Source: a candidate division WS1 bacterium (GTDB lineage: Bacteria > Armatimonadota > Zipacnadia > Zipacnadales > Zipacnadaceae). Taken from it: a DNA stretch of 63,824 nucleotides. A model generated the notes under the pieces. The model was not told where the DNA came from and ran no database searches. It saw nothing but the letters and a program-made list of their open reading frames with translations. The stretch is taken from contig JAAYIR010000089.1 of assembly GCA_012523355.1 (NCBI GenBank), forward strand, positions 1-63,824. The letters run 5' to 3'. This document shows positions 1 to 63,824 of the stretch, one piece after another. A program made the position numbers and the translations under genes. How positions within the stretch are numbered: position 1 is the stretch's first letter; each line of letters begins with the position of its first letter.

Positions 1-188
1 CGATGTTGAAATCAACCTGATCGTCCGGGTCCAATTGATCTCCCTCGGTCTGTGGGATAGCTCCACAGGACGCTGACACGGCCATTATAACCTGTGGCCG
101 CGCTACGGGGAAGTGCCAGAGCAGATGGGACTGGGCGGCGGCTGAGGGAGGGCACAACTGCAGGGCCTGGGGTCAGTCGACTGGGTCC

Positions 189-1841
189 TCAGCGAACGCG
201 TCTCTCCAAGATCATATACCGCAGGTCCCACCCACTGCCCGCAGGCTCTCCAAACACCCTCGTGAGGTGGAACTCGGACCCCAGGTACTCATCCAGCAAC
301 CTGGCCCCCGGCTCGCCCACCGCTTCCCCGAAAGGAATGGCGCTGCAGTCCAGCATGACATACCGTGTCCGGTGCTCATGGAGGTCCTGGATTATCTCCT
401 GTTGCACCAGGTAGGTGGTGGCCACGCCCGGATGCAATTCGTGGTATCTCGTCGCCGGAGGACGCTCAGTGAGGAAGTAGAGCATGAGATGATTGATGAA
501 GAGGCGATCATGGCGGGCGCTGCCCACGAATAGCGTCTCGTTCGAAGGCACGTTCTCGCGAACCCAAGCCACGGCTTCCTCACACGCCCTCTCCGTTGCC
601 CCCACCCTGATCCCCGCGGCGCGGGGGGCAGTGAAGGTGCCATATGGGGGCGGCCTCCAGCTTTCACGAAGGGCAAACCCCCACCTGACCAGTCCGGGCA
701 CCACAAGTATCACCGCCGCCAGGCCTAACGCACCCAGGCCCAAGGCAGCGCGCGCTCGTCCGGCAGCGCATCCCTGCCACATCCAACCCGCGAGGAGGCC
801 CAGCAGCAAGAGCGCGGGCAACCCGAAGGGCATCAGATGAGCGAGATCCGGTCGGATGCGTAGGAAGTTGAAGCTGATTGCGCCAACTATCAGTAAAAGT
901 AACGCCACCCAGCAAGTCACATCCCACCCTTCCCCACCGCACCGCTCTCGCAGCTTGCGCGTCAGGAGCCACCCCAGGGTCAACAGGTACACAACGGGGG
1001 GCACGTAGAAGGGGGCCAGCCAGCTGAGCTTCCGCAGAGCGTAGCCGGAGTCGAGCAACTGCCACCATGTCTCCAGGGGCAAAGGCGGAGTGGAAAGACG
1101 GGGATACGGAAGGTCTCGCGTTGAGGGAAACACTTGCAGAGGGAAGGTCCAGAAGTTATATACCAGCACAGACCAGGGGACCTTGAGCAGGAAGACGATC
1201 ACCACGGGCCCCACGATTGCCGCGATGGGGAGGAAGAACCATACCAGCCTGCGCAAGGGTAGTCGCTGGTGGCGGAGAAAACCCGCCAGCACCAGACCTT
1301 CACCCAGCGCGGAATAGACTCCCAGATCCTGGCGCACCAGCGCCGTGAGCCCCACTATGAGACCCGCCCCCAGGAGCCAGGGCGATTTGCGGGTCTGGAG
1401 GAAGAGCGTTGTGCAGAGCAGGCTGGCTATCACCCCCAGGGTGCCGGTTGGCATGAAGGCGGCGGGGACAGCAGCATATCCCGTGGGGTAGAAAACCGCC
1501 AGAAACAGCAGCCAGACTAGCCAGGCCCACCCCCCTGCAACCAGTCTTGCAAGGTTAAACACCACCATCGCCAGTGCTGCGCACATCAATAAGACCAGGA
1601 TTCGCCCGACGATGACGGAAGGCCCGAACAACTTGAAGACGGCGGCGGTCAGGTAGAGCTGTCCCGGGGCGTGACACTCCCAATAGTCTCGGTAGGGGAG
1701 CTCGCCAGCGAGAATCCGGGTCGCTCCCACATTCACGACGCCCTCGTCGTAGAGACTGAGGCCGTGCTCGAGGCCTACCCGCAGATAGCCCAGCGAGAAT
1801 ACGAAGACCGCCACCAACAGCAAGCGCTCTTTCATTCGCAA
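189..1841 (-). CDS. Polytopic membrane protein, GT-C-type glycosyltransferase-like (ArnT/PMT/DUF2029-like)
   Basis: 550-aa ORF with many hydrophobic segments. First loop carries LYDEG...LPYRDYWECHAPG, resembling the acidic/YRD loop motifs of GT-C membrane glycosyltransferases. Soluble C-terminal region. Family assignment is by eye only. Confidence 0.55.
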   Translation of the reverse strand: MRMKERLLLVAVFVFSLGYLRVGLEHGLSLYDEGVVNVGATRILAGELPYRDYWECHAPGQLYLTAAVFKLFGPSVIVGRILVLLMCAALAMVVFNLARLVAGGWAWLVWLLFLAVFYPTGYAAVPAAFMPTGTLGVIASLLCTTLFLQTRKSPWLLGAGLIVGLTALVRQDLGVYSALGEGLVLAGFLRHQRLPLRRLVWFFLPIAAIVGPVVIVFLLKVPWSVLVYNFWTFPLQVFPSTRDLPYPRLSTPPLPLETWWQLLDSGYALRKLSWLAPFYVPPVVYLLTLGWLLTRKLRERCGGEGWDVTCWVALLLLIVGAISFNFLRIRPDLAHLMPFGLPALLLLGLLAGWMWQGCAAGRARAALGLGALGLAAVILVVPGLVRWGFALRESWRPPPYGTFTAPRAAGIRVGATERACEEAVAWVRENVPSNETLFVGSARHDRLFINHLMLYFLTERPPATRYHELHPGVATTYLVQQEIIQDLHEHRTRYVMLDCSAIPFGEAVGEPGARLLDEYLGSEFHLTRVFGEPAGSGWDLRYMILERRVR

Positions 1842-1967
1842 GCCCTCCAGGAAGCCTGTGCGACCGCGGGTGGTGCGCCGATTATAGCACGCGAGGGCGC
1901 CGGGCCGGCGGAAGGCCTCCCAGTTCAGGAACTATCTCTCGGCAGAAAGAGCTCCCGAACTCGTACC

Positions 1968-2924
1968 TCACAGGCTTCTGGCGATCAGCAGCGTCACGGG
2001 TGCCCAGACGACGGCAAAGAGGTTCGTGGTCACCCACAGGCTATTGGCCAGATGCCTATTAAGCCCCGAGACCTGCGCTACGACCAGGGACAAAATGGCT
2101 ACGGGCGTGCACGCCGCGATGAAGACCACCTTCACCATCTCATGGTTGGCCTGACCCCAGAGGCCCAGGGCCCAGGCCATGCCAAGTCCCAGTAGTGGGA
2201 GTAGAAGGAACTTGAAGGCGTGCATCACGACAACAGGGCGGAGATAGGCCGCAACGCGGGAGAGCCGCAGGGACAAGCCGATGGCGAAGAGCTGGATTGC
2301 GGCGTCCAGCGGCACCAGCACCTCAATGGCCCGGTGGCCGAACAGCGGAAGCCTGGGCGCGAAAGCCAAGAGCAGCAGACCCAGCCCAGTAGCCAGCAAG
2401 GGGTTGCGGCTATAGCTGGCCCGAAACACCCTTCCCAGTGCGGCCCAGGGGGAGAGCGCGCCTTCCACGTAGCGCCCGGCAATGTAGAAGCCCAGAAGAT
2501 AGACCAGGGGTGCAAAGGGAAGGCAGAAGAAGGAAGCCAGCGCGGCGCCCTGCACGCCCAGGAGGAGATAGCACAGGAAAGCGCCGTAGGTGGTCCCCTG
2601 ATTGCTGAACATCGAACAGAGGATCCAGGGGGCCCGGTCGCGCGGCGCCGAGAAGAGTCCACGCCCCAGCCAGCTCGAGAGCGGCCAGGCCAGTAAGATG
2701 AGCAGCGCGCAGATCACAGGCAGGGCTGCTACGCTCCAACCTGGGAGCACGAGCGCCCAGAGAACCAGGGCAATGACGACAGGCGAGAGGTACGTGAGTC
2801 CTGCGCGACTGATGGGGCTTGAACGCTCGGCAGACAGCCACCCCCGATGCCGGGCGAGGTATCCCAGGCCCAGCGCCCCGACTATGACCAGAACACCCTC
2901 GAGGGTCTTGAAGAGCGGTGACAT
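1968..2924 (-). CDS. AEC (auxin efflux carrier) family transporter
   Basis: About 10 TM segments. N-terminus MSPLFKTLEGVLVIVGALGLGYLARHRGWLS is typical of AEC/membrane transport proteins. Start moved to the internal ATG (cat at 2922..2924); the ORF-track call extends to 2972. Confidence 0.75.
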   Translation of the reverse strand: MSPLFKTLEGVLVIVGALGLGYLARHRGWLSAERSSPISRAGLTYLSPVVIALVLWALVLPGWSVAALPVICALLILLAWPLSSWLGRGLFSAPRDRAPWILCSMFSNQGTTYGAFLCYLLLGVQGAALASFFCLPFAPLVYLLGFYIAGRYVEGALSPWAALGRVFRASYSRNPLLATGLGLLLLAFAPRLPLFGHRAIEVLVPLDAAIQLFAIGLSLRLSRVAAYLRPVVVMHAFKFLLLPLLGLGMAWALGLWGQANHEMVKVVFIAACTPVAILSLVVAQVSGLNRHLANSLWVTTNLFAVVWAPVTLLIARSL

Positions 2925-3014
2925 GCGAAAGTGGTGCCTGCCGTGTACTGGGTGGTGAGTTGGGGACGGCAACCCTTCGGTCGTTACTCACCACTCACAG
3001 CTCATCACCCACGA

Positions 3015-4271
3015 CTAGCTGAGCTCGTCGGGGCCGCCGATCTTACCCAGCACGGCGCTGGCGGCAGTGATTGCCGGGCCCGCGAGATAAATCTCACTCT
3101 TCGGATGGCCCATGCGGCCTACGAAGTTGCGGTTGGTGGTGGCGATGGCCCGTTCGGCTTGTGCCAGACACCCGCTATGTCCGCCCAGGCACGGTCCGCA
3201 GGTGGGTACCCCAAACAGACACCCCGCCTCGAGGAAGGTCTCCACCAGGCCTTCCTGCGTGGCCTGCAGGTGAATCTCGGTGCTTCCGGGGAAGACCAGA
3301 CAGCGGACGCCGGGAGCCACCTTGCGGCCCTTCAGCACCTGGGCCGCCACGCGCAGGTCCTCCAGACGGCCGTTGGTGCAGGCGCCGATGACCGCCTGAT
3401 CAATCCTGATTTCGCCGACCTCAGAGAGACCGCGAGCGTTCTCCGGCAGGTGCGGGAAGGCTACCTGAGGCTCAATGTCCCCCGCGTCCCACTCGCAGAC
3501 CTCAGCGTACTCGGCGTTGGGATCGCTGTGGAAGGCCAGGAACTCACGAGCGGCGCGGGGCTTCACCCACTCCAGCGTGGTCTGGTCCGGCGCCACGATT
3601 CCAGATTTCCCGCCGGCCTCGATTGCCATATTGCACATGGTGAAACGCCCGGCCATGTCCAAGCTCTCGATCACCGGTCCGGCGAACTCCATCGCCCGGT
3701 AACGCGCACCGTCCACCCCAATCTTGCCGATAGCATAGAGAATCAGGTCCTTGCCCCCGACCCAGGGCTGCAGGCTCCCGGTAAAGATGAACTTCATGCT
3801 TTCCGGGACGCGAAACCAGGTCTCACCCAGGGCCATGCCGCCCGCGGCATCCGTGGAGCCGACACCGGTGGCAAAGGCGCCCACCGCCCCGTAAGTGCAG
3901 GTGTGGGAATCGGCGCCGATCACCACATCCCCGGGCAGCGCCAGGCCCTTGTCGGGCACGATGATGTGCTCGATACCCCCGCCCTGGGCCTCGTAGAAGT
4001 GTTTGAGGCCCTGCTCGCGGGCGAAGTCACGCAGTAGCTTGGTGTTCTCCGCGGACTGGATGTCCTTGTTAGGGGTGTTGTGATCGGCGACCAGCACCAC
4101 GCGCTCGGGGTCGAAAACTTTCGTCGCACCCATCTCCCGGAATTCACGAATTGAGATGGGGGCGGTGATGTCGTTGGCCAGGACGAGGCTCAGCTTGCAG
4201 GTCACGAAATCCCCAGGCCTAACCCGGTCCACGCCGGCAGCGTTAGCCAGGATCTTCTCAGTGATGGTCAT
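3015..4271 (-). CDS. leuC: Aconitase-family dehydratase large subunit (3-isopropylmalate / homoaconitate dehydratase, archaeal-type 418 aa)
   Basis: MTITEKILANAAG..., GADSHTCTYGA, and CGPCLGG cluster-ligand motifs. GGAAGGA Shine-Dalgarno before the ATG. LeuC versus HacA cannot be resolved by eye. Confidence 0.8.
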   Translation of the reverse strand: MTITEKILANAAGVDRVRPGDFVTCKLSLVLANDITAPISIREFREMGATKVFDPERVVLVADHNTPNKDIQSAENTKLLRDFAREQGLKHFYEAQGGGIEHIIVPDKGLALPGDVVIGADSHTCTYGAVGAFATGVGSTDAAGGMALGETWFRVPESMKFIFTGSLQPWVGGKDLILYAIGKIGVDGARYRAMEFAGPVIESLDMAGRFTMCNMAIEAGGKSGIVAPDQTTLEWVKPRAAREFLAFHSDPNAEYAEVCEWDAGDIEPQVAFPHLPENARGLSEVGEIRIDQAVIGACTNGRLEDLRVAAQVLKGRKVAPGVRCLVFPGSTEIHLQATQEGLVETFLEAGCLFGVPTCGPCLGGHSGCLAQAERAIATTNRNFVGRMGHPKSEIYLAGPAITAASAVLGKIGGPDELS

Positions 4272-4307
4272 AGTAAATCCTTCCTATCTCCGTGCATGGC
4301 AGGGTGC

Positions 4308-5711
4308 CTACGGCAGATTGTGCAGCGGGGTCCCCAGCCCCGCCAGGGCAGCCTCGCCCACTGACTCGTTCAACGTCGGGTGGCCGTGTATCGTGTCAGC
4401 GATATCCTCCATGCTCAACTGGTTCTCCACTGCCAGGGCAACCTCGGCAATCAGTTCCGTGGCCTTGGGGCCGACGATCGTACCGCCGAGCATGCGACCG
4501 GTGCCTGGCTCCGCGATGAGCTTGACGAAGCCTTCGCGCTCGTTGAGCACGGTGGCCTTCCCCAGCGCGCTGAAGGGGAACTTGCCCACCGTAATCTCCA
4601 GGCCGCGCTCCTGCGCCTCGTGCTCCCGGAGGCCCACCGAGGCGACTTCGGGCACGGTGTAAATGCCCGAAGGGACGCAGTCCAGGTTGACATGCGCCTC
4701 CCGCCCCAGGGCGAAGTCTACCGCAGCCAGGCCCTCGTGCGAGGCCAGGTGCGCCAGCCCAATGCCGCGTAAGCAATCGCCCGCGGCGAAGATGGAAGGC
4801 ACGCTGGTCTGCAGCCGCTCGTTCACCTGCACGCGTCCGCGCTCCAGCGCCACGCCGGCTTCCTCCAGGCCCAGGCCCGCCGTCGAGGCGCGACGGCCAA
4901 CCGCCAGCAAAGCCATCTCCGCCTCGATGGTCGTACACTCCCCCTCGCACTCATACACCAGCCGCTTGCCCTGGTCGCTGTCGGCGACCTCGGTTACCTT
5001 CGAGTTCACGGCGATCTTCACGCCACGCTTTACCAGTGCCCTGGCCAGCACCTCGGAAGCTTCCGGGTCCTCGGACGGGAGAAGGCGAGGCAGCATCTCC
5101 ACGACGGTGACCTGGGTACCGAAGCCGGAGTAGACGTAGGCAAATTCCAGACCGATGGCGCCGCCCCCGATGATTGCCAGGCTCTTCGGCGGTCCGGGGA
5201 GGTTGACGGCGTTGTCGCTGGTCATGATCGCTGGGTCATCCAGGCTACACATCGGCAAGCAGACTGGCTCTGAACCAGTACAGAGGAGGATCCGGTCGGC
5301 CTGGAGGCTGACCGTGCCGTCTTCTAACTCGACGGCGACCTCGCCGGGCCCCTGTAACCTGCCCAGGCCCCGAAAGACCGCGACTTCCCGTTTGTTGAGC
5401 AGGTGCTCCACGCCCGTCACTAGCTGCTTTACCACCCGGTCCTTGTAGCCCCGGACCTTATCGAAGTCCACCTGCGGTTCGCCGAAAGTGATCCCGAAGC
5501 GTTTGCCGCTGCGGGCCATATCCAGCATTTCCACACAGTGAATCAGTGCTTTGGAGGGTATGCAGCCCACGTTTAGGCAGGTTCCGCCCAGGTACTTCTT
5601 CTCGACCAGGGCAGCCCTAGCGCCACGTTCCGCAGCCCAGAGCGCTGCGACATAGCCTGCCGGCCCGCTACCGATTACGACCACGTCAAACTTCTGCACT
5701 TCCGCGGACAT
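4308..5711 (-). CDS. lpdA: Dihydrolipoyl dehydrogenase (E3)
   Basis: FDVVVIGSGPAGYVAA FAD motif, redox-active GGTCLNVGCIPSK disulfide, and C-terminal HAHPTL-like IHGHPTLNE interface motif. Confidence 0.92.
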   Translation of the reverse strand: MSAEVQKFDVVVIGSGPAGYVAALWAAERGARAALVEKKYLGGTCLNVGCIPSKALIHCVEMLDMARSGKRFGITFGEPQVDFDKVRGYKDRVVKQLVTGVEHLLNKREVAVFRGLGRLQGPGEVAVELEDGTVSLQADRILLCTGSEPVCLPMCSLDDPAIMTSDNAVNLPGPPKSLAIIGGGAIGLEFAYVYSGFGTQVTVVEMLPRLLPSEDPEASEVLARALVKRGVKIAVNSKVTEVADSDQGKRLVYECEGECTTIEAEMALLAVGRRASTAGLGLEEAGVALERGRVQVNERLQTSVPSIFAAGDCLRGIGLAHLASHEGLAAVDFALGREAHVNLDCVPSGIYTVPEVASVGLREHEAQERGLEITVGKFPFSALGKATVLNEREGFVKLIAEPGTGRMLGGTIVGPKATELIAEVALAVENQLSMEDIADTIHGHPTLNESVGEAALAGLGTPLHNLP

Positions 5712-5890
5712 AGAGAACCCTCCTGGAACCAGTTCAGAGGCCCGATGCGGGGGCTACAGACTGCGGGGCGAAGGAAGGCATGATCACCGGCGAACCCGCG
5801 CAGACTGACTGGCAACGGTCAGCTGGAGACTCTTAGCAAAAGGCGGCGCCAGAAGCCTGGGCTCCGAACGCCGCCGTACACACGAAGGTC

Positions 5891-5966
<76 letters not shown>

Positions 5967-6085
5967 ACCGGTGACTCCTAGTATAGCAAGCCGCTCATGT
6001 ATGGTCAAGGGAGCCGGACAACACACAACGGGGAGGCGTGGCTCCCGCGGCTGGTGATGAACAAATCGCCCGTCGCTGGTGCTGC

Positions 6086-6277
6086 CTACTCCTCCACCCA
6101 ACTGATGGCCTGGAAGGGGCACGAATCTATCGCCTGTTGCAGGGTGGCCTCGTCAGCTCCCTCAGGGTTGTAGACTTCTGAGAGGCCCTCATCATTGAGG
6201 CGGAAGACTCCGGGAGCGATGCTCACACAGATTTCTGCAGACTGGCACAGCGTGGGATCCACGCGTACTAAGCGCAT
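6086..6277 (-). CDS. Single-cluster ferredoxin, predicted [3Fe-4S] type
   Basis: 63 aa with only three Cys, in a CQSAEIC...CP pattern (CxxAxxC...CP). Overall similarity to the neighbouring ferredoxin, e.g. ...AIDSCPFQAISW. Confidence 0.8.
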   Translation of the reverse strand: MRLVRVDPTLCQSAEICVSIAPGVFRLNDEGLSEVYNPEGADEATLQQAIDSCPFQAISWVEE

Positions 6278-6361
6278 CTCACTGTCTCCCTTCTTTCAAC
6301 CATGGCTTCAGGTAGCGAGCAGCCTGGTGACTGCTCGCTACCTCTGCGCCGAAGCTTCCAG

Positions 6362-6550
6362 CTACTCGGACCAGCTAATGGCCGACACCGGGCAGGAGTC
6401 AATAGCCTCCTGGATGGTGTCCTGGTCGTCGCCCGCCGGATCCTGGACGACTGCCACCCCGTCATCATTCATGGCAAAAGTGTTTTCCGCGATCTGGGTG
6501 CACAGTTCGCACCCGGTGCAAGTATCTGCATCGACTACAGGAACCGCCAT
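6362..6550 (-). CDS. Single-cluster ferredoxin, predicted [4Fe-4S] type
   Basis: 62 aa with CTGCELC...CP (CxxCxxC...CP). Paralog of the ORF at 6086..6277. Confidence 0.85.
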   Translation of the reverse strand: MAVPVVDADTCTGCELCTQIAENTFAMNDDGVAVVQDPAGDDQDTIQEAIDSCPVSAISWSE

Positions 6551-6663
6551 TTCAACTCACCTCCGGTACATTTAGCACGACGCCGCCTGTATTCTGCACT
6601 GAAGCCGGGGATACCTTCCCGGCCCAGGCACGCGGCGAACTCAAAGACGAAGCGCACCCGTAA

Positions 6664-7575
6664 TTAGTTCTTGCGCCAGCTGTTCCACACCGGCCAGAGA
6701 CGCTGTATCCGGGGCCGAAAACCAGCGGTGGGCAGGGCGCCATCCACCGCTCGCAGAGTTGATATCACGATCTCCGGGGGGCAATTGAGGCGGTAGTACG
6801 GCTGCACGATTCCGACACCGCGGGAGACCTGGAGCATGGTCCCCTGGTAGTTGAACAGTCCCCAGGCATAGTGGGCGCCGAGCTGGCTGTTGACTACCGG
6901 CGGTCCCACAAGAGGCAGGACGACCTGCCCCCCGTGAGTGTGACCACACAGATACAGATCCATGTCCCCCGCAGAGAGCCGCGAGACCAGGTCCGGAGTA
7001 TGTCCCAGGCCCAGGCGACAGACCGCTGAGGGGACCCCCTCTAAGGCCTGGGGGACGTCTTCGCGTCCGGTCACCGGATCGTCAATACCCACCACCCATA
7101 CCTGCCCGTCGCTGTCTGGCAAGAGAAGGCTCCGGTTACGCAGCACCTCCCACCCCGTCTCTTGCAGTGTCCGCACCACGGCGTCGCGGCGGCCATGGAA
7201 GAAATCGTGATTCCCCAACACGGCATACTTCCCGCGGGGCGCATGCAGCGCGGCGAGGTCAGGGGCAAAGTGACGCAGGAACTTCGGGATGGTGCTGAGC
7301 AGGTCTCCCGTGAAGCAGATCACATCCACGGGATAGCGCTGCATAGCGGCCAGGGCTTCGTGAAGATAGCGCCGGGACACAGCGGCGGTGAGGTGGAGGT
7401 CGGTGAAGTGTAGTATGCGCAGCCCGTCGAGCTCACGAGGCAAACGCGCGACGGGCACCTCCCACTCGGTCAGATGGAGGTCATACTTCTCGCCACGAAG
7501 GAACCAGCCGCCGCGTCCCACCAGGTAGGCGCCGGTGGCGACCCCCGCGGCCTGGAGAAAGTGGCGTCGCGTCAT
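6664..7575 (-). CDS. Calcineurin-like metallophosphoesterase with twin-arginine signal (YkuE/YaeI-like)
   Basis: MTRRHFLQAAGVATGAYLV Tat-like N-terminus. Metallophosphatase motifs ILHFTDLHL, TGDLL, GNHDF and GHTHGGQ. The ATG at 7573..7575 lies 4 nt after the stop of the upstream QueC-like gene. Confidence 0.85.
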   Translation of the reverse strand: MTRRHFLQAAGVATGAYLVGRGGWFLRGEKYDLHLTEWEVPVARLPRELDGLRILHFTDLHLTAAVSRRYLHEALAAMQRYPVDVICFTGDLLSTIPKFLRHFAPDLAALHAPRGKYAVLGNHDFFHGRRDAVVRTLQETGWEVLRNRSLLLPDSDGQVWVVGIDDPVTGREDVPQALEGVPSAVCRLGLGHTPDLVSRLSAGDMDLYLCGHTHGGQVVLPLVGPPVVNSQLGAHYAWGLFNYQGTMLQVSRGVGIVQPYYRLNCPPEIVISTLRAVDGALPTAGFRPRIQRLWPVWNSWRKN

Positions 7576-7579
7576 GGAC

Positions 7580-8917
7580 TCACCCCAACCCCATGAGAGC
7601 GGCGGCCTCCGGGAAGCGACGCTGCGTGACCTCAAAAATCTCCGTGGCCTGGCGCCGCAGCGCGCGGACCACGTCCATCACCTGCGCGCCGCCCTCCTGC
7701 ATCTCCAGCAGCGAGGGGTACTGCAGCGGAATCTGCACCTCCGGAGTGAACAGCAAGCGCCGCGCCCATCCCAGCAGATCGGTAAGGTTGCGGTAGGCCT
7801 CGGTGTTTCGGGCGTCATGGGGCGCCGCCAAGACATCTGTGCCGTACACCTCATCCGGGAGATCGCAGGAAAGTAGAGCGAAGCGTCGCAGCAGGCAGGG
7901 CACGCACGCTCCGCATTGTCGCTGATGGCGCCCGATGGCCCAGCAGGATACGGTCTGCTCGATCTCCTGCGGGCTCAGCACCGGCTGCAGGCAGTTGCGG
8001 ATGATCTCGCCCTTAGCCTGATACAGGAAGGGATTCACCAAACGCACCTTCCAACCGGCAGCTTCCAGTAAGTCATTAAACTTCGCCAGCGCGACGGGAT
8101 GCGTACTATGGGTAGTGAAGCTGCCGATCCGCGCCTCGGAGACTGGTACGGCGGCCGTGAGAACGGCGTTGTCGCACAGGTAGACTTCCTCCACTCCCTC
8201 GCCCCTAGCGGCAAGGGCTCCCAGAGCCATGAATAGCACGGAGCGACAACGCCGGGTGGTCTCGCGGCGGTCCGGAGGCGGGAAGGGCAGGGCGTGGGTG
8301 CGATGCGAGCTCGGCGCGAGGCGCACGGGCGAGAGGCGCGAGCAGTCGGGCCAGTGCTCTTCCAGCGTGGCGGCGACGCGATCTTGTGCCTCAGCAACCG
8401 TGGGGTTGCCGGAACGATGCATGACCAGGCGCGGGAAACGGCCTGTGCGCAAGAGCAGGGCAGCGCCGGCCATGGAGTCCAACCCGCCGGACACCAGGCA
8501 GACGCTGTCCGCGCTGGGCCAGGCCGGGGCACTGGGCAGATCGCCCTCCTCGGCGCGGGCACTAAACCGCAGGTCAAAGTTGTCACCGCTGATCCGGTTC
8601 AGGAGTTGGGAAAGATCTCTCTGGTGAGCCTCCCAGAAGTCCAGCTCGCGAACTGCCAGGTCCAGCTCGATATCCCGGACGAAATCTTCGTTGCGCCCTC
8701 GGGGCACGGCCAGGTCCGCCAGATAGACCCCCACGGCCACGTCCAGAAAATCCAGGGCCAGGGGGCGCTCCTTGCCACTCGGCAGAGGCAGGGCCGAACA
8801 CTCCAGCAGCGCGTTTCGCTGCTCGGAGCGCCAATCCAGCAGGCAGACATTCGGCTCCGCGCAGTGCTGCGCGGCTCCCGCCGTCCGGCCCTCCGTCTGA
8901 AACATCCGTGCGACCAA
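7580..8917 (-). CDS. QueC-like PP-loop ATPase with N- and C-terminal extensions (QatC/Cap9-type), not a canonical 7-cyano-7-deazaguanine synthase
   Basis: SGGLDS PP-loop at aa 143-148 (nt 8474..8491). QueC-type zinc Cys cluster C-x11-CGACVPCLLRR near aa 335-355. 445 aa against about 220-230 aa for housekeeping QueC. TTG start at 8917 lies 4 nt after the upstream stop; an alternative ATG is at 8905. Confidence 0.8.
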   Translation of the reverse strand: MVARMFQTEGRTAGAAQHCAEPNVCLLDWRSEQRNALLECSALPLPSGKERPLALDFLDVAVGVYLADLAVPRGRNEDFVRDIELDLAVRELDFWEAHQRDLSQLLNRISGDNFDLRFSARAEEGDLPSAPAWPSADSVCLVSGGLDSMAGAALLLRTGRFPRLVMHRSGNPTVAEAQDRVAATLEEHWPDCSRLSPVRLAPSSHRTHALPFPPPDRRETTRRCRSVLFMALGALAARGEGVEEVYLCDNAVLTAAVPVSEARIGSFTTHSTHPVALAKFNDLLEAAGWKVRLVNPFLYQAKGEIIRNCLQPVLSPQEIEQTVSCWAIGRHQRQCGACVPCLLRRFALLSCDLPDEVYGTDVLAAPHDARNTEAYRNLTDLLGWARRLLFTPEVQIPLQYPSLLEMQEGGAQVMDVVRALRRQATEIFEVTQRRFPEAAALMGLG

Positions 8918-8921
8918 AACT

Positions 8922-9674
8922 CTACCCCCCGGCCAATCCGGCCAGTCCTTCGCGAATCATCGAGGCTACCAGCGGGTCCAGTGCTCGCGACCTCTGCTCC
9001 TCGGGGAGCCGTGCCATCTCCTGGAGGTCCTGCTCCACGCGCCGCAAGCCGGGTGGCCGGCCCCGCGCCTGGCAAAATTCCCCGACCCGATCCACCAGGC
9101 GGGCCGCGGCGGTCACGGTGGGAGCCGCAGCCTCGCCGACGTGGTCGGCCAGATCGCGGGTGACAAAGTAGCGGAAGACACGATCGAAATCCTGCGCACA
9201 GAACTCCCCGGTGAGAACGCTGAGGTCCTGCTCAGTGGTGTAACGACCGTAACGGGCGGTCACCGTCTCGGCGGGTAGTTCGTACCAGGCAGGCGTGGGT
9301 CCCAGAGCTGCAACTACCGTGGGTGGAATGGCGTCGAGAGCCAGCGTTCCGGTGACCGAGGCGACGTGGTCGGCGCCGATCCGGTCCGCTGCCTGGCGCC
9401 GCAGCCTCCCAGCGAGATCGAGGGCAGCCGATCCCGTCTCCTGGGCGGGAACGAGTTGGCTGCGCCCCTCCGCCAGGTCCGCGCTCCCAGCCAGCACTGA
9501 GTCCAGGCAGCGCACCACCGCCGCATCGTGCAGGCGTTGGCGAGCAGCGTCATCCAACGCAGCCACGATGCGACCCACGATCTCTCCCGGGGCGGGATTG
9601 GGGGTCAGATACAATTCCCGGACGCGATCCCACTCCGCGGTGACTGGTGAGCGATGTGAGGTGGAGGTACCCAT
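8922..9674 (-). CDS. Uncharacterised 250-aa protein, candidate QatB-like partner of the QueC-like enzyme
   Basis: Long ORF in the same orientation as the QueC-like gene and immediately upstream of it. Predicted soluble, Ala/Arg/Asp-rich and helical-looking, with no motif I recognise. Begins MGTSTSH and ends GLAGLAGG-stop. Confidence 0.6.
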   Translation of the reverse strand: MGTSTSHRSPVTAEWDRVRELYLTPNPAPGEIVGRIVAALDDAARQRLHDAAVVRCLDSVLAGSADLAEGRSQLVPAQETGSAALDLAGRLRRQAADRIGADHVASVTGTLALDAIPPTVVAALGPTPAWYELPAETVTARYGRYTTEQDLSVLTGEFCAQDFDRVFRYFVTRDLADHVGEAAAPTVTAAARLVDRVGEFCQARGRPPGLRRVEQDLQEMARLPEEQRSRALDPLVASMIREGLAGLAGG

Positions 9675-9888
9675 AGACTAGACCGGCGAGCATCTCAACG
9701 TGCTCGTCATTTCGCCCCTTCCTGTTGCACAACCTTCTTACGGGTGGTATTGGTCAAGGCGGCCAACGAGGAGGCCAGCGGGAGTCAATCCTGCGCTCCC
9801 GGAAGGTAACAAGCCCGCAAACTTCACGCGCAGGAATCGCAGACCCATGCGAGGAAACTGTACACGCTCACGGAAAGGAAGCGGCAAC

Positions 9889-10686
9889 ATGGCACTCCAC
9901 CTCGGCGTCCAGACCTACGGCTGGTACGCTTACCAGCAGGAACACGAATCCACCTTCAGCTATAGACTGGTCCTGGCCGAATGTGCCAAGACCGGGTTCA
10001 GAGGGGTGGACATGACCGGAGCGTATCTGCCCCAGATGCAGGACGCGGCGGTGGTACGCGAGGTCTGCGACGGCCTCGGTGTGCGCATCGTGTGCACCGG
10101 CGTCGGGGTGGACGATCTCGAAAAGGCGCGCGTAGCGATTGAGTTCTTGCGCGCCCAGGCCGGCACAGCCTTGATGGCCGGGGGCGGCTGGGTGCCCGAG
10201 GGAGAAGATCCGGAGCAGGTCATGGACAAGCTGATACAGGACGCCAACGCCATGGCTGAGCTCTCGCGGGAGCTGGACTTCCCCATCGGTTTCCATAACC
10301 ATCTGGGGACGGTAACGGAGACACCGGAGGGCCTGGCGCGGTTCCTGGACAGCACCGAGATTGGCTGGTGTGCGGACCTCGGGCACATGGCCTCGGGCGG
10401 AGCCAAGCCGCTGGAGTTCCTGGAGCGGTACGGGAAGCGCGTGGTACACTGTCACCTGAAGGACTCGATGCTGGACGAGCAGGGCCAGCACGTGCGCTTT
10501 TGCGAGCTGGGCAAGGGCACGGCGGGGATTGACCTCGACGCCTGCCTGAAGGTACTGGTGGCCCAGGGCTTTGACGGCTGGGCGTGTGTGGAGCAGGACC
10601 AGACGACGCTGACGCCCTTTGCGGACCAAAAGTACAATCACGACTACCTGGAGGGCCTGGGTTACGGGTGGGCGCTTGAGGACTGA
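9889..10686 (+). CDS. Sugar phosphate isomerase/epimerase (xylose isomerase-like TIM barrel)
   Basis: MALHLGVQTYGWY..., a HNH...E metal-ligand-like pattern (FHNHLGTVTE, CADLGH, HCHLKD, VEQD). ATG at 9889 is preceded by GGAAAGGAAG. The ORF-track N-terminal extension was rejected. Confidence 0.85.
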   Translation: MALHLGVQTYGWYAYQQEHESTFSYRLVLAECAKTGFRGVDMTGAYLPQMQDAAVVREVCDGLGVRIVCTGVGVDDLEKARVAIEFLRAQAGTALMAGGGWVPEGEDPEQVMDKLIQDANAMAELSRELDFPIGFHNHLGTVTETPEGLARFLDSTEIGWCADLGHMASGGAKPLEFLERYGKRVVHCHLKDSMLDEQGQHVRFCELGKGTAGIDLDACLKVLVAQGFDGWACVEQDQTTLTPFADQKYNHDYLEGLGYGWALED

Positions 10687-10702
10687 ACGGAGTGTATTCT
10701 GA

Positions 10703-12436
10703 ATGAGCAAGTTTGAGAGTTTTCGTCGCGGAGAAGGAGAAGTCCCCGCCAAGCAGCAAGCCTGGCTGATCTATGGCGCCGGTATGGAGAACGTTGGCCA
10801 GGAGGGCAAGCCGGTCGAGATCCCCGTGCCGAAGTGCGGGCCGGACCAGCTCCTGGCGCGGATTGACGCCGCTGGCATCTGCTTCTCGGATATCAAGATC
10901 ATCCGCCAGGGCGGCAGCCATCCGCGGCTGTTTGGGCGGGATTTGCAGGCCGAGCCGATGATCGCCGGGCATGAGGTCTCCTGCACCATCGTGCGGGTTG
11001 GCGAGGAGCTGGCCGGGCAATACAACGTCGGCGACCGCTTCGTGGTGCAGGCCGATATCTACTTCCAGGGGAAGAATCTGGCCTTCGGTTACATGCTGCC
11101 GGGTGCCTTTGAACAATACGTAGTCTTCGGCGATGAGGTCCTGCGCGGGGATGACGGCTGCTACCTGATTCCCGTGCAGCCCGAGACCGGCTACGCGGAA
11201 GCGGCGCTGTCCGAGCCGTGGGCCTGCGTGGTCTGCGCCTATCGTACGGACTTCCGGCGAACGCTCGCCGAGGGAGGCACGGCCTGGATCATCGCAGGCG
11301 AGGGCGCGGAGGGGTACACCCTGGGCGGCCTCACGGAGGGACCGGGCCCCAAGAAGATGGTCCTGACCGGCGCGCCAGCAGACCTGTCAGCCGAGGTCAC
11401 TGCGGCGGCAGAGACGTGGGGCGCGGAGGTCGTCTGCACCGGCTCGCTGGCGGAAACCACCGTCGAGGCGGCGCAGGCCGCGCACGCTCCGGAGGGGTTT
11501 GAGGACCTGATTCTTCTGGGAACCGTCTCTCCGGAGTTGATTGAGCAGGCTTCCGCTGCGGTCGGTCGCCACGGTGTCATGGCCCTGCTGGGGCCGGCGC
11601 CCTCGCGTCCGGTGGAGATTGACCTGGGACGCATCCACTACGACTATATCCGCTATTACGGCTCCGCCGGGAAGGACGTCTCCGTCGCCTATGCGGAGAC
11701 GCGCCATCCCAACTATGAGCCCGGTGGCAAGGCCTGGATCGCGGGCGGCGGGGGGCCCATGGGCCAGATGCACGTACAAATCGCCGCTCAGGCCGCTCAG
11801 GGCCCGGCGCTGATCGTCATCAGTGACCTGGACGATGAGCGGCTGGAGCTGCTGCGGACGCGCCTAGAGCACGTGGCCGGCGAGCGGGGCCGGGAGATGG
11901 TCCTGCTCAACCCCCAGGCCCTGGGGCAGGAGGCCTTTGAAGCCAGATTGCGGGAGCTGGCTCCTAACGGCTTCGATGATCTCCATATGCTCGTGCCGGT
12001 GCCGCCGATGATCGCCGGGATGGTGCCCTGGATGGGCGAGCAGGGAGTGCTGGATATCTTCGCGGGCATTCCGCGCGGGTCCGTCGCAGCGACAGACCTG
12101 GGGCCAATCATCACCCGTGGCATACGCTTCCAGGGCACCAGCGGTTCGGCGATTGAGGACCTGGTCCAGGCGCTGCACATGACTGAGACCGGGGAAATAG
12201 ACGCTAACGCGGCGGTAGCGGCCATCGGTGGCCTGGAGGCGGTCCACGCCGGCCTGCAGGCGGTCATTGACATGCTGGTGCCGGGCAAGATTGTCATCTA
12301 CCCGCAGATCCAGGACCTGCCTCTGACGCCACTACGTGACCTGGAAGACACGCTGCCCGAGGTGGCAGCCTTGCTGGGACCGGGGGGAGTGTGGACCCGA
12401 GCGGCGGAGAAGGCGCTGATGGAGAAGCTCTTGTAG
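10703..12436 (+). CDS. Zinc-type medium-chain dehydrogenase/reductase family protein, unusually long (577 aa; sorbose-1-phosphate-reductase-like N-terminus)
   Basis: GroES-like ADH N-domain with ICFSDIKIIRQG and GHEVSCTIV motifs, then a Rossmann-like region and roughly 150-200 extra residues. Confidence 0.8.
   Translation: MSKFESFRRGEGEVPAKQQAWLIYGAGMENVGQEGKPVEIPVPKCGPDQLLARIDAAGICFSDIKIIRQGGSHPRLFGRDLQAEPMIAGHEVSCTIVRVGEELAGQYNVGDRFVVQADIYFQGKNLAFGYMLPGAFEQYVVFGDEVLRGDDGCYLIPVQPETGYAEAALSEPWACVVCAYRTDFRRTLAEGGTAWIIAGEGAEGYTLGGLTEGPGPKKMVLTGAPADLSAEVTAAAETWGAEVVCTGSLAETTVEAAQAAHAPEGFEDLILLGTVSPELIEQASAAVGRHGVMALLGPAPSRPVEIDLGRIHYDYIRYYGSAGKDVSVAYAETRHPNYEPGGKAWIAGGGGPMGQMHVQIAAQAAQGPALIVISDLDDERLELLRTRLEHVAGERGREMVLLNPQALGQEAFEARLRELAPNGFDDLHMLVPVPPMIAGMVPWMGEQGVLDIFAGIPRGSVAATDLGPIITRGIRFQGTSGSAIEDLVQALHMTETGEIDANAAVAAIGGLEAVHAGLQAVIDMLVPGKIVIYPQIQDLPLTPLRDLEDTLPEVAALLGPGGVWTRAAEKALMEKLL
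12372..12436 (+). repeat. Direct repeat copy 1 (the 3' coding end of the dehydrogenase gene)
   Basis: 33 nt (12386..12418, ggagtgtggacccgagcggcggagaaggcgctg) are identical to 13146..13178. Flanks are similar and both copies end in ggagaag...tag. Encodes LLGPGGVWTRAAEKALMEKLL-stop. Confidence 0.9.
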
Positions 12437-12465
12437 AGGTGCCGGGCGCGGCGCCATGCACAACC

Positions 12466-12495
12466 TTGACGGCCCTTTCGGACGCGTGCTATGAT
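12466..12495 (+). promoter_or_regulatory. Sigma70-like promoter of the TA cassette
   Basis: TTGACG (12466..12471), an 18-nt spacer, then TATGAT (12490..12495), 36 nt upstream of the antitoxin ATG. Confidence 0.6.
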
Positions 12496-12514
12496 GTCTA
12501 CACATCAGTAGACA
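12495..12514 (+). promoter_or_regulatory. Perfect palindrome overlapping the -10 element, putative antitoxin operator
   Basis: TGTCTAC-acatca-GTAGACA: 7-bp perfect arms with a 6-nt spacer. It begins at the last base of the -10 hexamer and precedes the GGAGGTG RBS. Confidence 0.55.
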
Positions 12515-12530
12515 TCGGAGGTGCAATTGC

Positions 12531-12779
12531 ATGCCAACGACAACTGTGCGCCTGAGTGAAGAAACCCACCGCATACTGCGCAAGTTGGCGGCGGACCAGG
12601 GAACTACCATGACGGAAGTCTTGCAGCAGGCGGTGGAACAACTGCGACGTCAGGTTATGCTGGAGCAGGCTAGTGCCCAATACGCGGCTTTACGCCAAGA
12701 CCCTAAGGCCTGGGCTGAGGTACTGGCGGAGCGAAAGCTGTTCGAGCAGGCCATAGCCGATGGGGTTGCGGAGGAGTGA
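12531..12779 (+). CDS. Ribbon-helix-helix (CopG/MazE-like) antitoxin
   Basis: 82 aa. N-terminal TTVRLSEETHRILRKLAADQGTTMTEVLQQAVEQ is a typical RHH strand-helix-helix. Its stop overlaps the toxin start (GTGA). Confidence 0.8.
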   Translation: MPTTTVRLSEETHRILRKLAADQGTTMTEVLQQAVEQLRRQVMLEQASAQYAALRQDPKAWAEVLAERKLFEQAIADGVAEE

Positions 12780-13120
12780 GCCTGTGTGCGGCAAGGGGTG
12801 AGGTCTGGTACGTTGATTTCGGCCAGACCGTCGGCCACGAACAGGCGGGACTGCGGCCCGTCGTGGTCGTCTCCGTGGACTTGTTCAACGAAAGCCCTGC
12901 GGAAATGATAGTCATTGTCCCCATCACCAGCCACCGCAGAGGCATCGTGTTGCATGTGCCTACCGAGCCTCCGGAGGGCGGGACAACCAGGCCTTCCGTC
13001 ATCATGTGCGACAACGTGCGAGCCGTCTCCAAGGAGCGCTTGGTGCGGCGTCTGGGGGCTGTTTCCAGCCACACGCTTGCCGAGGTTGAGGATCGTCTCC
13101 GCGTTCTTCTTGGTCTTTAG
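12776..13120 (+). CDS. mazF: MazF/PemK-family endoribonuclease toxin
   Basis: RGEVWYVDFGQTVGHEQAGLRPVVVVS, IVIVPITS and VIMCDNVRAVSKERL are hallmark PemK/MazF segments. The GTG start overlaps the antitoxin stop by 4 nt. Confidence 0.9.
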   Translation: MSLCAARGEVWYVDFGQTVGHEQAGLRPVVVVSVDLFNESPAEMIVIVPITSHRRGIVLHVPTEPPEGGTTRPSVIMCDNVRAVSKERLVRRLGAVSSHTLAEVEDRLRVLLGL

Positions 13121-13131
13121 CCTTCCGGCCC

Positions 13132-13196
13132 TCCTCGGCCCCGGCGGAGTGTGGACCCGAGCGGCGGAGAAGGCGCTGCTGGAGAAGAGGCTGTAG
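13132..13196 (+). repeat. Direct repeat copy 2 (a relic 3' end of the dehydrogenase gene downstream of mazF)
   Basis: 13146..13178 is identical to 12386..12418. It would encode LLGPGGVWTRAAEKALLEKRL-stop in frame, but has no upstream gene body. Confidence 0.9.
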
Positions 13197-13281
13197 AACC
13201 TAACGCCAGCACTTGGTACAGTATCCACAGCCAGGCGGGGCCTGTTTCCCCAACTTAGGAGCACTGGAGGTCAATAGATTC

Positions 13282-14079
13282 ATGGCTAACGTCTTCTCAA
13301 TCCAAGAACGAACCGCACTCATCACCGGTGGGGCGCAGGGGCTGGGGGAGCACCTGGCCGAGCGCCTCGCGCAGGAGGGCTGTGGCGTCGCCATCGCCGA
13401 CCTGCAAGCCGAACAGGGCCAGGCCCTGGCCGAACGCCTCGCGCAGGAGTATGGTGTGCCCACCCTCGGCTTGCCCATGAACGTCACCGACGCGGCGCAG
13501 GTGGCCGCGGGCTTTGACGCCGCCATCGAGAAGTTCGGACGACTGGATATCTGCGTGGCCAACGCCGGCATCCTGAAGTCCGGCCCCATCGTGGAGTTTG
13601 ACGTCAACGACTGGCGGCAGGTGCTCGAGGTGGATCTGGTGGGCTACATGATCACCGCCAAGCATGCGGTCCGCGTGATGCTCCCGCGCAAGTCTGGCTC
13701 CCTCATCCAGATCAACTCCAAGTCCGGCAAGAAGGGCAGCGCCAAGAACAGCGCGTACGCCTCCTCCAAGTTCGGCGGCATCGGCCTGACCCAGAGCCTG
13801 GCCCTGGAGTTGGCCGAGGAGGGTATCCGCGTCAACGCCGTCTGCCCCGGCAACCTCCTGGACTCCCCACTGTGGGTTAACAGCCTGTACGCGCAGTACG
13901 CGAAGCGCTGGGGCATCAGCGAGGCGGAGGTGCGGCAGCGGTATACCGACCAGGTGCCGATGAAACGGGGCTGCACGTATGAGGACGTGGCCAACGCCGT
14001 GGTCTTCCTGGCTTCCGACGCCTCCAGCTACATGACCGGTCAGGCGATCAACGTCACGGGTGGCCAGGAAATGCACTAG
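13282..14079 (+). CDS. SDR-family oxidoreductase, sorbitol-6-phosphate 2-dehydrogenase (SrlD/GutD)-like
   Basis: ITGGAQGLG cofactor motif, catalytic YASSK, and a C-terminal region similar to SrlD. ATG at 13282 follows GGAGG. Confidence 0.85.
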   Translation: MANVFSIQERTALITGGAQGLGEHLAERLAQEGCGVAIADLQAEQGQALAERLAQEYGVPTLGLPMNVTDAAQVAAGFDAAIEKFGRLDICVANAGILKSGPIVEFDVNDWRQVLEVDLVGYMITAKHAVRVMLPRKSGSLIQINSKSGKKGSAKNSAYASSKFGGIGLTQSLALELAEEGIRVNAVCPGNLLDSPLWVNSLYAQYAKRWGISEAEVRQRYTDQVPMKRGCTYEDVANAVVFLASDASSYMTGQAINVTGGQEMH

Positions 14080-14137
14080 TGGCAGTCGGAAGTGCGAAGT
14101 AGAGAAGGAACAAAAAAGAACGACAAAGGAGACGAAC

Positions 14138-14617
14138 GTGAGACTATTAGCCGCGCTCGGGATAGTGATGCTGGCCGGGACCGGAATGGCCCGGGGAGAC
14201 GACATAGTGTACTGGGCCTCACATGGCACGCAATGGCTGGCGGCAGGCACTACCATCGCCCAGCTCTGCAGCAGTAACCACGAGGACCGCGTCTTCGGGA
14301 GCCAGATGTTCCGCTCCCTGGCCTACACGCAGGCCGCGACAGAGCTGCTGAAGCTCTCCACCCAGCAGCCGAGGCCCCGGGACCGGGACGCCGACGACGG
14401 CTTCCCCTCCGGGCACGCCGCCTTTGCCTTTGCTTTTGCTGAGACGCTATCTCAGCACGACAGCCGCTGGACCATCCCCGCGTATACCCTGGCGGTGGTC
14501 ACCGGCTACCAGCGCATACGGGATGACGGTCACTATCCCCTCCAAGTGCTGGCCGGCGCCGCCCTGGGATACTTCATTTCGCAGGAGGTCGGCAAGAACC
14601 AGCGCTGGGAGTGGTGA
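14138..14617 (+). CDS. PAP2-family phosphatase, secreted or membrane-associated
   Basis: PAP2 motifs PSGHAAFAFAF and DDGHYPLQVLAGAALG, with an N-terminal signal-like LLAALGIVMLAGTGMA. GTG at 14138 follows AAAGGAGA; the start is uncertain (the ORF-track ATG is at 14060). Confidence 0.7.
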   Translation: MRLLAALGIVMLAGTGMARGDDIVYWASHGTQWLAAGTTIAQLCSSNHEDRVFGSQMFRSLAYTQAATELLKLSTQQPRPRDRDADDGFPSGHAAFAFAFAETLSQHDSRWTIPAYTLAVVTGYQRIRDDGHYPLQVLAGAALGYFISQEVGKNQRWEW

Positions 14618-14669
14618 GGCGCAGATGACAGGCGGGAGAGTTCAAGGGTAGCGCACAGACTGGTCTTCT

Positions 14670-16001
14670 TCAATATAGCCGTGGGCGCCAGGTGCGCCAG
14701 CGCCAGCGCAGGAATCTCTGCCCCGGACGCCGCGGGTCGTCCACCAGAGCCAGCAGGAGAATGATTCCTGCCACCTGCAGCCCCAGGCCGCCGAGGAAGG
14801 CCCACCGCAGCCCCATCGCATCGCCGAGCCAGCCCCAGGCCAGCGGCGCAACCAACCGCACCGGGGCCATGGCCGTGCTGAACAGCCCGTAGTAGTATCC
14901 TCTGCGCTCCTCGGTGCTCATCTCGATCATGAGGTTGACATTGGCCATCCAGTCCCCGGCCAAGCCAGCCCCGGAGAACAGAAACACCAGGTAAAACAGC
15001 CAGGCCTCCCCGCTGACCAGTGCCACTAGAGTGCTGAAGGCGCTGCACACCAGCGACCAACTGACCACTCGCCGGTAGCCCCGCCGATCGCCCAGGTGGC
15101 CAAAGAACAAGGCCATGGCCGCATACCCGAGGTTGGCTGCAATCACGAAGGCGCCTCCAACGCTCTGGGGCAGATCGAATTGCTGGATAGCGTAGACGGC
15201 GAAGAAGGCGTTGGCGGCGAAACCGAACTCAGAGATATTGCGCACCAGCAGGTAGCGGCGCAGGCGCAGGTCTTCTCGCCAGAGCACGCGCAGAGAAGGG
15301 AGCAGACCGGGTCCGGCCCTGGGTTCAGGGGGGGCCTCCACTCCCTGCCGGGGATCCTCCGGCACCTCCTCATGGACAAACAGGTACGTCTGGACCGAGA
15401 CCAGTTCCACCACACCGGCCAGCAGGAACAGGTGAGCGTAGCCGAGCGGGAAGGCCCGGGCAGCCAGCACGTGCGCAGCATACAGCCCCCCGGCCAAGCC
15501 CCCAAAACCAGCGGCCAGGTTGATCAGGCCCCCGATCAGCCCCCGCCGGTTATCACTGAACAGACGTGGGAACAGCTGCGTCCACATGGGCATCAGGAAC
15601 CCGTTTGCTGCTGAGAAGGCCGCAATCACGGCCAGCAATGTCCAGACCATGGCCCCGGGGTATGAGGCTGCCAAAGGCGCTGTCACCAAACCGGCCATGA
15701 TCCAGGCGCTACAGGGCACCACGTGTGCCAGCGCAAAGAAGACGCGCTTTCGGCGGAGGTTGCGGGTCAGGTGCGCGGAGGGAAGCTGGAGCAGCGTGTT
15801 GCCCATCAGAAAGGCCACCGGCGCCAGGCCGATGACCAGGTTCGTCGCCCCCAGTTGCTGCAGGAAGACAGTGAGGATGGGGCCGGTGGCAGTGATTGCA
15901 GTACCGAAGCCCCAAAAGAGGTCTACAGGCGCAACCAACGCGGCGTTTCGCAAGAAATAGCGCTCTTTCGCTTGGTTCTGATTGCGTAGTGAGTCGGCCA
16001 T
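14670..16001 (-). CDS. MFS transporter
   Basis: 12 predicted TM segments. The ATG at 16001 (MADSLRNQ...) was chosen over the ORF-track extension. Confidence 0.85.
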   Translation of the reverse strand: MADSLRNQNQAKERYFLRNAALVAPVDLFWGFGTAITATGPILTVFLQQLGATNLVIGLAPVAFLMGNTLLQLPSAHLTRNLRRKRVFFALAHVVPCSAWIMAGLVTAPLAASYPGAMVWTLLAVIAAFSAANGFLMPMWTQLFPRLFSDNRRGLIGGLINLAAGFGGLAGGLYAAHVLAARAFPLGYAHLFLLAGVVELVSVQTYLFVHEEVPEDPRQGVEAPPEPRAGPGLLPSLRVLWREDLRLRRYLLVRNISEFGFAANAFFAVYAIQQFDLPQSVGGAFVIAANLGYAAMALFFGHLGDRRGYRRVVSWSLVCSAFSTLVALVSGEAWLFYLVFLFSGAGLAGDWMANVNLMIEMSTEERRGYYYGLFSTAMAPVRLVAPLAWGWLGDAMGLRWAFLGGLGLQVAGIILLLALVDDPRRPGQRFLRWRWRTWRPRLY

Positions 16002-16138
16002 CGTGCTTCCTGGGGTGCGGGAATTAGCCTTGTGCCTTCCTCGGCAGGCGACGGATTCCTTCGCGCTGTGATATACTCTGCCTGCTATGGCCTGCATTCC
16101 GCCGTATTTCGGCACCCAGGTGAAGTTGGTGAACTGAC

Positions 16139-18742
16139 TTGTCATTGCGAGCTTTGCGTTCCAGTCTCTTCTTGACCTCCTTGCTCATTGCGGCCTCCGT
16201 GGGGGTCTATGCCCAACCGGTGCAGCGGACACTCCCCAACGGACTGCGCCTGGTTGTGGATCGGTATGCGGCGGCGCCCCTGGCCGCGGTACGTATCTAC
16301 GTCAATACGGGAAGCGTGCATGAGGGCCGCTGGACCGGAGCCGGAATCAGCCATCTGCTGGAACACGTAGCCTGCCACGGCGGCGTCAAGTACAAGGATG
16401 ACGAAGTCTGGAAGGCCAGCCGAGAGATGGGCGAGGGCTTCGGGGCCTATACCTCCAAGAGCGTCACCTGCTACTACGTCACCACCACCGCAGATAAGGT
16501 GGACCTCGCCCTCGACCTCTTGAAGGATGTCGTCTTTTACACCGCGATTGCGCCCGAGGCAGTTAAGCAGGAGCAGGAAGTCATAGTGCGGGAGAACAGC
16601 AAGGACGAGAACGAACCATACCGCGTGCTCTATGACTTGTTCGCCTCTACCCTCTTCCCCACCCACCCAGAGCACGTCCCCATTGGCGGAGACAGCACCG
16701 CCATGGCGGCATGCAGCGCAGAGGACGTGCGTGCATATCATCGCGAACGCTACCAACCCGACAACATAGTGGTGTCTCTGGTCGGAAACTTTGACCCCAA
16801 CGCCATGATGCGCAAGGCCGCCGAGGCCCTGAGCACGGTCCCCCGCGGCTATGCGGTGCCTGCGCCACTGCCGGTGGAGCCCAGGCCAGGATCGGTGCGC
16901 GTGCAGGTCCGGTACAAGGAGGATGTGCAACGGGCACATCTCATGTTGGGCTGGCGTAGCGTGGCCAGCGATAGCCCCGACATGTACCCCCTGGACGTGC
17001 TGGCTGTGATGCTGGGTGAGGGGGAGACCTCACTCCTGGTTGGGCGGCTCCAAAACCAGCAGGGACTAGTGGACCATATCGGGTGCGGAAACTACACCCC
17101 GACTTACGACGCCGGGGCCTTTCAGATCATGGCCACCTGTGATCCCGCCAAGATCCAGCAGGTGAGAGAGGCCATTCTGGTGGAGGTGGCCCGGGTTGGC
17201 GAGCGCGGGGCCAGCCCGGAACAAGTCCGCAAAGCGCAAAAGCAGGTCGTGGCCGGCAAAGTCTTTTCCGATCAGACACCCGAACAGCGTGCGGACTCTC
17301 TCGGCTATGGTTGGCTGTTGTATGGGGATCCGAGTTTCTCTGCTCGCTATGTGGAGCACATCCAGCAGGTCACTCCGGAACAGGTGACCTCGGCGGCGCG
17401 CCGTTACCTCCACCCGGGCACCTATGCCCTGGCAGTGCTGGCCCCTCCGGGTACGCCCGTTATCCCCGTCGAGCGCTTTTCCACGGGCACCGTATCCCGA
17501 CCCAGCCTCTTCACACTGCCCAACGGCTTGCGGGTCGTGTTCATGCCCGAGCCGGGGAGCGGCAGCGTCCAGTTCACCGCCGTAACCCTCGCCGGCCAGT
17601 CGCATGAGCCGGAGAGGAAGGCGGGCGTCAGTCCGCTGACCGCCCAGATACTCACCCGCGGAGCGGGAGGGCGCAGCCAGCAGGACCTGGCCGCTCCTCT
17701 GGAGGCCTGCGGGGCCATTCTCAGCGCCGGCTCAGGTCTCAATACTGTCTACTTCCAGGGGCAGGCGCTGGCCGAGGACGCTGATCTCCTGGTGCGCACG
17801 GCTGCGCTGGAAATCACGCGGCCCGACTTCCCACCGGCAGAGCTGGAGCACTTGCAGCGGCAGACACTCGCGGCGATTGCGGCTCAGCAAGAAAGCCCGC
17901 ACCTGGCCACCCGGCTCCTACTGGACCCCCTCCTGTTTGCGGACTCCCCGTACGCCTTTGCCCGTACCGGCACAGCGGAGACAATCCAGGCCCTGTCGCG
18001 CGAGGACTTGTTGAGCTTCTACCGTGCCGCTTTCCACCCTCACGCTATCGTGCTAGGGCTTTCCGGCGACCTGACCCTCGCGCAAGCGCGATCCCTGGTA
18101 GAGAAGCATTTCGGCCCATGGAAGGCCCCCAGGGGCTCCCTGCCCGCTCTCCGCCCGGCACGGCCGGTGACCCAGCGTCAGGTCAAGACCGTTTCGCGCC
18201 CACAGAATGAGGCCGTGGTCTACTACGGATGGGCCGGCGCGACCATCACCGGCGCTGACCGCTTTGCGTGGGAGCTTCTTCAGAACGTGCTGGGCGCCAC
18301 GGGCACGGAGGACTCCCTCTTCCTGAGCCTGCGCAACGCCGGACTGGTTTACGACGCGGGCGCGTATGCCGAGTACGGGCTGCTGCCTGCCGCCTTCGTC
18401 GTCTACGCCATCACCGAGCCGGGGAAAGTGGAGGTCGTGCAGCAGAGGATTGAGCAGGTGATCCGCCGGCTGCAAGACACGCCCCTCACGGCGGAAGCGC
18501 TCGCGGAAGCCAAGAACGTGGTCCGCAGTCGGCACCTCGCCGGGCAGGCGGATCCCAAGGACCGGCTGCTCACCCGTGCCCTGGACGAAACCTATGGCCT
18601 GGGATATGATTTCATGGAGAAAGCCAGCGAGAAAATCGACGCCGTGACTGCTGCCCAGTTGCGGGAGTTGGCGCTCAAGCACCTGGATCTGGAGCGCGCG
18701 ACGGTCGTGATCACGCGTCCCGCTGAAATACCTACACCATGA
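16139..18742 (+). CDS. Secreted M16 (pitrilysin/insulinase) family zinc peptidase, double-module (about 2 x 430 aa)
   Basis: Signal peptide SLLIAASVGVYAQP, inverted zinc motif HLLEH, and two tandem M16 peptidase-like halves. TTG start. Confidence 0.9.
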   Translation: MSLRALRSSLFLTSLLIAASVGVYAQPVQRTLPNGLRLVVDRYAAAPLAAVRIYVNTGSVHEGRWTGAGISHLLEHVACHGGVKYKDDEVWKASREMGEGFGAYTSKSVTCYYVTTTADKVDLALDLLKDVVFYTAIAPEAVKQEQEVIVRENSKDENEPYRVLYDLFASTLFPTHPEHVPIGGDSTAMAACSAEDVRAYHRERYQPDNIVVSLVGNFDPNAMMRKAAEALSTVPRGYAVPAPLPVEPRPGSVRVQVRYKEDVQRAHLMLGWRSVASDSPDMYPLDVLAVMLGEGETSLLVGRLQNQQGLVDHIGCGNYTPTYDAGAFQIMATCDPAKIQQVREAILVEVARVGERGASPEQVRKAQKQVVAGKVFSDQTPEQRADSLGYGWLLYGDPSFSARYVEHIQQVTPEQVTSAARRYLHPGTYALAVLAPPGTPVIPVERFSTGTVSRPSLFTLPNGLRVVFMPEPGSGSVQFTAVTLAGQSHEPERKAGVSPLTAQILTRGAGGRSQQDLAAPLEACGAILSAGSGLNTVYFQGQALAEDADLLVRTAALEITRPDFPPAELEHLQRQTLAAIAAQQESPHLATRLLLDPLLFADSPYAFARTGTAETIQALSREDLLSFYRAAFHPHAIVLGLSGDLTLAQARSLVEKHFGPWKAPRGSLPALRPARPVTQRQVKTVSRPQNEAVVYYGWAGATITGADRFAWELLQNVLGATGTEDSLFLSLRNAGLVYDAGAYAEYGLLPAAFVVYAITEPGKVEVVQQRIEQVIRRLQDTPLTAEALAEAKNVVRSRHLAGQADPKDRLLTRALDETYGLGYDFMEKASEKIDAVTAAQLRELALKHLDLERATVVITRPAEIPTP

Positions 18743-19296
18743 GCGACTCGAATAACAGGCACCTTCTCATTGCGCGGGAGATCTCTGGCGTCCTGTCCGG
18801 AGTTGACCCCCAGCGGGTTGAGGCCCTGGGTGAGACCATCCTCACCGCTCAGCGCATCTTCGTATGTGGCGCGGGCCGCAGCCTGCTCATGCTAAAGGCC
18901 TTGGCCATGCGCCTCATGCACCTGGGGCTACATTCCTACGTGGTCGGGGAGACGATCACGCCGGCCATCCGCACGGGGGACTTGCTCATCGCCGGCTCCG
19001 GCTCGGGGGAGACCCGCACCACCTTGGCCATGGTTCAGGCGGCTCATGAGCGCGGCGCCCGGACGGCGGCGATTACCGCGCATCCCCAGTCCCCCATCGC
19101 CCGCGCCTGCGACCTGGTGGTGGAGATACCCGCGGCCATCGTGGGCGTCTCCAATCAGCGGGTGAGTACCCAGCCGCCGGGGTCCCTGTTCGAGCAGTGC
19201 CTGCTGGTGCTGGGGGATGGCCTGGTGCTGTGGCTGATGGAGCGCCTGGGGGCTACCTACGAGGAGATCCGGGCTCGCCATACGAAGTTAGAGTGA
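18739..19296 (+). CDS. hxlB: SIS-domain protein, 6-phospho-3-hexuloisomerase-like
   Basis: IFVCGAGRSLLMLKALAMRLMHLG and LLIAGSGSGET are typical of the PHI/SIS family. The ATG overlaps the peptidase stop (ATGA). Confidence 0.7.
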   Translation: MSDSNNRHLLIAREISGVLSGVDPQRVEALGETILTAQRIFVCGAGRSLLMLKALAMRLMHLGLHSYVVGETITPAIRTGDLLIAGSGSGETRTTLAMVQAAHERGARTAAITAHPQSPIARACDLVVEIPAAIVGVSNQRVSTQPPGSLFEQCLLVLGDGLVLWLMERLGATYEEIRARHTKLE

Positions 19297-19354
19297 GGGC
19301 CCTGACGCACTCTGCGGCCCGTGCCAGGTGAGAGCGGCTTACTGCCGACACGTC

Positions 19355-19657
19355 CTACGAGTCAGGAAGCTCCTCCGGACCCCAGCGCCGGGAGAGAAAC
19401 CAGGCGCGGCGGCCCCCAGCACGGTCCAGATAGACCTCCCAGACTGCTCCCTCCTCGGTGCGCAGCCGGAAGTACTCCCGATGCCTACGCTCCAGCCAAG
19501 ACCGCCGCTTGGCTCCCGGAGGGAAACCCGTATCCGTCCACCGGCGTACTGTCTCCCTCACCTCGTAGCGCTGTCCACGCCAGGTGAACACCACAGGAGC
19601 CGGCAGCACCTGATCCTGGGGCAACTCCACCTCGATACGCTCAGAGTAGAGTTCCAT
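19355..19657 (-). CDS. Small conserved-looking hypothetical protein (100 aa; possibly DUF6504-like)
   Basis: ORF with coding-like composition. The pattern VVFTWRGQRYEV...W...FRLRTEEGAVWEVYLD resembles a small beta-rich domain. The family name is a recollection, not verified. Confidence 0.5.
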   Translation of the reverse strand: MELYSERIEVELPQDQVLPAPVVFTWRGQRYEVRETVRRWTDTGFPPGAKRRSWLERRHREYFRLRTEEGAVWEVYLDRAGGRRAWFLSRRWGPEELPDS

Positions 19658-19684
19658 TACAGTGCGCGAGGGGACTCTTCCATC

Positions 19685-20263
19685 CTAGTCATCGGAGGGT
19701 TCCGCTGCGGCGGCGTGGGAAGGATCCAGGTGCCCCGTGACCTCCATCACGCCGGTCTCAACCTCTACCGTGTCAATCACCAATCCGGGAATCTTCTCCT
19801 GCTCCCGCGCCAGCGCGCGGGCGGCCCGGCTGCCAATGGCTGCGGACAGCTCACCAGGCAACGGCATGGGGCCAACCGACGCCTTTCGCACTTCCACCTT
19901 CACCTGCCCGCCTTGCACAAAAGGCACCAATTCGACCTGGAAAGGGGAGGAGAGGGGGCCCTTCTGGAGCCGTCCGGTGACTACTATCAGCCCAGGCTCC
20001 AGACGCAGAAACAAGTCCCTGACCTCTTGCCCCTTAACTGCCTTGCGAAGCTGCTCGCTCAGCGTTTCCTGCGTGAAGCGCACACGAATGGGGCCCGGCT
20101 CGCCCGGCACCGGTTTCGAGGCGGCGGGTGCGGACAGCCCAGGAGTAAAAGGAGAGATCGCAGAGTGCCCACCGACCAGGTACATGCCCCCCACAAGGCC
20201 CGCTACCAGGGCGATGATCACCACCAGCACAATGGCGCATGACTTGGCGCGTTGCATGGGCAC
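19685..20263 (-). CDS. N-terminally membrane-anchored hypothetical protein (LmeA/DUF2993-like?)
   Basis: Single N-terminal TM segment (CAIVLVVIIALVAGLVGGMYLV) followed by a soluble domain. Family assignment is tentative. Confidence 0.55.
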   Translation of the reverse strand: MPMQRAKSCAIVLVVIIALVAGLVGGMYLVGGHSAISPFTPGLSAPAASKPVPGEPGPIRVRFTQETLSEQLRKAVKGQEVRDLFLRLEPGLIVVTGRLQKGPLSSPFQVELVPFVQGGQVKVEVRKASVGPMPLPGELSAAIGSRAARALAREQEKIPGLVIDTVEVETGVMEVTGHLDPSHAAAAEPSDD

Positions 20264-20279
20264 TCACCTCCCGAACCGC

Positions 20280-20834
20280 CTAGCCGTTGAACCGGTTCAT
20301 GGCGGCCTCCAGGCCCTCCGCTACCAGAAACTCCACGGACTCTGCCGCCCGCGCAACCATCTTCTCCACCACCGTGCGCTCGGCCTCGGTGAACGGGGAG
20401 AGAACAAAGCGGACCGCATCTGTGCGCTCCGGAAGCGGGCCAACGCCCAGCCGCAAGCGGGGGAACTGCTGCCCCACCTCTTCCACCACCGAGCGCACAC
20501 CCCTATGCGTTCCCGGACTTCCAGAGGGGCGCAAGCGCAGGCGACCCAGGTCCAGGTCCAGGTCGTCGTAGATGACGAGGAGGTCCTCCGGCTGAAGGCG
20601 AAACCTCGCCAAGAGCCGACGCGCCGCATGCCCGGAGTGATTCATGAAGGTCAGGGGCTGGGCCAGCACCACCGGCTCGTCATGAATCTCCCCACGGCCA
20701 AACCGGGCCCAGTCCCGCCCGCGCAACCGCACGCGGTGGCGTTCCGCCAGCAGGGCAATCACCCGGAAACCGAGATTGTGCCGGGTCTCGGCGTATTCCG
20801 GTCCGGGATTGCCCAAGCCAATCAGGCAACGCAT
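20280..20834 (-). CDS. pth: Peptidyl-tRNA hydrolase
   Basis: LIGLGNPGPEYAETRHNLGF and the HSGHAA-like motif NHSGH. Sits in the conserved ctc-pth pairing. Confidence 0.95.
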   Translation of the reverse strand: MRCLIGLGNPGPEYAETRHNLGFRVIALLAERHRVRLRGRDWARFGRGEIHDEPVVLAQPLTFMNHSGHAARRLLARFRLQPEDLLVIYDDLDLDLGRLRLRPSGSPGTHRGVRSVVEEVGQQFPRLRLGVGPLPERTDAVRFVLSPFTEAERTVVEKMVARAAESVEFLVAEGLEAAMNRFNG

Positions 20835-20849
20835 GGGAGACGCCCGTGC

Positions 20850-21557
20850 CTATTCCCGCTCCTGCTCTTGCTCCCGCTGCTCCTCTGTCTCTTCCTCTTC
20901 GCCCGTCTCTGCGCCCTCGGGTATCTCGCCAATCGCGCCTTCCTCTCCCAGGAGCTCCTCCTCTGCCACCGCTGCCTCTAGCTCCTCAAGACTGATGGGG
21001 GCGGCGATTGTCACTACTGTATCAGTGGGCTCGTGCAGGATGGTAACACCCTCAGGAGCAACCAGGTCGCTGACGTGCCGACTGTCGTGGATGTCCAGTT
21101 CAGTAATGTCAATGGTCAGCACGTCGGGAATGGCCCCCGGCAGGCACTCGACCTCAATTTCGTAGATGATCTGATCCAGCGCGCCCCCCTCCTTGACTCC
21201 CACTGAGTCACCCTCCACCTGGATGGGCACCCGCACCCTGACCGTCTCGCTCAGCGAGATCCACTGAAAGTCCACATGCACCGGTTGGCGCTTTACGGGG
21301 TCCCGCTGGACCTCCTTGATCATCGCCGCTACCTCGCTGGTGTGTTTCACGCCCTCTACCTGCAAGTCCACCAGCACATTGGCACCCTGGTGGGTGTGCA
21401 GCGCTTCCCACAACGCCTTTGAGGGCACGGCAATGGCCGCGGCCTCCATCCCTTGGCCGTAGACGATGCCCGGCACCAGACCATCACGCCGCAGTCTGCG
21501 ACAGGCGCCCGTGCCCGTGTCCTCTCTCGCCTGAGCTTCCAGCTTCACAGTCTCCAT
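20850..21557 (-). CDS. rplY: 50S ribosomal protein L25 / general stress protein Ctc, with an acidic C-terminal tail
   Basis: GTGACRRLRRDGLVPGIVYG is the L25 N-terminal signature, followed by the long Ctc-type C-domain and a Glu-rich tail. Confidence 0.9.
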   Translation of the reverse strand: METVKLEAQAREDTGTGACRRLRRDGLVPGIVYGQGMEAAAIAVPSKALWEALHTHQGANVLVDLQVEGVKHTSEVAAMIKEVQRDPVKRQPVHVDFQWISLSETVRVRVPIQVEGDSVGVKEGGALDQIIYEIEVECLPGAIPDVLTIDITELDIHDSRHVSDLVAPEGVTILHEPTDTVVTIAAPISLEELEAAVAEEELLGEEGAIGEIPEGAETGEEEETEEQREQEQERE

Positions 21558-21617
21558 TCGAGTTTCCTCCTAACGGGCCCCCAGGGCCCGGATGTCTCCG
21601 TCCTTGACTTGCCCCGG

Positions 21618-22601
21618 TCAACGACTTCCGGGTCCGTGTGAGTTATGCCAGGTGGTCAGGATCTGACTCACCGATTCGTCCCGATGGATGTGGTCAATAG
21701 CCTCCGCCAGCAATGGCGCCACCGACAGGACGTGCATCTTGTCCATGCGCTTCTCCGGCGGAATAGGTATGGTATCCGTGAGCACCAGGCTCTTGATTGC
21801 GGGGTCGGCCAGCCGCTCGTGCGCCGGACCGGAGAGCACCCCGTGCGCGGCAGCCACGTGAATCTCCCTGGCGCCTCGCTCCTTGATAGCTTTGGCACCC
21901 TCCACCACGGTCCCCGCAGTGTCAATCATGTCATCCAGCATGATCGCCACCTTGTCCTCAAGATCGCCAATAATCTCCAGCACCTGCGCCACATTGGGCC
22001 GCAATCGGCGCTTGGCTACAATCGCCAGGGAGGCATGCAGCTCGTCCGCAAGCTGCATGGCCTCATTCACAGCATTGACGTCCGGGGAAACCACCACCAC
22101 TTCTTCCCCTGTCATGCCACCTTCCATGAAGTAGTCGGCCAGGATCTTGCGGCCAAACAGGTGATCCACGGGTATGTCAAAGAAGCCTTGTATCTGGTCG
22201 GTATGCAGGTTTATCGACAGCACACGGTCTGCGCCGGCCACCGTGATCAGGTTGGCTACCAGTTTGGCGCTAATGGGCTCTCGCCCGCTGCTCTTCTTGT
22301 CCTGTCGCGCGTAGCCGAAATAGGGCAAGACGGCGGTGATGCGTCGCGCACTCCCCCGGCGGCAGGCATCACTCATGATGAGCAACTCCATCAGGTTGTC
22401 ATTCGTCGGGTGACAGGTGGACTGAATCAGGAAGACGTCGGTACCCCGCACACTCTCATTGATCTTCACCGCCACTTCCCCGTCCGAGAAGCGGCCCACA
22501 TCCAGGTCGCCCAAAGGCACGCCAAGCTCCTCAGCGATGCGGGTGGCCAGGCCTGGATTGGAGCTTCCCGTAAACAGGCGTATCTCGCCGTAGCGGTCCA
22601 T
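21618..22601 (-). CDS. prs: Ribose-phosphate pyrophosphokinase
   Basis: IRLFTGSSNPGLA, the YFGYARQDKK PRPP synthetase signature, and DDMIDTAGT. ATG at 22601. Confidence 0.95.
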   Translation of the reverse strand: MDRYGEIRLFTGSSNPGLATRIAEELGVPLGDLDVGRFSDGEVAVKINESVRGTDVFLIQSTCHPTNDNLMELLIMSDACRRGSARRITAVLPYFGYARQDKKSSGREPISAKLVANLITVAGADRVLSINLHTDQIQGFFDIPVDHLFGRKILADYFMEGGMTGEEVVVVSPDVNAVNEAMQLADELHASLAIVAKRRLRPNVAQVLEIIGDLEDKVAIMLDDMIDTAGTVVEGAKAIKERGAREIHVAAAHGVLSGPAHERLADPAIKSLVLTDTIPIPPEKRMDKMHVLSVAPLLAEAIDHIHRDESVSQILTTWHNSHGPGSR

Positions 22602-22695
22602 GATGGCCTCCGAAAAGCAGTGAGCAGTTAGCAATCCCTGCTAACTGCAAGTCCTCAACGGCAAACGGCCAGGTGCAGAGCACTTGCCGCCTTGA

Positions 22696-22770
22696 TGGCT
22701 GGGGCGGTAGGATTCGAACCTACGAATACGGGATCCAAAGTCCCGCGCCTTACCGCTTGGCCACGCCCCA
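22696..22770 (-). tRNA. tRNA-Gln (anticodon TTG), CCA encoded
   Basis: Reverse complement reads TGGGGCGTGGCCAAGCGGTAAGGCGCGGGACTTTGGATCCCGTATTCGTAGGTTCGAATCCTACCGCCCCAGCCA. U1:A72 and G73 are typical of bacterial tRNA-Gln. Anticodon loop is CUUUGGA. Confidence 0.9.
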
Positions 22771-22798
22771 GCGCCCACGGGCCAGGGCCCTCTACTAC

Positions 22799-23569
22799 TC
22801 AGCGCTGCGCGAGCATCCTCTCCGCGGCCGTAACATTCTCCACCTCGTCAAGGTCATAACAGACCTCGGGAAAGCGAGAGCTTACGACCATCACCGGCAC
22901 ACCCAGGAGCTCTTCAGCACGGGCCAGGAGTTGAGACACATCCAGTCGGCGCCAGAGCAATCGCCAGGTAAACGACAGGCCGAACAGACACGCCAGCGCT
23001 ACCGGGCTCTTGCGCCCGGCAAAGGCGCGCGTCAACCGTTCTGCCTGCCCTTCAACAAAAGCACGACTGACCAGAGCCAAATTCCCGCCGCTGAAAGCGC
23101 CCTCGCGGAGATGGACAAAGGTCCGGCCCTCCACCCCGGGCACGTCCAGCAACTGGGCCCGCTCCACCATACTGTAGCACAGATCAGCGCCACTGTCGAG
23201 GGCTTGCTCCAGGAAGTCGTCCACCGCCGCGGGGGTCAACAGCGGCAGGTCACTGGTGGCGAGTAGGTGGAAATCGGCTTCCGGAGACTGCGCCATGCCT
23301 GCGCGGATGGTGTCCAGGAACTCCACCCCCGCCGGACGGGCGCAGGGCACTCCGGGCGGACACGCCACCGCCACCTCCGGCAGGTGCGCCACAACGACCA
23401 CTCCCTCGACCCGCCGTGCCTCTTGTAAAGCGCGGGCCACCCGCCAGAGGGTCAACTCTCCGCCGACCGGCACCAGTGCCTTATGTGGCACCTTACAGGC
23501 CCTCGCCACCTCTTCCCCACCGGTCCCGCCGGCCAGGACGATCGCGGGCACCCGCCGTTCAGCAGCCAT
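22799..23569 (-). CDS. MobA-like NTP-transferase family protein
   Basis: AIVLAGGTGGE...KALVPVGG nucleotidyltransferase N-terminal motif. It occupies the position of glmU in the Firmicute ispE...prs cluster. Confidence 0.7.
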   Translation of the reverse strand: MAAERRVPAIVLAGGTGGEEVARACKVPHKALVPVGGELTLWRVARALQEARRVEGVVVVAHLPEVAVACPPGVPCARPAGVEFLDTIRAGMAQSPEADFHLLATSDLPLLTPAAVDDFLEQALDSGADLCYSMVERAQLLDVPGVEGRTFVHLREGAFSGGNLALVSRAFVEGQAERLTRAFAGRKSPVALACLFGLSFTWRLLWRRLDVSQLLARAEELLGVPVMVVSSRFPEVCYDLDEVENVTAAERMLAQR

Positions 23570-24464
23570 TGTCCCCCACCACACTTCTCCCACATGATAG
23601 TTCCTGCCCGATTTCCACCGGATGAGCCACGAAGGCCTCATACCCCTCGGCGCGGAGTTGGGCGACCGCGTCCTCGGCGCGAGGCGTGATCGCGAAGACC
23701 GCGGAACCGGACCCTGTCATACGTGCCGGAACCCCTGCCAGTTCAGACATCCGGGCATGCAGGTCTGCAATCGGCGGCCAGCGCAGGAAGACAATCCGCT
23801 CAAAGCAATTGGTCAGTCCTGCGGGGTCAGGAATCTGCCCCTCTTGCAGGTACTCCCACAGCCGCTCCGTCTGCAGCCCCTCGGAGTAATCCGCAGGCTC
23901 GAGGAGGCTGTACGCCAGTCCGGTGGGGACCTCCAGCTCCGGCCAGGCCAGGGCTAGACGGTAGTCCGGATAGGGCGGAGACGACCGCTCCACCTTCTCT
24001 CCGCGCCCGGAAACCAGCATCAGCCCACCACGCAGGAACAAAGGCACATCGCTCCCCGTCTCGGCAGCCACCGCATGGAGACCGTCTCGATCCCGCTCCC
24101 AGTCATACAAGCAACCGAGGGCGCGAAGGATCGCGGCGGCGTCGGAGGACCCACCGCCCAGCCCCCGGCCCGGAGGAATGCGCTTGGTGAGTCTAATCTC
24201 CAGGTCCCGCGATATCCCCAAGCGAGTCGAAGCCAGCCGCAGGGCCGCCATGACCAGATTGTCATCGCCACCCGGCACGGGGTATCCCTGGACGCGTAGC
24301 CTGGTCCCGGTCGTGGTAGACGGCTGCACGGAAATCTCGTCTGCCAGGCTGATGGTTTGCACCACACTGCGGATCTCGTGGTAGCCGTCCGGGCGTTGGC
24401 CCCGGATCTCCAGGGTGAGGTTCAATTTCGCGTAGGCTTTGATGCGGATGGGACCGTTGTTCAT
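23559..24464 (-). CDS. ispE: 4-diphosphocytidyl-2-C-methyl-D-erythritol kinase
   Basis: AYAKLNLTLEI, GHMP kinase motif IPPGRGLGGGSSDAAA, and C-terminal MTGSGSAVF. Confidence 0.9.
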   Translation of the reverse strand: MNNGPIRIKAYAKLNLTLEIRGQRPDGYHEIRSVVQTISLADEISVQPSTTTGTRLRVQGYPVPGGDDNLVMAALRLASTRLGISRDLEIRLTKRIPPGRGLGGGSSDAAAILRALGCLYDWERDRDGLHAVAAETGSDVPLFLRGGLMLVSGRGEKVERSSPPYPDYRLALAWPELEVPTGLAYSLLEPADYSEGLQTERLWEYLQEGQIPDPAGLTNCFERIVFLRWPPIADLHARMSELAGVPARMTGSGSAVFAITPRAEDAVAQLRAEGYEAFVAHPVEIGQELSCGRSVVGDNGC

Positions 24465-24535
24465 TGTGACGCAAGGCTGGGAGCCACGAAGGTTGTTGCC
24501 TGTAGTCCGCTTGTGCACCGGCCTTCAGGCCTGTA

Positions 24536-25423
24536 CTAGTTCTTTTCGTGCCGAGCCATAGCCCGACCCAGGGCCAGGAGCTCAGCCAGCTCCAAGGTCT
24601 CGCCCCGACGTTGGCCATCGAGACCCGCCTTACGCAACACCTCCTCGGTAGTTTCTTTATCCCAATTCTTCGACATTTTGAGCGAATTCAGCAGCGTCTT
24701 TCGCCGCCCGCTGAAGGCACCGCGAAGGGCCAGGTCGAGCAGTTCCATATCCGGCGGGCCGTCCGGGCAAGGGAGCATTTTCAGCGCGGTCGAGCGCACC
24801 TCCGGGGCAGGAACAAAGCTGCCCGGGCCCAGTTGCGCCAGCACCGCGATCTCGCTCAAGTGCGCCCTCGCTAACACCGACAGGGGACCGTAGGCCTTAG
24901 TCCCCGTCGTGGCGCGCAGCCGGTCCGCCACCTCGCGCTGCATCATAGCAATGATCAGCGCATTGGCCGCGCGAGGCTCCCAGAGGCGCTGCAGGATCGC
25001 ACTGGCGCTCAGATAAGGCAGGTTGCCGACCGCCACGGCGGGCTCCGGCCAGAGCCTCTCCGGCGCCAGCTCCAGGAAATCGCCTAAAATGACCTCCACA
25101 TGGGGCAGGTCGCCGGTCAGCCAGCCCAGCACCTGGGCGAGCGCCGCATCAATCTCCACGACCTTGAGTGGCTGACCGCTCTCCACCAACGGCACCGTCA
25201 GTGCACCGAGTCCTCCGCCGATCTCCACCATGGGCAGCCCCGCGGCTACCGCTGTCTGCGCCAGCCTCTGCGCCGCGCCTTCGTTAACCAGGAAGTTCTG
25301 CCCCAGGGATTTCCGCGGCCGCAGCCGAAATCGCCGCAGCAGGTAGTCGGTGCGGGCGCGCAACGGCAGCTCGCGCACCTCGGGCGCGCTGAGGGCAGAC
25401 CTATCCCAGGAAATGTGTCTCAC
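24536..25423 (-). CDS. rsmA: 16S rRNA (adenine1518/1519-N6)-dimethyltransferase
   Basis: RKSLGQNFLV, the VEIGGGLGALT SAM motif, and VGNLPY. Confidence 0.9.
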   Translation of the reverse strand: MRHISWDRSALSAPEVRELPLRARTDYLLRRFRLRPRKSLGQNFLVNEGAAQRLAQTAVAAGLPMVEIGGGLGALTVPLVESGQPLKVVEIDAALAQVLGWLTGDLPHVEVILGDFLELAPERLWPEPAVAVGNLPYLSASAILQRLWEPRAANALIIAMMQREVADRLRATTGTKAYGPLSVLARAHLSEIAVLAQLGPGSFVPAPEVRSTALKMLPCPDGPPDMELLDLALRGAFSGRRKTLLNSLKMSKNWDKETTEEVLRKAGLDGQRRGETLELAELLALGRAMARHEKN

Positions 25424-26405
25424 CCAGATGCCACATTCTCAAGTCCCAGACGCACCTCCACGGCCCTTCCGCCAGGGGGTGACCCCGCAGCAGGCGCGCT
25501 GCCTGAGCCACGGTCTCGCAACTGGCCAGGAGACTATGCACCCGACCCGTCCTCCAGAAGAACTCGGAGTTGCTCGCTGCCAGGACAGCCTCCAGGCCTC
25601 GCTCCACGGCTTGACAGCAGTCACCCCCGCGATAGTCCGTGCGCTGCGAAAACTCAACTACCATCTGCATGCCGTCCATGTGTGAGTAGACGGGAGCGCG
25701 CGTACCTTCCTGGAAGAACAGACCGTTCTCATCCTGCTCATGCAAGACCCAGTCAATATACAAGGGTAGCTCCGGAACCTCGCGTCCAGCGGCGTACCAG
25801 GCGAACAAATTGTGAAAGGCGTCCTTGAGAATCATCTGAGCCGCTGCGGGAGGGTGCTGCGCCCTCACCTGTTGGAAAGCGACGCGGTCGGGAATGAAGT
25901 GTTCTCTACACTCGCTTAGCGCCTGAAAAAAGGTGGCCTCGAAGTCGTCGAACGGGTACCGCCCTCTGGCCGAACCGAACCAGATGATCGCGAGGTGCAT
26001 GAAGTCTCTTCCCGCGCATATCCAGTCCCGCATCTTCTCGGGCGTATCCCAGACCTTCAGGAAGGAGGCCCTAAAGGCAGGTTGGGCGTGCAGGGCGTTC
26101 AGAGCTCTGAGCACCAGCCCAAAAAGCCAAGGCTGCACCCTCAGAGGCGTCACCCAGGCCGATCCATCATCCTGAAACCACCCGGTCGCGGCGTCTTGGA
26201 AAGAGTTGAGGTACCCAGCCCAAGCGGCCAAGTCGTACCCCTCGAGTCCGCCAGTGCTGTACAGAATTAGCGCTGCATCGCAACTAGCCGCCAACGAGGC
26301 GCCCAGTCCCTGCCGGGCGCGATAGCCAAACACACCCTGCTCCGGCGCCCGGAAGCGGGATAGCTCTTCCCACACCTGGTTACGCAAATCATCGGCTGGT
26401 ATCAA
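25401..26405 (-). CDS. Hypothetical protein (possibly an alpha/alpha-toroid, prenyltransferase/terpene-cyclase-like repeat fold)
   Basis: 334-aa ORF with a TTG start. Aromatic/Gly-rich repeat-like segments (e.g. AALILYSTGGLEGYD...GWFQDDG). No catalytic motif recognised. Confidence 0.5.
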   Translation of the reverse strand: MIPADDLRNQVWEELSRFRAPEQGVFGYRARQGLGASLAASCDAALILYSTGGLEGYDLAAWAGYLNSFQDAATGWFQDDGSAWVTPLRVQPWLFGLVLRALNALHAQPAFRASFLKVWDTPEKMRDWICAGRDFMHLAIIWFGSARGRYPFDDFEATFFQALSECREHFIPDRVAFQQVRAQHPPAAAQMILKDAFHNLFAWYAAGREVPELPLYIDWVLHEQDENGLFFQEGTRAPVYSHMDGMQMVVEFSQRTDYRGGDCCQAVERGLEAVLAASNSEFFWRTGRVHSLLASCETVAQAARLLRGHPLAEGPWRCVWDLRMWHLGETHFLG

Positions 26406-26497
26406 TTACCCGCGGATCAGACGTCCAGGCAGCCCGTCCGACCCGACCTCAACTCATCTTCTTCAGGTCTGAAGTCTATGCCTGGCGCCCCAGTCCG

Positions 26498-27070
26498 TCA
26501 AGTCGAGAGCCATGCTCCTCGCACGGCGGCGGCTACTGCCTGAGCCAGAATCCGGTAGCCCCCTTCGGTGAAGTGCGTCCCGTCCTCGCAGACCAGGCTG
26601 TCCTTACCCCTGTCGCTCACCACCCGGTGCAGATCGTTCACCTGCACCCCCGCGGCGCGTACGACCTCCAGCGCGGCGGCATTGTAGGCCGCCACATCTT
26701 CGCTGCGGCGGATGAACTCTCCCTCCGGCGTAAAGCACTCGTCTCGCACCGGCGTCGTCGTCGCCCAGATCAGCCGCCCGGAGAACTCTGCCCGCAGCAG
26801 GGCCAGTAATGCTCGCAGGTTCCTCACATATTCCCCCAACTTCGTCTGATGCGCTTCCCGCTCCGTGTAGTACCGCAGGTCGTGCAGCCCACAGTTGAGG
26901 TGCACCACCTCTGCCCCTGGATCACTTTGCCCGGCCTCCAGCGCCTGCAGAAAGGAGGCGCTGGTCCCGATCCCCACCGAGTCCACCTCCCAGCCTGCCT
27001 CCGCCAGTAGTTCCTGCACGAAGGGGAAGTACCCACGGGAGATAGAATCGCCAAACAGCTGAAGCTTCAT
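26498..27070 (-). CDS. SGNH/GDSL-family hydrolase
   Basis: MKLQLFGDSISRGY (GDS block I), a NCGLHD block, and a C-terminal DGTHFT (DxxH) block. Confidence 0.8.
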   Translation of the reverse strand: MKLQLFGDSISRGYFPFVQELLAEAGWEVDSVGIGTSASFLQALEAGQSDPGAEVVHLNCGLHDLRYYTEREAHQTKLGEYVRNLRALLALLRAEFSGRLIWATTTPVRDECFTPEGEFIRRSEDVAAYNAAALEVVRAAGVQVNDLHRVVSDRGKDSLVCEDGTHFTEGGYRILAQAVAAAVRGAWLST

Positions 27071-27084
27071 TCTGCCGTCCCCTC

Positions 27085-28113
27085 TCAGAAAGGTGCATAC
27101 CGGTTCGCGCACTCCCGGAACCTCTCACGCACTTGTTCGGGCCTCGCGGTACCCGTGGTCCCCAGTTGTTGCACCGTGACGGAGGCCGCCAGGTTTCCCA
27201 CAATCGCCGCTTCCACCGGACTCGCCCCCGCGCAGAGACTGAGAGTGAGGGCCGCCGCAGCGCTATCCCCCGCCCCAACGATATCCACGGGCCCGCTCAC
27301 CGGTGCCGCGGGCACAGCCACCGCCTCTTCTGCGGTGCACACCATCATGCCCTCGAGCCCGCAGGTCAGGAACACAGGCCGCCCGCTCTGCCGACTCAGG
27401 CTCTGTCCCAGCGCTGCATCCTCCGCGACCGCCTCTCGCTCCAGGGCTGCTCTCGCCTCCTCGCGGTTAGGCTTGAGCATAACCTCCCGAAACTCCCCGG
27501 CCCGTACCCGCGAGTCCACAAGAATGACCAGCTCCGGCCGCTCGGCTCCCAGCCGCGCCAAGGCCTCGCGCACGCGGTCGGTGATGACTCCGCAGTTGCG
27601 CTCCTGAACCTGGTCGGCTATTACCAAAGCCTTCGCCCGGGTCACCACCTCGTGCAGGTCGGCCAGGACCGTCTCCTCCGCCTCGCGTGACAGGGGCCGG
27701 CGGTTCTTGAGGTCGAGGCGATGCATCTCCCGTTCGCCGCCTCCGGGGAGCAGTTCCATGGGCTTGGTATAGGTTGGAGTAAGAAAGTCCGGGGTGCGGC
27801 GCAGGTAGTGCAGCGCCACGCCCTGCTCGGCGAGCCCCTGGCGCAGTTCATAGCCCGCGCCATCGTCCCCGGTCAGACCGACAGCGTATAGACGCCCGGC
27901 GCCCAGCGCGGCGAGGTTGTTCACTACCGTCCCCGCGGCGCCTGGACTCTGGCGCACTCCTACGACCTGGAAGGCCTCCTTGCCCGTCTCGAGGGAGGTC
28001 TCGCTGACCGCGCGGTCCACCACGAGGTACTTGTCCAGGAAGAAATCCCCCACCACGGCCACGGAAAGGTCGGGGAAGCGGCCGAGTATCTTGTCGAGGC
28101 AAGTGCTGGTCAT
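27085..28113 (-). CDS. PfkB-family carbohydrate kinase (RfaE domain-I / heptose-7-phosphate-kinase-like)
   Basis: VAVVGDFFLDKY N-terminal motif and the C-terminal DIVGAGDSAAA PfkB signature. Confidence 0.85.
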   Translation of the reverse strand: MTSTCLDKILGRFPDLSVAVVGDFFLDKYLVVDRAVSETSLETGKEAFQVVGVRQSPGAAGTVVNNLAALGAGRLYAVGLTGDDGAGYELRQGLAEQGVALHYLRRTPDFLTPTYTKPMELLPGGGEREMHRLDLKNRRPLSREAEETVLADLHEVVTRAKALVIADQVQERNCGVITDRVREALARLGAERPELVILVDSRVRAGEFREVMLKPNREEARAALEREAVAEDAALGQSLSRQSGRPVFLTCGLEGMMVCTAEEAVAVPAAPVSGPVDIVGAGDSAAAALTLSLCAGASPVEAAIVGNLAASVTVQQLGTTGTARPEQVRERFRECANRYAPF

Positions 28114-28166
28114 GGTAGCCACCAGCGCGAACACTCCACCGACCGGAGGGCCCTGCCCCCCTTGTC

Positions 28167-29126
28167 CTACCCCTGCAGCTTTCGGTACAGGTGCGGCAGG
28201 GTGAGACGGTGATCCGCGCAAAGGTAGTGACTCTTTCCGCCGTCGGCCACGGTGCGTAGCAGGATGGTCTTCCAGGGACGGAAGTAGTAACCGGGGTCCG
28301 CCTTGGAGGCTTCGCGCCTGTTGTAGTCCTCCGGGAGTGGGATCAGATCAAACACTGCCGTCGTGAAGTGGCAGATCTTCTCGCCCTGTTGATGCGCCAC
28401 GTTGCGCGCCATAGAAAGCGCCTTCAGATACACTTCCGGCCCCATCACCGCCGTGCCGTAGTTGAGGAACACCCCGCCCTCCAACTGGCTCACCGTATGG
28501 GTGAATACGAGGAAGTCCGTGTACGACGCGGCCCCGATCGCGCACCCGTCGGCGTTAGGGTGCTCGTGAATGATATCCTGCCCAATACCGACATGCAGGG
28601 TGGCGGGAACCCGCTGTCGGTAGGCAGCGGCGAACACGCTCAGGTCGCGATAGGGGAAGTCGCTCTCGGCAACGGCGCGTCCCACCGCCTCCCCCAGACC
28701 GATGCCGTCCGCCGCCGCGCTCTGGGCGATATCGTTGAGCTCCCCGGTCTCCTGCCACAGCCCGAACTGCCCGGCCATGATGTACTTGGCGACACTCTCG
28801 GAGGTCCCGCCATGCCGCGCCAGCTCGTAGTCGTGAATGGAGCACGCGCCGTTACCCGCCAGATGGGTCACCCAGCCTTGTTCCATCAGACTGATGATGA
28901 ACCGGCTGAGCCCCTGCTTGAGCACGTGCGCGCCCATCATCAAGATGACCGGACGATGCTTAGCCCGCGCCTCCCGTACGGCTGCGGCCACTGCGTCCAG
29001 CTCCGGGCTCGCGAGGGGCGAAACCTCCGCATCGAGCGGCAGCAGGTCCGGGGGATGAATGTCGCTTACCCGCTCGGCGAGGGGCAGAAGCTTGATCTTA
29101 CTGCGGTCGAACTGTGGATAAGGCAT
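28167..29126 (-). CDS. Conserved hypothetical protein (possibly deoxyhypusine-synthase-like fold)
   Basis: 319-aa ORF, with its stop abutting... more precisely its start abuts the upstream HAD gene stop with no gap. ILMMGAHVLKQGL...HLAGNGACSIHDYE resembles DHS-like family proteins from memory; unverified. Confidence 0.5.
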   Translation of the reverse strand: MPYPQFDRSKIKLLPLAERVSDIHPPDLLPLDAEVSPLASPELDAVAAAVREARAKHRPVILMMGAHVLKQGLSRFIISLMEQGWVTHLAGNGACSIHDYELARHGGTSESVAKYIMAGQFGLWQETGELNDIAQSAAADGIGLGEAVGRAVAESDFPYRDLSVFAAAYRQRVPATLHVGIGQDIIHEHPNADGCAIGAASYTDFLVFTHTVSQLEGGVFLNYGTAVMGPEVYLKALSMARNVAHQQGEKICHFTTAVFDLIPLPEDYNRREASKADPGYYFRPWKTILLRTVADGGKSHYLCADHRLTLPHLYRKLQG

Positions 29127-29984
29127 TCAAAGCTCCCCCCAGAGATAGGCTATGAGATTCTCATATTCCTGGAAGTCCGGAACGATGATATCGGCGCCCA
29201 CCCCCGCCAGGCGCCGACGCTTCCATTCATCCAGATGGCCCGGATGCTTCTCGTCCACGGCCACGCCAATCGCCACCCCGCCGACTCGCTTGGTTTCCTC
29301 GATCTCCACGAACCCATCCCCGGCCCCCAGAAGCTCGTCGCCCTGCAAGTTGTTGTCGCGGATCAGGCGCTCGATGACCATGGCCTTCGAGCAATCAAGC
29401 AGGTCCTCGGTAGCTCCATAGATGTGCCCGTTGGCGTATTGTGCTACTCCCAGAGCCGTCGCCTCGTCAATGACATTGGGTTGATCGGTCCCACTGGCGA
29501 TGAACAGGTTCACTCCCCGCTGGTGGAGTGCCTTCAACATGTCCAGCGCCCCGGGAACCATGTGGTCCTCCGGCCGCAAGGCCCCGCTTTTGAGTCCTTC
29601 CACACGGTCCTTGATCCGCTCCCAGAGCAGATCCAGGTACATCTCCTTGTACTCGCCAGCCGACAGAGCCTTGCCGCCCCGCGCCTGGATCTCCTGCTCG
29701 AAGCGCATCATCTGATAGATGGTTTGCTTGCCGGTGAGCACGGTGACAAATTCTGTCACCAGCGCGGTGAGGTCCTCTTCGGTCTCTTCCCGTCGCATGT
29801 ACTGCCGCAGGATATCCACCATCATGGGGATCATCACCTGCTGCCAGCCCTCACGAATCAGCGACACCGTACCGTCAAAGTCAAAGAGCGCAAAGGGCTT
29901 GGGCCCCTTGGGCAGCGAGGGGTTGAGCACCTCAATCCGGGTGCCGGGCAGAAGGGTTCCGGTTATGCCATCGAATTCAGTCAT
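29127..29984 (-). CDS. HAD-superfamily hydrolase
   Basis: FDFDGTV (motif I), ASGT (motif II region) and GDGFVE (motif IV-like). The ATG at 29984 overlaps the mnmA stop by 8 nt. Confidence 0.75.
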   Translation of the reverse strand: MTEFDGITGTLLPGTRIEVLNPSLPKGPKPFALFDFDGTVSLIREGWQQVMIPMMVDILRQYMRREETEEDLTALVTEFVTVLTGKQTIYQMMRFEQEIQARGGKALSAGEYKEMYLDLLWERIKDRVEGLKSGALRPEDHMVPGALDMLKALHQRGVNLFIASGTDQPNVIDEATALGVAQYANGHIYGATEDLLDCSKAMVIERLIRDNNLQGDELLGAGDGFVEIEETKRVGGVAIGVAVDEKHPGHLDEWKRRRLAGVGADIIVPDFQEYENLIAYLWGEL

Positions 29985-31071
29985 GAGATAGGTACGGGTC
30001 AGCTCCCTCCTCCGTAATAATCCCGCCCCCCAGCAGCAGGTCGCGCTGGTAAAATACCGCGGCCTGGCCGGGGGCCACTGCCTGCTCATGCGCAGCTAGC
30101 TCTAGCTGCGCCCTTGCGCCCTCCAGCGCGGTCACCGTCCCCGCTACAGGCTGTCCCCGGTAGCGCACCTCCACCTCGGCCTCTACCGTCTCCCCTACCG
30201 CGGGAGGTCGCCGTGAAAGCCAGTTGACGTCTTCCAGGAGCACCACGCGCCGGGCCAGGGCTGTTCGCGGCCCCACCACCAATCGGTTCTCGTCTGTGTC
30301 CTTCGCAATCACAAACAGCGGCTCACCCCCACCGATCCCCAGCCCCCTCCGCTGCCCGACGGTATAGGCCGCCAAACCCTCATGCTCGCCCAAAACACGT
30401 CCCTGCCGGTCCACGACCAGTCCCGGCGCAAAAGGAACGCGCTCCCGCAGGAAGGCCTGGAGGTCTCCTTGTGAGAGGAAGCAGATATCCTGACTTTCCG
30501 GTACCTCCGCGGCCGGCAGATCGAGTTGCATCGCCCATTGCCGGACTTCGTCCTTGGAAAGGCTACCCAGGGGCAGCAGCGTCCGAGCCAAGGTCTCCTG
30601 AGACAGCCCGTACAGCACATAGGACTGATCCTTGCTCCGGTCCACGCCCCGCTTCAGCAACCAACGCCCGCCACCCTCTTCTACCTGGGCGTAGTGGCCG
30701 GTGGCCAGGTACTCGCAGTCTTGGGCCTCGGCATAGCTCAGCAACTCTCCCCATTTAACCACCCCGTTGCACATTAGGCAAGGGTTCGGGGTGCGTCCGG
30801 CGGCGTAAGCGGCCACAAAAGGCTCCACTACTGAACGGTAGAACACGGCCGTAAGGTCGAGGACGCGGTGGGAGATTCCCAACTTGTGACAGACCTTCTG
30901 AGCGCGATGCGCCGTCTCCACCTCGCCAGATGGTGTCTCCCCGGCCCGGGTCCCGGACAGGTCCGGAAGCTGCATGGTGACGCCCGCAACCTGGTGTCCC
31001 TGCTCTAACAGCCTTGCCGCCGCGACGCTAGAATCTACGCCGCCACTCATGGCCACCATGACTCGGGGCAT
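29977..31071 (-). CDS. mnmA: tRNA 2-thiouridine(34) synthase
   Basis: VAMSGGVDSSVAA PP-loop, NPCLMCN, ATGHYA and DQSY motifs. Confidence 0.95.
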   Translation of the reverse strand: MPRVMVAMSGGVDSSVAAARLLEQGHQVAGVTMQLPDLSGTRAGETPSGEVETAHRAQKVCHKLGISHRVLDLTAVFYRSVVEPFVAAYAAGRTPNPCLMCNGVVKWGELLSYAEAQDCEYLATGHYAQVEEGGGRWLLKRGVDRSKDQSYVLYGLSQETLARTLLPLGSLSKDEVRQWAMQLDLPAAEVPESQDICFLSQGDLQAFLRERVPFAPGLVVDRQGRVLGEHEGLAAYTVGQRRGLGIGGGEPLFVIAKDTDENRLVVGPRTALARRVVLLEDVNWLSRRPPAVGETVEAEVEVRYRGQPVAGTVTALEGARAQLELAAHEQAVAPGQAAVFYQRDLLLGGGIITEEGADPYLSHD

Positions 31072-31074
31072 CGT

Positions 31075-31644
31075 CTAGGCCACCCGTCGCGCGCGGACGA
31101 AGAAGTAGGCACGATAGAGCAGGTGGATGATCAGCAGCGCCAGGATATCCCACCAGATCTGCAGCGCCACCCAGGAGTCGGGGGCCGCGCCAGAAATGTG
31201 GACCTGCAGCGCTGTCATGATTGTCAGCACCCAGGCCGTGTTCCAGTGCGTGTAACTGCGCAGAAGGCGCTCCAGTGATTGCCGGTTCTCATCGGTCACC
31301 TGCGGCCAGGCACCGAGCCAACTGACCTCGAAGACAGAGACCGCATGCTGGCCAGGCTCCAGCACTAGCCCCATCAGTCGAGGCCGGTACAGATAGGTCA
31401 GAATCGGCAGCACCAGGAGCATCAGCCGAAGTGCAGCCTCCACACCGTCCGAAGCACGCACCACGCCCCACACGGTCAGCCCCACCAGCACAGGCACCAT
31501 GGCAATACTCAAGAGGTCCGGCGCAAAGGTCGGCCACACCGAAGTAGAACTCGCGGCCTCAGTTTCTGGCTCAGGCTCCTCTCTTCCGGACTCATCAGGC
31601 AGCGTCTCCAATAGCTCCTTGTCCATGGTTGCACCTCGAGGCAC
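31075..31644 (-). CDS. Hypothetical integral membrane protein
   Basis: Acidic N-terminus followed by four hydrophobic segments. Its stop lies 3 nt from the mnmA start. Start is ambiguous: GTG at 31644 or ATG at 31626. Confidence 0.55.
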   Translation of the reverse strand: MPRGATMDKELLETLPDESGREEPEPETEAASSTSVWPTFAPDLLSIAMVPVLVGLTVWGVVRASDGVEAALRLMLLVLPILTYLYRPRLMGLVLEPGQHAVSVFEVSWLGAWPQVTDENRQSLERLLRSYTHWNTAWVLTIMTALQVHISGAAPDSWVALQIWWDILALLIIHLLYRAYFFVRARRVA

Positions 31645-32029
31645 TCCACATTCTGTAACAGGGGCACGTTGACCATCTTGTCAGTCGCCCCGGCCTCAAC
31701 CCCCCACGTCCGCAGATACACACGGCCCTACGCCCTTGCAAGGCGCTCAACGCGCCGGATTACTCGCTCCCGGGTCTGCGTCCCAGAGCGGCATGCAAGC
31801 TCAAGTTGTGTACTTCTCCCTCCCCGGACCCAAGTCCTGCTAGAGTATCTGCCTGAGCAGACTGTAGTATCAGTCGTGTGCCCCATGGTCCCCGCATCGA
31901 GCAACAGCCCGCAGGGCGGACGTGGAACGACAGGAGGAAAGCGACCGGCACGTTGCCCCGCAAAGCCTTGACCTGCTCGTCATATGCCGCTAAGGTGTGC
32001 GGAGTAACGGGTCTAAGAAAGGGAACACG

Positions 32030-33205
32030 ATGATCTACCTCGACCACGCCGCAACTACTCCCGTAGCGCCGGAAGTCTTTGAGGCCATGGCGCCCTATCT
32101 GCAAGCCGAGTACGGCAATCCGTCCTCGTTCTATGCGCTGGCGCGCCAAGCGCGTGGGGCGATCCAGGAGGTGCGTGAGCGGCTCGCAATGTACCTCGGC
32201 GCCAACCCGCGGGAGATCATCTTCACGGGCAGCGGCTCGGAGGCCGATAATCTGGCCATCAAGGGGCTGGCCTGGCAGATGCGCGAGAAGGGGCGGCACA
32301 TCATCACCACGCAGATTGAGCACCATGCCGTGCTGCATTCCTGCCGGGCGCTCGAGAAGCAGGGATTTGAGGTCACCTACCTCCAGCCGGACCATTTTGG
32401 TGTGGTCACCACTGAGCAGGTGGCCGAGGCCATGCGGGAGGATACCATCCTGGTGACCATCATGCACTCCAACAACGAGGTCGGGACCATCGAGCCTATC
32501 TCGGAAATTGGTCAACTGTGCATGGAGCGCAAGGTGCGCCTGCATACGGATGCGGTGCAGTCCATGGGCAAGATGCCAGTCAAGGTCGAGGACCTGAACG
32601 TGGACCTGCTGGCCATCGCCGGCCACAAGTTCTACGCGCCCAAGGGCGTCGGCGCCCTGTACGTCCGCCGGGGCGTTAAGTTGCAGCCACTCATTGACGG
32701 CGGGGCGCAGGAGTTCCACAAGCGTGCCGGGACCGAGAACGTGGCCGGGATCGTAGCGCTCGGCAAGGCCGTGGAACTCCTGGAGCAGCAAGGTGAGGAG
32801 GACGTGGTTCGCATCACCCGACTTCGCGACAAGCTCGTGGCGGGCATACTGGAGCGCATTCCGGCGGTTGAGCCTACGGGCCACCCCGAGCAGCGCGTGT
32901 GCAACATCGCGAGTTTCTGCTTCAAGTACATCGAGGGCGAAGGCATCCTGCTCAGCCTCGACATGGAGGACATATGCGTGTCCAGCGGTTCAGCCTGCAC
33001 GAGCGCCTCGCTAGATCCCTCCCACGTACTGCTAGCCATGGGCTTCCCGCATGAGATCGCGCACGGTTCCATTCGCCTGAGCCTGGGCCGGTGGACAACT
33101 GAGGCTGAAATAGACCGCGTGCTGGAGGTCCTGCCCCCGGCAGTAGAGAGACTGCGTGAGATGTCTCCCCTATGGGCAGACGCGGTGGCTAAGGGAGAGG
33201 TGTAG
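32030..33205 (+). CDS. Cysteine desulfurase (NifS/IscS class I)
   Basis: IYLDHAATTP, the PLP-Lys motif GHKFYAPKG, the active-site loop SSGSACTS, and GSIRLSLG. Confidence 0.92.
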   Translation: MIYLDHAATTPVAPEVFEAMAPYLQAEYGNPSSFYALARQARGAIQEVRERLAMYLGANPREIIFTGSGSEADNLAIKGLAWQMREKGRHIITTQIEHHAVLHSCRALEKQGFEVTYLQPDHFGVVTTEQVAEAMREDTILVTIMHSNNEVGTIEPISEIGQLCMERKVRLHTDAVQSMGKMPVKVEDLNVDLLAIAGHKFYAPKGVGALYVRRGVKLQPLIDGGAQEFHKRAGTENVAGIVALGKAVELLEQQGEEDVVRITRLRDKLVAGILERIPAVEPTGHPEQRVCNIASFCFKYIEGEGILLSLDMEDICVSSGSACTSASLDPSHVLLAMGFPHEIAHGSIRLSLGRWTTEAEIDRVLEVLPPAVERLREMSPLWADAVAKGEV

Positions 33206-33383
33206 CTCCGCAGTTCGTCCTGCCCACTCGCACAGACACATGAGACGGATGTCAAGCGCGAAGGGGAAGCGCGCGCCTCGGGTGCTGTGTAATACCCCCG
33301 CCATGCGGCCCTTCTGCCTTGAAGGAATCTTTCCTTGGTCTGTCGAAAGCGCTCCCGTTTGCGAATCTACTAACGGAGAGACA

Positions 33384-34556
33384 ATGATGCCACCAGACTT
33401 CCCCTCACTCGATACGTGGATACTAGCCGGCCAGTCCAACATGCAAGGCGTGGGCCTGCTCTCCGAAGCCCTCTCCCCCGATGACCGGGTTTGGGCCTTC
33501 AGCATGGCCGGCAAGTGGGAGCCAGCCCAGGACCCGCTGCATCCCCTCTGGCTGAGCTGCCAGCCCGTTCACCAGGAGCTGAGGCGCCCCAACCTGCCTC
33601 CGGAACAGCAGGGTCTCTCCAACGAGGAGCTACACAAGCTGTCCACCGCGGTCTGTGGTGCCGGGCTAGGCCTCTCCTTCGGCAAGGCCATGGCCGACGC
33701 GCTGGGAACGCCGGTGGGGCTCCTCCCGGCGGCGCACGGTGGGACCTCGCTTGATCAGTGGAGTCCTTCGCTTAAAGAACACGGCGGGCACAGTCTCTAC
33801 GGCGCGATGCTGCAGAGCGTCAAGGCCGCCGGGGCCCCCCTCCGCGGCTTGCTCTGGTACCAGGGGGAGTCAGACGCCTTGGCCGACCAGGGCCAGACCT
33901 ACGGCGAAAGGTTGGCGGCCTGGATCACCGCGCTCCGGGAGGACCTGGGCCTACCTGATCTCCCGGTGCTGCTCGTGCAGCTCGGCAATTTCGTGAGCAC
34001 CGACCGCGGCACGGAACATGCCTGGGACCTGGTCCGGGAGGCGCTGGCGGAGTTACCGATGCAAGTGCCCTTCACAGCCGTGACCACTGCCGCTGACTTG
34101 CCGCTCAATGACATCATCCACGTTGACGCGGGCGGCCTGATCCGGCTGGGACGGCGCCTGGCGCGGCAGGCTCTACACCTCGCTGGCCACGCCGAATATG
34201 CCTCGGGACCGGTCCTCCAGTCGCTGGAGCCTGCTACCTGGCCAAACGGGCTGGCGACAGTCCGTGTCCATTGTAGCGGCCTCACTGGCGCCTGGCATCC
34301 AGAGAAGATCTTTGGCTTTTCGACCTGGACGGGGGCCGGGGAACCGCATCCCAGCTTATCCGTAGTAAGCGCTTCGCCCGATCCCAATGATCCTGCCGTC
34401 ATCCGCGTGCTCCTGACCGTGACGCCAGGGGACCCGGCCTTGGCCGAGGCACGCCTGGGTTATGGCCTGGGCCTGGATCCCTGCTGCAATGCGGTGGACG
34501 ACGCGGACATGCCTTTGTGCAGCTTCCTGCCCCGCCCTCTGGACTGGAAGAGATAG
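33384..34556 (+). CDS. SASA-family carbohydrate esterase (sialate O-acetylesterase-like, DUF303)
   Basis: ILAGQSNMQG and LWYQGESD motifs. ATG at 33384 follows GGAGAG. Confidence 0.8.
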   Translation: MMPPDFPSLDTWILAGQSNMQGVGLLSEALSPDDRVWAFSMAGKWEPAQDPLHPLWLSCQPVHQELRRPNLPPEQQGLSNEELHKLSTAVCGAGLGLSFGKAMADALGTPVGLLPAAHGGTSLDQWSPSLKEHGGHSLYGAMLQSVKAAGAPLRGLLWYQGESDALADQGQTYGERLAAWITALREDLGLPDLPVLLVQLGNFVSTDRGTEHAWDLVREALAELPMQVPFTAVTTAADLPLNDIIHVDAGGLIRLGRRLARQALHLAGHAEYASGPVLQSLEPATWPNGLATVRVHCSGLTGAWHPEKIFGFSTWTGAGEPHPSLSVVSASPDPNDPAVIRVLLTVTPGDPALAEARLGYGLGLDPCCNAVDDADMPLCSFLPRPLDWKR

Positions 34557-34566
34557 GAGATTCATA

Positions 34567-35583
34567 GTGGCTGATTTCCGTGCAATCGTCGTTGGCGCCG
34601 GAGGTATCTCTGGCTGGTGGTTCCCCACCCTGCTCGCTGAACAGGTCGAGATCCCGGCGGTCGTGGACCTCAACCTCTCCGCAGCCCAGGCGCGCATCGA
34701 TGAGTTCAGTCTCTCGGCAGAGGCTTCGGCCGATCTGGGCGCCATGCTCAAGAAGCACCAGCCGGACTTTGTCGTAGATCTCACCGTACCCGAGGCTCAC
34801 TGTGCCGTCACCTGCCAGGCTCTGAAGGCCGGCTGCCACGTCATCGGCGAGAAGCCCATGGCCGCCAGCATGGCTGAGGCCCGCAGGATGGTGCGCACCG
34901 CCGAGGAGACCGGCAAGCTATATATGGTCAGCCAGTCCCGCCGCTGGGATCCCAAGACGGAGCTGGTGAGCCGGATCGTCACGGCGGGCAAGCTGGGCAC
35001 ACTCGGCCTCTTCAACTGTGACTTCTACATCGGCGCGCACTTCACCGGCTTCCGCAACGAGATGCCCAGCGTCCTACTCCTGGACATGGCTATTCACCAT
35101 CTGGACCTGGCCCGCTACATGAGCGGCACCGACCCGGTCGCGGTCTACGCCCAGGAGTTCAATCCACCCGGTTCGTGGACCAAGGGGGATGCCGCCGCCA
35201 GCTGCATCTTTGAGATGACCAACGGAGTCATCTTCACCTATCGCGGAAGTTGGGTGGCGGAGGGATGCCAGACCTCCTGGAACGGTGACTGGCACTTCGT
35301 GGGAGACCGAGGCTCACTGGTCTATGAGCACGACCAGACACCTCAGGGCGAGCTGGCTACCGGAGCGGTCAACTTTGTTCGCCGGCTCAAGCCACTGCCC
35401 ATCCCCGCTGAGCGCTTGAAACACCTGGGCCCCCATGGCGCGCTCAGCGAACTGTTTAAGTACCTGCGCGGGGGAAAGGTGCCACAAACCGAGGGTCACG
35501 ATAACATCAAGTCGCTCGCTATGGTCTTTGCCGCGATTCAGAGCTCGAAGCAGAAGAAGCGAGTGCCAGTCCGAGCGCTCTAG
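34567..35583 (+). CDS. Gfo/Idh/MocA-family oxidoreductase
   Basis: FRAIVVGAGGISGWW Rossmann N-terminus and an EKPMA motif. GTG at 34567 follows AGGAG. Confidence 0.85.
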   Translation: MADFRAIVVGAGGISGWWFPTLLAEQVEIPAVVDLNLSAAQARIDEFSLSAEASADLGAMLKKHQPDFVVDLTVPEAHCAVTCQALKAGCHVIGEKPMAASMAEARRMVRTAEETGKLYMVSQSRRWDPKTELVSRIVTAGKLGTLGLFNCDFYIGAHFTGFRNEMPSVLLLDMAIHHLDLARYMSGTDPVAVYAQEFNPPGSWTKGDAAASCIFEMTNGVIFTYRGSWVAEGCQTSWNGDWHFVGDRGSLVYEHDQTPQGELATGAVNFVRRLKPLPIPAERLKHLGPHGALSELFKYLRGGKVPQTEGHDNIKSLAMVFAAIQSSKQKKRVPVRAL

Positions 35584-35698
35584 GGGCAGCAGACCTGTCC
35601 GAACCCGGGGCCATCGCGCAGCAGGGGGGGGAATAGGCCCCGACTTAGTCACACGGGCCTTCCGGCCTGTCTCATCAACCATAAGGGAGATGTGTCGC

Positions 35699-36601
35699 AT
35701 GTATGAAGAGAAGATTCGCATTGGTACGCTGGTCAACGCCGGGGAGAACCTGATCCCCTACCTGAAGGAGATCCTGCCCTACGGCTTTGAGTCCTTCTCT
35801 ATCACCTTCGGCTGGGGTCGGTGGCCGGGGCAGTTCGACCTGGCCCAGATTGCCGCCGAGGTGCGCGAAACGCTGGGGGATTCCGGCGCGGTGGTCAGTA
35901 GCGTGAGCTGTTTTGGGAACCCGCTCCTCGACACTGAAGCCGCCGAACAATGCCGAGAGGGCTTTTCCCTGCTGATTGATGCGGCGCACCTGTTCGGCTG
36001 CGACGTCGTGACGGGTTTCACCGGGCGGCTTACGGGCCAGCCCATACCCGAATCCCTGGACCGCTACGCCCAGGTCTTTAGACCCCTACAGAAGCAGGCC
36101 GCCGACCAAGGGGTGCGCCTCGCCTTCGAGAACTGCGACATGGGCGGCGACTGGAAGAGCGGCGACTGGAATATCGCCCACAACCCCACCGCCTGGGAGC
36201 TCATGTTCGATGCCATCCCTTCGGAGAACATCGGCCTGCAGTGGGAACCGTGCCACCAGATGGTCAGCCTGATTGACCCTCTGCCGCAGCTGCGCAAGTG
36301 GGTGCGCAAGATCTTCAACGTGCACGGCAAGGACGCGACCATCCTCTGGGATTGTGTACGCGAGCACGGCGTGGACGGACCCCATACCTTTGCCTTCCAT
36401 CGCACGCCGGGCTTCGGGGACAGCAACTGGACGGACATCATCTCGGAGCTGCGCCGAGGCGGCTTCGTGGGATCCATAGACATCGAGGGCTGGCATGACC
36501 CGGTATATCGCGATGAGCTAGAGATGATGGGCCAGGTAGCAGGGCTGAACTACCTCAAGACTTGCCGCGGTGGAAGCTGGGTGCCCAACCCGGAGCGGTG
36601 A
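35699..36601 (+). CDS. Sugar phosphate isomerase/epimerase (xylose isomerase-like TIM barrel)
   Basis: LAFENC, WEPCHQ, HGKDA and IDIEGWHD metal-ligand-type blocks. ATG at 35699 lies 9 nt after GGGAG. Confidence 0.85.
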   Translation: MYEEKIRIGTLVNAGENLIPYLKEILPYGFESFSITFGWGRWPGQFDLAQIAAEVRETLGDSGAVVSSVSCFGNPLLDTEAAEQCREGFSLLIDAAHLFGCDVVTGFTGRLTGQPIPESLDRYAQVFRPLQKQAADQGVRLAFENCDMGGDWKSGDWNIAHNPTAWELMFDAIPSENIGLQWEPCHQMVSLIDPLPQLRKWVRKIFNVHGKDATILWDCVREHGVDGPHTFAFHRTPGFGDSNWTDIISELRRGGFVGSIDIEGWHDPVYRDELEMMGQVAGLNYLKTCRGGSWVPNPER

Positions 36602-36701
36602 GGCAGAAGCGGCGCTGCCCGGGCAGCGCCGCTCTTCAACCGAGCCAGGAGCCATACGGCTTGCCCGGCTATTGATGACTTTGACGGTTGCGCCTCGGCG
36701 G

Positions 36702-37400
36702 CTATCCCGAGGGCGCCGGTGGCCAGTGCGCGGTGGTCTCGCAGGCTCCCGGGTTGCTGGCGGGGATGGCGAAGGGCCCTTGTCCGGCATGGGACCACTT
36801 GCCGTGCCCGTCTATGAACACGAAGTTCTTCCCGCCGTTGTGGAACATGTCCGGCAGGACATCCGGGTAGGTCTGGTTGAACCCCATCTGATTGAAGTTC
36901 TCCATCGCGGAGTCAGCCCAGTAGCCCAACGGGTAGGCGCCCTTTTCCGTCAAGAGCACCGTGTCTGCAGGGCTGGGAGGAGCATCCGCCTGAAACCCCG
37001 AGACGTAGCGCGGTAGGGCGTATGAGCGCTTGGGCCCAGCGACGGTGGGCGGGGTACCGCCGCTCTTGGTCTCATAGGGGTTGTTGGGACAGATGAAGAT
37101 CTGCGTATTCCGGACATACGGCATCAGCACCTGGTCCCAGGTATACGTCGAGAGCTGCTCCTCCTCCGTATTCCCCGGAGAGGCCGAGCTCTGCGACCAG
37201 CGCATGAAGGTCTGGTCATAGTCGTGTGCGTACATCAGCATGGCCAGCCCCAGTTGCTTGATGTTGGACAGGCACGAGGTCTGCAGAGCCTTGGCCCGGG
37301 CGCGGCTAAAAACGGGGAACAGAATCGAGGCCAGAATTGCTATGATGGCAATCACCACCAGCAACTCAATCAGAGTAAAACCGTCGTGACGCGTGCGCAT
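36702..37400 (-). CDS. Prepilin-type N-terminal cleavage/methylation domain protein, DUF1559 (H-X9-DG) family
   Basis: [25 protein letters not shown] pilin-like N-terminus, [13 protein letters not shown], and C-terminal [12 protein letters not shown] (H-X9-DG). Confidence 0.9.
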
Positions 37401-37513
37401 GTCAAGGCCTCCCGGGAGACTGGAATGCGGACCCTAATCATTGTATCTGATAGACACCTGAGGTTGCAGAAAGATTCCATGTACGGGAAATATTTTCGGC
37501 TTTCTTATTGGCC

Positions 37514-37996
37514 TCATTTCTTGATAAACCGCATTTCACAGTGATCTGCGCCACCACAGGCCATTTCAGGCATCTCGAACCGGTACTGGCCCCCGAACTC
37601 CATGCACCACACACGCCCTTCGGCTGTGCATATCTCCCGGGCAATCCGCGCTCCCAACTCCTCTCGGCCGCTGTTACGCAGCAACTTGGCCCAAGGACAC
37701 TCCTGAATCACCACCCTCAACCCCTCCGCGGTCTGTTCGACCTCAAAGCCATGCCCATCCGCCGCGAATTTGAGCTGCAAGCAGCGAGCCAATTCCTCCA
37801 CTGAATTTCCCGGCTGCTGTAATAGACGTCGGGCCTCTCGCGCCTGGATCTTGGCCAACACCTCCCACACCCGCCGATCCATCTCCAGCGCCTCCTCAAA
37901 GTGCGTGGCCTCCTCCAGCTTCATGAACCACAGCCCATCCACGGCCTGATAGGAGCGCCGGAGGTACTGTACCATGATGGATTCATCTATCGGCAT
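37514..37996 (-). CDS. Hypothetical protein (ATC-hydrolase/DUF6125-like?)
   Basis: About 160 aa. VDGLWFMKLEE... with C-terminal Cys residues (CPWA...CTAEG...CGGADHCEMRF). Its ATG overlaps the stop of the upstream phosphomutase gene (TGATG). Confidence 0.5.
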   Translation of the reverse strand: MPIDESIMVQYLRRSYQAVDGLWFMKLEEATHFEEALEMDRRVWEVLAKIQAREARRLLQQPGNSVEELARCLQLKFAADGHGFEVEQTAEGLRVVIQECPWAKLLRNSGREELGARIAREICTAEGRVWCMEFGGQYRFEMPEMACGGADHCEMRFIKK

Positions 37997-39372
37997 CACG
38001 AACCTCCGCAGGATTTCATTGCGGCCCGCGCCTGCTCTCGCAACTCATTCCCGATATGATCCCGCACCTCCTCTGTCCGCCCCTCCCAGCGCAACACCAG
38101 CTCCGCGCCCGTGTTGGAGGCGCGGATCAGCGCCCAACCCTCGGGGAACTCAATTCTCGCTCCGTCCACTTCCAGCATGGGGCGTTTACCTCGGTAGTAG
38201 TCCCGTATCCGGTCTACCACCGCGAACTTCGTCTCATCCGAGCAGTCCAACCGCTCCTCGGGGGCAGTGTAATACACGGGCAGCGAGTCCACGATCCTCC
38301 GCAGTGTCTGGCCCGTGGCGGCCAGGCTCTCCAGCAAACGAGCAGCAGCAAAAGCCGCGTCATCATACTTGATGAGAGGATTGTTGAAATAGCAGTGTCC
38401 GGTAGTCTCAAAGCCCAGCACGGCCTGGGTGTCCGCGATGCCCTGTAGAATGAAAGGATACCCACAGGCGCGCATCTCAACCTTCCCCCCACGAGCCTCC
38501 ACGTCCTCAATCAGGGCGCGGGTACAGCGCACCTCCGTCACAAAGGTCGCCGGCCCCTCCTCCAGAGCCGCACGGCACAGCGGCGTGACATAGCGGTCGG
38601 GCCAGATCATCTCTCCGCTTTCATCCACCACCGCAATCCGGTCCCCGTCCGCGTCCACCGCTAGGCCCAGGTCCGCGCCCGTGGCCCGGACACGCTCCGC
38701 ACACTTGCGGATACCCTCCAGCGTGAGAGGATCGGGCGGGCGATTGGGGAAGCTTCCATCCGGGGCCTCGAACATCACCTCAAGCTGGCATCCCAGATGC
38801 TCCAACAGACGCCGTGCATTGAAGGTCCCGCACCCGTTGCCGAGGTCCAGCACTGCCCGCATGCCTCTGGCCGCCCCGGCCTGAAGTTGGCTCTCGGCGG
38901 CTGCGAAGTACTCCGGCCAGATATCTCGTTCCTCATAGAAGCCCCGACCGTCGAGGAAATCCCCTTCTACTGCCTCGCGGTACAACGCTTGCAGACTCTC
39001 GCCGTAGAACGGACCCGACCCGCGACGAATCTTCAGGCCGTTAAACTCCGGTGGCTTGTGCGAGGCGGTCACACCCAGGCCGCCGTCCGCGCCCCAGCAG
39101 TCAATCGCGAAGTACAGGACCGGCGTGGGCGTCTGCCCGATGTCGGTCACCCGGCAGCCACAGGCCTGCAACCCCTCGGCCACCCCTGCCGACAGCTCCG
39201 CCGAGGAGGTTCGCAGGTCTCGGCCGAGGAGCACATGGGCCGGTCGCTCCAGCTCCCGGCTCAGCCAGCTCCCGTAGGCCTGGGCAATCCGCCGAAAGAC
39301 CTCCCGAGATATCTGCCCTCCGATCTCTCCGCGTATGTCGTATGCCCTGAATATCTCAGCCTGAATCTCCAT
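37996..39372 (-). CDS. Phosphomannomutase/phosphoglucomutase
   Basis: IFRAYDIRGE, active-site TASHKPPEFNG (TASHNP variant), metal loop DADGDR, and a GHCYF sugar-binding loop region. Confidence 0.9.
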   Translation of the reverse strand: MEIQAEIFRAYDIRGEIGGQISREVFRRIAQAYGSWLSRELERPAHVLLGRDLRTSSAELSAGVAEGLQACGCRVTDIGQTPTPVLYFAIDCWGADGGLGVTASHKPPEFNGLKIRRGSGPFYGESLQALYREAVEGDFLDGRGFYEERDIWPEYFAAAESQLQAGAARGMRAVLDLGNGCGTFNARRLLEHLGCQLEVMFEAPDGSFPNRPPDPLTLEGIRKCAERVRATGADLGLAVDADGDRIAVVDESGEMIWPDRYVTPLCRAALEEGPATFVTEVRCTRALIEDVEARGGKVEMRACGYPFILQGIADTQAVLGFETTGHCYFNNPLIKYDDAAFAAARLLESLAATGQTLRRIVDSLPVYYTAPEERLDCSDETKFAVVDRIRDYYRGKRPMLEVDGARIEFPEGWALIRASNTGAELVLRWEGRTEEVRDHIGNELREQARAAMKSCGGS

Positions 39373-39427
39373 GTGCTTTCCTTCGCTGAATCGAGATGCC
39401 ACTAGAGCCCGTTTGCCCTTCAGCCGC

Positions 39428-39462
39428 AAAAAACGGCGCGGAAGGGGCTCTTTCCGCGCCGT
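39428..39462 (-). terminator. Rho-independent terminator downstream of the NlpC/P60 gene
   Basis: On the minus strand: ACGGCGCGGAA-agagcccc-TTCCGCGCCGT followed by TTTTTT. 11-bp GC-rich stem, located 22 nt after the stop at 39484. Confidence 0.7.
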
Positions 39463-39483
39463 CCGATACCGGTCTCGCCTTCC

Positions 39484-41217
39484 CTAATGCATCCGCCGCG
39501 CTCCTACGTAACGCGCGGCGTAGTAACGATCGTCGAGGCTAGTGATCTTCACGCCGCTGCCGGGGTTAGCGGCATGGATGAAGCGGCCTTGCCCCACGTA
39601 GATTCCCACGTGCGAGATGCCCGACCGGTAGGTGTTTTCGAAAAACACCACATCTCCCGGTTCAAGGTTGTCCCGGCTTACCGGACGCCCCTGCCGGAAG
39701 AGTCCTGGGCTTGTTCGGTTGCCCGAGATGCCGTGCTGCTTCAAGACATATTGCACCAGTCCGGAGCAATCAAAGCCCCCCGGGCGCTCCCCCCCGCGCA
39801 CATACTTGTGCCCCAGGTACTTCATTGCGGTCCGCACCAGGTTCCGCCCGGCTTCTGAGTCACCCTCGCCGCTCCCCGTGAGCCCGGCCTCCGAACCCGC
39901 GCTGCTACCCGACTCGCTGGTAGTCGCCCGGGCCAGCCGTTCTCCGCGAGTATCCACCAACCAGGCTCCAACCCACCCGATCTCCCGGTTATCCATGGCG
40001 ACCTTGTACCAGTCGCCCCGCTGTTCCAGAATAAAGACCTGTGTGCTCAGCTCCAGCGTCCCCACCCTCGGATAGTTCTCCCCCGGGCCACTGCGCAGGT
40101 TGATGACCGGACGAGTCACCCACCCCAGCTTGGCTTGGTCGCTGTCTGAACCGCCATTGCTGCTCGGTGGCGAGAAGCTAACCACCCAGCCGGCAATCCA
40201 GCCGACCTGCCCCGACGCGGTCTTGATCTTGCACCACTGATCGCGCAGCTCGACCACTGTGACCTTCTCTCCCTGCGCAAGCTGGAACTTCACACTCCGA
40301 CCGGTTCCCGGGGCCTCACGAACATTGACCGAACTGCCGTCCACCCAGGCGGTCAAGGTCTGGAACCGTGAGGACGGAGTTGAGGACGCAGAGGGGAAGT
40401 CGGCAGGCGCCGGGCTAGAGGAGGTGTCAGGCGACTTCATATACTTGCGCATCATCCAGCCGGTCGAGCCATTGTTCACTCGAACCTTGGCCCACTGCGG
40501 GCGCTTTTCGAGCACCCATAGCGTCTGGCCTTCAAGAACGCGGGCAACGATCGCCGTGCTGGTGCTAGGACCCGCCCGGAGGTTCACAACCTCTGCGTTG
40601 ACGAACGCCTTCGCCTGCTCCGCAGGTGTGGAACCGACCAGCTTGCGCCCTTCTGCAACGTCACTCGTCACCACGCCGCTGGACAGCCAGCCATAGCCGT
40701 TGGGTGTCTTGCAGCGCAGCCACTCACCCTTACGATCCACCACATACAACTTCGTGCCGGAGGGCAAAGTACCGTAGCGGCTATAGCCCAGACCGGGTCC
40801 GCTGCGCACATTGGCTGCACTCACGCTGACCCAGACCGGCGGGTTGCTGCCTGAAGCGGGAGCAGACGACGAGGAGTTCCCATTCGACTTCGCGGCCTCG
40901 GCCGCGAGCTGGCGCCCCTTATCCGCAGAGAACATGAGCAGGTCTTCGCGGATCCAGCCCCACTGGCCACTCGGTAGCTTGAGGCCCGCCCAGCCATCGC
41001 GGAACTTGACGACGAAGACCTTGGTTCCGCGGCTTGCCTGGGCCACGATCTCGTGACTGGTGCCTGGCCCCTTGCGTACCCGCGCAGTCTGCGGAATTAC
41101 CCACGCAGAGCGTACGGCGGCCCACGCATCCGTTCCCATAACGAGTGCGGCAATGCAGAGCGCAACCACCAGCAGCCATCGCGCCCAAGCGCTACGTACC
41201 CCGATTCCTGCCAACAT
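39484..41217 (-). CDS. Secreted peptidoglycan endopeptidase: five SH3b repeats plus a C-terminal NlpC/P60 domain
   Basis: Signal/TM segment WLLVVALCIAALVMGTDAWA. Five approx. 60-aa repeats of the pattern V..A.VR.GPG......G.L..G..V.V....G.W.K.....G..GW. NlpC/P60 catalytic GGFDCSGLV plus a downstream His. ATG at 41217. Confidence 0.9.
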   Translation of the reverse strand: MLAGIGVRSAWARWLLVVALCIAALVMGTDAWAAVRSAWVIPQTARVRKGPGTSHEIVAQASRGTKVFVVKFRDGWAGLKLPSGQWGWIREDLLMFSADKGRQLAAEAAKSNGNSSSSAPASGSNPPVWVSVSAANVRSGPGLGYSRYGTLPSGTKLYVVDRKGEWLRCKTPNGYGWLSSGVVTSDVAEGRKLVGSTPAEQAKAFVNAEVVNLRAGPSTSTAIVARVLEGQTLWVLEKRPQWAKVRVNNGSTGWMMRKYMKSPDTSSSPAPADFPSASSTPSSRFQTLTAWVDGSSVNVREAPGTGRSVKFQLAQGEKVTVVELRDQWCKIKTASGQVGWIAGWVVSFSPPSSNGGSDSDQAKLGWVTRPVINLRSGPGENYPRVGTLELSTQVFILEQRGDWYKVAMDNREIGWVGAWLVDTRGERLARATTSESGSSAGSEAGLTGSGEGDSEAGRNLVRTAMKYLGHKYVRGGERPGGFDCSGLVQYVLKQHGISGNRTSPGLFRQGRPVSRDNLEPGDVVFFENTYRSGISHVGIYVGQGRFIHAANPGSGVKITSLDDRYYAARYVGARRMH

Positions 41218-41410
41218 AGCACCGTGATTATACGTTCTTGACACCCCCAAAGTCAACCCGCAGGCCTCCCGCAATGCATGAGGCCCGCGCGGATGCCGCG
41301 CTCCAGCGCCCGATGCGCCACGGCTGCAGAATGCGATGCCACTCGCAGGACTCGGACCAAAGCACGAGGAACTCTCCCTCCGCCAGCCATATATTGAGGA
41401 GTGATTGCGC

Positions 41411-42124
41411 ATGACCATCCAGACCTTGCTGCTGACCGGGGCGAACAACCACGACTGGACCCGCTCCTCGCCCTTCGTAAAGCAGTTGTTGGAGGATTCC
41501 GGCAACTTCCGCGTAGACCTGACTGAACATCCGGGCGCCGTTCTGGAGAAGGCCGCCGGTCTGGACCGGTACGACCTTTTCTTCTCCGACTACTACGGCC
41601 CGGAGTGGAGTGATACAGCGAAGTCGAACTTCGAGTCTGCGGTACGCGCCGGCACCGACCTGGTTATCCTTCACGCCGCCGACAATGCCTTCCCCGGCTG
41701 GGTGGAGTACGAGAAGATGGTCGGGCTCCTCTGGCGGGAGGGCACCAGCCACGGCGCCTACCACGAGTTCGAGGTCAAGATCGTGGATCAGGACCACCCA
41801 ATCACTCGAGCCATGGGCGACTTCCGCATCTGGGATGAGCTGTATCACAATCTCATTCCACTGCACAATGTGCCCTGCCATATCCTGGCCACTGCTTTCT
41901 CCTCCCCGGACTCCGGGGGAACCGGCAAGGACGAACCGGTAATGGTGGTCACTCAGTATGGCGAGGCGCGAGTCTTCCACATGGTCCTGGGTCATGTCTG
42001 GCGTCAGGGACAGTTCGAGAACTACCCGGGCGAGAAGATGACCACCTTCGAGAATCCCCACTTCCAGACGGCGTTAGTGCGCGGGTGCGAATGGGCGGCG
42101 ACCGGAAAGGTAAAGGATCGCTAG
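41411..42124 (+). CDS. ThuA-domain protein (trehalose-utilisation-like, class I glutamine-amidotransferase-like fold)
   Basis: LLLTGANNHDW... and YHEF...DELY blocks are typical of ThuA. The ATG follows GAGGAG. Confidence 0.8.
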   Translation: MTIQTLLLTGANNHDWTRSSPFVKQLLEDSGNFRVDLTEHPGAVLEKAAGLDRYDLFFSDYYGPEWSDTAKSNFESAVRAGTDLVILHAADNAFPGWVEYEKMVGLLWREGTSHGAYHEFEVKIVDQDHPITRAMGDFRIWDELYHNLIPLHNVPCHILATAFSSPDSGGTGKDEPVMVVTQYGEARVFHMVLGHVWRQGQFENYPGEKMTTFENPHFQTALVRGCEWAATGKVKDR

Positions 42125-42208
42125 CGCGCAGGCAGCGGCGGTTGCCACGTATGGAGGACCTGCGCGTGGTGGGCGAGTATCTCCGCCTCTGGAAGGAAGT
42201 CTGAATCC

Positions 42209-43144
42209 GTGACCTCGCAGGAACGAGTCTTGACAGCCCTGAAGCACGAGGAGCCTGATCGGGTCCCTTTCAACCTGCGCCCGGGGCAGCTACACGTCGA
42301 GCGCCTGAGGGCCGAGACCGGCAGCGCGGACTTCGCGGAGCACTTCCACCACGACCTTCGCTATGTCACTCTGGACCTGCCTGCCCCGCCGGAGGAGGTT
42401 TCACCGCAAGAATGGACCCCCGTACCCTCGGACGGCGAGGTGGCCAGGGCCGCGGAGCAGACCGCGGCGCTCCAGGCTCAGGGGGTGGCGGTCTGCAGCT
42501 CTTATGTCTGCGGTGTATATGAGCAGGCGAAGGAATGGATCGGAGACGAGGGCACCATGATCGGTCCCTACGAGGACCCGGCCGGCTTGGCGGAGATGTT
42601 GGACCGCATCACCGACTGGAAGATGGCGCTGTACGGGGCCTATGTCCGCGCCGGAGTGGACCTGGTCTGGATCGGCGACGACCTGGGCGCTCAGCGCAGT
42701 CTGGTCATGAGCCCGCGCCAGTACCGCGAGTGGTACCGCCCGCGCCATGCGCGGATCGTGTCCCATCTCCGGCGGCTGCGACCAGAAATCAGAATCGTTT
42801 TCCACTGCTGCGGACACGCTACGCCGCTGATCCGCGACCTGATTGAGGTGGACATTGACGTGCTCGAGGCGGTCCAACCCGAGGCCATGGACCTGTCTCA
42901 GCTCAAGCGGGAGTTTGGCCGCGACCTGACCTTCTGGGGTGGAATCGGCACCCAGGGACTGATGCAGGGCAGCCCGGAGCGAATACGTGACACCATCCGC
43001 GAGACGCTGCGCCTCATGGCGCCAGGCGGCGGATACCTGGCCGCGCCCTGCCACACGCTCACCGAGGACGTCCCCTGGGAGAACGTCCTGGCCTTCCACC
43101 AGGCCCTGGAGGATCATGGAGCCTACCCCAACCCCGCCGCGTGA
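42209..43144 (+). CDS. Uroporphyrinogen decarboxylase (URO-D) family protein, non-heme context
   Basis: ERVLTALKHEEPDRVPF N-terminus and C-terminal GGGYLAAPCH. The GTG start follows GGAAGGAAG. Confidence 0.75.
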   Translation: MTSQERVLTALKHEEPDRVPFNLRPGQLHVERLRAETGSADFAEHFHHDLRYVTLDLPAPPEEVSPQEWTPVPSDGEVARAAEQTAALQAQGVAVCSSYVCGVYEQAKEWIGDEGTMIGPYEDPAGLAEMLDRITDWKMALYGAYVRAGVDLVWIGDDLGAQRSLVMSPRQYREWYRPRHARIVSHLRRLRPEIRIVFHCCGHATPLIRDLIEVDIDVLEAVQPEAMDLSQLKREFGRDLTFWGGIGTQGLMQGSPERIRDTIRETLRLMAPGGGYLAAPCHTLTEDVPWENVLAFHQALEDHGAYPNPAA

Positions 43145-43147
43145 CCT

Positions 43148-43813
43148 ATGCTTAAGCCCTTCACGCTAGCCCAAAGAATTGTACTCGGGGCCCTGGTGGC
43201 AATCATCCTCGGCAGTGCGAGCTGGATAGCATACCAGCGCCAGCGCCCGCTTCGCCCGGCGCCATACTCCCCCGCCGAGACCGCGCCCGTGCCGCCCATC
43301 CCGGGGATTCTCGTGGAGGTCTCCGGCGCGGTGGCCCGCCCGGGGCTGTACGAGATGCCCAGCGGCTCCCGGGTCTATGAGGCCCTCGAGGCGGCGGGGG
43401 GTTTCACAGCGGAAGCGGACCGGGACGCGGTCAAGCTGGCACCCCGACTCAAGGACGGCGATAGAATCGTGGTGCCGGTCCTGCGGCCCCCCCGCTTGAA
43501 TACGCGCAGCGTACCTGCCCCTCCCCGGCCAGTTGCACCGGTCTCCCCCCCGGCGCACGCCCTCACGGCCCCCCGGCAAGCCACTGAGTTCACTCCGACG
43601 TCAGTGGAAGCCAAATCCTCAGTGCTACCTCTCAGCCTCAACTCCGCCTCCCTGGAGCAGCTTACAGCACTCCCCGGCGTGGATGCCGAGACCGCAAAGC
43701 GCATTGTCGCCTACCGCCAGCAGCACCCCTTCCGCCAGGTCGAGGAACTGCTGTTGATCAAGGGGATCACGCCACAAGAGTTGGTGAAGCTGCGGCCCCT
43801 CCTGGTCCCCTAG
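43148..43813 (+). CDS. comEA: ComEA-family competence protein (SLBB plus helix-hairpin-helix DNA-binding domains)
   Basis: N-terminal TM segment, SLBB-like VEVSGAVARPGLYEMPSGSRVYEALEAAGG, and C-terminal LNSASLEQLTALPGVDAETAKRIVAYR HhH. Confidence 0.85.
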   Translation: MLKPFTLAQRIVLGALVAIILGSASWIAYQRQRPLRPAPYSPAETAPVPPIPGILVEVSGAVARPGLYEMPSGSRVYEALEAAGGFTAEADRDAVKLAPRLKDGDRIVVPVLRPPRLNTRSVPAPPRPVAPVSPPAHALTAPRQATEFTPTSVEAKSSVLPLSLNSASLEQLTALPGVDAETAKRIVAYRQQHPFRQVEELLLIKGITPQELVKLRPLLVP

Positions 43814-43827
43814 ATACAGCTTGCGGC

Positions 43828-44358
43828 TCAGAACCGCTCCAGGAAGTCACTGTCCGCCACGGTGCGAAGAATCTCGCCAAAGTAGCAGCGGTGGAAGTCG
43901 CCTCCCGCATACGCGCCCGCCCGTATGTCTTCGCTTAGCGCTTCGGGTACCAGGTCGTTACGGTGTACCACCTGGCACTCGTAGACAAGCCCACACTCAC
44001 CAATTCCCACCGACTTCACCACCGCGCTGGGCAGGGGGGTGAATCCACACTCAGCAAACTTGTCACGGTCCCGGCCCGACTCAGTCCCGCAGAACAGCAC
44101 TTCCTCCGCCTGCGAATCGTAGGGGATGTTAACGGTGAAGTCGCCCGTGCTTTCCAGGCAACCATAGGTGTAGCGCGAGGGCCTGACCAGTGCCACATAG
44201 ATCGGCTTCCCCCAGATGACGCCCAGGACTCCCCAGCCGATGGTCATGGCGTTCGGTCGGCCCTCTGCGTCCAGCGAGGCCAGAAGTGCGCCGTTGCTCC
44301 TCAGCGCTGCGGTGGCCTCACGCATGAATTGATCAAACGGCACCTCAATCTTCGGCAT
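43828..44358 (-). CDS. Flavin reductase-like FMN-binding split-barrel protein
   Basis: GRPNAMTIGWG and the overall Flavin_Reduct-like pattern. The ATG at 44358 is preceded by GGAGG. Confidence 0.75.
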   Translation of the reverse strand: MPKIEVPFDQFMREATAALRSNGALLASLDAEGRPNAMTIGWGVLGVIWGKPIYVALVRPSRYTYGCLESTGDFTVNIPYDSQAEEVLFCGTESGRDRDKFAECGFTPLPSAVVKSVGIGECGLVYECQVVHRNDLVPEALSEDIRAGAYAGGDFHRCYFGEILRTVADSDFLERF

Positions 44359-44488
44359 GGATATGCCTCCTCTGTCTCGACGACTTTGGTCTCCCCCCAC
44401 GACCCCGTGCATCCGCCCGGCCCTCAGACTCCTCCTCTGCAGACGAGCTTGCGCCGTGCGCGAAAGGGGCCGCGGATTGAGAAAGCAT

Positions 44489-45847
44489 TCATCTGACCCC
44501 TACACCCAGCGCCCTCAGGGCCTCCCCCACCACGAAGATAGACCCCGTCACGCAGATGCAGTCCTCCGGCGCGGCAATTTCGCGCGCTCGGGTCAGCGCC
44601 TCCGCCACCGTCCAGCACACATATGGCGTGGTCCGCCACAGGGGCCAGGTCGCGCGGGCCAGCTCGCTGGCCCACTTGGCGCGGTGTACCATCGCTTGCG
44701 TCAGGATTACCCGGTCGGCCAGCGGGGCTATCTCCTCCGCCGCCTCCGCGATCTCCTTGTCCGCCGACATCCCCAGGACCAGTACGAGTCGCTCGAAGGG
44801 CAGCGACTCCCGCAGCGTCCCGGCCAGCGCCCGCAGCGAGGGGGCATTGTGCGCGCAGTCCACCACCAGCCAGGGCCGACGCTCCAGTACCTCAAACCGT
44901 CCCGGCCAGCGTACCCTCTCCACCCCCCGCACGAACTGCTCCCTTGTGATAGTAAAGCCCTGCCGATTTAGCTCCTCGATAGCGCCCCAGGCCAGCGCCA
45001 GGTTTCCGGTCTGATGTTCGCCCAGCAGGGGCAGAGCGATTGGCACCTCACCTTGTCCCGTGCTCAGCACCACCGGCTGAGTCACCACCGGCTGCCGGCT
45101 GCGGGGCGAAACGTCAGGCCTCCCGGTCACCCGCGCCCGCGGCGCCTCCCGCACGGGCGCTTTCAGCTTTCTCGCGCGTGCGAGTATAACCTCTCGCGCT
45201 TCCGGCGCTTGCGCTCCCAGGACCAGGGGGACCCCCGGCTTGATGATCCCCGCCTTCTCACGGGCAATCTGCTCCAGCGTGTCCCCCAGGATATCTGTAT
45301 GGTCCCGCCCGATCGTGGTGATCGCCGTCACCCGCGGCGAGGCCACGTTGGTCGCATCCAGCCGCCCTCCCAACCCCGTCTCCACTACCGCCACTCCCAC
45401 CCCCCCCTCGGCGCAGGCCAGAAAGCCCATGGCCGTGTAGAGCTCAAAGAAGGTCGGTGGGTTCAGGTCCTCGCGGGAGCCCACGGCCTCCACCACCGGT
45501 TGCACGGCCCGCACCAACTGCACCACCCGGCGCTCGCTAATCGGCTTCCCCTCCAGACGGATGCGCTCCCGCATGCTCAGAAGGTGTGGCGAGGTGTACA
45601 GCCCTGTCCGATATCCCGCCTCCCGCAAGGCCGCTTCGGCCAGCGCCGCAGTCGAGCCCTTTCCCTTCGTTCCGGCCAGGTGCAGCACGGCTAGACGCTC
45701 TTGCGGATTGCCAAGTCCCTCCAGTAGCGCACGAATAGTGTCGAGGTTGACCAAATCAGCGAAATGCCGCCGGAAGCCCCGCCGTTCAAAGTCCACAAAG
45801 GAGTGCAAATACTCCCGCGCTTGCTCAAAGTTACGGATGGTGGTCAT
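44489..45847 (-). CDS. folC: Bifunctional folylpolyglutamate synthase / dihydrofolate synthase
   Basis: HLAGTKGKGST P-loop, ETGLGGRLDATN, and the Mur-ligase-like C-domain. Confidence 0.9.
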   Translation of the reverse strand: MTTIRNFEQAREYLHSFVDFERRGFRRHFADLVNLDTIRALLEGLGNPQERLAVLHLAGTKGKGSTAALAEAALREAGYRTGLYTSPHLLSMRERIRLEGKPISERRVVQLVRAVQPVVEAVGSREDLNPPTFFELYTAMGFLACAEGGVGVAVVETGLGGRLDATNVASPRVTAITTIGRDHTDILGDTLEQIAREKAGIIKPGVPLVLGAQAPEAREVILARARKLKAPVREAPRARVTGRPDVSPRSRQPVVTQPVVLSTGQGEVPIALPLLGEHQTGNLALAWGAIEELNRQGFTITREQFVRGVERVRWPGRFEVLERRPWLVVDCAHNAPSLRALAGTLRESLPFERLVLVLGMSADKEIAEAAEEIAPLADRVILTQAMVHRAKWASELARATWPLWRTTPYVCWTVAEALTRAREIAAPEDCICVTGSIFVVGEALRALGVGVR

Positions 45848-45950
45848 CTGGACATAAGCGGAGCTACAACGGAGGCCCTAGACCTCTCGTGAATCCTCAC
45901 CGGGTGGCGCTTTGGCAGGAGTTTTCCTCCTCCGCTGCGAAACTCCTGCC

Positions 45951-48458
45951 ATGCGCGTGCCGCTACCCAGCGTCTCCGATCCCCCGAGCCGCTGGCTGCT
46001 CCGTCAGCTTGCCTATCGCCCGCTGCTCCTGCTGGCGGTGGGCCTGGCCCTCGGGATCGCCCTGGCGGATCACCTTGAGCTGCTATTTTCTCTCCCGGTG
46101 GCGCTTCTCGCCGCGGGTGTGACGGGACTGTTCATGTTCCTAGGAACCGTCACGCCCTACCACCGCCTTCTGCTCCCGATAGTGGCACTGACAGCAGGTC
46201 TCCTCCTTCAGAGCCTGCACTCCGTACTCCCACGCGATCACTACCGTCATCTCTTGCCACAACGGCAAACCCACGTGATCGCACGAGTTACGAGCACCCC
46301 CGTAGAGACCCGCACCGGGGGCGCGGTATTCACCGCCCGGGTGGAGCAGTTAGCTCTCGGCGAGTCCTGGCAACACACCAGCGGCCGCGCCAACTTCTAC
46401 GCGCCTCCGGGCCTGCCACAGCTTAATCTCGGAGACCACTTTGCCGCCCAGGTGCTCAATTTCCGTGAGCCGTCTGCGGTCCTAAACCCCGCTCAGGTGA
46501 ACCGTCAGCGTGCTTTGGCTCATGAGGGCATTTACGGCCAGGCTAACCTGGTCACCATGCATCGTCTCGACTCTGGCGCCTGGGATCCTCGTCTGGAGGA
46601 GTTCATGGCCCAGCGCCAGCAACTCGCCGTGGCCAACTTCACCGCCGCCATGCCGCTCCAGGACGGCCCCTTCTACGCCAGCCTGCTGGGCGGCATGGTC
46701 TTTGGCCAGCGCGCGGCGGGCCGGCTGGACGATGACACTTATCAGATGTTCCGCGAGACCGGCACCATTCATCTCCTGGTAGTCTCCGGTGCGCAGATCA
46801 CCTTCATCATCTTCACGGTAATCTTCCTCGCCACTGGTCTTCGCCGGCGCGCCCTCTCCCCGTGGCATCTCGCCCTCATCGCCCCGCCTCTTCTCGCCTT
46901 CGCACTGTTTGCGGGCCTGTGCGCTTCCGTCTCGCGCGCGCTGGTGATGGCCGGCTTGCTGTCTTATGCCCTGGTAACCCATCGTCGCTATGACGCTCTC
47001 AGCGCCCTGAGCCTGTCTGCGCTGGTCTTGATGCTCGCTGACAGCAGCATCGTCTTCGACGTTGGCGCACAGCTCACCTACGCCGCGACCCTTGGGGTGA
47101 TACTCTTCATCCCCCGGGCCCGGCCACGCGGACCTCTCGGAGAGACTCACCGGCCTGGCATGTTCGCCACCGCTGCCTATGCCACCCTGGGGGCCTGGGT
47201 CATGACCACCCCCATTATTGTCACGACCTTTCACGACCTCCCTCTGCTCGGCTCTCTGGCCAACCTGGTGGCCGTGCCTCTGTCCTTCGCCTTGATGCCT
47301 TTGGGGATGGTCGCTCTGGTGACCGGCGCCTGGCTGCAGCCGATCACTATCGTGCTCTGTGGCACCAGCCGTCTGCTCCTCAGCGTGATGCTGGCCACCA
47401 ACCGGCTCTGCCAGGCCCTGCCGGGCGCCTACCTCGACCTCGTTCACTTCGGTCCACTGGTAATCGCGCTTTGGTACCTCTTGCTGGGGGGTAGCCTCCT
47501 GCTCCTGACGCGGCGCGACTTGCTGGCACGCCTCTTACCTGGCCCTCGCCGCCGTCAGGCCGGGTTCTACCTGGGCGCGGTGGCTCTCGCCAGCTTGGTG
47601 CTGGCCGGGGCCGCGCGTTATGGCCGTCCACCGCTTCTGCGCGTTAGCGTGCTGGCCGTCGGCGAGGGGCAATGCATAATCGTTCAGAGTCCCAGCGGCA
47701 AGACCCTGCTCATGGATGCCGGGCACGCTTCGCCCTCCGGGGGGCAACGCCTGGCGGAAGACGTCATCCTGCCCTACCTGGCCTGGCGGGGGATACGTCG
47801 CCTGGATTTCGTGCTGCTGACCCATGCCCACGCCGACCACTGTAACGCCCTGCCGTATCTGATGAAGCGCGTGCCTTTGGAGCAGTACTACGACCCGCGC
47901 CTGCCCTATTCGAGCACCGACCACACCGCCCTCGAGGCTGTGCTGAAAGAACGCGGCCAGCAGCCCCGACGGGCACGCGCCGGAGTACACTTAGACTTGG
48001 GACCAGACGTCCGCGCTTTGGTGGTTGCCCCCCCTCCTGACCTACCAGAGAGGGAACCTGCGCGATCGGTCACGGGTGGTAAGGAGGACAGCCCCTGCAA
48101 CAACGACTCAGCGGCCCTGTTGCTTCGGTACCGGGATACACAGATTCTGCTGACCGGCGATCAGGAGGAGGCAGGCTTGGCGGCAATTCAGGCGTGGGCT
48201 GAGCAGACGCGGGTGCCCCTTGAAAGTCAGGCATTCCTGCTGCCGCATCACGGACGCTCGGCGCAGTGGTGTGCCCCTCTATTGCAGCTCGCGCGCCCTC
48301 GGTGGGTGCTGGCTTCCGGAGCAGAAAAGTCCGCCACCCGGGGAGCCCCTGTCAACACTCTCTACACTCAGGACACGGGCACAATCTGGATAGAGAGCGA
48401 CGGGCGGCAGGTGCAGGTGAAGACCTTCCTAGGAGGCCGGGAGGTAGTCGGCCGCTAG
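45951..48458 (+). CDS. comEC: DNA internalisation competence protein ComEC/Rec2 (competence domain plus metallo-beta-lactamase domain)
   Basis: Multiple TM segments, GTIHLLVVSGAQI competence motif, C-terminal MBL motif LLTHAHADH and LPHHG. ATG at 45951. Confidence 0.9.
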   Translation: MRVPLPSVSDPPSRWLLRQLAYRPLLLLAVGLALGIALADHLELLFSLPVALLAAGVTGLFMFLGTVTPYHRLLLPIVALTAGLLLQSLHSVLPRDHYRHLLPQRQTHVIARVTSTPVETRTGGAVFTARVEQLALGESWQHTSGRANFYAPPGLPQLNLGDHFAAQVLNFREPSAVLNPAQVNRQRALAHEGIYGQANLVTMHRLDSGAWDPRLEEFMAQRQQLAVANFTAAMPLQDGPFYASLLGGMVFGQRAAGRLDDDTYQMFRETGTIHLLVVSGAQITFIIFTVIFLATGLRRRALSPWHLALIAPPLLAFALFAGLCASVSRALVMAGLLSYALVTHRRYDALSALSLSALVLMLADSSIVFDVGAQLTYAATLGVILFIPRARPRGPLGETHRPGMFATAAYATLGAWVMTTPIIVTTFHDLPLLGSLANLVAVPLSFALMPLGMVALVTGAWLQPITIVLCGTSRLLLSVMLATNRLCQALPGAYLDLVHFGPLVIALWYLLLGGSLLLLTRRDLLARLLPGPRRRQAGFYLGAVALASLVLAGAARYGRPPLLRVSVLAVGEGQCIIVQSPSGKTLLMDAGHASPSGGQRLAEDVILPYLAWRGIRRLDFVLLTHAHADHCNALPYLMKRVPLEQYYDPRLPYSSTDHTALEAVLKERGQQPRRARAGVHLDLGPDVRALVVAPPPDLPEREPARSVTGGKEDSPCNNDSAALLLRYRDTQILLTGDQEEAGLAAIQAWAEQTRVPLESQAFLLPHHGRSAQWCAPLLQLARPRWVLASGAEKSATRGAPVNTLYTQDTGTIWIESDGRQVQVKTFLGGREVVGR

Positions 48459-48580
48459 GCGTTAGGCAGGAAGTTCAGAGGCCGGACAAGCAAGTCTACT
48501 AACGAGCAGCGCTGGCGAGCGGGCTCGCGGACCCAGCCCCGGTAACCAAGGCGGTTGTCTCCTTCACTCATCCTTCCCGG

Positions 48581-49441
48581 CTAGTCCGGTCCAGACATAA
48601 ACCAGCTCTTGTACTTTCGCTGGAAGCGCTCCTCGGTCGTGGTCAGGTACATGATCCCCTCGATGATCCCGGCGATAGCCGGGATCCAGGAGAGAAAGCC
48701 TACGGTGATCACGGTGACGCCGAGATAGATGCCAGCCTGGGCGTAGTTGCCCAGGTACCAGTGGTGCGCACCGAAGGCTCCCAGCAAGATCGCCAGGATC
48801 CCGGCGGCCGTCCGGTCCCTGGGTCCCGCCGTCACGCTGGCCGCCGGCGCGCCGTGGGCAGGACTGGGGTTGAACTCCACGAGTTGGTGCAGTGGCCGCC
48901 AGTTGCTCTCGCCGGCACGCGCCGCCAGCGTCTCCCAGGTGACTTGCCCGGAAGCCAGCCAGGCTCGGATATCCTCGGCGCGATAGGGTCCATAGGTCGT
49001 CCCGCCCACGTTGGTGTACCACTCTCCGCCGCTTTCGATGGTTGGGGCTCCACCAGCCGCTACGCCCACGGGAGCAGCCGCAGCGGCGGCCTGGCCGGGT
49101 TGGATTGGCTTCTGCGCCTCGCCAGCGGATGCCGCACGTGCCGACTCCGGCACGTTGCTCTCCGCGGGGCTCACCTCTACGGGCGGCGTGCCTGCTGCCG
49201 GGGGCGGCGCGACCGGAGCTGCTGGCCACGCTGGAGCCGCCGGCGCTGCCGTTTCCTCTTCTAGCGTGACCTCCACCTCCTCGGAGGGCGGCGCCGGCTC
49301 TGCCGGTGGCGTCACAGTGGGGGGAGGGGTAGGCCTGGGGGCGTTCTCCAGCTCCTCGCTGGAGACGTCCAGTGTCGGCTCCTCGGGAGGCTGAGAGCCT
49401 CCCGGCGGGGGAGTTCCTGGGGCGCCCTGATCCGTGGACAT
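48581..49441 (-). CDS. Pro/Ala-rich protein with a GYF_2-like domain and a C-terminal TM2 domain
   Basis: GEWYTNVGGTTYGPYRAEDIRAWLASGQV is GYF_2/DUF4339-like. LAILLGAFGAHHWYLGNY...GIIEGIMYL is a TM2 domain. The N-terminal 120 aa is P/A/E low complexity. Confidence 0.7.
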   Translation of the reverse strand: MSTDQGAPGTPPPGGSQPPEEPTLDVSSEELENAPRPTPPPTVTPPAEPAPPSEEVEVTLEEETAAPAAPAWPAAPVAPPPAAGTPPVEVSPAESNVPESARAASAGEAQKPIQPGQAAAAAAPVGVAAGGAPTIESGGEWYTNVGGTTYGPYRAEDIRAWLASGQVTWETLAARAGESNWRPLHQLVEFNPSPAHGAPAASVTAGPRDRTAAGILAILLGAFGAHHWYLGNYAQAGIYLGVTVITVGFLSWIPAIAGIIEGIMYLTTTEERFQRKYKSWFMSGPD

Positions 49442-49499
49442 GTGATCACCTCAAAGGTTTGGTATGCGAGCTGGGGGGCAGTAACCGGATCGGAAGAGC

Positions 49500-49575
49500 T
49501 GGAGGCGGCAGCCGGAGTCGAACCGGCGAATAACGGTTTTGCAGACCGTCGCCTTAGCCACTTGGCTATGCCGCC
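49500..49575 (-). tRNA. tRNA-Cys (anticodon GCA), CCA encoded
   Basis: Reverse complement reads GGCGGCATAGCCAAGTGGCTAAGGCGACGGTCTGCAAAACCGTTATTCGCCGGTTCGACTCCGGCTGCCGCCTCCA. Anticodon loop CUGCAAA; U73 discriminator typical of Cys. Confidence 0.9.
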
Positions 49576-49663
49576 TCCTCTCGATAGGACGGGCGTCCCG
49601 CCCGTTCCACCGGCGGACACAGAACGGGCGAGGCGGACCTATCCGCCCCGCCCTTGGGAAAAC

Positions 49664-49739
49664 TGGAGCGGAAGAAGGGATTCGAACCCTCGACCTTCTC
49701 CTTGGCAAGGAGGCGCTCTGCCAACTGAGCTACTTCCGC
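49664..49739 (-). tRNA. tRNA-Gly (anticodon GCC), CCA encoded
   Basis: Reverse complement reads GCGGAAGTAGCTCAGTTGGCAGAGCGCCTCCTTGCCAAGGAGAAGGTCGAGGGTTCGAATCCCTTCTTCCGCTCCA. Anticodon loop UUGCCAA. Confidence 0.9.
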
Positions 49740-49821
49740 TTTCTTACGTCAGCTTGAACACCCGCGCAATGGCAGCGAAACGAGAGCTACCGAAACGGCC
49801 TTCATTCTGGCTGCCGTCAGA

Positions 49822-49897
49822 TGGAGCGGGAAAAGGGACTCGAACCCTCGACACCCAGCTTGGGAAGCTGGTGCTCTACCACCTGAGCTATTCCCGC
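49822..49897 (-). tRNA. tRNA-Gly (anticodon CCC), CCA encoded
   Basis: Reverse complement reads GCGGGAATAGCTCAGGTGGTAGAGCACCAGCTTCCCAAGCTGGGTGTCGAGGGTTCGAGTCCCTTTTCCCGCTCCA. Anticodon loop UUCCCAA. Confidence 0.9.
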
Positions 49898-50011
49898 TCC
49901 CACTCGCGATGTTGATTATACCGGATACCGCCGCTACGTGCAACCAGCCTGGGTGACCGGCAAGAGGCCCGCACACTTGCGCCGGGCGGGACGCCCGTCC
50001 TGCTGATCATA

Positions 50012-50087
50012 TGGTGGGCGGTAGAAGACTTGAACTTCTGACTTCAGCCGTGTGAAGGCTGCGCTCTGCCAGCTGAGCTAACCGCCC
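50012..50087 (-). tRNA. tRNA-Val (anticodon CAC), CCA encoded
   Basis: Reverse complement reads GGGCGGTTAGCTCAGCTGGCAGAGCGCAGCCTTCACACGGCTGAAGTCAGAAGTTCAAGTCTTCTACCGCCCACCA. Anticodon loop UUCACAC. Confidence 0.9.
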
Positions 50088-50133
50088 ACACTCCCTGTGC
50101 ACCGAACAGACGCCACCTTTGCCAGGCAGGCTT

Positions 50134-50221
50134 TGGTGCCGAGGGCGGGACTCGAACCCGCACGAACCTTGCGGTCACTAGCCCCTCAAGCTAGCGTGTC
50201 TGCCAATTCCACCACCTCGGC
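50134..50221 (-). tRNA. tRNA-Leu (anticodon GAG), long variable arm, CCA encoded
   Basis: Reverse complement reads GCCGAGGTGGTGGAATTGGCAGACACGCTAGCTTGAGGGGCTAGTGACCGCAAGGTTCGTGCGGGTTCGAGTCCCGCCCTCGGCACCA. Anticodon loop UUGAGGG. 88 nt, class II. Confidence 0.9.
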
Positions 50222-50367
50222 GCTGTGCAGCATTAGTATATGCAGCCGCGCCCTTCAAGTCAAGGTCCGAACTACCGACCCCGCCGGCCACTGCGGAATA
50301 CCGTCCCCCTCTCCCCAGACGCCAGAGATTGGGTGCCAGGCAAGGGTGAGAAGTGGCACTCAGTCTC

Positions 50368-50396
50368 TTGACTGTTTCGCTGCGGCGCGCTACAAT
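50368..50396 (+). promoter_or_regulatory. Near-consensus sigma70-like promoter upstream of the NfnAB-like operon
   Basis: TTGACT (50368..50373), a 17-nt spacer, then TACAAT (50391..50396). Confidence 0.65.
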
Positions 50397-50403
50397 GTCC
50401 CTG

Positions 50404-50439
50404 GCGTCGCGGGATCGTCCGCGACGCTGGTTTTGTGTT
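50404..50439 (+). promoter_or_regulatory. Leader hairpin with a U-rich tail (attenuator/terminator-like) between the promoter and the nfnA-like start
   Basis: GCGTCGCGG-gatcgt-CCGCGACGC (9-bp perfect stem, 50404..50427) followed by TGGTTTTGTGTT. It lies before the GGAGGG RBS and the ATG at 50459. Confidence 0.5.
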
Positions 50440-50458
50440 CCGGAGGGAATACGCCAAT

Positions 50459-51313
50459 ATGAGCGCAAACGAGATCGTCCTCAAAGAAGAGATCGCCCCA
50501 CAGACCTACCGCTACGTCGTTCGTCATCCGAAGATCGCCCGCAAGCGCCGCGCCGGCCAGTTTGTCATTCTCCGCGTACACGAGGGTGGCGAGCGGGTGC
50601 CGCTGACGATTGTAGACTCCGACCCCGAGGCCGGCACCGTGACTCTCATCTTCCAGGCCGTCGGACACTCCACCCGCGAACTGGCCGAGCTGGAGGTCGG
50701 GGACCAGGTCCTGGACCTCGCTGGGCCTCTCGGCCAGCCCACGCATATTGAGAACTTCGGTACCGCCTGCGTCATTGGTGGGGGGTATGGCACCGCTCCG
50801 GTGCTGCCCATTGCCGTGGCACTGCGCGAGGCGGGCAATGAACTCCTCGGCATCGTCGGTGCCCGCACCCGGGAGCTGGTCATCCTGGAGGAGGAACTCC
50901 AGGCCCTGTGCTCTCGCCTGGAGGTCGCCACCGACGACGGCAGCTATGGACACCACGGTTTCGTCACTGACGTCCTGCAGAAGCTTCTGGACGAGGGCCA
51001 GAAGATTGACTTCGTCCTCGCTATCGGCCCCGCGCCGATGATGCGCGCTGTCTCCGATCTGACGCGCCAACATGGCATCAAGACCATGGTCAGCCTCAAC
51101 CCCCTGATGGTTGATGGCACGGGCATGTGCGGCGGCTGCCGCGTCGAGGTCGGCGGCGAGACAAAGTTCGCCTGCGTGGACGGCCCTGAATTCGATGGTC
51201 ACCTGGTCAATTTTGACCTACTTATGAAACGTCAGGCTACCTATAAGCCGCAAGAGACCGAGGCCTGCCAGCTGGAATCTCATTGCCGGCTTTCCGAGCA
51301 CCTGCGCCACTAG
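50459..51313 (+). CDS. NfnA/SudB-like FAD/NAD(P)-binding and [2Fe-2S] electron-transfer subunit (PyrK-like)
   Basis: RRAGQFVILRV FAD-binding barrel, GGGYGTAP nucleotide motif, and C-terminal CGGCRV...FACVDGPEF [2Fe-2S] motif. Confidence 0.8.
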   Translation: MSANEIVLKEEIAPQTYRYVVRHPKIARKRRAGQFVILRVHEGGERVPLTIVDSDPEAGTVTLIFQAVGHSTRELAELEVGDQVLDLAGPLGQPTHIENFGTACVIGGGYGTAPVLPIAVALREAGNELLGIVGARTRELVILEEELQALCSRLEVATDDGSYGHHGFVTDVLQKLLDEGQKIDFVLAIGPAPMMRAVSDLTRQHGIKTMVSLNPLMVDGTGMCGGCRVEVGGETKFACVDGPEFDGHLVNFDLLMKRQATYKPQETEACQLESHCRLSEHLRH

Positions 51314-51339
51314 GCCCCATTTTTTCCCGGAGGAGTACC

Positions 51340-52740
51340 ATGCCCCACCCTTCGCAGAATCCGCGTCAACCCATGCCCGAGCAGCCGCCCGAGGAGCGCA
51401 TCAAGAACTTCTCCGAGGTGCCGCTGGGCTATACGCCCGAACAGGCTCAGGCGGAAGCCTCACGTTGCCTGCGCTGCAGGAAGCCTCAGTGTGTCGCTGG
51501 CTGCCCCGTCGCCGTGGACATCCCCGGCTTCCTGGCCCTCGCAGCGGAGGGCAAGTTCACCGAGGCTGCCAACAAGATTATGGAGACCAATGTGCTCCCC
51601 GCGGTGTGCGGCCGGGTCTGCCCCCAGGAGACGCAGTGCGAGGCCCTCTGCGTGCTCGGTAAGAAGGGCGAGCCGATCGCGGTGGGCCGCATCGAACGCT
51701 TCGTTGCGGACTGGCAGCGCGAGCGCGGCGAGTACCAGCCTCCCGAGCGCCCTTCGCCCAGCGGCAAGCGAGTGGCGATTGTCGGCTCAGGACCCGCGGG
51801 TCTAACCGCCGCCGCCGACCTGGCCAAGCGGGGGCATGAGGTCACCGTCTTCGAGGCCCTGCATGAGATGGGCGGCGTGCTGGTCTACGGCATTCCTGAG
51901 TTCCGCTTGCCCAAGGCCATCCTCAAGGCCGAGGTGAACCGTCTTCAGGAACTGGGCGTTAAGCTGGAAACCAGCGCGGTTATCGGCAAGCTCGACACCA
52001 TCGAGGATTTGCTCACCGAGGAGGGCTTCGACGCTGTCTTCGTCGGCACCGGCGCAGGCTTGCCCACCTTTATGGGCCTTCCGGGCGAGAACCTGATCGG
52101 GGTGTACTCCGCCAACGAATTCCTCACCCGCTCCAATCTCATGCGCGCCTACGACTCCAACCAGGCCGATACCCCCATTGCTCGCGGGCAGCGAGTGATG
52201 GTCGTCGGCGGCGGCAACGTCGCCATGGACGCGGCCCGCACCGCTCGCCGCCTGGGCGCGGAGAAGGTCATCCTGGCCTACCGTCGCTCCCGTGAGGAGA
52301 TGCCGGCCCGCGCTGAAGAGATTCACCATGCGGAGGAGGAGGGCATTGAATTTCACCTCCTCAGTGCGCCCGTGGCTTTCCTCGGGGATGACAACAGCCG
52401 CCTGCGCGCCGCGGTGATCCAGAAGATGGAGCTCGGCGAGCCCGACGACAGCGGCCGTCGTCGCCCGGTGCCCATCGAGGGCTCGGAGTTCGAGGAGCCG
52501 ATTGACGTTGCGGTTATTGCCATCGGTGCCGGCGCCAACCCGCTCATCGCCAGTACCACCCCCGGTCTGGAGACCAACCGTAAAGGCTACATCGTGGCCG
52601 ACTCCGAGACAGGAGCCACGAGCCTTCCCGGCGTCTACGCTGGTGGGGATATCGTGACGGGCTCAGCCACCGTCATCGAGGCCATGGGCGCTGGTCGGCG
52701 CGCTGCCGCTGCCATAGACGAGTACCTCAAGAGCCTCTAG
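51340..52740 (+). CDS. NfnB/GltD-like NADPH-dependent oxidoreductase (glutamate synthase small-chain family)
   Basis: CLRCRKPQCVAGCPV and CGRVCPQETQCEALC Fe-S motifs, plus VAIVGSGPAGLTAA and VVGGGNVAMDAART dinucleotide folds. The ATG follows AGGAG. Confidence 0.85.
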   Translation: MPHPSQNPRQPMPEQPPEERIKNFSEVPLGYTPEQAQAEASRCLRCRKPQCVAGCPVAVDIPGFLALAAEGKFTEAANKIMETNVLPAVCGRVCPQETQCEALCVLGKKGEPIAVGRIERFVADWQRERGEYQPPERPSPSGKRVAIVGSGPAGLTAAADLAKRGHEVTVFEALHEMGGVLVYGIPEFRLPKAILKAEVNRLQELGVKLETSAVIGKLDTIEDLLTEEGFDAVFVGTGAGLPTFMGLPGENLIGVYSANEFLTRSNLMRAYDSNQADTPIARGQRVMVVGGGNVAMDAARTARRLGAEKVILAYRRSREEMPARAEEIHHAEEEGIEFHLLSAPVAFLGDDNSRLRAAVIQKMELGEPDDSGRRRPVPIEGSEFEEPIDVAVIAIGAGANPLIASTTPGLETNRKGYIVADSETGATSLPGVYAGGDIVTGSATVIEAMGAGRRAAAAIDEYLKSL

Positions 52741-52827
52741 GGGCCATTCCTCTCCCCCGCACAGCCCTCCGTCTCTCCCCGCGGTGACGTGGGAGTGCGG
52801 CCAGCGGCGCGCGCTGGCTGCTTGCGC

Positions 52828-52855
52828 TTGACTTCGCCTGCATCGGGTGTACAAT
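52828..52855 (+). promoter_or_regulatory. Sigma70-like promoter (extended -10) upstream of pdxS
   Basis: TTGACT (52828..52833), a 16-nt spacer ending in TG, then TACAAT (52850..52855). Confidence 0.6.
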
Positions 52856-52906
52856 CAATTCACTAGAGCAATCGAGCGGCCGAGTGCCGTTTGGAGGTGT
52901 CGGGAC

Positions 52907-53794
52907 GTGTCTGAAAAGTCAACCTGGACTAACAAGGTGGGGTTAGCAGAAATGCTGCGCGGCGGCGTCATCATGGACGTCACCACCCCGGAGCAGGCGA
53001 AGATCGCTGAGGACGCAGGAGCCGTATCGGTGATGGCTTTGGAGCGCGTCCCCGCTGACATCCGCGCCGAGGGCGGCGTGGCACGCATGGCAGACCTGAC
53101 TGTGATCGAGCGCATCATGGAGTGCGTAACCATTCCGGTGATGGCGAAGTGCCGGATCGGGCACTTCGCCGAGGCGCAGGTCCTGGAGGCCATCGGCGTG
53201 GACTTCATAGACGAGAGCGAGGTGCTTACCCCCGCCGATGAGAAGTTCCACGTCTGGAAGCATGCTTTCAAGGTCCCCTTTGTCTGCGGCTGCACGAACC
53301 TCGCGGAGGCGCTGCGGCGCATCGGGGAGGGCGCGGCCATGATCCGCACCAAAGGCGAGGCCGGCAGCGGCAACATCGTCGAGGCCACCCGCCACATGCG
53401 CACGGTCATCACTGAGATTGAGCGTCTCAAGGGCCTGCGACAGGATGAATTGATGACCACCGCGAAGGAGATGGGGGCGCCCTTTGACCTGGTGCAGCAG
53501 GTCCACGACCAGGGCAAGCTACCGGTGCCGAACTTCTCCGCGGGGGGCATCGCCACTCCGGCGGATGCGGCGCTCATGATGCAGCTCGGAGCGGAGTCCG
53601 TGTTCGTGGGCTCGGGAATCTTCAAATCCGAGGACCCGGCCGAGCGCGCGGCAGCCATCGTGCATGCCACCACCTACTACGAGGACCCGGCGGAGGTCGC
53701 CAAGGCCTGCCGCGGGCTCAAGGGCGCGGCCATGCCCGGCCTGGATGTCAGCAAGCTTCCCGCCGAGGAACGCATGGCCAACCGAGGCTGGTAG
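52907..53794 (+). CDS. pdxS: Pyridoxal 5'-phosphate synthase, lyase subunit
   Basis: [42 protein letters not shown] is highly characteristic of PdxS/SNZ. GTG at 52907 follows GGAGGTG. Confidence 0.95.
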
Positions 53795-53863
53795 CCCCTC
53801 TCAGAACGACTCCACGCGCCGCCTGGCAAGTGGGAGAGAGAATGGAGTGATGGGGCTCTCCCC

Positions 53864-54547
53864 ATGCTGCTCTCCGTGATCATGCCGGTGTACAACGAGG
53901 CCGCCACGGTCGAGGAGATCGTGTGTCGTGTGCTCGCCGAACCGCATGAGAAGGAGCTCATCATTGTAGACGATGGCTCGACGGACGGCACCTCTGAGCT
54001 TCTCCAGCACCTGGCCTCCGGGGAGCCACGCATCCGCCTCCTTCGGCAGGACCCCAACCAGGGCAAAGGTGCGGCGGTGCGTCGAGGCCTTGAGGAGGCC
54101 CGAGGGGACATCCTGCTCATCCAGGATGCCGACCTGGAGTATGACCCCGCCGATTACAGCATACTGCTCAAGCCCATCGAGGAGGGGCGCGCCGACGCGG
54201 TGTATGGCTCACGTTTCCTTGGAGTACATCGGGCGTTCCTGTTCTGGCACCTGGTCGGCAACCGCTTCCTGACCTTCCTCACTAACCTGCTGTACAACGC
54301 AACGCTCACCGACATGGAGACCTGCTACAAGGCCATCCGCCGGGAGTTCCTGGAGGGCGTACGGCTGCGCAGCAACACCTTTGACATCGAGCCAGAGATC
54401 ACGGCCAAGCTGCTCAAGCGGAGGGCGCGGCTGTATGAAGTGCCGATCAGCTACTATGGCCGCGACTTCTCCGAGGGGAAGAAGATCCACTGGCACGACG
54501 GCTTGCGCGCACTCTGGACGCTGCTGAAATATAGGTTCTTGGATTAG
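53864..54547 (+). CDS. Family-2 glycosyltransferase (polyprenol-phosphate glycosyltransferase / DPM1-like)
   Basis: LSVIMPVYNE, IIVDDGSTDGT and DADLEYDP (DxD) motifs. Confidence 0.85.
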   Translation: MLLSVIMPVYNEAATVEEIVCRVLAEPHEKELIIVDDGSTDGTSELLQHLASGEPRIRLLRQDPNQGKGAAVRRGLEEARGDILLIQDADLEYDPADYSILLKPIEEGRADAVYGSRFLGVHRAFLFWHLVGNRFLTFLTNLLYNATLTDMETCYKAIRREFLEGVRLRSNTFDIEPEITAKLLKRRARLYEVPISYYGRDFSEGKKIHWHDGLRALWTLLKYRFLD

Positions 54548-54716
54548 AATTGCCCGTCCAGCTCGCCGCGCCTCCCGCGCTTGAGCCATGGCCCTCGGCT
54601 GGCGCGAGCACCTTCCCGGTGTGGGCCTGTGCTGGTCTCTTCTTCAAGACTCGTGTATCATAGCCTCGGCGCGGGTCCCTGACTCGCGTCGTGTTGTTGT
54701 CCGGGAGTTGTCTCTG

Positions 54717-55919
54717 ATGAAGCGGTACTCTGTCCTTGTAGCCTCGATATTCATGCAGGTATGCTTGGGCGGTATCTACGCCTGGAGCACCTTTGTGCCC
54801 CCCCTGCGCGAGGCGCACGGGCTGACCGCGGCCCACACGCAGCTTATCTTCGGCGTTACCATCGCCATGCTCACCGTGGGCATGGTCCTGGGAGGCCGAA
54901 TGGAGGCTCGCCGTGGGCCGCGCCTGGTGGCCGCCATCGGAGCTGTGCTCTACTGCGCCGGGTACCTCATTGCCGCGCAGTCCCGGGGCACCTTCTATCT
55001 CCTCCTCACTGGCCTTGGCCTCGTTGCCGGTCTGGGCATCGGCATGGCCTATATCTGCCCGATCGCCACCTGCGTGAAGTGGTTCCCGAGGCGCAAGGGC
55101 CTTATCACCGGCCTTACGGTGGCGGGCTATGGCGCGGGAGCGATCGTGCTGGCGACCCTTTCTACCGAGCTCTTCCAGCGACACTGGGAAGTGTTGTCGG
55201 TCTTCCGTCTTATCGCCATTGCCTATGGCGCGGTAGTATTTGTCGGGGCGCTGTTCCTGAGCGTTCCCCAGAGCTCTGCTCAGGAACCAGGGGCAGCGGA
55301 CTTCACGGTGCGCTGGCTACTGCGCCAGCGCGAGTTCTGGGCCCTCTCGGCAGGGATGTTCTGCGCGACCTTTGCAGGCACTATGGTCATCGGGAACCTC
55401 AAGCCTCTGGGACTACAGGCCGGGCTCAGCGCCTCCATCGCCACCGCGGCGATCAGCGCCCTGGCCCTTGGCAATGCGGCCGGCCGGCTCACCTGGGGTG
55501 GCGCTCATGACCGCTGGGGTGCGCGGGTGCTACCCCTTTCCCTGGTCTTCCTGGGGGCCTCGGTGCTCGCCTTGCTGCTGGTGGGGCGCGTGCACAACGT
55601 CTTTCTGTCCTTCTCTCTGTTGGTGGGATTCGGCTACGGCGCGGCGCTGGTTCTGTATGTAGCCCAGGCCGCGCAGGTCTGGGGGCTGGGCAGGGTGAGC
55701 CGCATCTACCCCTTCGTGATGCTCTTCCATGGCGCAGCCGCACTGGTTGGTCCGGCGCTGGCCGGCTTCATCCTGGACCGCCTGGGGACCTACAACCCGG
55801 CCTTGATTACGGGCGGGGTCCTGGCCCTGGGCGGCGCGATGCTAGTGCTGATCCTGGGCTTGACGGATCACCGACGAACAGGGACAATACCTGAGCCGGT
55901 GGAAGAAGCCCTGGTCTGA
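54717..55919 (+). CDS. MFS transporter, oxalate/formate antiporter (OFA)-like
   Basis: 12 TM segments. The N-terminus VLVASIFMQVCLGGIYAWSTF is typical of the OFA subfamily. ATG at 54717 follows GGGAG. Confidence 0.8.
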   Translation: MKRYSVLVASIFMQVCLGGIYAWSTFVPPLREAHGLTAAHTQLIFGVTIAMLTVGMVLGGRMEARRGPRLVAAIGAVLYCAGYLIAAQSRGTFYLLLTGLGLVAGLGIGMAYICPIATCVKWFPRRKGLITGLTVAGYGAGAIVLATLSTELFQRHWEVLSVFRLIAIAYGAVVFVGALFLSVPQSSAQEPGAADFTVRWLLRQREFWALSAGMFCATFAGTMVIGNLKPLGLQAGLSASIATAAISALALGNAAGRLTWGGAHDRWGARVLPLSLVFLGASVLALLLVGRVHNVFLSFSLLVGFGYGAALVLYVAQAAQVWGLGRVSRIYPFVMLFHGAAALVGPALAGFILDRLGTYNPALITGGVLALGGAMLVLILGLTDHRRTGTIPEPVEEALV

Positions 55920-55999
55920 ACCGGAAGGCAGCGGCCAGCGTCCCAGGCGCGGGCTCCGAACGCGACTCCGGCATGGCCACAAAGGAGAGAGGCATCGCT

Positions 56000-56578
56000 A
56001 TGCGTATTGGCGTTCTAAGCCTGCAGGGGGATTTTGCCGAGCATGTGCAGGCCTTTGAGGAGCTGGGAGTTGAGGTCTCCGCGGTTAAGCGGCCGGAAGC
56101 AGTGCTCGCGTGTGATGCACTGGTCCTTCCCGGTGGCGAGAGCACGACCATCGGCAAGCTCTGTGTGCGTTTTGGTGTTGGTGAGGCCATCCTCGACCTG
56201 GCGCGTCGTGGGGCGCCGATCTGGGGCACCTGTGCGGGGATGATCCTGCTCGCCAGGGAAATCGAGGAGAGCGACCAATGGCGCCTGGGGCTGATGGACA
56301 TCACCGTACGCCGCAACGCCTTTGGTCGTCAGGTGGAGAGCTTCGAGGCTGACCTGGAGATCGCGGGAGTTCCCGAGGGGCCGTTGCGGACGGTCTTCAT
56401 TCGCGCCCCGGTGATCACTCGGATCGGGCCGCAGGTGGAGGTGCTGGCCTCCGTGGAGGACAAGATCGTCGCCGCGCGTGAAGGCCAGTATCTGGCGACC
56501 GCCTTTCACCCTGAGCTGACCACGGATAGAAGGGTTGAGCAGTTCTTCCTGAGAATGCTGGAACAGAGTAATGGGTAG
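56000..56578 (+). CDS. pdxT: Pyridoxal 5'-phosphate synthase, glutaminase subunit
   Basis: IGVLSLQGDFAEH, LPGGESTT, GTCAGMILL (catalytic Cys) and FHPELT. The ATG at 56000 was preferred; 55973 is also possible. Confidence 0.95.
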   Translation: MRIGVLSLQGDFAEHVQAFEELGVEVSAVKRPEAVLACDALVLPGGESTTIGKLCVRFGVGEAILDLARRGAPIWGTCAGMILLAREIEESDQWRLGLMDITVRRNAFGRQVESFEADLEIAGVPEGPLRTVFIRAPVITRIGPQVEVLASVEDKIVAAREGQYLATAFHPELTTDRRVEQFFLRMLEQSNG

Positions 56579-56675
56579 CATACAGACGAGAGATTAGCGG
56601 GGAGCGACCAACTTGCACGAGTGACTCCCCGCTCCTCGCCCACCATTTTCTACTGAGATTCACAGAGGTGATCAG

Positions 56676-57425
56676 ATGAAGGGCATAATCTTGGTCGGTG
56701 GGCTGGGGACGCGGCTCTACCCCATGACCCGGGTCACCAATAAGCATCTGCTCCCCGTCGGGCGTTTCCCCATGGTCTATTACCCCCTCCACAATCTCGT
56801 GGAGGCGGGAATCCGTGACATTCTCATTGTCACCGGCGGGAATAGTGTCGGGGCCTTTATGGAGCTTCTCCGCGATGGCCGCGAGTTTGGGCTGGACCAG
56901 TTATACTTCGCCTATCAACACGCTCCCCAGGGAATCGCCGACGCTCTGCGCTGCGCCGAAAGCTTTGTGGATGGTGATTCCTGCGTGGTCATGCTCGGCG
57001 ACAATATCCTGGCCGGCAGTATCAAGCCCTGCGTGGACAAGTTCCGGGAGCAGAAACGTGGAGCGCGCGTACTCCTCAAGGAGGTATCTGATCCGCAGCG
57101 CTTCGGGGTCGCGGAGTTCGGGCCGGACGGGCGGATAACGCAAATCCTCGAGAAGCCCGCCGACCCGCCCAGTAACGCCGCCGTGATCGGCGTATACATG
57201 TATGACGCTCAGGTGTGGGAGCTTCTCCCCACCCTGCGGCTTTCCGCGCGGGGCCAGTACGAGGTCACCGATCTGAGCAACGCTTACCTGGAACGCGGAG
57301 AATTGGAGCATGACCTGATTCCCTTTGGCTGGTCAGACGCCGGCACACCGGAGAGCCTGCACCGCGCCAGTGAGATGATGTACTCCAGCGACTTCCTGCC
57401 GGAGTTGGAGGAAGACTGCTGGTAA
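56676..57425 (+). CDS. Sugar-1-phosphate nucleotidyltransferase (short RmlA/glucose-1-phosphate thymidylyltransferase-like)
   Basis: MKGIILVGGLGTRLYPMTRVTNKHLLPV is the signature N-terminus. Confidence 0.85.
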   Translation: MKGIILVGGLGTRLYPMTRVTNKHLLPVGRFPMVYYPLHNLVEAGIRDILIVTGGNSVGAFMELLRDGREFGLDQLYFAYQHAPQGIADALRCAESFVDGDSCVVMLGDNILAGSIKPCVDKFREQKRGARVLLKEVSDPQRFGVAEFGPDGRITQILEKPADPPSNAAVIGVYMYDAQVWELLPTLRLSARGQYEVTDLSNAYLERGELEHDLIPFGWSDAGTPESLHRASEMMYSSDFLPELEEDCW

Positions 57426-57583
57426 GCGTGATCGCTGTTCTATGGCCATGGCGCCCGCGCGCCGGATCCGGTCCGAGACTCAGGGCCGGACGCACCTGGA
57501 CCCCAGCCGTCACAGTCACTCAACCTGTCTGCGAGTCTCTGGACTGACCCAGATGAGATTACCCCCAGTACCAGGAGGTCCCT

Positions 57584-58645
57584 ATGACTTCGAAGGAACG
57601 TGTCAACCTGGCTCTCGCCCACCGGGAGGCCGATCGCGTCGCCATCCACGACGCTCCCTGGGGAACCACCATTGAGCGCTGGCACCGCGAGGGCCTGCCC
57701 CAGAATATGACCCCGGCCGATTACTTCCACTTCGAGCTGGAGGGCCAGTGGGTTGAGCCCAGCTTCCGCTTCCCCACCGAGACCCTCGAGGAGACTGAGG
57801 AGTATACCATCACGCGCGACGGCAACGGCACGGTGAGCAAGACCTGGAAGCACAAGGAGTCCACCCCGCTCTGGTTGGACTACACCATCAAGACCCCCGA
57901 GGCCTGGCACGAGCACAAGCCTCGGCTGGAGTGGTCCTCCGACTACGTGGACTGGGAGGCCGCCAAGGCCATGCAGGCCCGCTGCCAGGAGAACGGCCGC
58001 TGGTTCTACTACGCCTGCGCCTTCGGCTTCAACCGCTTCGACATCATCGTCGGCGGCGAGCGCCTGCTGATGGCGATGGCCACTGATCCGGACTGGGTGC
58101 AGGACATGTTCGACACTTGGGCGGAGCTCTGCTGCCAGATACTAGAGGATATGATCGGCCACGGGCTGCAGTTCGACGGCTGCTTCGTCTACAACGACAT
58201 GGGCTATCGCAACGCCAGCCTGTTCAGTCCGGCCATGTTCCGGCGCTTTGAGTTCCCCAACCACAAGAAAATCTACGACTGCGCCAAGGCCCACGGCCTC
58301 AAGTGCATCCTGCACTCCTGCGGCTGCGTGAAGGAGTTGATTCCTGGCCTGATCGAGGCCGGTCTGGCCTGCCTGCAGCCCCTGGAGGTCAAGGCGGGGA
58401 TGGACCTCATCGAGCTGAAGCAGCAATATGGAGAGGTCCTGGCCTTCATGGGGGGAATAGATGCCCGCAAGATGGCGCATCCTGACCCCGCCGTGATCGA
58501 GGAGGAGATCCGAACCAAGTTCGCCGTCGCCATGCCCGGAGGCGGTTACATCTTCCATAGCGATCATTCCATCCCCGACAACGTGAGTTTCCAGCAATAC
58601 CAGCACGTGATAGACCTGGTGCACAAGTACGGAAAGTACCGCTGA
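57584..58645 (+). CDS. Uroporphyrinogen decarboxylase (URO-D) family protein, non-heme context
   Basis: ERVNLALAHREADRVAIHD N-terminus and C-terminal GGGYIFHSDHSIP. Distant paralog of the ORF at 42209..43144. Confidence 0.75.
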   Translation: MTSKERVNLALAHREADRVAIHDAPWGTTIERWHREGLPQNMTPADYFHFELEGQWVEPSFRFPTETLEETEEYTITRDGNGTVSKTWKHKESTPLWLDYTIKTPEAWHEHKPRLEWSSDYVDWEAAKAMQARCQENGRWFYYACAFGFNRFDIIVGGERLLMAMATDPDWVQDMFDTWAELCCQILEDMIGHGLQFDGCFVYNDMGYRNASLFSPAMFRRFEFPNHKKIYDCAKAHGLKCILHSCGCVKELIPGLIEAGLACLQPLEVKAGMDLIELKQQYGEVLAFMGGIDARKMAHPDPAVIEEEIRTKFAVAMPGGGYIFHSDHSIPDNVSFQQYQHVIDLVHKYGKYR

Positions 58646-58831
58646 TCCGGCTGTAGGGCACGGGCTTGTACCGCGCCGTCTCGCTCGTGGGGGCAGAGGG
58701 GCGTAAGCCCACCCACGCTGGAACAGTGGTTTAAGAGTCAAGTCCTGCGTCACAGACCAGCCCAGCACCGGGCGGCAATCGCGGCTCAGGAGCCGCGAAA
58801 GTCCGCCCCTACACAGAAGGAGAAACGCTTC

Positions 58832-59974
58832 ATGGACCAACTTCATCTCGGCATTATCGGCGTCTCCGGGCGCGGCGGCATGGCCCGTCACTGGCAGGAC
58901 AACCCGCGCGCGGAGGTCGTCGCCGGCATGGACGTCAACTCCGATGCCCTCGCCGACTTCCAGGAGCGCATGGGCAACCAGCCCTTCGTTACCACGGATC
59001 TCGAGGCTTTGCTCAACCGCGACGACGTGGAAGCGGTCGGCGTTTTCTCCCCGGACTTCACGCATGAGGAGTACGCCGTGGCCGCCCTGGAGGCCGGCAA
59101 GCACGTCTTCTGCGAGAAGCCCCTGGCCATCACGACCGAAGGCTGCGACCGCATTCTCCGCGCCTGGAAAGCCTCCGGCAAGCGCCTGATGGTAGGCTTC
59201 AACATGCGCTATATGAATATCTTCCGCGTCATGAAGGAGGTCATTGACTCCGGCGCAATCGGCGAACCCAAGGCCGCCTGGTGCCGCCATTTCGTCGGTC
59301 ACGGAGGCTGGTTCTACTACCATGACTGGCATGCGCGCGTCGACGGCACTAACTCCCTTCTCCTACAAAAGGGCAGCCACGACCTGGACATGCTTCACTG
59401 GCTCACCGGCAGCTACACCCAGCGTGTCGCCGCCTTCGGCAGCCTGGACTTTTTTGGCGGCGGCCAGCCCAACGACCTGACCTGCCCCGAGTGCGAACGC
59501 GCTCGCGACTGCCCCGAATACATCGAGTGGCCCGACCACGAAAAGTGCGTGTTCCGCCAGGAGGTGGAAGTGGAGGATAATCAAGTGATGATCATGGAGC
59601 TGGAGAACGGCATCAAGGCCTCCTACCTGCAGTGCCACTTCACCCCTGACTACCACCGCAACTACACCATCATCGGCACCGAGGGACGGGTGGAGAACTC
59701 CGAGCCGGAGATGAAGGTATGGGTGAAGACCCGGCGCTCACGCCACGACTGGAAGGCCCTGGCCGACCGTACCTATGACGTCAAACCCGCTGAGGGGGGC
59801 CACGGCGGCGCCGACCCCGTTATCACCCAGGACTTCCTCGACATGGTGCTCGACGGCAAGGAGCCCCTCGCCACGCCCGTGGCGGGCCGGATGAGCGTGG
59901 CCGCGGGCTGCGCGGGCGCGCAGTCCCTCCGCCAGGGAGGCGGAGTAGTGGAGATCCCCCCCCTCGCCTGGTAG
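58832..59974 (+). CDS. Gfo/Idh/MocA-family oxidoreductase
   Basis: LHLGIIGVSGRGG Rossmann start, an EKPLA motif, and the C-terminal alpha/beta domain. Confidence 0.85.
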   Translation: MDQLHLGIIGVSGRGGMARHWQDNPRAEVVAGMDVNSDALADFQERMGNQPFVTTDLEALLNRDDVEAVGVFSPDFTHEEYAVAALEAGKHVFCEKPLAITTEGCDRILRAWKASGKRLMVGFNMRYMNIFRVMKEVIDSGAIGEPKAAWCRHFVGHGGWFYYHDWHARVDGTNSLLLQKGSHDLDMLHWLTGSYTQRVAAFGSLDFFGGGQPNDLTCPECERARDCPEYIEWPDHEKCVFRQEVEVEDNQVMIMELENGIKASYLQCHFTPDYHRNYTIIGTEGRVENSEPEMKVWVKTRRSRHDWKALADRTYDVKPAEGGHGGADPVITQDFLDMVLDGKEPLATPVAGRMSVAAGCAGAQSLRQGGGVVEIPPLAW

Positions 59975-59987
59975 CCTTTCCTACCAC

Positions 59988-60851
59988 TTACCGGTCGGCG
60001 ACCAGTCCCAGGGCATTGGGCACTCCGTATGCCCCCGGCACCTCCAGCTTGACCTGGCCCGCTTCCACGTATAGCTGGCGCGACGGTCCGCCGTCCAGGT
60101 TCAGCGCGTTCCGGCACCCCCATTGCTTCAGCACCCGCGCCCAGTGGTGGAGAGAAAGCTGGCCCCGGCTGGTCACTGCCAGCATCACGCGACCACCCTC
60201 CGTGATCCCCACCGCGGAGCGGAAGGACTCGCCCGGCTTAAAGCGTGGAACGCGCCCCCGAATCACCAGTCTCGGCCCGCATTGCCGCGCCTCCGTAGCG
60301 CCCCGCGGCACGCCCTCGCGCGTGTGCACGATGCGTGGCTTTCCCCGGACCACCGCGAATATACCCCAGTCCGCCTTCCGCAGGGGATTGAGCCGCTTCC
60401 CCTCATGCACCACCAGCCCGAGCGGTTTACCTTCCTCATCGAAGAACCCCCCGTTGATCGCCGCCGCCGCCTGGCCTGCCTGCGCGAACTCCGCAACTGT
60501 TCGCGGCTTCCTTCCTTCCCGGTATGCTTCCCACACCACCACGCGGAACCGTGCCGGGTCTGCCAGCACAGCCACCACCTGCGCCGATCCTCCGGCCACC
60601 TCGGAGACGCGATAGCTCATGCCGGGCAGGACTGGCTGCCAGCCCGGGGTCATCTTTAATGCCCCTCCGAGTCCCGTCGTCGAGACTGCGCCCCGCGACC
60701 TCGTCGTCTCCAGTGGTCCAGTGGTGACCTCCGGGAGGGCTTCTTCTCCTCCGCGATCGCCGCCAGAGCTATCGGTCCCCGGAGCCGGCGCTGGCGCGCA
60801 GCCGCCCACCAGACAGAGAATTGTGATAAGATACCAGTATCGCATATGCAT
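59988..60851 (-). CDS. Lipoprotein, phosphodiester glycosidase (DUF2233/NAGPA-like) family
   Basis: Lipobox LVGGC after a hydrophobic N-terminus. AINGGFFD and NLDGGPS blocks are typical of DUF2233. Confidence 0.75.
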   Translation of the reverse strand: MHMRYWYLITILCLVGGCAPAPAPGTDSSGGDRGGEEALPEVTTGPLETTRSRGAVSTTGLGGALKMTPGWQPVLPGMSYRVSEVAGGSAQVVAVLADPARFRVVVWEAYREGRKPRTVAEFAQAGQAAAAINGGFFDEEGKPLGLVVHEGKRLNPLRKADWGIFAVVRGKPRIVHTREGVPRGATEARQCGPRLVIRGRVPRFKPGESFRSAVGITEGGRVMLAVTSRGQLSLHHWARVLKQWGCRNALNLDGGPSRQLYVEAGQVKLEVPGAYGVPNALGLVADR

Positions 60852-60905
60852 CGGGGCGTATTTCCATCTCGCTCCCCTGCCGCCCTTCCCTGGAGAGGAG
60901 CTCTC

Positions 60906-62642
60906 ATGCCCGAACCGGTTGGCTGTTTCGTTCTGGTGTTGCACTCCCATATCCCCTACGTTCTCGGCCACGGCACCTGGCCGCACGGCAGCCAGATGCT
61001 GTATGAGGCCGCGGCGGATTCCTACATCCCCCTGCTATGGATGCTGGAGGAACTCTCCTACGAGGGGATCCAGCCGCGAGTGGTGGTCAGCCTCTCCCCC
61101 ATCACCATGGAGCAGCTCGCCGACGAGCGCTTCAAAGACTGGTTTGTGAACTACCTGAACGAAAAGATCCACTGGGCAGAGGAAGATGCACACGAATTTG
61201 ACAGCTACGGCGATGGTCATCGCGCTTACCTGGCGAGGCAGTGGCGAAAGCGGTATGAGGCGCTCCTCGACTCCTTCTGTAACCGCTACGGGCGCGATCT
61301 CCTGGCTCAGTTCCGCGCGCACCAGGACGCCGGCAACATTGAGGTGATGACCAGCGCCGCCACGCACGGCTACCTGCCCCTCCTCCGCGAGGACGGCAGC
61401 GTGCAGCTTCAGGTACTCACTGCGATCGCCACCTACGAGAAGCATTTCGGCCGCCGTCCCCGCGCCTTCTGGCTGCCGGAGTGCGCGTATCGTCCCCGCG
61501 CCTTCTGGGCGCCCAACCCCGCTGTTAGCGGTCCCCAGACGTCCTATGCACGCAAGGGGGTGGAGGAGTTCCTGGGAGAAAACGGCCTGGACTACTTCAT
61601 TGTTGACACGCATCTGCTCGCTGGCGGGCCCCCCGAGCCGATTGACATAGACTGGCAACATACCCTGGGCAAGCTCTGGGGGCGCATCCAGAAGTCACGC
61701 GAGCCACGTCCCTACCACGGCGATAAGAGCCCTCACTTCCCCTATTTCGTAGGCCACTTCTATGAAGACCATCCCCCCGTCGCGGCCCTGGTTCGCGACC
61801 CCGATACCAGCATGAAGGTATGGAGTGGAGAGCATGGCTATCCCGGCGACGGGGATTACCTCGACTTCCACAAGAAGCACCTGCCCGGCGAGCTGCGCTA
61901 CTGGCGGGTTACCGGCCCGCGCGTCGAGCTCGGGGATAAACAGGTTTACCAGCCCGACTGGGCGGAGGCCAAACTCCGCGACCATGCTGGCAACTTCTTG
62001 TGGACCATCAAGGAGACGCTCCGGCCCCAGCCCCACCCCGGGGGGCGACTCCCCGTGCTTTGCGCGCCCTTCGACGCTGAGCTGTTCGGTCACTGGTGGC
62101 ACGAGGGCCCGCGCTTCCTCGCTCACGCCCTGCGTTGGATTCACCAGGATCCGGAGATCGAGATGCTCAGTGGCACGGAGTACCTCGCCCGTTATTCTCC
62201 CGAAACTGCTCTGGCGCTGCCCGAGGGTTCCTGGGGCGCGGGTGGTGGCCACTGGGTCTGGATGAATGACGACACCCTCTGGACCTGGGAGAAGGTCTAC
62301 GACGCTGAGCTTGACCTCCGCGCACTTCTGCATGACCACGGCTACGGTCACGACCCGGCCATGCGCGCTATCGTGGAGCAAGCGATGCGCGAGCTGCTGC
62401 TCCTTCAGGCCTCTGACTGGCAGTTCCTGATCACCACCTGGTCCGCTCGCGATTACGCCGGGGAGCGCCTGGCCTTTCACCACGGTGACTGCAAACGGCT
62501 GGCGAACATGGCCCGGCGCTATGCGCGGGGGGAGTGGATCGCGCAGGAGGAATGGGACTACCTGGGGGCCTGTCAGGACCGCGACCGCCCCTTCAGCGAC
62601 TTGGACCCCGCGTGGTTCGCGGAGGTCAAGAACCCCGCCTAG
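60906..62642 (+). CDS. GH57-family 1,4-alpha-glucan branching enzyme (DUF1957 C-domain)
   Basis: FVLVLHSHIPYV..HGTWPHG, the WLPECAY catalytic Glu region, and PFDAELFGHWWHEG are hallmark GH57 branching-enzyme blocks. Confidence 0.9.
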   Translation: MPEPVGCFVLVLHSHIPYVLGHGTWPHGSQMLYEAAADSYIPLLWMLEELSYEGIQPRVVVSLSPITMEQLADERFKDWFVNYLNEKIHWAEEDAHEFDSYGDGHRAYLARQWRKRYEALLDSFCNRYGRDLLAQFRAHQDAGNIEVMTSAATHGYLPLLREDGSVQLQVLTAIATYEKHFGRRPRAFWLPECAYRPRAFWAPNPAVSGPQTSYARKGVEEFLGENGLDYFIVDTHLLAGGPPEPIDIDWQHTLGKLWGRIQKSREPRPYHGDKSPHFPYFVGHFYEDHPPVAALVRDPDTSMKVWSGEHGYPGDGDYLDFHKKHLPGELRYWRVTGPRVELGDKQVYQPDWAEAKLRDHAGNFLWTIKETLRPQPHPGGRLPVLCAPFDAELFGHWWHEGPRFLAHALRWIHQDPEIEMLSGTEYLARYSPETALALPEGSWGAGGGHWVWMNDDTLWTWEKVYDAELDLRALLHDHGYGHDPAMRAIVEQAMRELLLLQASDWQFLITTWSARDYAGERLAFHHGDCKRLANMARRYARGEWIAQEEWDYLGACQDRDRPFSDLDPAWFAEVKNPA

Positions 62643-62750
62643 CCGGTACCTTCCGGCCTGGCACCCTCCCCCCTTGCGGGGAGGATCAAGGTGGGGTCCG
62701 TTGGCTCTGGCCGTCTCCCACTGCCCCTTTCGGTATCACTTAGTTAACCG

Positions 62751-62779
62751 TTTACATACCAGGGTAAATCGGGTATAGT
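62751..62779 (+). promoter_or_regulatory. Sigma70-like promoter upstream of the DUF1559 gene pair
   Basis: TTTACA (62751..62756), a 17-nt spacer, then TATAGT (62774..62779). Confidence 0.6.
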
Positions 62780-62785
62780 ATAGGT

Positions 62786-62809
62786 GGTGGCCAATGAACC
62801 TTGGCCACC
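62786..62809 (+). promoter_or_regulatory. Perfect 9-bp inverted repeat just downstream of the -10 element (operator or 5'-leader hairpin)
   Basis: GGTGGCCAA-tgaacc-TTGGCCACC, starting 7 nt after the -10 hexamer and about 37 nt before the start codon. Confidence 0.5.
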
Positions 62810-62845
62810 TAGCACGTATCCCTTCAGCTACAAGGAGTGATGACT

Positions 62846-63670
62846 ATGAAGCGCTCGGGTTTTACCCTCATTGAGCTGCTGGTGGTGATAGCCATCATCG
62901 CCATCCTCGCAGCCATCCTCTTCCCCGTCTTTGAGCGCGCCAAGCAGAAGGCCCAATCCGCCTCCTGCATGAGCAACCTCAAACAGATGGCCCTGGCCAC
63001 GCTTATGTACTGCCACGACTGGGACGCCATGACGCCCCTTCGGCCGGGGGCCCCCAACCACCAGAGCCCGGGCAGTTTGGAGTTCGTCCCGCCGAAAGGC
63101 GACGGCACCGACAACCCGGCCGGCTGGGGCGGCTGGGACGGCTGGATGTGGCCGTACACCCAGAGCGAGGAGATGTGGAAATGCCCCGCAGCCCCCAACA
63201 TGTCCGGCTACAGGACCACCGGCAGCACCCTGATCATGTACCACTATGTGGGGAATGGGGCCTATGACGCAGCCGGGGGGCCCCGCTCCTGGTGCAACAA
63301 GTCCATGGACTACATTCAGTATCCGGCCCACATGGCCATCTTCATGGATGGCTCCTGCAACTTCTATTACCACATTGAGACCCGCATCGTCGGCGGGGTG
63401 CCCACGTACTATTCCGTCCATGACAGCGCCTGGTACTCTTCCACCAGCAATGCAGTCGTGCCCAACACCACCTATCCGAACTGGGAGCCGCCGTGTTTTG
63501 GCTACATCACCGGCGGCACCCCCGGCTGGCTGATCATGGGCAACCACACGGGCATGGCTAACGTCGCCTTCCTGGACGGCCACGTGGCCCCCTATACCCC
63601 GGCGGTGCTCGCCGCCAACCAACTGTACTACTTTGACGCCAGTGGCACCGGCGGCCAGGCCAATCCTTAG
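62846..63670 (+). CDS. Prepilin-type N-terminal cleavage/methylation domain protein, DUF1559 (H-X9-DG) family
   Basis: [42 protein letters not shown], and C-terminal [12 protein letters not shown] (H-X9-DG). The ATG at 62846 lies 8 nt after AAGGAG. Confidence 0.9.
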
Positions 63671-63744
63671 CGGAGTAGGAGAGGTCTCTGGCCTATCACA
63701 GCCGAAACAGACGCCCGGCGTACCCAGCACAGGAGGTGCTGAAC

Positions 63745-63824
63745 ATGAACCGCAAAGCTTTTACCCTCATTGAGCTTCTGGTGGTCATAGCGATCATCGC
63801 CATCCTGGCGGCGATCCTCTTTCC
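63745..63824 (+). CDS. Prepilin-type N-terminal cleavage/methylation domain protein (5' fragment; continues beyond the window)
   Basis: [26 protein letters not shown] after an AGGAGG RBS. Truncated by the window edge. Confidence 0.8.
   Translation, partial: MNRKAFTLIELLVVIAIIAILAAILF

What the first reader, a model, noticed from the sequence alone, without database searches (positions are those of the whole stretch)
7580..9674. QatC/Cap9-type QueC-like ATPase with a 250-aa unknown partner but no QatA ATPase or TatD nuclease: candidate rewired deazaguanine-conjugation or defence-like module
Seen in the sequence: the 445-aa ORF (7580..8917, minus strand) carries the PP-loop SGGLDS (nt 8474..8491). 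It also has a QueC-type zinc Cys cluster (C-x11-CGACVPCLLRR). It is about twice the size of housekeeping QueC, with an N-terminal extension of about 140 aa and a C-terminal extension of about 70 aa. It begins 4 nt (TTG) or 16 nt (ATG) after the stop of a 250-aa ORF with no motif I recognise. No queD, queE, queF, tgt or folE-like product appears among the window ORFs. Established knowledge: long QueC-like proteins encoded next to a small unknown partner are the core of the Qat anti-phage system (QatA ATPase, QatB, QatC QueC-like, QatD TatD nuclease). They also occur in type IV CBASS (Cap9 QueC-like plus Cap10 TGT-like). As I recall, recent work reports that these QueC-like enzymes conjugate a 7-deazaguanine derivative onto the partner protein rather than making preQ0. 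Inference: this locus keeps the B-C core architecture but lacks the ATPase and the TatD nuclease, and a metallophosphoesterase sits in the downstream slot. It could be an undescribed Qat-like variant or a non-defence use of protein deazaguanylation.
Basis: partly seen in the sequence, partly recalled or inferred. Interest (0 to 1): 0.8.

Follow-up and report, generated by a model that had tools for sequence, protein, structure and literature searches.

The report
Two-gene QatB–QatC module, no QatA/QatD
This is a natural two-gene version of the known Qat anti-phage core: a QueC-like enzyme and the small protein whose N-terminal glycine it probably tags. It lacks the usual ATPase and nuclease and is inherited like a core gene across a class of Armatimonadota.

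Summary
ORF 7580..8917(-) is a QatC-type PP-loop enzyme. It matches PADLOC QatC at 2e-58. Its model matches solved P. aeruginosa QatC over its full length (TM about 0.7). It scores only 20.6 bits against canonical QueC.

In fact it starts MGTSTSHRSPVTAEW, which is the published QatB acceptor motif (MGTS plus a downstream Pro/Trp). Its helical body matches no QatB model or structure directly. One intermediate QatB links it to the family.

The pair is adjacent in all 37 related loci long enough to show both genes. All are Armatimonadota MAGs. None has a KAP ATPase or a TatD nuclease. Neighbours are housekeeping genes, dnaA/dnaN in 12 loci. QatC-like divergence tracks DnaA divergence (r = 0.96). 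The metallophosphoesterase is an exported neighbour found only in the closest relatives, so it is not a component.

Published work already shows that QatBC alone can defend. This is therefore a new variant of a known kind, not a new system. The unusual feature is vertical, core-genome-like inheritance, which leaves a non-defence role open. Interest is about 0.5.

The parts
8922..9674 (-). qatB-like gene, 250 aa. It is the presumed protein substrate: an all-alpha protein with a QatB-type N-terminus.
   Evidence: ORF. An in-frame stop lies 2 codons upstream of the ATG, so the M-G start is unambiguous. The AF2 model has pLDDT 91 and 11 helices. The family comprises 31 word-index hits and 219 representatives at E<=1e-3.
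9600..9674 (-). Codons 1-25 of the partner, MGTSTSHRSPVTAEWDRVRELYLTP. This is the presumed acceptor tail: Gly2 exposed after Met removal, plus a docking segment with Pro10 and Trp15.
   Evidence: These residues stay 67-96% identical to relatives whose remaining sequence is only 34-64% identical. hhalign aligns them to the canonical QatB N-terminus MGTSTSSKG..SPLVPSW. The MGTS, Pro and Trp motif is essential in QatB (PMC13279940, PMC13639016).
8918..8921 (-). 4-nt spacer between the qatB-like stop (TAG 8922-8924) and the qatC-like TTG start. Translational coupling is likely.
   Evidence: Similarly short gaps occur in relatives.
7580..8917 (-). qatC-like gene, 445 aa. It encodes a QueC-family PP-loop ATP-dependent ligase with QatC-type N- and C-terminal extension domains.
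   Evidence: PADLOC QatC 2e-58. NCBIfam QatC 211.5 bits. PDB QatC chains 9vlk_A at 6e-36 and 9zee_B at 1e-33. Foldseek 9y02_B at 9e-19 with TM 0.69-0.73 over 414-417 columns.
8474..8491 (-). PP-loop SGGLDS (residues 143-148), the ATP pyrophosphate-binding motif.
   Evidence: S, G, G, D and S are invariant in 38 relatives.
8096..8116 (-). TTHSTHP (residues 268-274). This is the QatC-type substrate pocket, where Thr/Ser replace the Tyr/Asp that read the deazaguanine in QueC and Cap9, followed by the conserved HP.
   Evidence: Alignment to P. aeruginosa QatC T278-R-T280-T-H-P. Family columns. Role of T278 and T280 from PMC13279940.
7895..7945 (-). Zinc-binding cysteine cluster C-x9-CGACVPC (residues 325-341), followed by LLRR.
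   Evidence: The four Cys are invariant in 38 relatives. Canonical QatC has C-x19-C (PMC13329287).

Best explanation
The locus is a self-contained two-gene QatB-QatC module.

Inferred mechanism, by homology to the solved QatBC and Cap9-CdnD complexes:
1. Methionine aminopeptidase removes Met1 of the 250-aa protein and exposes Gly2.
2. The conserved first 25 or so residues dock into the active-site cavity of the 445-aa QatC-like enzyme.
3. The enzyme uses ATP at its SGGLDS PP-loop to adenylate a carboxylate. This is most likely 7-carboxy-7-deazaguanine.
4. The Gly2 amine attacks the adenylate, leaving an N-terminal amide-linked deazaguanine (NDG) on the partner.

The modified partner, or the complex, is then the active species. 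The most likely biological role is QatBC-type anti-phage defence that works without QatA or QatD. In this lineage the module has become a fixed, vertically inherited chromosomal gene pair.

Shown here:
- The enzyme family and fold.
- The intact catalytic motifs.
- The acceptor motif.
- Strict gene adjacency.
- Absence of QatA, QatD and other defence genes.
- Vertical inheritance.

Inferred:
- Complex formation.
- The chemistry.
- The defence role.
For: Enzyme:
- QatC HMMs hit strongly. QueC TIGR00364 scores only 20.6 bits against a cut-off of 150.
- The model matches solved QatC over its full length. It matches Cap9 and QueC only over the core.
- PP-loop, Zn cysteines, the D56 equivalent of catalytic D63, RxRxxxF, HP and the Lys of P(x)4TK are conserved in 38 relatives.

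Substrate:
- MGTS plus Pro/Trp sits at an unambiguous N-terminus.
- The N-terminal 24 residues are far more conserved than the rest.
- 94 of 113 representatives of the wider family start (M/V)G.
- hhalign aligns the N-terminus to canonical QatB.
- A QatB carrying a PF28083 hit, in a KAP-QatB-QatC-ASCH operon, matches the wider family profile over residues 1-225 at 34.6 bits.

Linkage:
- The B-C order is kept in all 37 loci where the contig extends far enough.
- It is also kept for distant relatives.

Defence link:
- QatBC alone defends (PMC13279940, PMC13434339).
- An NDG-modified GTSKAY peptide of QatB was detected (PMC13639016).
- In other lineages the same partner type and QatC type sit next to a FokI-like nuclease (L055) or in defence islands (L052, L054).
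Against: - No direct hit of the partner to any QatB model: three PADLOC models, NCBIfam, and the precomputed PF28083.
- No hit to PDB QatB by profile or by Foldseek, although the library holds the QatB-QatC entries 9y01 and 9y02.
- The predicted unstructured tail is only about 10 residues, against 30-90 in canonical QatB.
- The QatC-like protein is below NCBIfam's equivalog cut-off (211.5 against 280).
- The context is not defence-like. Neighbours are housekeeping genes. The 64-kb window holds no other defence gene, no mobile-element gene was seen near the pair, and viral contigs give no hit.
- Divergence tracks DnaA (r = 0.96) at a core-gene rate.
- No queD or queE is seen in the window or the related loci. 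A supply of CDG is therefore unverified.
- Even for canonical QatC the first substrate is still debated (PMC13279940, PMC13376578).
Confidence: 0.6

Rival explanations
1. The enzyme-substrate chemistry is the same, but the role is not defence. The pair would be a lineage-wide housekeeping system that permanently or conditionally tags the N-terminus of a conserved cellular protein, for example for regulation or stress response. It would be either the ancestor of Qat defence or a domesticated descendant.
For: - The pair is found in 42 species-level Armatimonadota MAGs, in four conserved housekeeping synteny groups. In 12 loci it lies next to dnaA-dnaN.
- Pairwise identity of the QatC-like protein tracks DnaA (r = 0.96). 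Mean identity is 72%, against 76% for DnaA and 73% for DnaN.
- No QatA, QatD or other PADLOC hit occurs in the window.
- Viral contigs give no hit.
- GC content of the pair (0.67) is close to the window's (0.64).
Against: - Every characterised member of the QatC clade is a defence protein.
- Related pairs elsewhere sit with nucleases or in defence islands.
- Some defence systems are chromosomally fixed.
- No candidate cellular function or interacting conserved neighbour was found. Neighbours differ between synteny groups.
Confidence: 0.25
2. The ligase attaches something other than 7-carboxy-7-deazaguanine to Gly2, namely a different carboxylate metabolite.
For: - The Tyr/Asp pair that reads deazaguanine in QueC and Cap9 is replaced by Thr/Ser, as in QatC.
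- Two groups could not identify the first substrate of QatC (PMC13279940, PMC13376578).
- This subclade also has CDN(A/G/C) in place of the ENG motif, and a shorter Zn loop.
- No que genes lie nearby.
Against: - An NDG-modified QatB N-terminal peptide was detected by LC-MS/MS for E. coli QatBCD (PMC13639016).
- que genes are usually unlinked, so their absence from 64 kb says little.
Confidence: 0.25
3. The unit is a three-gene module in which the downstream metallophosphoesterase replaces QatD as effector.
For: - The gene is on the same strand, and its ATG lies 4 nt after the qatC-like stop in the window.
- It is also downstream in L001, L003 and L005.
Against: - It has a twin-arginine signal and resembles YaeI and LpxG, so it is probably exported or envelope-associated.
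- The gap is 79-600 nt in the other three loci.
- It is absent in L004 and in all more distant loci.
Confidence: 0.04
4. The 445-aa protein is the genome's housekeeping QueC and makes preQ0.
For: It has a Pfam QueC hit over the C-terminal 74 residues. Some databases name its relatives '7-cyano-7-deazaguanine synthase'.
Against: - TIGR00364 scores 20.6 bits against a cut-off of 150.
- E. coli QueC does not hit the window by tblastn at E<=1.
- The QueC catalytic motifs are replaced by QatC motifs.
- The fold matches QatC including both extensions.
- E. coli QatC cannot complement a queC deletion (PMC13329287).
Confidence: 0.01

Closest known systems
QatB-QatC core complex of the QatABCD anti-phage system (P. 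aeruginosa 9y01/9y02/9zee; E. coli 9vlk/9vll)
   Same: - QatC-type enzyme with both extension domains, PP-loop, Zn site, a Thr-type pocket and the QatB-binding loop at the same length.
- The partner is encoded immediately upstream, starts MGTS with downstream Pro/Trp, and is all-alpha.
- BC alone is known to suffice for defence against some phages.
   Different: - No QatA or QatD anywhere in the family.
- The partner's helical body is not detected by QatB models or by Foldseek, and its tail is short (about 10 against 30-90 residues).
- The Zn loop is C-x9-C rather than C-x19-C.
- The QatC-like protein is about 26-34% identical to canonical QatC and forms a separate clade in an NJ tree without bootstrap.
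- It is chromosomal, vertically inherited and in housekeeping context, rather than on plasmids or in islands.
Type IV CBASS Cap9-CdnD deazaguanylation (9nto)
   Same: A QueC-family ligase acts on the N-terminal Gly of the protein encoded next to it (MGGS against MGTS). The chemistry is proposed to be the same.
   Different: - Cap9 is a minimal protein of about 185 aa that keeps the QueC Tyr/Asp pocket.
- Its substrate is a CD-NTase, and Cap10 and an effector are present.
- None of these occurs here.
Canonical QueC (7-cyano-7-deazaguanine synthase; 3bl5, 2pg3)
   Same: The PP-loop Rossmann core and the C-terminal Zn-cysteine cluster.
   Different: QueC is half the size, acts on a small-molecule substrate, and has different catalytic motifs. 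It scores far below the cut-off here.
Other QatC-centred variants seen here: KAP-QatB-QatC-ASCH (L056), FokI-like nuclease-partner-QatC-like (L055), partner plus a 575-aa QatC-like protein near ThsB_TIR (L052)
   Same: All have the same B-then-C gene order and an MG-start partner. The L055 and L052 partners belong to the same wider partner family as the window's protein.
   Different: They carry accessory nuclease or ATPase genes, or sit in mobile or defence islands. The window's clade has neither.

Membership tests
QatC (QueC-like enzyme of Qat systems) | Match to QatC profile models | tested here: met
   PADLOC PDLC02214 QatC 2e-58, 196 bits. phmmer to PDB QatC chains gives 6e-36 and 1e-33.
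QatC (QueC-like enzyme of Qat systems) | Score at or above NCBIfam equivalog NF041925 cut-off (280 bits) | tested here: not met
   211.5 bits. It is a divergent subfamily, outside the curated equivalog boundary.
QatC (QueC-like enzyme of Qat systems) | QueC core plus QatC-specific N- and C-terminal extension domains | tested here: met
   The AF2 model (pLDDT 91.8) aligns to 9y01_B and 9y02_B over 414-417 columns with TM 0.69-0.73.
QatC (QueC-like enzyme of Qat systems) | SGGxDS PP-loop and four-Cys Zn site CGxCxxC..RR | tested here: met
   SGGLDS at 143-148 and C325/C335/C338/C341 followed by LLRR. These are invariant in the family. The spacing is C-x9-C rather than C-x19-C.
QatC (QueC-like enzyme of Qat systems) | Thr/Thr in place of the QueC/Cap9 Tyr/Asp nucleobase-reading pair, plus the HP, RxRxxxF and P(x)4TK motifs and the catalytic Asp | tested here: met
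   - T269 and S271 align to P. aeruginosa T278 and T280.
- HP and RRCRSVLF are present.
- NPFLYQAK is present, with Thr changed to Ala in this subclade.
- D56 aligns to E. coli D63.
- The ENG motif is CDNA in this subclade.
QatB (substrate protein of QatC) | N-terminal MGTS with conserved downstream Pro and Trp | tested here: met
   MGTSTSHRSPVTAEW. More than 90% conserved in the family. Aligned to canonical QatB by hhalign at E 1.5e-4, 16 columns.
QatB (substrate protein of QatC) | Encoded immediately upstream of qatC on the same strand | tested here: met
   4-nt gap. The order is kept in all 37 loci long enough to show both genes.
QatB (substrate protein of QatC) | Match of the helical body to QatB profiles | tested here: inconclusive
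   Against a match:
- No hit to the three PADLOC QatB models, to NCBIfam, or to PDB QatB by profile.
- hhalign of the wider family against canonical QatB gives probability 12.8%.
- No PF28083 hit is on record for the family.

For a match:
- The same PADLOC models also miss a bona fide Rhodococcus QatB.
- An intermediate QatB carrying a PF28083 hit (L056) matches the wider family profile at 34.6 bits over residues 1-225.
QatB (substrate protein of QatC) | Structural similarity to solved QatB | tested here: not met
   Foldseek of the pLDDT-91 model against PDB gives nothing at E<=0.001, and no QatB chain is in the top 50. The library does contain 9y01 and 9y02. Foldseek is weak on divergent all-alpha folds.
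QatB (substrate protein of QatC) | Long (30-90 aa) disordered N-terminal tail | tested here: not met
   AF2 predicts the first helix from residue 12. Only residues 1-4 have pLDDT below 50.
QatB (substrate protein of QatC) | Forms a complex with QatC and is modified at Gly2 | not testable with these tools
   This needs a multimer prediction, a pull-down and mass spectrometry.
QatABCD defence system | QatA (KAP-family NTPase) in the operon | tested here: not met
   - No PADLOC QatA hit among 61 window ORFs.
- No KAP_NTPase among the called genes of L001 and L002.
- No conserved neighbour of that kind in 44 loci.
QatABCD defence system | QatD (TatD-family nuclease) in the operon | tested here: not met
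   Same searches as for QatA.
QatABCD defence system | Protects against phage | not testable with these tools
   This needs a plaque assay in a heterologous host.
Canonical QueC | Meets the TIGR00364 equivalog cut-off and has the QueC catalytic motifs | tested here: not met
   20.6 bits against 150.3. Foldseek to 3bl5 covers the core only, at E 1e-3.
Type IV CBASS (Cap9/Cap10/CD-NTase) | Short Cap9, with an adjacent CD-NTase and a TGT-like Cap10 | tested here: not met
   The enzyme is 445 aa. No CBASS hit occurs in the PADLOC scan of the window. tblastn finds no Tgt homologue.

The most novel reading that the evidence does not exclude
Protein N-terminal nucleobase (or related) conjugation by a QatC-type ligase is a constitutive cellular function in a whole class of Armatimonadota, not an immune function. 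The QatB-like protein would be a conserved cellular factor switched by the tag. The Qat and CBASS-IV defence systems would then be offshoots of, or parallel to, this housekeeping modification.
Probability: 0.2. Interest if true: 0.8.

Novelty: new variant of a known kind. Interest (0 to 1): 0.5.

Why it matters
How modified QatB restricts phage, and what QatC really ligates, are open questions in a field that is one to two years old. Three points make this locus useful.

- **A natural minimal module.** A BC-only module with a compact partner (short tail, confident fold) is a natural experiment. It shows the core is autonomous, and it offers a simpler pair for reconstitution and structure work.
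- **Unusual inheritance.** Its core-gene-like inheritance is atypical for defence systems. It raises the testable possibility that protein deazaguanylation has a cellular role beyond immunity.
- **Missed by current tools.** QatB models (PADLOC, NCBIfam, Pfam PF28083) miss a wider MG-start partner family of at least 219 representative clusters. Qat-like modules are therefore under-counted by defence finders.

Tried and rejected
- **Partner profile (A1) against PDB sequences.** No hit at E<=10.
- **Partner model against PDB and BFVD by Foldseek.** Nothing significant.
- **hhalign of A1, and of a 120-sequence wider alignment, against canonical QatB.** Only the N-terminal motif aligned, or probability 12.8%.
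- **Local Pfam copy.** It lacks the QatB model PF28083, so it could not be used as a test. It gave no hit even for canonical QatB.
- **Viral contig scan.** No relative found.
- **Rfam over the whole window.** Only tRNAs, and no preQ1 or other riboswitch.
- **Promoter and terminator scan of 6400-10200.** Nothing found. The scan may not suit this phylum.
- **Metallophosphoesterase as a component.** Rejected, because it has a TAT signal and is not conserved with the pair.
- **Genomic island at the tRNA gene at 5894-5966.** Considered and rejected. There is no integrase, GC content is uniform, and synteny with relatives is conserved.
- **Neighbours conserved in sub-groups.** The GNAT, the two Cys-rich small proteins, DUF3160, the Wzz/BY-kinase and DHDPS each occur in only one synteny group. 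I treat them as synteny, not as parts of the module.
- **Complex prediction.** I could not predict the B-C complex because the tool folds single chains only.
- **Genome-wide checks.** I could not check whole genomes for folE, queD or queE, or for prevalence across all Armatimonadota.
Full report
**1. The observation**

The two minus-strand ORFs exist as described: 7580..8917 (445 aa, TTG start) and 8922..9674 (250 aa, ATG start).
- SGGLDS lies at nt 8474..8491, residues 143-148.
- The cysteine cluster is C-x9-CGACVPCLLRR (residues 325-345), not C-x11.
- The 250-aa ORF has an in-frame stop two codons upstream of its ATG, so its N-terminus M-G-T-S is unambiguous.
- The TTG start of the downstream gene, 4 nt after the stop, aligns with the N-termini of relatives: LVARMFQTEG against MPxRVxxxEG. 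It is therefore preferred over the ATG 12 nt further on.
- GC content of the pair (0.67) is close to that of the window (0.64).

**2. The 445-aa protein is QatC-type, not QueC**

Sequence evidence:
- PADLOC QatC scores 2e-58.
- NCBIfam QatC NF041925 scores 211.5 bits. That is strong but below the equivalog cut-off of 280. QueC TIGR00364 scores 20.6 bits against a cut-off of 150.
- Pfam QueC covers only the C-terminal 74 residues.
- phmmer finds the solved QatC chains 9vlk_A (6e-36) and 9zee_B (1e-33).

Structural evidence:
- An AF2 model built on 38 relatives has pLDDT 91.8.
- It matches P. aeruginosa QatC (9y02_B, 9y01_B) at E 9e-19 and 3e-18, with TM 0.69-0.73 over 414-417 columns. The match includes both QatC-specific extension domains.
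- Cap9 (9nto_B, 6e-5) and QueC (3bl5, 1e-3) match only the core.

The motifs that define the QatC cluster (PMC13329287, PMC13279940) are present:

| Motif in QatC | In this protein |
|---|---|
| Catalytic D63 (E. coli) | D56 |
| D(x)4R | present |
| RxRxxxF | RRCRSVLF |
| HP | present |
| P(x)4TK | NPFLYQAK, Lys kept |
| Four Zn cysteines | present |
| T278, T280 (P. aeruginosa) | Thr, Ser |

. The window's subclade carries stable substitutions: CDN(A/G/C) for ENG and FTTHSTHP for LSTRSTHP. Relatives down to 55% identity share them, so they are selected variants and not decay.

In an NJ tree without bootstrap, the Armatimonadota sequences form one clade. It sits inside the QatC superclade, separate from canonical QatABCD QatC and far from E. 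coli QueC.

**3. The 250-aa protein is a divergent QatB-type substrate**

It hits nothing in PADLOC, Pfam or NCBIfam. However, it begins MGTSTSHRSPVTAEW.

Published work bears on this motif:
- G2D and deletion of residues 16-22 abolish defence.
- The tail sits in the QatC active site.
- An NDG-modified GTSKAY peptide has been detected.

(PMC13279940, PMC13639016, PMC13376578.)

Findings in the window's family (31 word-index relatives; alignment A1):
- The first 24 residues stay 67-96% identical to the window protein, while the rest falls to 34-64%.
- hhalign aligns only this N-terminal segment to canonical QatB: 16 columns, E 1.5e-4, probability 51%.

The helical body gives no direct match:
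- AF2 gives pLDDT 91 and 11 helices.
- The A1 profile finds no PDB chain at E<=10. A canonical QatB profile finds 9zee_A and 9vll_A at about 1e-21.
- Foldseek finds nothing, although the library holds the QatB-QatC entries (control).

Two results soften this negative:
- The PADLOC QatB models also miss the Rhodococcus QatB, which sits in a bona fide KAP-QatB-QatC-TatD operon.
- An intermediate QatB from a KAP-QatB-QatC-ASCH operon, carrying a precomputed PF28083 QatB hit (L056), matches a 120-sequence profile of the window's wider family. The score is 34.6 bits, collinear over residues 1-225. It also matches the canonical QatB profile at 16.5 bits. The E-values of that local test refer to only 8 sequences.

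I therefore read the partner as a highly diverged QatB. Direct homology of the body remains unproven.

An exhaustive profile search found 219 representative clusters at E<=1e-3 and 40 at E<=1e-30. Of 113 full-length representatives, 94 start (M/V)G. Subfamilies begin MGTS or MGH. The relatives I could look up are each followed by a QatC-like gene.

**4. Context and inheritance**

A scan of GTDB species representatives gave 42 loci. All are Armatimonadota MAGs (Ca. Zipacnadia, Armatimonadia, 'WS1'). The search patterns were family-specific, so this shows where the core family lives, not that relatives are absent elsewhere.

- B-then-C adjacency holds in all 37 of the 44 related loci whose contig reaches far enough.
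- No KAP NTPase and no TatD occurs in any locus.

Neighbours fall into four synteny groups made of housekeeping genes:

| Group | Gene order |
|---|---|
| 1 | ADH - TIM barrel \| B C \| metallophosphoesterase (the window and its closest relatives) |
| 2 | dnaN - dnaA \| B C (12 loci) |
| 3 | DUF3160 - Wzz/BY-kinase \| B C \| GNAT |
| 4 | DHDPS - two small Cys-rich paralogues \| B C |

Further context:
- In the dnaA group, pairwise identity of the QatC-like protein correlates with that of DnaA (r = 0.96).
- Mean identities there are DnaA 76%, DnaN 73%, QatC-like 72% and QatB-like 65%. This is vertical descent at a core-gene rate.
- A PADLOC scan of 61 window ORFs finds only QatC. The DndA and SspA hits are the NifS/IscS cysteine desulfurase.
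- No viral contig encodes a relative.
- Rfam finds only tRNAs.
- E. coli QueA, Tgt, QueC, QueD, QueE and QueF have no homologue in the window or in the 44 loci.

**5. The metallophosphoesterase is not part of the module**

- Its ATG (7575) lies 4 nt after the qatC-like stop.
- It has a twin-arginine signal and resembles YaeI and LpxG, so it probably acts outside the cytoplasm.
- It follows the pair only in the window, L001, L003 and L005, with gaps of 79-600 nt in the other three.
- It is absent in L004 and in all more distant loci.

**6. Mechanism**

Shown:
- An intact QatC-type PP-loop ligase.
- An adjacent, probably translationally coupled gene whose product exposes Gly2.
- Extreme conservation of the partner's first 25 or so residues.

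Inferred from the solved QatBC and Cap9-CdnD complexes:
- The tail docks in the ligase.
- ATP activates a carboxylate, probably 7-carboxy-7-deazaguanine.
- The Gly2 amine forms an amide with it.

The downstream step, how the tagged partner acts, is unknown even for canonical QatBC.

**7. Comparison with what is known, and novelty**

- QatBC alone protects against lambda-vir and P1 when cut out of QatABCD operons (PMC13279940, PMC13434339).
- A survey seeded on QatD listed seven natural operon forms, none of them BC-only (PMC13434339).
- An SSN study noted that only about 34% of QatC-cluster genes have qatA or qatD nearby, without describing the rest (PMC13329287).

The locus is thus a new variant of a known kind. 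It is a natural BC-only module with a strongly diverged QatB and a distinct QatC clade, fixed in the core genome of a lineage.

Other variants turned up in passing:
- KAP-QatB-QatC-ASCH.
- FokI-like nuclease-partner-QatC-like.
- A 575-aa QatC-like protein near ThsB_TIR.
- A QatC-like protein with an HTH/M78 neighbour in an RM/GmrSD island.

 Together they show that the B-C core is combined modularly with different accessories.

**8. Verdict**

| Item | Verdict |
|---|---|
| Observation | confirmed, with two corrections |
| Enzyme-substrate reading | confidence about 0.8 |
| Defence as the biological role | confidence about 0.55 |
| Full statement | confidence 0.6 |
| Non-defence (housekeeping) reading | probability about 0.2-0.25; the most novel reading still open |
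| Interest | 0.5 |

Noticed in passing
L002 7810-10043; also L006-L013, L039, L043: In 12 related genomes the pair is transcribed divergently from dnaA-dnaN. In L002 about 870 nt lie between dnaA and the partner's start. That interval would be expected to hold the dnaA promoter and possibly oriC. I did not look for DnaA boxes.
   Followed up: partly
L055 268-3815: The operon is: FokI-cleavage-domain protein (341 aa), a 192-aa partner starting (GTG)GTSVNQSSPPTPIW (68 bits to the wider partner profile), a QatC-like protein (436 aa), and an unknown 209-aa protein. It looks like an undescribed Qat-like variant with a FokI-type nuclease in place of TatD.
   Followed up: partly
L056 2874-7230 (and L057): The operon is KAP NTPase, QatB (PF28083), QatC and an ASCH-domain protein. 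ASCH takes the place of the TatD nuclease QatD.
   Followed up: no
L052 8001-10504: A partner-family protein starting MGMSSSHPSPGGKW is followed by a 575-aa QatC-like protein (PADLOC QatC 2e-61) with an extra C-terminal region. The pair sits in a low-GC contig near ThsB_TIR, 8xMP and ThiF genes, which looks like a defence island.
   Followed up: partly
window 8925-8936 (C-terminus of the partner): The partner family ends in a conserved GL..LAGG, followed by 0-2 residues. This Gly-Gly-type C-terminus is not shared by canonical QatB or by the more distant relatives. Its significance is unknown.
   Followed up: no
L023 1810-2747; also L015, L022, L027, L040, L044: Two overlapping paralogous genes of about 150 aa have Cys/His motifs (HHCPSKGRL...YCGHCDVLYRRV) and no Pfam hit. 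They lie directly upstream of the pair on the same strand in one synteny group (10 loci).
   Followed up: partly
L036 10126-10611; 11 loci in all (cluster 4): A GNAT acetyltransferase gene converges on the 3' end of the qatC-like gene in 11 loci. It is probably only synteny, but an N-acetyltransferase beside an N-terminus-modifying system is worth a look.
   Followed up: no
P0165 and P0193: Two representatives are fusions. One is a partner-like N-terminal part (its N-terminus changed to MHMFGPHRSP) joined to an ECF-sigma-like C-terminal part. The other is a truncated partner joined to an S24/LexA-like peptidase. They may be gene-calling or assembly artefacts.
   Followed up: no
window 29980-31071 (-) and neighbouring ORFs: A second PP-loop protein (SGGVDS at 31030-31047) is MnmA, the tRNA 2-thiouridine synthase. 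A NifS/IscS cysteine desulfurase elsewhere in the window explains the strong PADLOC DndA and SspA hits.
   Followed up: yes
window 49503-50221 (-), 22699-22770 (-), 5894-5966 (-): There is a cluster of five tRNA genes and two single tRNA genes. The one at 5894-5966 lies about 700 nt downstream of the metallophosphoesterase. No integrase or repeat suggests an island there.
   Followed up: partly
L047 4991-5863: The Rhodococcus QatB in a KAP-QatB-QatC-TatD operon is annotated as a short hypothetical protein. The ORF's first start codon adds 8 residues. The real start is probably the GTG that gives (M)GTSGSFGG. No PADLOC QatB model detects this protein, which shows how poorly current models cover QatB diversity.
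   Followed up: yes
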